Source: Promethearchaeota archaeon (GTDB lineage: Archaea > Asgardarchaeota > Lokiarchaeia > Sigyniarchaeales > SOKP01). Taken from it: DNA of 20,616 bases. Numbering within the stretch: position 1 is the first letter of the stretch; the number at the start of each line of letters is the position of its first letter. Under the pieces are notes generated by a model. That model was not told where the DNA came from. It did not search any database and was given only the letters and a program-made list of their open reading frames with translations. The position numbers were made by a program, and so were the translations under genes. Positions 1 to 20,616 of the stretch are shown here, piece after piece. The DNA is taken from contig JBHLNT010000068.1 of NCBI GenBank assembly GCA_048941265.1, positions 1 through 20,616 of the forward strand. The letters run 5' to 3'.

Positions 1-829
1 CGAAACCATTAAAAATTGTTTCAGATTGGGAATGAGAATCATCAAAGATCACATGTCGATGTAAACGAATAGCATTTCCCAATATTGTTTCAAAATTTGA
101 TTCTATATAAGTGAAATCACATCCCATTACAATTAAATGACCAGAACCTATAATTTTATGAAATATAACAGGGTCTGTCCCATCAGTAACCACAAATTTG
201 GTTTCTGTAGTATCAAAACTACAAACTGTATGAGAAGGAAACGTCCAGCTTGAACTCACCCCTCTCGCAAGTGCATCATTATTATTGACTAACCACGCAG
301 TACCAGTACTAAGGTAAGATGTAGTTGCAGAAAATGTAAACAATCCGGATTCGTTACCTATGTGAAATGTCTCATCATCATTATCTAACATAATAACAAT
401 TCCTCCATTAGTGATAAAGTTTGTAAGAGTAGTTGCCCATGCATTTCCTACTGCTATCATATCTGCACTCACACTAAATTCTTGTTCAACAATTAAAAGG
501 ATGTCGTGACCGGGTAATTTAGAATTTAATTCGGTATAATCCGTAAGATTCTCGTAGTAATAATCTGTTCCATAAGAATTATCAATCGCTTGCATAGTAT
601 TGACAAATTCATTTTCAAGATCAGCATATTCAATGTATACTAAAATAGATACAGGTAAAATTTGGTGGTCTTTATTTAATGGAGAATCTGAATCTTGAAT
701 ATCTTGGCAAATATTCGTCAAATTTCCACTATTTTCTACTTTTGCATTCATTGAGCCATTGGATAAGGAACTTATCATCAATATTATGCATATTAGAAAA
801 AAGAGTGAACATTTTTTAGTTTTTCTCAT
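1..829 (-). CDS. Secreted/cell-surface protein with class I glutamine amidotransferase-like (GIFT/DUF4350-like) domain(s); 3' end runs off the window
   Basis: Not in the ORF track; translated by hand from ATG at 829, open to the window edge (276 codons): MRKTKKCSLFFLICIILMISSLSNG (signal peptide)...LPGHDILLIVEQE...LTNFITNGGIVIML...IGSGHLIVMGCD...HVIFDDSHSQ. These are flavodoxin/GATase-like motifs, and 'VIFDDSH' looks like the start of a second such domain. Confidence 0.8.
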   Translation of the reverse strand, partial: MRKTKKCSLFFLICIILMISSLSNGSMNAKVENSGNLTNICQDIQDSDSPLNKDHQILPVSILVYIEYADLENEFVNTMQAIDNSYGTDYYYENLTDYTELNSKLPGHDILLIVEQEFSVSADMIAVGNAWATTLTNFITNGGIVIMLDNDDETFHIGNESGLFTFSATTSYLSTGTAWLVNNNDALARGVSSSWTFPSHTVCSFDTTETKFVVTDGTDPVIFHKIIGSGHLIVMGCDFTYIESNFETILGNAIRLHRHVIFDDSHSQSETIFNGF

Positions 830-1152
830 TTTTTATTAAACTCTTATTTTTTTATTTTAAAATCTTGAATAAATTTTTTCAGTTTAGATTTTCAATTAAA
901 ATTTTTTTTGTTAGATTCTATATAAACAAACCAAATTTAACGCTATATAAAACCATCTATAAAAAAACTGATCCTACAATCTTCTAACAAATATGCGATC
1001 TTATATTAAAACGAGAAAATATCATAGTACGAATTAATTAAGCTAAGAAATATAACTTTAAAATTATTTTAATTTCAAATACTAATTCATCCTTAGTTGC
1101 TATTTTTCTCATTAAATTTTTAATTTTTGAATTATTTTAAATATTGATTGTT

Positions 1153-2628
1153 ATGGCAAAAAAGAAAAATGAAGCTCCTATTACGGGTATTACTGTTTCA
1201 AAAGATGAGGATTTTTCTGCGTGGTACACTGAAATTATTGAAAAGGCTGATCTGGCAGATATCAGATATAATGTGAAAGGATTTGTGTGCTATAGACCTT
1301 GGGCAACTATTTCGATAAAAAAGATGTATAGAAAATACGAGGAGCTTCTAGAAAAAAATGGGCATTTACCATTAACAATGCCTTCTTTAATTCCCGAGAG
1401 CAATCTTATGTTGGAAGCAGACCATGTGGAGGGATTTGCCCCTGAAGTTTTTTGGGTTACTGAAGCAGGAAGTTCTGGTCCTTTAAGCGAAAAACTAGCG
1501 CTGCGTCCAACAAGTGAAACAGCACTATATCCAATGTATAGTCTTTGGATTCAGAGTTATAAAGATTTACCCTTCAAAAGATATCAGTCGTGTCAGGTAT
1601 GGCGATATGAAGGGAAAATGACACGACCTTTTTTTAGAGGGAGGGAATTTCATTGGATTGAAGCCCACGATGTTTTTGCCACTGAAGAGGGTGCCATGGC
1701 TCAAGTTCATGAAGATATGGAGATGACCTATCAAATGCTTCAAGATGAATTTTGTATTCCAATTATCTTTTTTCAAAGACCTAAATGGGATAAATTCGCC
1801 GGCAGTGTCAATACTTACGCTGCGGATGCTCTTATGGGTTCAGGTAAGGTTCTACAATTGCCTTCAACACATTATCTTGGTCAAAATTTCTCAAAACCTT
1901 TTAATGTTAAATTTGTTGATACTGACGGAAAGGAAAAATATGGATATCAGACCTGCTATGGACCTGCCATAAGTAGAATTTATGGAGCGATGATAGCGTA
2001 CTTAGGAGATGATAAGGGTCTAATTTTGCCTTTTGATTTAGCCCCAATTCAAATTGTCATAATTCCAATACTAATAAAGGGAAAAGAAAAGATTGTTTTA
2101 GACAAATGTAAGAAAATTTATGAGAAAATGAGAGAAAAATACCTCATAAAACTAGATGATTCGGAAGATTCTCCCGGCAGTAAATTTTATTACTGGGAAA
2201 TGAAAGGAATACCTTTTAGAATTGAGATTGGTCCAAGAGATATTCAAAAGAAGCAAGAAGTAGTAGTTAAAAGACATGATGGCAAAAAATATTTCGTAAG
2301 CGATAATGAATTAGAAGAAAAGATTAAGCAACTTGCTGAGAATTATACAAACGAATTAAAAGAGAAAAAATTACTGGATTTTGATGAACAAATTGAAATT
2401 TGCTATGAAACTGACGCTGCAAAAGAAGCCTTAGATAAGGGTAAAATTGTATGTTGTGGATTTTGTTCTATTGATATGAAATCTTATCATTGTGCCGAAG
2501 TTGTAGAAAAAGAAATAGGTGGTTTTGTAAGAGGAAAAAGAGTTGATGAGGAAAAACACGAGTTTGCTAGCTGTTTGATATGTGGTGAACCAGCTACTTG
2601 TACCGTTTATATCGCAAAAAGCTATTAA
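1153..2628 (+). CDS. proS: Proline--tRNA ligase, archaeal/eukaryotic type
   Basis: FSAWYTEIIEKADLAD, HVEGFAPEVFWVT, LALRPTSET, motif 2 VWRYEGKMTRPFFRGREF, STHYLGQNFSKPF, anticodon-binding domain (WEMKGIPFRIEIGPRD) and C-terminal Zn domain ending CLICGEPA...IAKSY. ATG 1153 preferred over TTG 1144. Confidence 0.98.
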   Translation: MAKKKNEAPITGITVSKDEDFSAWYTEIIEKADLADIRYNVKGFVCYRPWATISIKKMYRKYEELLEKNGHLPLTMPSLIPESNLMLEADHVEGFAPEVFWVTEAGSSGPLSEKLALRPTSETALYPMYSLWIQSYKDLPFKRYQSCQVWRYEGKMTRPFFRGREFHWIEAHDVFATEEGAMAQVHEDMEMTYQMLQDEFCIPIIFFQRPKWDKFAGSVNTYAADALMGSGKVLQLPSTHYLGQNFSKPFNVKFVDTDGKEKYGYQTCYGPAISRIYGAMIAYLGDDKGLILPFDLAPIQIVIIPILIKGKEKIVLDKCKKIYEKMREKYLIKLDDSEDSPGSKFYYWEMKGIPFRIEIGPRDIQKKQEVVVKRHDGKKYFVSDNELEEKIKQLAENYTNELKEKKLLDFDEQIEICYETDAAKEALDKGKIVCCGFCSIDMKSYHCAEVVEKEIGGFVRGKRVDEEKHEFASCLICGEPATCTVYIAKSY

Positions 2629-2842
2629 TTTTTGGTTTAAATAAAGGGAGATATAAGAAAATCTTATCGCTTTTCTTATTCCAAGTGTCCCTTGCAACCA
2701 AACCGTATTAAATTAATGATTTTAAATCTTCTTTTAATTCTTCTGTTATAAAATTAAAAAAGTCTTTTTATCTCATCTTATTTATACAAGAATCAAAATA
2801 AATACAGATAAGAAAAAAAAAAGAAAAAAATTGATTTAATTA

Positions 2843-5800
2843 TTATGTGGTATTTTGAATTTCTCGTTTTGGCAAGATTCTTTTTCTAAGGATAAATATA
2901 GTAACTGCACCCGCACCAATTGCAGATACTACTCCGATTGCGATTAAAGCAATTATGGGAATAGCAGGTTCCTCAGCTTTTTTGGCTTTTCCACCTCCTC
3001 CGCCTCCTCCACCTCCTCCAGAAGATCCAGTTGGAATTTTTAAGCATAGATAACAGCAGACATATTTGGTAAAGTTGATATTTTCCGCATTATCTTTCAG
3101 CCAGATATATAACGTATGATTTCCACCTCCTGATACCTTAATTCCGGTTATTTGAGTGATATCTGCTCCAGCAATATATATTCCATCCGTATCAGAAACA
3201 GGAGGCGAATCTAATTTGTAATGTACACCAGCTATACCTGATAAATCTATTGGATTTACCCATGTTAAATTGAACAAATTCACAGTCGTCCATCCATTTG
3301 GTTGGACATTTAATTCGATGGGGGCATCAATTGTATTATCAACTTTAATTACATTAGCAACTAATTGAGTGCCCAATTTGCCGACCGTATTTACAGTTTG
3401 AAATCGTACGGTGTTCAAAGTCTCTGATTCTTGATTGAAAGGTACATCTAATACTCTTGCATAAATCCACCCTGTATCTCCATGTTCTGCGGGATCCGTA
3501 CAAGCTCCATCCTCATATACTCCATCAACACTTACCCAGTTAGTTGGTTCTGCCTCACCCATGGTTGAATAAGCATACTTTACTTCTGTTATGTTCACAC
3601 CATTACCTCCCATATAAAATTTACTTATTACCGTGGGATTTATATCATTTATCCAATCGAGTGGAGTTTCAATCCAGAATAAAGATTCATTGTCTATTTT
3701 TATATTTGTTGCGGTTGATTGATAACCCTGATTATTTGCCAAATCCGTAGCTCGAAATCTTATTGTGTTCAAAGATTCGGATTCTTGATTGAAAGGTACA
3801 TTTAACACTTGAGCATAGATCCACCCCGTATCTCCGTTTTCCGCGGGATTCGTACAAATTCCATCCTTATATACTCCATCAACAGCTATCCAATTATTTG
3901 GTTCTGCCTCACCCATGGTTGAGTAAGCATATTCTACTGTTGAAACATTTACTCCTGATTTTGCAGTATAAAAACTCCCGATTACCATCGGAGTTAAATC
4001 ACTAACCCAATCAGTAGGTGAATAAATTGAAAAGCCATTTGGAGCAGCGAAATCAATTATTACATTTACACTTTGGCAATTTGAAATCCAGCTTTTTCCT
4101 CTCCCATTACTAGATACGATAACATAATAGTAATTCGCATCCACAGATATAATATCTTGATAATGACTATTAGCCCCAACTGTTGCAATTGGGGTTTTTC
4201 CAGTCATCGTGGTAATAGGCGCAGTAGCTCTATAGATGTCGTAATTTATAGCACCAACCACGTCGTTCCAATCTAAATCAATTATCCCATCATAATCTGG
4301 ATTTGGCAAGATAGAGTTTAATTCGGGCGCTTCCAATGCATACCACGGTATCATTATCTTAATTACTGCTAATCCTCGAACGTCGTCTGCTATATAAGCA
4401 TAATCTCCTGAGATATAAACATCCTTCGCCTCAAATAGTGATTCCTCATAAACAGGAGCTCCAGGATTGTTGGGATCAGAAACGTCGATAACTGCCAGAC
4501 CACTTTTTGTATCTGCCACATAAGCATAGTCTCCTGATACAAATACGCCATTAGCATAATCATCTGTATCAACATGTTGTGGTATAAGAGTATGAGGTGG
4601 ATCATAAATAAACAGAATAGCAAGTCCATAATCGCCATCGGCTACATAAGCATTATCTCCTGAGATATATATATCTGAAGCATAATCATAATAATTACTA
4701 TATTCATAGGTGGGTGTGCCAGGGTGGATTGGATCGGAAATATCTATAACTGCAATCCCCTCAGGACCATCTGCAATATAAGCATAGTCTCCTTCCACCC
4801 ATATACCAATAGCTTGACCTGTTGTATCTACAGAGACCACTGTATATGGATGGGTTGGATCGGAAATATTGACGACCGCTAAACCATTAGTTCTATCTGC
4901 CACGTAAGCATAATCTCCGGAGATAAACACTCCATAAGCATCCCCTGGAGTATCTGCATAATATGTAGGACCGGGATGAGTTGGATCGGATATATCAATG
5001 ACTGCTAGACCACTTTGACGAACTGCTACATATGCATAGTCTCCTGATACATATACACCCATGGTTTCTATAGATGGGATTGTATATATAGGTGGGCCTG
5101 GATTTGAAGGGTTAGAAATATCAATAACTGCTAATCCTATATAATCTGCCACATATGCATAATCTCCAGCAACAAATACGCGACTAGCAAAATTATTAGT
5201 ATCTTCATAAACAACATGATAAGGAGTTATTATCTCTCCAATTTTTATAATCGCCAATTGCTTATTTGAAACATCACCATTTGCTACATAAGCGAAATTT
5301 CCGGAAACAAAGACACCAAAAGCTTTCTCAATCTCATCAACATATATAGCAGGACCAGGATTTAATGGATTAGAGATATCAATAATGGCTAAACCGCTAT
5401 AATAACACGTCAAATAGGCATAATCGCCCGAAATAAATATATCGTATGTGTAGCAATTTGTATATTCATGGATAGGTGAGCCTGGATTAGTTGGATCAGA
5501 AATATCAATGACTGCTAAACCTCTCAAAGAATCTGCTACATAAGCATAATCCCCGGATATAAATACTCCTTGAGCATCATTTAAAGCTACATAAATAGGT
5601 TCTCCCGGGTGTGTCGGATCGGAAATATCTATAACCGCAAGACCTGCACTTCTATCAGCAACATAAGCATAATCCCCTTCTATATATACGTCATATGATA
5701 ATCCCGCCGTATTTAAATAAATTGGAGTCCCAGGATGTCTCGGATCCGAAATGTCAATGATCGCCAACCCACTGCCATAATTAGCCACATAGGCATAATC

Positions 5801-6166
5801 TCCAGCAATAAATACATCCCAAGCTTGATCAGTTAATGGAACATTGCTCACTTCTATGGGAAGGGTTGGATCAGAAATATCAATGATTATGAGTTGTTTA
5901 TAGTAATCTGAAACATAAGCATAATCTCCACAGACACACACACCAGTAATGTATCCACAGAGCGTACACCATATTGCACCGGGATGAGTCGGATCGGAAA
6001 TGTCAACAATCATAAGTCCATAATTAAAATCAGCTATATATACATAATCTCCTGATACGTATGTATTTTGTGCAACACCCCCTAAATTTTTATAATATAT
6101 ATCAGAAATGTTTAGTTCTTCTTGAAAAGTTACTGTATTAAACGAATGAGTGGCATTTGATGACAT
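2843..6166 (-). CDS. Large membrane-anchored surface protein: 14 LVIVD repeats, FN3/Ig-like domains, poly-Gly linker, C-terminal TM anchor
   Basis: 14 copies of (V/I)xGDYAYVADxxxGLAVIDISDP; FN3-like LDWNDVVGAINYDIYR...YYYVIV; two tandem 118-aa repeats; GSS-G10; TM IPIIALIAIGVVSAIGAGAVTIFIL followed by RKR. The true N-terminus probably extends to about 6265-6268 (see findings). Confidence 0.92.
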   Translation of the reverse strand: MSSNATHSFNTVTFQEELNISDIYYKNLGGVAQNTYVSGDYVYIADFNYGLMIVDISDPTHPGAIWCTLCGYITGVCVCGDYAYVSDYYKQLIIIDISDPTLPIEVSNVPLTDQAWDVFIAGDYAYVANYGSGLAIIDISDPRHPGTPIYLNTAGLSYDVYIEGDYAYVADRSAGLAVIDISDPTHPGEPIYVALNDAQGVFISGDYAYVADSLRGLAVIDISDPTNPGSPIHEYTNCYTYDIFISGDYAYLTCYYSGLAIIDISNPLNPGPAIYVDEIEKAFGVFVSGNFAYVANGDVSNKQLAIIKIGEIITPYHVVYEDTNNFASRVFVAGDYAYVADYIGLAVIDISNPSNPGPPIYTIPSIETMGVYVSGDYAYVAVRQSGLAVIDISDPTHPGPTYYADTPGDAYGVFISGDYAYVADRTNGLAVVNISDPTHPYTVVSVDTTGQAIGIWVEGDYAYIADGPEGIAVIDISDPIHPGTPTYEYSNYYDYASDIYISGDNAYVADGDYGLAILFIYDPPHTLIPQHVDTDDYANGVFVSGDYAYVADTKSGLAVIDVSDPNNPGAPVYEESLFEAKDVYISGDYAYIADDVRGLAVIKIMIPWYALEAPELNSILPNPDYDGIIDLDWNDVVGAINYDIYRATAPITTMTGKTPIATVGANSHYQDIISVDANYYYVIVSSNGRGKSWISNCQSVNVIIDFAAPNGFSIYSPTDWVSDLTPMVIGSFYTAKSGVNVSTVEYAYSTMGEAEPNNWIAVDGVYKDGICTNPAENGDTGWIYAQVLNVPFNQESESLNTIRFRATDLANNQGYQSTATNIKIDNESLFWIETPLDWINDINPTVISKFYMGGNGVNITEVKYAYSTMGEAEPTNWVSVDGVYEDGACTDPAEHGDTGWIYARVLDVPFNQESETLNTVRFQTVNTVGKLGTQLVANVIKVDNTIDAPIELNVQPNGWTTVNLFNLTWVNPIDLSGIAGVHYKLDSPPVSDTDGIYIAGADITQITGIKVSGGGNHTLYIWLKDNAENINFTKYVCCYLCLKIPTGSSGGGGGGGGGGKAKKAEEPAIPIIALIAIGVVSAIGAGAVTIFILRKRILPKREIQNTT
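3330..4035 (-). repeat. Intragenic tandem duplication of a 118-aa (354-nt) Ig-like domain
   Basis: ATTCTTGATTGAAAGGTACAT at 3427 and 3781; GGTTCTGCCTCACCCATGGTTGA at 3546 and 3900 (offset 354 in both cases). Protein YAYSTMGEAEPxNW...GDTGWIYA...VPFNQESE occurs twice. Outer boundaries are approximate. Confidence 0.9.
4345..6085 (-). repeat. 14 tandem LVIVD repeats (~42 aa each), arranged 7+7
   Basis: Counted in the translation. Repeats 7 and 14 both end in IKI rather than (I/V)DISxP. Boundaries are approximate. Confidence 0.88.
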
Positions 6167-6383
6167 ATCAAGATAGCTAAATCTGCTATAAGGTAAAAAA
6201 GCGAATGCATATCCAAAAAGTATAAAGATTAGGATAATTAATGCTTTAACTTTTTTTGTTTTTAATATTAACCCCTTCTTCTTCCACGTTATTATTTTCA
6301 GTCTATTACTTCTAATTTCTTCCTTAATCTAGAACATCTCCTTTTAAAATATAATTTTAATTAAGTTTCTTACTAATTATCGT

Positions 6384-6412
6384 ATATATAAACCCATAAG
6401 GACTGATTTTTT
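6384..6412 (-). promoter_or_regulatory. 29-bp conserved element, copy 1 (minus strand AAAAAATCAGTCCTTATGGGTTTATATAT; TATA box plus upstream site)
   Basis: Identical to 7696-7724 and 9127-9155; lies upstream of the LVIVD gene and ends in TTTATATA pointing into it. Confidence 0.8.
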
Positions 6413-6737
6413 GCACATTTTAAAAGTGAGAAAAATTAAAGGTATGAGAAGAAATCTAAGAAAATCTTATTAAAATTAAATCTCGTAAGCAATTATAAAA
6501 GCTTTTATGGAAATTAGATTTAAGTTTTTAGCTTTCAACTCTTTATAGACAGAATCACTGATGACCTACTCATTTTTTATATTTTTAGAAAAATATTTTA
6601 TAGAATGCTTTTAATGTGCAAATTCAGATTTAAAATTCAAATACCATTTTTTTCAAGACGTTGTATTTTATATAGAAATAATACTCCAAAGAATAATAAA
6701 ATATGAATAAAAAAAATAGGAATTGATCTTTAAATTT

Positions 6738-7622
6738 TTAGTTGACAGTTGAATTCTCTATTGGCTCATCCATTTCAGGTTTCTCTTTCAAAGTCGGTCT
6801 TTTTTTTCTAACTAATTTAAAGTAGATAACTGTTATTACAATTGCTCCAATTGCGACAATCATACAAATAATATGTAACCAATATTCAATCCAAATAGAA
6901 TTTTGTAAGGAAATTGAAATTACATCATCCAAATCATCGTCATTTACGTAGCTAAGTTTAAAAGATTTAAGAAATCCATCTTTTGTATAGTGTATAGATA
7001 TAAATCTTTTACCAAGATGTCCTTCTCCATCAAATGTTATGCTCATTCCTTCATCTAAAATGATGGGGTAGAAAAGTGATCTCCTATAAGAAGCAGAACC
7101 ATAATGACCTTTCTGTAAATCATCGTTTAATTCATGCATAACTTCTTTCCAATCTACATTATTAGCTACAAATAAAGCACCGTATATTGCGCAACTTTCA
7201 TAGAAGTATAAAATATCTTTATCGCCTTCTACATATTTAAGAATAATTCCTTCTCTGCCTTTATGATCACTTTTCCAATCCTTTTCCTCGTATATTGGCT
7301 CTGATTTCTTTGATTTATATTGATTCCATTTGAATTTAATTCCCTTTTCTCCCCCAAATGTAGTCTCTTCACCAATCCATGTAATCACGGCTTTTATAGA
7401 TTTATAATCTTCATCCCAGGAAAAAGTAGTGGTGTTGATTCCCATATCATGTCCCATTTGTTTATCCACTTCCTCGTCATATTTAATATTCCAGATAAAT
7501 TCATCGTTCTTTTTAATCCCAATATAATCTGCACCTTCAGCTACGGCATTTACACTATTTAGAATTGGAAAAATAATTAATATAGTGGTTATAATTACAT
7601 AATAGACTCGTTTATTTCTCAA
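6738..7622 (-). CDS. Uncharacterised surface protein with N-terminal signal peptide and C-terminal TM anchor
   Basis: TTG start; MRNKRVYYVIITTILIIFPILNSVNA signal; ADYIGIKKNDEFIWNI, a start typical of Asgard surface proteins as I recall them; TM WLHIICMIVAIGAIVITVIYF followed by KLVRKKR. Confidence 0.85.
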   Translation of the reverse strand: MRNKRVYYVIITTILIIFPILNSVNAVAEGADYIGIKKNDEFIWNIKYDEEVDKQMGHDMGINTTTFSWDEDYKSIKAVITWIGEETTFGGEKGIKFKWNQYKSKKSEPIYEEKDWKSDHKGREGIILKYVEGDKDILYFYESCAIYGALFVANNVDWKEVMHELNDDLQKGHYGSASYRRSLFYPIILDEGMSITFDGEGHLGKRFISIHYTKDGFLKSFKLSYVNDDDLDDVISISLQNSIWIEYWLHIICMIVAIGAIVITVIYFKLVRKKRPTLKEKPEMDEPIENSTVN

Positions 7623-7695
7623 ATTTTATCATCTTCTTAAAAAATTATTTTGAAATTTTTAATTATAATTAGGTGGTTTTAAAGATGCAATTTGA

Positions 7696-7724
7696 ATATA
7701 TAAACCCATAAGGACTGATTTTTT
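7696..7724 (-). promoter_or_regulatory. 29-bp conserved element, copy 2
   Basis: ATATATAAACCCATAAGGACTGATTTTTT, ~75 nt upstream of the 7622 start. Confidence 0.8.
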
Positions 7725-7913
7725 ACATGACCTGAAACTTCTAAATTGGATAATTTTAGACTTAGAGTTTCGGAAAATAAGGATTTAAAATATTAAATAA
7801 CTAATATTCAAGCAGATCATCAAAAAATAGCTTCATATGTAAGTCATAATATTAAAATTATCCCCTTATTGAGAGATATTAAAAAATTAAAAAAAAGAAT
7901 AATATCTATTGAA

Positions 7914-8984
7914 TTAAAGATTCGGCTTTTTTCTCTTTACGGAAAACTGTTTTTTACATTGAGGGCAAATTACTCTATCAAACCGTTTAATAGCACCAAT
8001 AATACCCATAACAATACATATAGAAATAACACCAACGAGACTGATAAAAGTAAAACGTGGTGGGACAAATGTATAAATAATTATCCAAAGAATAATCAAT
8101 ATGCATATAGACCCGAATATTGCTCCACCCCACGAAAATACATACTTTTTAGCACCAGTATTTCCACAATAAGGACACACTAATGAAGCATCTATTTGTT
8201 GGGATTGAGAAATAGGTAATTGATTTGAACCTTTTGGAATGGCTTGGATTGCAGGGATTGAAGGTGAAGTTACTTTAGATGCCTCTTTTATTTTTTTTTT
8301 CGCGCTTTTTTTATCCCATATGTAATCTTTATTCAATCGAAGAGCATATTGGTTTATTAGAGTGGCAATTCTACTAACGTCCTTACTACTAAAATCCACA
8401 TCTGTTTCCAGTATGAAATTGGTTACCTGAGTATTCTTCGAAAAAAAGTAACAATTATAGTAGCTCGTAGAAATGGTGGGCCACAATGCCCCATAATCAG
8501 AGCCAACTGAATCAAATGCATGAATAGTATCAAATTGCGACCAATTAATTTGAAATGTAAATTTACGTGGAAGCATAATTTTTATTCCTTGATCTGAGAT
8601 AGAAAATTCGCGAGTTCGGCCATAACTTGATTTCATTCGAAGAGTTCCAATAATTGCGCAAATAAAACAAGGGAACATCACGATGAAAATAAATAAAAAG
8701 GCAAAAAAAAACAGGGGGTGAATGAATAGACCTAATATCATAAATCCTAGTATAACAAACGGAACAAGAATTACGCAACAAATACTGCCATATTTTCTCA
8801 ATGTATAATCTTTAATAATTTCTACTTTATTCGATTCTGAAAGATCTGAAACTCCTGCCGCTTCTAATTTTGTAGCTTCAATTCCTTCTAAGCTCGCACC
8901 ACAAAAACGACAATAAGTATTAGTTCCTTTATTTACATTATTGCAAGAAGAACAAATTTTTTGGGTTTCATTGTTCTCATTCAT
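7914..8984 (-). CDS. Zinc-ribbon membrane protein (N-terminal CxxC..CxxC, 2 TM, PH-like soluble domain, C-terminal LITAF-like CxxC-hydrophobic-CxxC)
   Basis: CSSC...CRFC; TM pair; FSISDQGIKI...FQINWSQF, resembling bacterial PH-like domains; CPYC, then a hydrophobic hairpin, then CPQC. ATG 8984 or GTG 8993. Confidence 0.85.
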   Translation of the reverse strand: MNENNETQKICSSCNNVNKGTNTYCRFCGASLEGIEATKLEAAGVSDLSESNKVEIIKDYTLRKYGSICCVILVPFVILGFMILGLFIHPLFFFAFLFIFIVMFPCFICAIIGTLRMKSSYGRTREFSISDQGIKIMLPRKFTFQINWSQFDTIHAFDSVGSDYGALWPTISTSYYNCYFFSKNTQVTNFILETDVDFSSKDVSRIATLINQYALRLNKDYIWDKKSAKKKIKEASKVTSPSIPAIQAIPKGSNQLPISQSQQIDASLVCPYCGNTGAKKYVFSWGGAIFGSICILIILWIIIYTFVPPRFTFISLVGVISICIVMGIIGAIKRFDRVICPQCKKQFSVKRKKPNL

Positions 8985-9126
8985 ACTTAACACAACAATT
9001 ATTTTTTTTTATTAAAATTATTTTTTAAATGTTTATTTATCACATTATTTTTTCTAAATTCTTTAGAGCTCATAATTGCCTTTCACTTTTTTGTTAAATT
9101 TAGATAATAAATTAGAACACAATTGA

Positions 9127-9155
9127 ATATATAAACCCATAAGGACTGATTTTTT
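9127..9155 (-). promoter_or_regulatory. 29-bp conserved element, copy 3
   Basis: Identical sequence, ~140 nt upstream of the zinc-ribbon gene, in the divergent intergenic region shared with the wHTH gene. Confidence 0.8.
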
Positions 9156-9385
9156 CCAAAACTTAAAATTTGTAAAGCAAATAAGTTTAACCGGAGATTT
9201 CCAGAAGTTTAGGATTAAGAATATAAAAAAGTTAATTTTAGAGTATTTATCAAGGATTTCGCTTTATACATAAATTTTCAAAAATATCTCTTGACAGAAA
9301 TGTAAAGAGAGTATCAATATATTTATACATTTTTATAGAAGTATGTTTTAGTTACACACATGGATAACATTTAGAGGGTAACTTT

Positions 9386-10087
9386 TTGGCACTATCAATT
9401 CTAGGATCAAATGGTTTAGAGCATCCGAGCGTCCAAAAAGTAATTCAGATCGCTGAAGAGATTATTGATCAAAACAAGCCCTTAACCACAGAAATCCTTT
9501 ACAACACCGCAAAAAAAAGGTTAAATTTAACACGCAGAGGCCTTTTATCCATAATTCAACTCTTATTTAATAAAAAAATTTTAGTGGAAGGCTCTAAATA
9601 TACCAGGGACTCTATCCTGCAGAATCACTATAGACGAAAAATCTATAATTTCATTCGTGCTAATTTAGGTGCTCATTTTTCATTGATAAGAAAAGAAGTA
9701 TTATCTGGAGAAGATAAATCCGGGAGTGCGGGTCAATTGATATGGCACCTGGAAATGTTGCTTAAATTTAAATTTATTAAAAAAGTTAAAATCGGAAATT
9801 TTACCTTGTTTCTTCCCAATGATGTCGATGATAAACTTGCTATGCCTCACTTCCTTTTACGGGATGAGGTGAATAAAAAAATTATTACCTTATATATTGA
9901 AAACAAGCAGCTTAATAAGGCGGATATTTATAAATTATTGGAAGAACCGCGCGAGCATATATATTATCGTTTGAATAATTTGATAGATTATGGAATATTA
10001 ACCCCATTAACGCAAGAATCTGAAGATTTAATCTTAGCCTCCGATCAAAAAGAATTAATTAAAAAAATTTTAAGTAAATTGAAATAA
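9386..10087 (+). CDS. Winged helix-turn-helix transcriptional regulator (archaeal ArsR/HVO_0163-like tandem wHTH with an extra N-terminal wHTH-like domain)
   Basis: RRKIYNFIRANLGAHFSLIRKEV...GQLIWHLEMLLKFKFIKK, then LNKADIYKLLEEPREHIYYRLNNLIDYGIL. TTG start with GAGGG upstream. Confidence 0.88.
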   Translation: MALSILGSNGLEHPSVQKVIQIAEEIIDQNKPLTTEILYNTAKKRLNLTRRGLLSIIQLLFNKKILVEGSKYTRDSILQNHYRRKIYNFIRANLGAHFSLIRKEVLSGEDKSGSAGQLIWHLEMLLKFKFIKKVKIGNFTLFLPNDVDDKLAMPHFLLRDEVNKKIITLYIENKQLNKADIYKLLEEPREHIYYRLNNLIDYGILTPLTQESEDLILASDQKELIKKILSKLK

Positions 10088-10160
10088 AGAGATAGAAAAA
10101 ATAAAATTATAGAAAAAATTAATTAACCAACATTAAAAAAAGGGAAATAAAGGTCTAATA

Positions 10161-11477
10161 ATGACATTAAATTGGAATCTACTGGTTATACTCATTCTTA
10201 TATCAGGTATTATAGGGATTATAACAGGTTTAATAGCTTTTTTCGCTCCGAGTTCTAAAAAAGTTCATTCCTTAAAATATATTGGATCTACTTTAATCAT
10301 TGGCTCAATTTCCATATTTTTGGATGGAATTTCAATTCTTTTTATGAATGATATAATTGCTTTAATATCTGGTCTTCTTTTTTTTCCATGTGCGGTTTCA
10401 TTATCAATTGGAATTAATTACATCTTAAAAGAAACATATAATTCAATATATTTAATTCTTGTAATTTGTTTAGGAGTTCTTTTGTGTTATTTTGCATTTC
10501 TACCCGGGGCTGTTAAGCCGATCGTGGAAGAAGGATATCTTACCTTTTTTTGGACAGGATTATTTGGGCTGATGACAGATATTCTTACCCTTGTTATTTA
10601 TATCTTACTTTTATATTGGGGTTTTTTAACTTGGAAAAATGCTCCTTTTTTAATTAAAAAAGAAGCTTCACTTTTTTTTATAGGTATTTGTATAATTACT
10701 CTTTTACCTGCTATATTAACATTATTTAGGTCACAATACCATTTAATATTTAATTTATTAAGTTATAGCTGTTTTAGTATTGGGAGTATCATATTTGTGT
10801 ACTCAATCATAAAAGAGCCTAAACTTCTTTATATTTTACCCTTTACTGTCTATCGAATTCTTGTAAAGGATAAAGAGGGATATCCCTTATTTGACCATGA
10901 TTGGTCTGAATCTGATATTAGTGAAGTTATATTTACAGGTTTTATCAACGCCGTCCAGCTTATGAGTGAAGAAGTTATGAATATTGGAGGGTTGGTGGAT
11001 ATCAATTTAGAAGAGGGCATATTAATTTTACATGAATCTCCATTAATCACTGTTGGATTAGTGTCATCTAAATCTTCAAAATTATTAAGAGACACCTTAG
11101 TCAATTTTTCAAAGGATTTTGAAGAATTATTTGAACGACAATTAAAGCAAAAAATCAATGATAAATCCATATATGAGCCCGCATACTTATTAATCGATAA
11201 ATATTTTTTAAATTTTCCTTTTAGGTTAATAAGAAGTAAGAAACATCCCCTCCTATTGTCGGGAAAATCCACGAAAACTCCTTTTGAATTAGAAAGTAAA
11301 TTCAGAGATATATTTTCAGATGAGAAAGAGTTTAAATCTATTATAGCTGAAATTTCGAAGTCTCCCTTAAGTGTGCCTGAAGAGTTCATAAATCTATATG
11401 AAGACCTGAAAAAAGAAATGGATCATTTACCCGAAGATGATATTAAAGAATTAGATAATAGACAGGATAATATTTAA
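10161..11477 (+). CDS. 7-transmembrane protein fused to a C-terminal longin-like domain (paralog 1)
   Basis: Seven hydrophobic segments in aa ~5-218, then VYRILVKDKEGYPLFDHDW...VIFTGFINAVQLMSEEV...LVDINLEEGILILHESPLITVGLVSS...LRDTLVNFSKDFEELF, which fits the beta-beta-alpha-beta-beta-beta-alpha-alpha longin pattern. Confidence 0.85.
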   Translation: MTLNWNLLVILILISGIIGIITGLIAFFAPSSKKVHSLKYIGSTLIIGSISIFLDGISILFMNDIIALISGLLFFPCAVSLSIGINYILKETYNSIYLILVICLGVLLCYFAFLPGAVKPIVEEGYLTFFWTGLFGLMTDILTLVIYILLLYWGFLTWKNAPFLIKKEASLFFIGICIITLLPAILTLFRSQYHLIFNLLSYSCFSIGSIIFVYSIIKEPKLLYILPFTVYRILVKDKEGYPLFDHDWSESDISEVIFTGFINAVQLMSEEVMNIGGLVDINLEEGILILHESPLITVGLVSSKSSKLLRDTLVNFSKDFEELFERQLKQKINDKSIYEPAYLLIDKYFLNFPFRLIRSKKHPLLLSGKSTKTPFELESKFRDIFSDEKEFKSIIAEISKSPLSVPEEFINLYEDLKKEMDHLPEDDIKELDNRQDNI

Positions 11478-11769
11478 TAAAGAAAAAATTTGATTATTAA
11501 TTTACTTTTACTTCATTTTAACCCTAATTAGTTGAACGTATAAGTATAAAAAATTTAATTAAATTGAATGAATAAGTCTATTTATAATGAAATTATTTTC
11601 TAATATTTGAAAGATTTGGAATAATAGAAAGAGAAGAGAAAGTATTTTGTTTAAATCCAAATAAAAAAATTAATTAAAGTTATCATAATTAAAATGTTAT
11701 TATGAAAAAAAGGGGTAATAAATAAAAATTATAATTAAGATTAATTATTCATAAAAGTTTGATCTTAAA

Positions 11770-13071
11770 ATGGCATTAAATTGGAACCCACTCAGCATTC
11801 TTTTTCTGATATCAGGTATTATAATGTTTATCTCAGCATTAACAACATTCATAGCTCCTAAAACAAAAAAACTTCATTCATTAAAATATATTAAATTTGC
11901 ATTAATATTTTTGGCTATAACTATATTTTTTGATGCTTTTACGGTTCTTTTTATGAATAATATGACCATTTATATAATTTCTGTTCTTTTAATTATCCCT
12001 ACTACGATATGTTTTTCAATAGGTATAAATTATACCTTAAAAGAAACGTATCTTTCTATTCATTTAATAGTTATATTATGCTCAGGGATTCTTTTATGCT
12101 TTTTAGCATTTCAACTTGAATCAGGAGAACCAATTGTAGTATATGGAAATTTATCAAACCTTGAATTATTTTGGTTTCTTCAAGAGGCTCTTACTATTTT
12201 TTTGGCAATTATCATTTTCTACTGGGGATTAAAAACTTGGAAAAACGCACCATTTTTAATTAAAAAAGATGCGACAATTTTTTTTTTAGGTATTATTTTA
12301 TCAACAATATTCCCCTCATTAACTGTGTTAATTGAAAATGAAAACTATTTACTTTCTAATATCTTATGTTATACCTTTTTAAACATCGGGATTATAATAT
12401 TTATTTATGCAATCATAAGGGAACCGAAATTGCTTTACATTCTACCATTTACACTGTATCGTATTCTTGTAAAGGATAAATACGGGCATCCTTTATTTGA
12501 TCATGATTGGTCTGACTCTGATATCAGTGAAGAAATGTTTACGGGATTTATCAATGCGGTTCAGGTTATGAGTGAAGAAGTAATGAATATAGGAGATCTG
12601 GTGGACATCAATTTAGAAGAAGGAATGTTGATTATACATGAATCGAAAGCAATTACTGTAGGCTTGGTCACATCTAAATCTTCAAAACTATTAAGAGACA
12701 CTTTAGTCAATTTTTCAGAGGATTTTGAACAACAATTCGAACGACAATTAAAGCAAAAAATCAATGATAGATCCGTATATGAGCCCGCATACTTATTAAT
12801 CGATAAACATTTTTCAAATTTTCCTTTTAGGTTAATAAAAAGTAAGAAACATCCCCTCCTTTTATCTGGAAAATCCGTAAAAATTCCTTATGAATTAGAA
12901 TATAAACTCAGAGAGATATTTTCAGATGAGAAAGAGTATGAATCAATTATTGCAGAAATGGATAAATCTCCTGCAAGTATGTCCGAAGATTTTTTAAATC
13001 TCTATGAAGATCTAAAAAAAGAATTGGATCATTTACCAGATAATAGTGCTAAAGAGCTAAATGATAAATAA
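11770..13071 (+). CDS. 7-transmembrane protein fused to a C-terminal longin-like domain (paralog 2)
   Basis: Collinear with 10161-11477; the cytoplasmic half is highly similar and the TM half is diverged. Confidence 0.85.
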   Translation: MALNWNPLSILFLISGIIMFISALTTFIAPKTKKLHSLKYIKFALIFLAITIFFDAFTVLFMNNMTIYIISVLLIIPTTICFSIGINYTLKETYLSIHLIVILCSGILLCFLAFQLESGEPIVVYGNLSNLELFWFLQEALTIFLAIIIFYWGLKTWKNAPFLIKKDATIFFLGIILSTIFPSLTVLIENENYLLSNILCYTFLNIGIIIFIYAIIREPKLLYILPFTLYRILVKDKYGHPLFDHDWSDSDISEEMFTGFINAVQVMSEEVMNIGDLVDINLEEGMLIIHESKAITVGLVTSKSSKLLRDTLVNFSEDFEQQFERQLKQKINDRSVYEPAYLLIDKHFSNFPFRLIKSKKHPLLLSGKSVKIPYELEYKLREIFSDEKEYESIIAEMDKSPASMSEDFLNLYEDLKKELDHLPDNSAKELNDK

Positions 13072-13122
13072 CAGCATAACTTTTCAGCAATATTTATCAT
13101 AGGGATTGATGGGCTTTTTTTT
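13061..13122 (+). terminator. Possible terminator after the 7TM-longin genes
   Basis: Inverted repeat ATGATAAATA (13061-13070) / TATTTATCAT (13091-13100), followed by a T8 tract at 13115-13122. Confidence 0.35.
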
Positions 13123-13175
13123 AGTAATAATTTAATACCAGAATTTTTTTAAACCTAATTGAATGAGACAAACTT

Positions 13176-13352
13176 ATGACACATAAAGATAAAGTTTTAG
13201 AGACTTTCAAAAATTCTAATAAGCCACTAAGACCGGGAGATATTGCCAAAGCCATAGGTATTGAATCAAAAGAAGTTTCTAAAATCATAAAAGAATTAAG
13301 AGAAGAAGGAAAAGTACATTCTCCTAAACGCTGCTATTATGCCTTAAAATAA
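13176..13352 (+). CDS. Small stand-alone winged-helix DNA-binding protein (58 aa, SPKRCYY-type)
   Basis: Below the ORF-track cutoff; hand translation MTHKDKVLETFKNSNKPLRPGDIAKAIGIESKEVSKIIKELREEGKVHSPKRCYYALK gives a complete wHTH pattern. Confidence 0.9.
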   Translation: MTHKDKVLETFKNSNKPLRPGDIAKAIGIESKEVSKIIKELREEGKVHSPKRCYYALK

Positions 13353-13425
13353 TTTTACTATATTAATGACCTATTTAAATTCAAAAGATATACAATAGAA
13401 TTTCTTTCTTTTAATTTATCTTTCT

Positions 13426-13587
13426 TTAATGTATATAATGGAATGGAGCGGTTTTGGCTTGATCCTCTTGAATAAATTTTTTCTCGGGTCCTTTTGTTTT
13501 ACGATCTAAGCACTGCACGATTATAGGAGGGAAATAATTAACTACTGGTTCTTTCAAACTACCACATTGTGGGCATTGATATCGCAT
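13426..13587 (-). CDS. CPxCG zinc-finger microprotein (53 aa); fourth Cys replaced by Arg
   Basis: Hand translation MRYQCPQCGSLKEPVVNYFPPIIVQCLDRKTKGPEKKFIQEDQAKTAPFHYIH; AGGTGA RBS upstream; paralog of 13758-13940. Confidence 0.78.
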   Translation of the reverse strand: MRYQCPQCGSLKEPVVNYFPPIIVQCLDRKTKGPEKKFIQEDQAKTAPFHYIH

Positions 13588-13757
13588 TTTTTTTATCACC
13601 TATTATGTTGTTTTTAGAAAAAATTCAATTAAACCACCTAGTTATTCTAAATTATTTATAACAAATCCTTTTTTTTCTAATAATCCTCAAATATATCTGT
13701 ACTCCGAAGAAAAAGCATTCAGTGGAATTAAATAAATCTTGCCATTTATGTCAAAGA

Positions 13758-13940
13758 TCAATTAGTTTTCGAAGGATGTTTTGGAATAGGTGTAAATTGA
13801 GCTTTTTTATCCCTTTTTTTGAAGAAATCTTTTTTGTCACCTTTTTTACCGCATACTATGCATTGATAGATCGGAGGGTGAAAATGACTAACTATTTTCG
13901 GAGGGTCCTGGTTTCCACATTCGGGGCATTCATAATCCAT
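13758..13940 (-). CDS. CPxCG zinc-finger microprotein (60 aa)
   Basis: YECPECG...YQCIVCG; AGGTGA RBS upstream of the ATG. Confidence 0.85.
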   Translation of the reverse strand: MDYECPECGNQDPPKIVSHFHPPIYQCIVCGKKGDKKDFFKKRDKKAQFTPIPKHPSKTN

Positions 13941-14208
13941 TTCTTCTTTTCACCTAGATTTTTTCGAAACACACTTTTAATAGAAAGTTTTAATAGTTAT
14001 ACTTTTAGGTTAATCTATCATAATTACCTTTTATATCCCATTAACCCTTATTTAATGGTTTTTTATTAAAAGAATAAGATCAATAAATCTTATTTATAGT
14101 TTTGTCTTTGGTCCTAAAATCAATATTCTTCACTTTAAAATTGATTGATTTGCGGTTTCTATAGCGGTTTTATAATTGTTTATAAAAAGTTTCTTTTGAA
14201 CAAAATTG

Positions 14209-14227
14209 TTTGTTATGCTATAACAAA
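14209..14227. promoter_or_regulatory. Inverted repeat, candidate operator
   Basis: TTTGTTAT-GCT-ATAACAAA, with perfect 8-bp arms, in a divergent intergenic region. Confidence 0.4.
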
Positions 14228-14305
14228 AAGTCAATAAAAAACTCGTTCATAAAAATACTTATTAATATTATAAAATTAAGAGAAAAGAATCGGAGACATG
14301 TACTA

Positions 14306-14878
14306 ATGATTACTAATTTTCCTAATGATTTGAAATCAGCTATTCTTGAAGATTATACGCACGAGAAATTTGACCTTACTTCATCAGACCTAGAAATTCC
14401 TCATTTTATTGGCTGTTTTATAGCAGACAAGAATGGTAAAACATTAATAAAATTCGAGATTTTTAAGGGGGCTTTAGATTACTTTTTAAAAAGAGATTTC
14501 AGAGATGGGAAAAAGAAAAGTTGCCTTGATGTAGAGCTTATCCCTATGTTCATATCTGCTTTAGAGCGTTTCAGCGCTGAGATCAATATTAAAGACTTAG
14601 CTGGATTCAAGCTAGAGGGTAAGAACATCAAACTTCAAACTATTTTCAATTTTAAGTATTATACAGTAATATTCTTATTAAATCCTGAAGTTAATATCAA
14701 ATTAGTTGATTCGCAAATTAGAACTTATTTTTCCTTTCTTTTTGAAGTATATAACAATGAATTTCAGAATTTTAGGAAAATGAGTTCTATTGACTATATC
14801 TCACATCTAGAATTAATCGGAAGAATTTGGTTAAAGGATTTAAATAAAATTTATATGAAATGCGTATCGCTAAGCTAG
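14306..14878 (+). CDS. Stand-alone longin/roadblock-like domain protein
   Basis: FIGCFIADKNGKTLIKFE...LIPMFISALERFSAEI...FKLEGKNIKLQTIFNFKYYTVIFLLNP followed by helices. ATG 14306 with GGAG upstream is preferred to TTG 14210. Confidence 0.75.
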   Translation: MITNFPNDLKSAILEDYTHEKFDLTSSDLEIPHFIGCFIADKNGKTLIKFEIFKGALDYFLKRDFRDGKKKSCLDVELIPMFISALERFSAEINIKDLAGFKLEGKNIKLQTIFNFKYYTVIFLLNPEVNIKLVDSQIRTYFSFLFEVYNNEFQNFRKMSSIDYISHLELIGRIWLKDLNKIYMKCVSLS

Positions 14879-15006
14879 ACAACTTCATTTCATTAAGAAT
14901 TAATTTTATTAACTTTAGCACTCTTTTTCATATACATTACTTTAAAACAAAAATTTATGAGAATTAGAAATTTATCCTTTTTAGCTTCTATTAAAAGGGG
15001 AATTAT

Positions 15007-15906
15007 ATGCTCGAATTTATAAAATCCTTATCAGATGAGTTTGAAAATATTTATTATATTGAGGGGGAGAGAAGGGGAGGGTATCCTTATTCGAATTCCA
15101 TGCTAATCGGGGATTATTTAATTGATACTGGAATATCACCCGGACGTATTAGAAAATTAAAAAGGAAATTTGAAATTAATTCAGTTATAAATTCACACTG
15201 GCACGAGGATCATATTCTGGGCAACAGGGTGTTGAATGAAGCTAAATTTTTGTGTCATAGTGAAGATAAGCATATTATAGAGGATATTGATAAAATATTC
15301 CCATATTATGGTCTCCAGGTCGCAGACTTTCCAGAGTTTCAAGAATTGCTTGAGGGATTCAAAATAAAAAATACGAAAATAGATAGAGTTATCGAAAATG
15401 ATGAAATAATTGAAATTAACGATTTGCGATTAAAAGTTATACATACTCCAGGTCATACAGCCGGCCACTGTTGCTTTTTCGAAGAAAAATCTAAAATAGG
15501 TTTCCTAGCTGACATAGACCTTACTAATTTCGGACCTTTTTACGGGGGCCTTGATTCGAGCGTTATGGATTTCGAAGAATCAATCGAAAAACTAGAAAAG
15601 TTAAAAATGGAAACTGCTGTTTCAGGGCATAAAGGGCTATTTCAAGGAAAAAAACGGATATTGGAAGAATTGATTAAATATAAATCAAAAATTTATGAAT
15701 ACGACGAAAGGATTCTGTCCTATCTCTCAGAAAAGAACCCTATAAATCCAGATGATCTGGTAAAAAAGAACATAATATATAGAAAATACGGTCTCTGGGA
15801 AGTATTCGAAATTACTGCTGAAAAAATAATGATTGAGAAGCATTTTAAGAAATTTCTGAAAAATCATATAATTGAAAAAAAAGATAATGGGTATATTTTG
15901 AAATAA
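15007..15906 (+). CDS. MBL-fold metallo-hydrolase
   Basis: LIDTG, SHWHEDH (HxHxDH), HTPGHTAGH, LADID, SGH; AAGGGG RBS. Confidence 0.95.
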   Translation: MLEFIKSLSDEFENIYYIEGERRGGYPYSNSMLIGDYLIDTGISPGRIRKLKRKFEINSVINSHWHEDHILGNRVLNEAKFLCHSEDKHIIEDIDKIFPYYGLQVADFPEFQELLEGFKIKNTKIDRVIENDEIIEINDLRLKVIHTPGHTAGHCCFFEEKSKIGFLADIDLTNFGPFYGGLDSSVMDFEESIEKLEKLKMETAVSGHKGLFQGKKRILEELIKYKSKIYEYDERILSYLSEKNPINPDDLVKKNIIYRKYGLWEVFEITAEKIMIEKHFKKFLKNHIIEKKDNGYILK

Positions 15907-16157
15907 TCCAATTATTTTTGAATCCCTGTCATAGTTTTTGTCACAGCTTCAATAAAAATTTCTGCAGGTTTCATATCTCGTACTTTTTTTAAAGGTATCT
16001 ATTCCGATGGACTTTGAGATAATTAGATAATTTTTTAGCTAGTTTTTTAAATTCCAGTAATACTGTCTTTAAGTTCACCCATTAAGGTAAATTAGTATAA
16101 AAAATTAGATAAATAAAAAAAATATAAGTTTTAGGTTAAAAGAAATTCTAATTTTCT

Positions 16158-17624
16158 TTATTCTGCTTTTTCATGAGCCAATCTCTCAAGCTTACTTGGA
16201 GGTGTTTCTTCAAAAGCTATTTGTTTTGGCCAGCGTTTAACGACCTCACCTAAATCAATGCCTTTCTTTTTTAATATCGCTTTTCTAATGAAATATATTA
16301 TGATGCCAATTCCAGCATAGGGAAAAACGATTAACGAAATGATTAAACCTGCATCTGGGTCTGTAAATAATAGTAATACAAATACTGCTGAGGAGATAAC
16401 ACCTAATATACTCATTATTTTAATAGCTCTTATGGAGGGTTTAAATCCGGATTTTTCATGTAATTCAGGAAACTTTGTATGTAGTCGAATTGCTGCTATG
16501 CATAAGGGTATTTGCAGTATGAGTACTACAACTGCAGTAACAGCACTTAATAAGACAGCTGTAGTTGCTATACCAAATTGAGGACCAAATAGAGGTATGA
16601 AGGTTATTAGAAATATAATACCGACAATCAAGAGCAAGATTAAACCAGTGATGGGTGTCCTATATTTTGGATGAATTTCAGCAAATTTTTTAGGAAACAA
16701 TTCGTCTCTTCCTGCCATTAAGAAATCTCTTGAAAAAGCTAAATATAAGGGATGCAGAGTCGAAGCTATTGCTACAGCAATAAGTATGGTTATTATAACT
16801 ACAAAACCTGCTGGGAGGATACCTTCTTGAAGAATTATTTCTGTTACTGTTCCTACAGGTTTATTATAGGGATGAATTCCAGCAACCATTAGTGCTTGTA
16901 GAAAATACAAGATTACGAGGATTGGTATACTCACTAAAAGAGCTCGAGGTATGTTTTTTTGAGGATTTTTTACTTCTCCAGCGACATCTAATATTAAAGT
17001 AAATCCAGTGTAGGAAAAAAAGAATACAAGAGCGGCAAATAACACTGGAGAAACGCCAAGAGGAAAAATTGGGTTAAGATTGTTTGCATTGAAATGAGGA
17101 GCAGCGACTATTAAAAAGATTATCATAACTAAAATATCTCCAAAAATAGTTATAATCATTTCAACTAATCCAGAAATTTCCACATGTAGCATGTTGAGTA
17201 AAAAAAATGTAATTAAAATTATGATGCCAACACCTACTACAAAAAAAAGTCTACTTTCCTCTGGGATCATAAAAATTTCGGCCATAAATAGCGCGAATGT
17301 TGCGGCTAAAAAGGCCAATGCAGCACAAACCGCCAAAATAATCATCCATACAACCATAAAACCGACAAACTTACCCATTAATCTACTACTTACCATGTAT
17401 GAACCTCCTCCAACAGGAATAGCAGATCCTATATAAGCACAGCAATAAGCTACGAAAATTCCAGGAATTACTGCTAATAAATAAGCTATAAAAATAGCAG
17501 GTCCGGTCCTTGATAAATAAGCCGCTGGTGATATCCATATAGATGAACCGATAACCATACCAATGATAATAAAAATTGCCATTGGGAGTGTAAGACCACG
17601 TTTTAATTCTTTATCTTCAGCCAT
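16158..17624 (-). CDS. APC-family amino acid permease
   Basis: LKRGLTL..IIGMVIGSSIW, PVGGGSY, FFSYTGF, AGEVKNPQKNIPRA, FAEIHPKYRTP; ~12 TM segments. Confidence 0.95.
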   Translation of the reverse strand: MAEDKELKRGLTLPMAIFIIIGMVIGSSIWISPAAYLSRTGPAIFIAYLLAVIPGIFVAYCCAYIGSAIPVGGGSYMVSSRLMGKFVGFMVVWMIILAVCAALAFLAATFALFMAEIFMIPEESRLFFVVGVGIIILITFFLLNMLHVEISGLVEMIITIFGDILVMIIFLIVAAPHFNANNLNPIFPLGVSPVLFAALVFFFSYTGFTLILDVAGEVKNPQKNIPRALLVSIPILVILYFLQALMVAGIHPYNKPVGTVTEIILQEGILPAGFVVIITILIAVAIASTLHPLYLAFSRDFLMAGRDELFPKKFAEIHPKYRTPITGLILLLIVGIIFLITFIPLFGPQFGIATTAVLLSAVTAVVVLILQIPLCIAAIRLHTKFPELHEKSGFKPSIRAIKIMSILGVISSAVFVLLLFTDPDAGLIISLIVFPYAGIGIIIYFIRKAILKKKGIDLGEVVKRWPKQIAFEETPPSKLERLAHEKAE

Positions 17625-17767
17625 AAATTCTCATCTTTTTTTCAAATTTTTAAACTTTTGCATTTTTGTTTTTTCAATATCAAAAGGTATTAATTTTAAA
17701 TTTAACCTAATAATTATTTAAATGTTTGAATTTGCAATAATAAACTTATAGATTTGGGTGATAAAGA

Positions 17768-18646
17768 ATGAAAATTGGAACTGAATATGTAAGTACTCCT
17801 TTAAAAGATTATTCTGTTAAAATACACTGGCGGAACACAATGAATTATGCAGCTGCTATCAATGACAATAATCCATATTATTTTGATGATGAGAGGAACC
17901 ATGGTATCGTTGCGCCACCAATGTACGCGGTTGCAATAACGTGGCCTTTAATAGAAAATATTCGTGATTTCATGATTGGAAAAAAATTTTCAAACAGACT
18001 AATAACAACAATGGTTCACTACAGTGAACATCTCGCATTCCATCGGTTAATCAAACCTGGTGATGATTTAACAATAAAAGGAAATATAGTTGCTATTTTA
18101 CCCCATAGATCTGGGACCCATATTATTATCCGGTTGAATGCGTTAGATCAGAATAATATGCTGGTGTTTACAGAACATATCGGAGGTTTGCTTCGAGGTG
18201 TTGAATGTGTTGGAAAGGCAAAGGGAGAAGAAAATCTTCCAATAATACCTCAAGAAAAGGCCAATTCAAATTCCTTATGGAAAGAAAATGTTTATATCGA
18301 TAAGCTCCAAACTTTTATTTATGATGGTTGCACGAACATTTTTTTTCCAATCCATACTTCTAAAAAATTTGCTCATATGGTAGGATTACCTAATATTATT
18401 CTTCAAGGCACAGCTACTCTTGCGTGTGCGGTTAAGGAGATTACGAATAAAGAAGCTAAAAGAAATCCGGAATTTATAAGAGAAATAGCATGCAATTTTA
18501 CTGATATGGTTTTACCAGGAACAGAGATTGAAATTCACTTAAAAACCAGAAGCAAAATAGAAGGAGATTTGAATTTATTTTTTGAAGTTTATAATAATGA
18601 GCAAAAAAAAGCAATTCGAAATGGGTACATAAAAGTTAGAGAATAA
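17768..18646 (+). CDS. Double hotdog-fold MaoC-family dehydratase/hydratase
   Basis: YAAAINDNNPYY..IVAPPMY, MVHYSEHLAFHRLIKPGD; second domain FPIHTSKKFAHMVGLPNIILQG..CNFTDMVLPG; GGTGA RBS. Confidence 0.9.
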   Translation: MKIGTEYVSTPLKDYSVKIHWRNTMNYAAAINDNNPYYFDDERNHGIVAPPMYAVAITWPLIENIRDFMIGKKFSNRLITTMVHYSEHLAFHRLIKPGDDLTIKGNIVAILPHRSGTHIIIRLNALDQNNMLVFTEHIGGLLRGVECVGKAKGEENLPIIPQEKANSNSLWKENVYIDKLQTFIYDGCTNIFFPIHTSKKFAHMVGLPNIILQGTATLACAVKEITNKEAKRNPEFIREIACNFTDMVLPGTEIEIHLKTRSKIEGDLNLFFEVYNNEQKKAIRNGYIKVRE

Positions 18647-18732
18647 AAAAATATTAAATCATGTTATATTTGTCGGAAATTATAAAAATTTAAATTATTT
18701 TTAAATTCCAAATGTAGGTGAGAATAAAAGAA

Positions 18733-20361
18733 ATGGAATTACCAAAACTAAAGCTTTTTTGGAATTATCCAGAATATTGGGCTGAGAAAAAACCCGATTT
18801 TCCCTTAATTAGATTTGGAAATAAGATTATTATTACATCAAAGGAACTAAATGAAAAATCTGACCTACTTGCTATGGCCTTTTTAGAGATGGGAGTAAAA
18901 AAAGGGGATACAATTGTTACTGTTCTTCCGACAATTCCAGAGTATATATTGACGTTCATAGCGGGGAGTAAAATAGGCGCAATAACAATCCCCATGGACA
19001 AGGAGTATAAGAAAGCAGATTTTAAACTATTAATTCCACATTCTAATCCAAAAGTTATAGTTACGATTGATAAATGGCAAAATAACAAAATTGCCGATAA
19101 TTTAAAAGAATTAAGTATTGAATTTGGAGAGATTCAGTATGTCATGGTTGGTAAACATATCTTTGGCACTCCATTTGAAGAATTAATTTCCAAACAATGC
19201 AAACTCTACGAAAAATTGAAAATTGCCAAAGAAAATCAAGATCCCGAGGATTGTACTCTGGTCGTGTGGACAGGGGGTACAACTGGATTTCCTAAAGCGG
19301 TTGAGTTATCTCATAAAAATATTATTGAGATGTGTTATATCGAGTATAATACTTTAATTGATTTTTTCACAACAAAAGGTTTCTTGAAAAAAGATGAGCA
19401 CCCTAAATGGCTGATTAATTTGCCCGTCAGTCATGTAGGAGGGACTGTTGAATTGCTCGGAACGGGCATTATTGGTGGAGCAGAAAATATTATTCAAGCA
19501 TCTTGGTCCCCCTGGGATTCATTAAAAGCGATGCAAGAGTATAATATTAAAGTTTTTGGAGGGGTACCCACTATGTTTAAGATTTACCTATCCTTGCCTG
19601 ATCTAGATACATATGAACCAAAGAAATTTTTAAAGCTTGTTATACTCTCAGGAGAAAAAGTACCATTAAATTTATTAAAAGGGATCAAGGATCGTATCAG
19701 GGATAATATAATAGTTGGGTATGGGAGCACCGAAGCTGGGGCAGAAGTAACTTTTACAGTACCTGGAGATGATTTCGAAAAAATTGCAAAAGGCTATGTA
19801 GGAAAAGCGCTTCCAGGGATGCACATTAAGATAATTAATGAGGAGGGGAAAGAACTTCCTCCTAGAGAAATAGGCGAAGTTCTAGCCAAGGGGCCCTTAA
19901 CAAGCAAATCATATTATAAAATGCCCGAGGAAGATAAAACAGGATTTACAGCCGATGGTTATTGTAAAACGGGAGATTTAGGGTATAGAGATGAGGAGGG
20001 AGGTTTATATATTACTGGACGAATTAAAGAAATCATGAGGGTGGGGGCTTATACTGTACTTCCCGCAGAAATTGAAGAACTTGTAATTTCACACCCAAAA
20101 GTGGCAATTGCCGCCGCAATAGGAGCCCCTGACGAGATACATGGAGAAGTTGTTTGGCTTGTGATAGGACCGGAGTTAGGGCAAAAATTTGATGAAAATG
20201 ATAAAGAAGAAATTATGAAGATTTGCAAAGAGAATTTAGCTAAATTTAAAGTTCCAAAAAAGATAATTGTATATCCTCTTGATCCCAATAATCTTCCAAT
20301 CACGAGAATTGGAAAGGTTGATCGTGTGAGGTTAAAAAAAGAATTACTACCTCCGAAATAA
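18733..20361 (+). CDS. Class I adenylate-forming enzyme (acyl-CoA synthetase / fatty-acid--CoA ligase)
   Basis: WTGGTTGFPKAV, GYGSTEAG, KTGDLG, ITGRIKE, PAEIE, PITRIGKVDR. ATG 18733 follows AGGTGA (track start is GTG 18718). Confidence 0.95.
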   Translation: MELPKLKLFWNYPEYWAEKKPDFPLIRFGNKIIITSKELNEKSDLLAMAFLEMGVKKGDTIVTVLPTIPEYILTFIAGSKIGAITIPMDKEYKKADFKLLIPHSNPKVIVTIDKWQNNKIADNLKELSIEFGEIQYVMVGKHIFGTPFEELISKQCKLYEKLKIAKENQDPEDCTLVVWTGGTTGFPKAVELSHKNIIEMCYIEYNTLIDFFTTKGFLKKDEHPKWLINLPVSHVGGTVELLGTGIIGGAENIIQASWSPWDSLKAMQEYNIKVFGGVPTMFKIYLSLPDLDTYEPKKFLKLVILSGEKVPLNLLKGIKDRIRDNIIVGYGSTEAGAEVTFTVPGDDFEKIAKGYVGKALPGMHIKIINEEGKELPPREIGEVLAKGPLTSKSYYKMPEEDKTGFTADGYCKTGDLGYRDEEGGLYITGRIKEIMRVGAYTVLPAEIEELVISHPKVAIAAAIGAPDEIHGEVVWLVIGPELGQKFDENDKEEIMKICKENLAKFKVPKKIIVYPLDPNNLPITRIGKVDRVRLKKELLPPK

Positions 20362-20395
20362 AGTTAAATCTAAATTTTAATTACCAATTTCAATT

Positions 20396-20616
20396 CTAAT
20401 TTTTTGGCAATTTTTTTTTTATAAGCATAAAAAATTCTGAAAGATCAATATTTCCTCCACTAATAATTACTCCTATTTTTGCATTTTCAGTCAAAGAAGA
20501 AATCTCATCATTATAAAGCAACCCTGCTAAGGAAACTGCGCCTGAAGGTTCTACTACTAATTTCATTCTTTCCCAATAAAATTGCATAGCATCAACGATT
20601 TGCTCTTCAGTAACAG
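20396..20616 (-). CDS. C-terminal part of a PLP-dependent threonine/serine dehydratase (serine racemase-like) protein; 5' end outside the window
   Basis: VTEEQIVDAMQFYWERMKLVVEPSGAVSLAGLL...IGVIISGGNID; the frame is open to the window edge. Confidence 0.92.
   Translation of the reverse strand, partial: VTEEQIVDAMQFYWERMKLVVEPSGAVSLAGLLYNDEISSLTENAKIGVIISGGNIDLSEFFMLIKKKLPKN

Follow-up and report, generated by a model that had tools for sequence, protein, structure and literature searches.

Two archaeal regulators, TFB-RF1 of Pyrococcus furiosus and Ptr2 of Methanocaldococcus jannaschii, bind beside a weak BRE or TATA box and help to load TBP or TFB there. Both belong to the single-domain wHTH or Lrp-type dimers and recognize dyad or repeated sites. 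In Sulfolobus acidocaldarius, ArnR and ArnR1 are linked to ArnR boxes at the archaellum promoter, with ArnR itself being membrane-anchored. Bacterial ECF sigma and anti-sigma modules combine group-specific promoter motifs with a membrane partner encoded beside the factor. For Asgard archaea, almost nothing is to our knowledge known about gene regulation, and we know of no cis-regulatory code tied to a regulator. A full-text search of the Asgard and Lokiarchaeota literature returned no description of the motif or of the gene pair presented here, while supplements may list such protein families.

The locus analyzed here recalls each of these systems in part. The window, by which we mean the whole 20,616-nt stretch of DNA, is the entire contig C337 of a Lokiarchaeial genome of 5,011,874 bases in 361 contigs (91% complete). 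It contains a regulator gene, followed by two genes for putative membrane partners, that faces three apparent promoters with an identical, module-specific version of a motif. As for TFB-RF1 and Ptr2, the spacing between site and TATA box is fixed and short; unlike for these factors, the candidate reader is a chain of three winged-helix domains, and a long, asymmetric site is fused to the TATA box. A surface gene, a link to the membrane and a box by the core promoter are features in common with ArnR and ArnR1, but DNA-binding and membrane proteins are separate products here, and the membrane protein carries a longin/roadblock-like domain. With ECF sigma and anti-sigma modules, the locus shares paralogous modules, each with its own promoter sequence near its own genes, an arrangement that would insulate parallel pathways; in contrast to them, the proteins are unrelated, the machinery is archaeal and the factor is, as far as known, no polymerase subunit.

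The putative promoters contain a 29-bp element that occurs three times in the window in one orientation and with 0 mismatches, at 6384–6412, 7696–7724 and 9127–9155, exactly as the initial annotation had stated. Allowing up to three mismatches added no copy in the window, and none of 100 dinucleotide-preserving shuffles of the window contained any match to the 29-mer. In a scan of the whole genome, a step that the same annotation had proposed for genome and relatives, these three copies were the sole matches at up to five substitutions. Read on the minus strand, all three terminate in TTTATATA, fitting the TATA pattern TTTAWATA, with TATA boxes at 6385–6392, 7697–7704 and 9128–9135 in motif copies 1 (6384–6417), 2 (7696–7729) and 3 (9127–9160), respectively. 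On the plus strand, TTGA stands directly to the left of copies 2 and 3, again as described earlier, and TCGT to the left of copy 1. Each copy is located upstream of a different minus-strand gene: copy 1 precedes the gene for an LVIVD-repeat surface protein, copy 2 a gene for a 294-aa protein and copy 3 the gene for a 359-aa putative zinc-ribbon membrane protein. Copy 3 is directed away from the regulator gene, whose start (9386) is 231 nt off. A plus-strand terminator was ruled out, as no plus-strand gene reads into any of the three copies.

A broader comparison placed the 29-mer as the local version of a ~33-bp motif, TTTGTAaAAAnTnngTCCTnATnnnTTTAtATa, with the TATA box at its end. The motif comprises the blocks TTTGTAaAAA (positions 1–10) and TCCTnAT (positions 16–22), followed by TTTA at position 26; block starts are 12 to 13 bp apart, approximately one helical turn. 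About 15 positions are nearly invariant and the TATA box follows at a fixed distance, with TTTA invariant in 50 independent instances. A position weight matrix (PWM) derived from 16 motif instances identified six sites in the genome at 35–47 bits and nothing further above 14 bits, the top score on reversed sequence being 14.0. Three of the six are in the window (42.2, 44.8 and 45.5 bits for copies 1 to 3), two on contig C331 and one on C320. Many dispersed copies were not seen; five of the six sites are found at two regulator modules.

Within the order, 154 genomes were scanned for the pattern GTAAAAAATCNNTCCTTATGNNTTTATATA with up to three mismatches; it was matched 68 times, in 28 of them, compared to one match for the reversed pattern. 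All 28 carriers belong to a single family, f1, in which 27 of the 134 other genomes contain the pattern versus 0 of 19 in families f2 to f4. From these sequence comparisons, the motif can be described as a putative cis-regulatory signal specific to one Lokiarchaeial family.

The portion upstream of the TATA box differs from ordinary promoters of this genome. Among 212 ordinary TTTAWATA contexts, upstream sequence displayed only a weak A preference (43–51% A at positions −6 to −3), while the element features TTATGGG, not a purine-rich BRE, directly upstream of its TATA box. The earlier view that this part is unlike the usual BRE, therefore, holds for this genome. The same region raises the alternative of an extended BRE read by a TFB paralogue, or by a TBP/TFB pair, in which case the motif would mark an alternative basal-factor promoter class. 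Its conserved blocks do reach right to the TATA box with constant spacing, in the region contacted by TFB, and 23 TFB cyclin-domain matches at 12 loci are present in the genome. None of these 12 loci is on C337 or C331, however, and with its 24 bp upstream of the TATA box, the site goes well past the 6–7 bp of a BRE. With the distribution data given below, we regard an alternative basal factor as rather unlikely.

We then considered the genes that follow the motif. For 35 of 66 motifs, a same-strand ORF of at least 80 aa begins 29–180 nt past the TATA box, as compared to 16 of 66 in the opposite direction, and 23 of the 35 begin 29–87 nt after the TATA box, a geometry that fits a promoter. Random places were also followed by an ORF in 35 of 66 cases, but this control carries no information, as such places fall inside genes. 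A hydrophobic N-terminal stretch is present in 25 of the 35 ORFs after a motif versus 460 of 2,649 ORFs genome-wide. In the window, output gene 1 (2843–6166, minus strand) encodes an 1,107-aa protein with 13 LVIVD repeats (PF08309, E 3e-133). Its frame is open upstream to a TAG at 6329–6331 and encodes a membrane-anchor-like segment there. Pyrrolysine at this in-frame TAG was considered and rejected, with no PylS match above the cut-off in the 91% complete genome. Output gene 2 (6738–7622, minus strand) encodes the 294-aa protein, which matches no Pfam family and has a signal-peptide-like hydrophobic N-terminus and a C-terminal hydrophobic membrane anchor; no relative was detected in the other loci or elsewhere in the genome. 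Output gene 3 (7914–8993, minus strand) encodes the 359-aa protein, which has hydrophobic segments and, at either end, Cys-X2-Cys pairs; its match to the double zinc ribbon family PF12773 (E 9.7e-4) is below the cut-off. In line with the initial annotation, the three gene products are not homologous: BLASTP of the 294-aa against the 359-aa protein gave E = 35, and LVIVD repeats exist in the large protein alone. The first ATG past the TATA box, at 48, 65 and 55 nt for copies 1 to 3, opens just 2, 6 and 24 codons, which leaves the true start of each gene uncertain.

One short repeat per gene unit and a row of unrelated genes are also what integron attC arrays display, and the element had earlier been proposed as a recombination site that delimits single-gene cassettes of surface genes. 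The finding that motif-adjacent genes vary between relatives would suit such an array. Unlike attC sites, which are imperfect palindromes, the element is non-palindromic, as claimed at the outset: it has no dyad symmetry and does not fold, with single-stranded DNA free energies of −0.1 to −1.1 kcal/mol (z +1.4 to +1.7 versus shuffles) and 191–200 of 200 shuffles folding at least as well. At the Rfam gathering score, no family was detected in the window or in five related loci, with the exception of one tRNA (L128). No integrase or recombinase family was identified among 16 window ORFs scanned against Pfam. Each unit's single element holds a TATA box directed at the gene, and the genome has just six copies. 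Placement, finally, is fixed to the regulator gene: of 50 instances in relatives, 42 occupy one of four set positions about the regulator and membrane-partner pair. The cassette proposal thus found no support and is, in our estimate, highly improbable.

A comparably faint prospect is that the invariant part represents one terminus of a MITE, IS or similar small mobile element inserted at a fixed distance from a TATA box. The invariant sequence does abut the TATA box, but conservation in copy 1 ends ~24 bp upstream of it, and beyond this point only a diverged, 65% homology exists between copies 2 and 3. The element has no inverted-repeat partner among the 25 longest repeat pairs, no longer repeat family contains it, and five of its six copies in 5 Mb are at two regulator modules.

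The gene facing copy 3 (9386–10087, plus strand) encodes a 233-aa protein, the candidate motif reader, which is modeled with confidence as three tandem winged-helix domains (AlphaFold2, pLDDT 88.7, pTM 0.77). Fold searches returned tandem winged-helix proteins at the top, single domains resembled ArsR/CadC, and a match to PF24266 (E 4.2e-4) was below the cut-off. The regulator gene is followed by partner gene A (10161–11477, plus strand), for a 438-aa protein with a predicted membrane domain of seven helices and, at the C-terminus, a longin/roadblock-like domain (pLDDT 76.8); its cytoplasmic domain would cover about residues 225–438. Fold matches for this protein included AP-2 sigma, COPZ1, LAMTOR and, weakly, GPCRs, all with E > 0.001. 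Partner gene B (11770–13071, plus strand; 433 aa) is a tandem paralogue of A with 65% identity (E = 0). The pairing is conserved, as a membrane-partner gene comes after the regulator gene in 73 of 83 cases.

In eukaryotes, longin/roadblock-type domains work with GTPases in membrane traffic. Fusions described for longin domains include those to ESCRT-related domains (PMC11188069) and, in a preprint, those to two-component domains (10.1101/2020.10.19.343400).

For the regulator together with the cytoplasmic part of its partner, complex prediction yielded a median score of 0.55 over three runs, graded as weak support, as compared to 0.00 for the best of three controls. Of 80 solved complexes, 58 reached the mark for this score, as did 2 of 110 mismatched pairs; the range past the mark up to 0.60 held 7 of the 80 solved complexes and both passing mismatches. 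Across the runs, at least 37% of contacts agreed and partner pLDDT was at least 73.

The association between motif and regulator gene was evaluated in 60 test loci (862,980 bases) that were picked solely by regulator homology and lay outside the matrix-building set. These contained 71 motif matches above 16 bits, with at least one in 45 of the 60 loci, while the genome outside its two modules contributed one motif match in 5.0 Mb. For the 50 matches of at least 20 bits, placement was as follows: 26 directly past the membrane-partner gene, 9 no more than 400 nt from the regulator start and directed away from that gene, like copy 3, 5 upstream on the same strand, 2 between both genes and 8 elsewhere. 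Across genomes, the motif is enriched beside the regulator gene, as expected of a site for a neighboring factor. This clustering, the conserved motif class and the fixed spacing to the TATA box agree with the earlier suggestion of a TATA promoter joined to the site of a specific factor, be it an activator or an alternative TFB.

The link is not strict. Comparing tables by hand, we found that 28 of 63 pattern matches outside the genome have a listed regulator homologue on their contig at a distance of up to 10 kb; for the other 35, none of the listed homologues lies within 10 kb. Fifteen of the 60 regulator loci lacked a match above 16 bits, and one clade of 12 regulators had no motif match of at least 20 bits. 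Conversely, one genome (G006, 99% complete) contains five pattern matches with no regulator homologue at E ≤ 1e-15. Its only regulator homologues are distant (profile E 1.9e-21 and 1.5e-19) and lie on different contigs, and a close membrane partner is likewise absent, the best match having E 5.5e-7. Among metagenome contigs, two short loci (1,770 and 2,410 bases) with close regulator homologues had no motif above 12 bits in their little flanking sequence. The motif in G006 without a close regulator and membrane-partner pair and the 35 matches in relatives that are not beside a listed regulator gene both speak for an alternative basal factor, while a motif density by regulator genes of hundreds of times the genome background speaks against it.

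Variation within the motif class provided further information. Contig C331 carries a paralogous module with a regulator 55% and a membrane partner 50% identical to those of the window. Its two motif copies are 1 of 29 positions apart, while 6 to 7 of 29 differ from the window version. Using the 10 core columns that vary in the family, identity was 0.80 within a locus (30 pairs), compared to 0.44 between loci of the same genome (18 pairs) and 0.44 between genomes (2,097 pairs). Flank identity of motif copies within a locus ranged from 0.40 to 0.47. Excluding the window's genome and three pairs with similar flanks left 23 within-locus pairs with core identity of 0.76 and flank identity of 0.41. 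For the 26 within-locus pairs outside the window's genome, the value was 0.765, which 0 of 5,000 label shuffles reached. Copies within a locus agree at variable positions even though their flanks are unrelated, which indicates that every gene pair keeps its own motif version. In a quick tree built from 79 regulator proteins, the motif versions track the regulator clades, a pattern that common descent alone would match. Versions that are locus-specific rather than genome-specific (0.80 within versus 0.44 between loci) fit a locally encoded reader better than an alternative TFB.

The window also retains a history of promoter copying. The flank upstream of copy 2 (7725–7808, minus strand) is homologous to that of copy 3 (9156–9239, minus strand), with 65% ungapped identity over 84 nt, and both form repeat family D12. 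In a null distribution of 20,000 pairs (mean 0.33, s.d. 0.052), the maximum was 0.548, placing the observed value at z of about 6; the flanks of copy 1 have background identity of 0.38–0.46. The copy 2 and 3 flanks are the trace of a promoter duplication. A rival explanation builds on this trace and would treat all three copies as one locally duplicated promoter, recently spread by duplication or gene conversion and needing only TBP and TFB. Copies 2 and 3 do stem from a duplicated segment of ~120 bp, and the two tandem membrane-partner genes attest to local duplication as well. Recent copying is, however, difficult to combine with flanks at 65% for copies 2 and 3 and at background for copy 1 while the core is unchanged in every copy. 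The core of copies 2 and 3 is identical in 33 of 33 bases, for which the divergence rate of the flanks would give a chance of ~0.65^33, roughly 7e-7 by our arithmetic. Fully identical next to upstream flanks at only 65%, the core is under selection, in accordance with the initial argument that perfect conservation amid diverging flanks implies selection. Moreover, motif and identical spacing are kept across at least five genera, the 23 independent within-locus pairs agree at family-variable positions with unrelated flanks, and generic promoters of the genome lack such upstream sequence. Plain duplication is, for these reasons, quite unlikely in our view.

Our preferred explanation, which we hold to be probable though well short of certain, is that the 29-mer is a composite promoter and operator that is read by the neighboring regulator and drives genes for membrane or surface proteins. 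In it, a non-palindromic recognition site of ~24 bp would lie directly upstream of the TTTATATA TATA box, with no variable spacer between them. Judged by position, the reader of the site is probably the neighboring regulator. The motif would then mark a small regulon around a gene pair consisting of a three-winged-helix regulator and a seven-helix membrane protein with a longin/roadblock-like domain. Each of the three promoters in the window would drive one of three unrelated genes for membrane or surface proteins. The tandem winged-helix protein may bind the site as an asymmetric monomer beside, or overlapping, the position of TFB, and it would switch all three promoters together. It would more likely aid a poor BRE than block it. 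Its activity would be controlled by the membrane partner. For the origin of the present arrangement, copies 2 and 3 arose from the duplicated promoter segment, with selection for the module's own site version holding the core identical while the remainder diverged.

Combining these elements, we tentatively propose a wider hypothesis, which is possible but less than even in likelihood: Lokiarchaeia may operate parallel, insulated and kinase-free lines, in which a seven-helix longin/roadblock receptor directly controls a three-winged-helix factor, and each factor reads its own TATA-fused code and switches its own set of surface proteins. Were this correct, it would constitute an archaeal counterpart of ECF sigma/anti-sigma logic, assembled from parts otherwise known in eukaryotic membrane traffic. 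A sharply defined motif beside a candidate reader, with paralogue-specific versions, makes the pairing of regulators and sites directly testable. If the composite promoter and operator reading is true, the locus would provide the closest archaeal relatives of eukaryotes with a first regulon and a first membrane-to-promoter pathway, a pathway that would involve a longin/roadblock-type domain, and it would show how Lokiarchaeial cells switch their surface-protein repertoire.

A search of the window placed the exact 29-mer at 6384-6412, 7696-7724 and 9127-9155, in a single orientation and with 0 mismatches, bearing out the initial annotation of one identical element in three copies. No further match with ≤3 mismatches was found in the window, and 0 of 100 shuffled window sequences contained any. 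The window, which makes up contig C337 entirely, belongs to a 5.0-Mb assembly (361 contigs, 30.5% G+C, 91% complete), in which these are the only occurrences at ≤5 substitutions. Read on the minus strand, every copy terminates in TTTATATA, the TATA box already recognized at the outset, and lies upstream of a minus-strand ORF. The three products are mutually unrelated, as had also been noticed: one of 1107 aa contains 13 LVIVD repeats (PF08309, E 3e-133; gene at 2843-6166), one of 294 aa has no known family (6738-7622) and one of 359 aa matches a zinc ribbon below threshold (7914-8993). Homologues of the proteins adjoining the copies carry the source labels Lokiarchaeota or Promethearchaeota.

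The LVIVD gene, which includes at least 12-14 DNA repeats at 4380-6060 (minus strand; period 126 nt or 42 aa, 60-80% mutual identity), continues in an open frame 5' of the listed ATG (6166) over 6166-6337 (minus strand), encoding a Lys-rich segment and then a hydrophobic, membrane-anchor-like segment. The sole in-frame ATG of this stretch (6335-6337) lies 48 nt past the TATA box and is followed two codons on by TAG (6329-6331), for which non-canonical initiation, a nonsense mutation or misassembly are possibilities; PylS, which bears on this codon, was not found in the genome. At copy 3, a Lys/Asn-rich 24-codon ORF (region 8982-9073, minus strand) begins 55 nt past the TATA box and closes with an A9 run (9002-9010) and TAA, a few bases before the start of the zinc-ribbon ORF (GTG 8993 or ATG 8984), whose frame is shifted by one base. 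This short ORF could be a leader peptide; slippage or a wrongly called homopolymer length could also account for it.

Over the 84 nt 5' of the element, copies 2 and 3 are 65% identical without gaps, above the maximum of a null of 20,000 pairs (mean 0.33, s.d. 0.052, maximum 0.548), and both therefore derive from a duplicated promoter segment of ~120 bp. Despite this flank divergence, 33/33 core bases are unchanged, an outcome with a chance of ~7e-7 at the flank rate by our own arithmetic, and the early proposal that conservation amid diverging flanks reflects selection was thus upheld. The flanks of copy 1 are at background identity (0.38-0.46).

A looser search recovered two variant copies, GTAA[A/T]AAATCGTTCCTTGTGCCTTTTTATAT, on contig C331, with the skeleton AAATCnnTCCTTnTGnnTTTwTATAT common to variant and window element. 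Using a weight matrix built from 16 motif instances, we detected six sites of 35-47 bits in the whole genome and no other above 14 bits, the best score on reversed sequence being 14.0. The sixth site, on contig C320 (6400-6508, minus strand), precedes a short ORF with a signal-peptide-like start that ends after about 20 codons. No regulator gene adjoins this copy, and the ORF start resembles signal peptides of large secreted proteins downstream of the motif in another genome, G009; a decayed output gene is the probable explanation. Contig C331 also carries an actin-like and a small-GTPase-like ORF, as read by eye; given these and the source labels above, we regard the organism as an Asgard archaeon of Loki type. 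The same contig contains a repeated segment of ~110 nt (1170-1280 and 6870-6990), one copy of which lies downstream of one motif, overlapping a convergent 169-aa ORF (738-1247, plus strand) at its 3' end, and the second upstream of the other motif.

The same gene pair adjoins the motif copies on C337 and C331. The small protein (~235 aa; 9386-10087 in the window, plus strand) is 55% identical between the two contigs, and the large protein (~440 aa), encoded directly downstream, is 50% identical. In the window, the large gene occurs as two tandem copies (10161-11477 and 11770-13071, plus strand) with 65% protein identity, which appear at the DNA level as repeat families D7, D8 and D11 (70-80% identical); most related loci have a single copy. 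A confident AlphaFold2 model of the small protein (pLDDT 88.7) comprises three consecutive winged-helix domains. Its best fold matches are tandem winged-helix proteins, namely ESCRT-II Vps22 (E 7.6e-4), TFIIIC tauB, SelB WH2-4 and Pol III C34, all with low whole-chain TM-scores, while individual domains resemble ArsR/CadC repressors (TM 0.65 on target); Pfam gave a sub-threshold HTH match, PF24266, alone. The large protein was modeled as seven membrane helices with weak GPCR likeness, followed by an alpha/beta domain of longin/roadblock-fold likeness (AP-2 sigma, COPZ1, LAMTOR), both at E > 0.001. A predicted complex of this putative regulator with the cytoplasmic part of its membrane partner scored 0.55 versus 0.00 for the best of three controls, graded 'weak support' by the tool, with contact agreement between runs of at least 37% and partner pLDDT of at least 73. 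The score mark was reached by 58/80 solved complexes versus 2/110 mismatched pairs; passing scores of ≤0.60 belonged to 7 of the 80 solved complexes and to both passing mismatches.

Across the order, the pattern GTAAAAAATCNNTCCTTATGNNTTTATATA (≤3 mismatches) matched 68 times in 28/154 genomes, all within family f1 (27/134 other f1 genomes versus 0/19 in three other families), and its reversal matched once. Regulator homologues (E ≤ 1e-15) were present in 88/135 f1 genomes, and the partner gene followed 73/83 regulator genes, with three of the other ten at a contig end. We then took 60 regulator loci by homology alone, none used for the matrix (up to ~8 kb per side, 862,980 bases). These held 71 motif matches above 16 bits, at least one in 45/60 loci and none in 15/60. 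Among the 50 matches of ≥20 bits, 26 lie directly 3' of the partner gene, nine lie ≤400 nt from the start of the regulator gene and are directed away from it, like window copy 3, five are upstream of that gene on the same strand, two fall between the pair and eight are elsewhere; their consensus is TTTGTAaAAAnTnngTCCTnATnnnTTTAtATa, with ~15 positions at ≥90%. Sequence comparison thus establishes a conserved, selected, TATA-fused motif concentrated around the gene pair. Outside the window's genome, 35/63 pattern matches have no listed regulator gene closer than 10 kb by hand comparison. Genome G006 (99% complete) has five motif matches, yet its regulator paralogues are distant ones located on other contigs, and a search of it found no membrane partner of close similarity. 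Two tandem motif copies 41 nt apart, of version GTCAAAAATC..., occur in G006 (L059, contig C73, locus positions 9254-9324), with a 142-aa ORF downstream, and in G009 (L060, contig C1, 9526-9567); tblastn (E ≤ 1) found no regulator or partner homologue within ~10 kb of either.

The initial annotation had alternatively proposed a recombination site delimiting integron-like cassettes. This reading found no support: the element has no fold or dyad, carries its own TATA box and holds a fixed position relative to the gene pair, and no recombinase was detected in the 16 window ORFs scanned. A mobile-element end was rejected, given six copies in total, no conserved body and no inverted-repeat partner among the 25 longest pairs listed by the repeat scan, as was a known RNA, for which no Rfam family matched in the window.

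Motif versions proved locus-specific. At ten family-variable core columns, identity was 0.80 within a locus (30 pairs) versus 0.44 to other loci of the same genome (18 pairs) and 0.44 to other genomes (2097 pairs), with within-locus flanks at 0.40-0.47. It was 0.76 over 23 within-locus pairs when the window's genome and three similar-flank pairs were left out, and 0.765 over all 26 pairs outside that genome, a value matched by 0/5000 label shuffles. Core agreement between dissimilar flanks indicates that each module of regulator and partner maintains its own version. Versions track regulator clades in a quick tree of 79 regulators, a pattern that common descent alone also predicts.

At 35/66 motifs, a same-strand ORF of ≥80 aa starts 29-180 nt past the TATA box (23 of 35 at 29-87 nt), and the opposite direction yields 16/66; a random-place control also gave 35/66 but is uninformative because random places fall inside genes. 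Hydrophobic starts characterize 25/35 of the downstream ORFs versus 460/2649 genome-wide. A ~290-aa domain of the 954-aa protein 3' of the C331 motif is found again in at least 11 further module loci, and LVIVD proteins in four. Judged from these features, the outputs are mostly membrane or secreted proteins, in sets that differ between loci. In ordinary TTTAWATA contexts of the genome (n = 212), we found a weak upstream A preference and no other consensus, which sets the element apart from an ordinary BRE, as first suspected from its sequence. In two other genera, an element GGGAGA-N-G[C/T]GAAATCC is conserved ~45-60 nt past the TATA box of the motif copy downstream of the partner gene (L098, L099, L102, L107, L109, L124, L126, L127, L128, L137 and other loci), often forming a GGGAG/CTCCC hairpin with a T run after it. 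A 60-aa ORF after it is absent in most cases, and five such loci searched gave no Rfam match; a short RNA or a leader is one possibility.

We propose that the three-winged-helix protein reads the site, because several dissimilar winged-helix domains in one chain would fit an asymmetric site of this length. Counting against this reader are the 15 regulator loci lacking a match, the matches remote from regulator genes and genome G006. The regulator would switch its promoters jointly and would itself be controlled by the membrane partner. Activation rather than repression is our guess, as G prevails in the bases adjoining the TATA box, at positions where generic promoters favor A. A dedicated TFB reading the motif is a live alternative, since the genome contains 12 TFB loci. 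This family, unusually large for a single archaeal genome, yielded 23 TFIIB cyclin-domain matches, on contigs C5, C18, C27, C63, C65, C193, C212, C247, C288, C300, C311 and C334.

With the winged-helix protein as reader, the element would work like an operator or activator box beside an archaeal core promoter, the nearest known cases of which we take to be TFB-RF1, Ptr2 and the ArnR boxes. Bacterial ECF sigma/anti-sigma modules follow a similar logic, with modules having their own promoter motifs. The window system belongs to none of those protein families. Full-text literature searches returned no description of the motif or gene pair.
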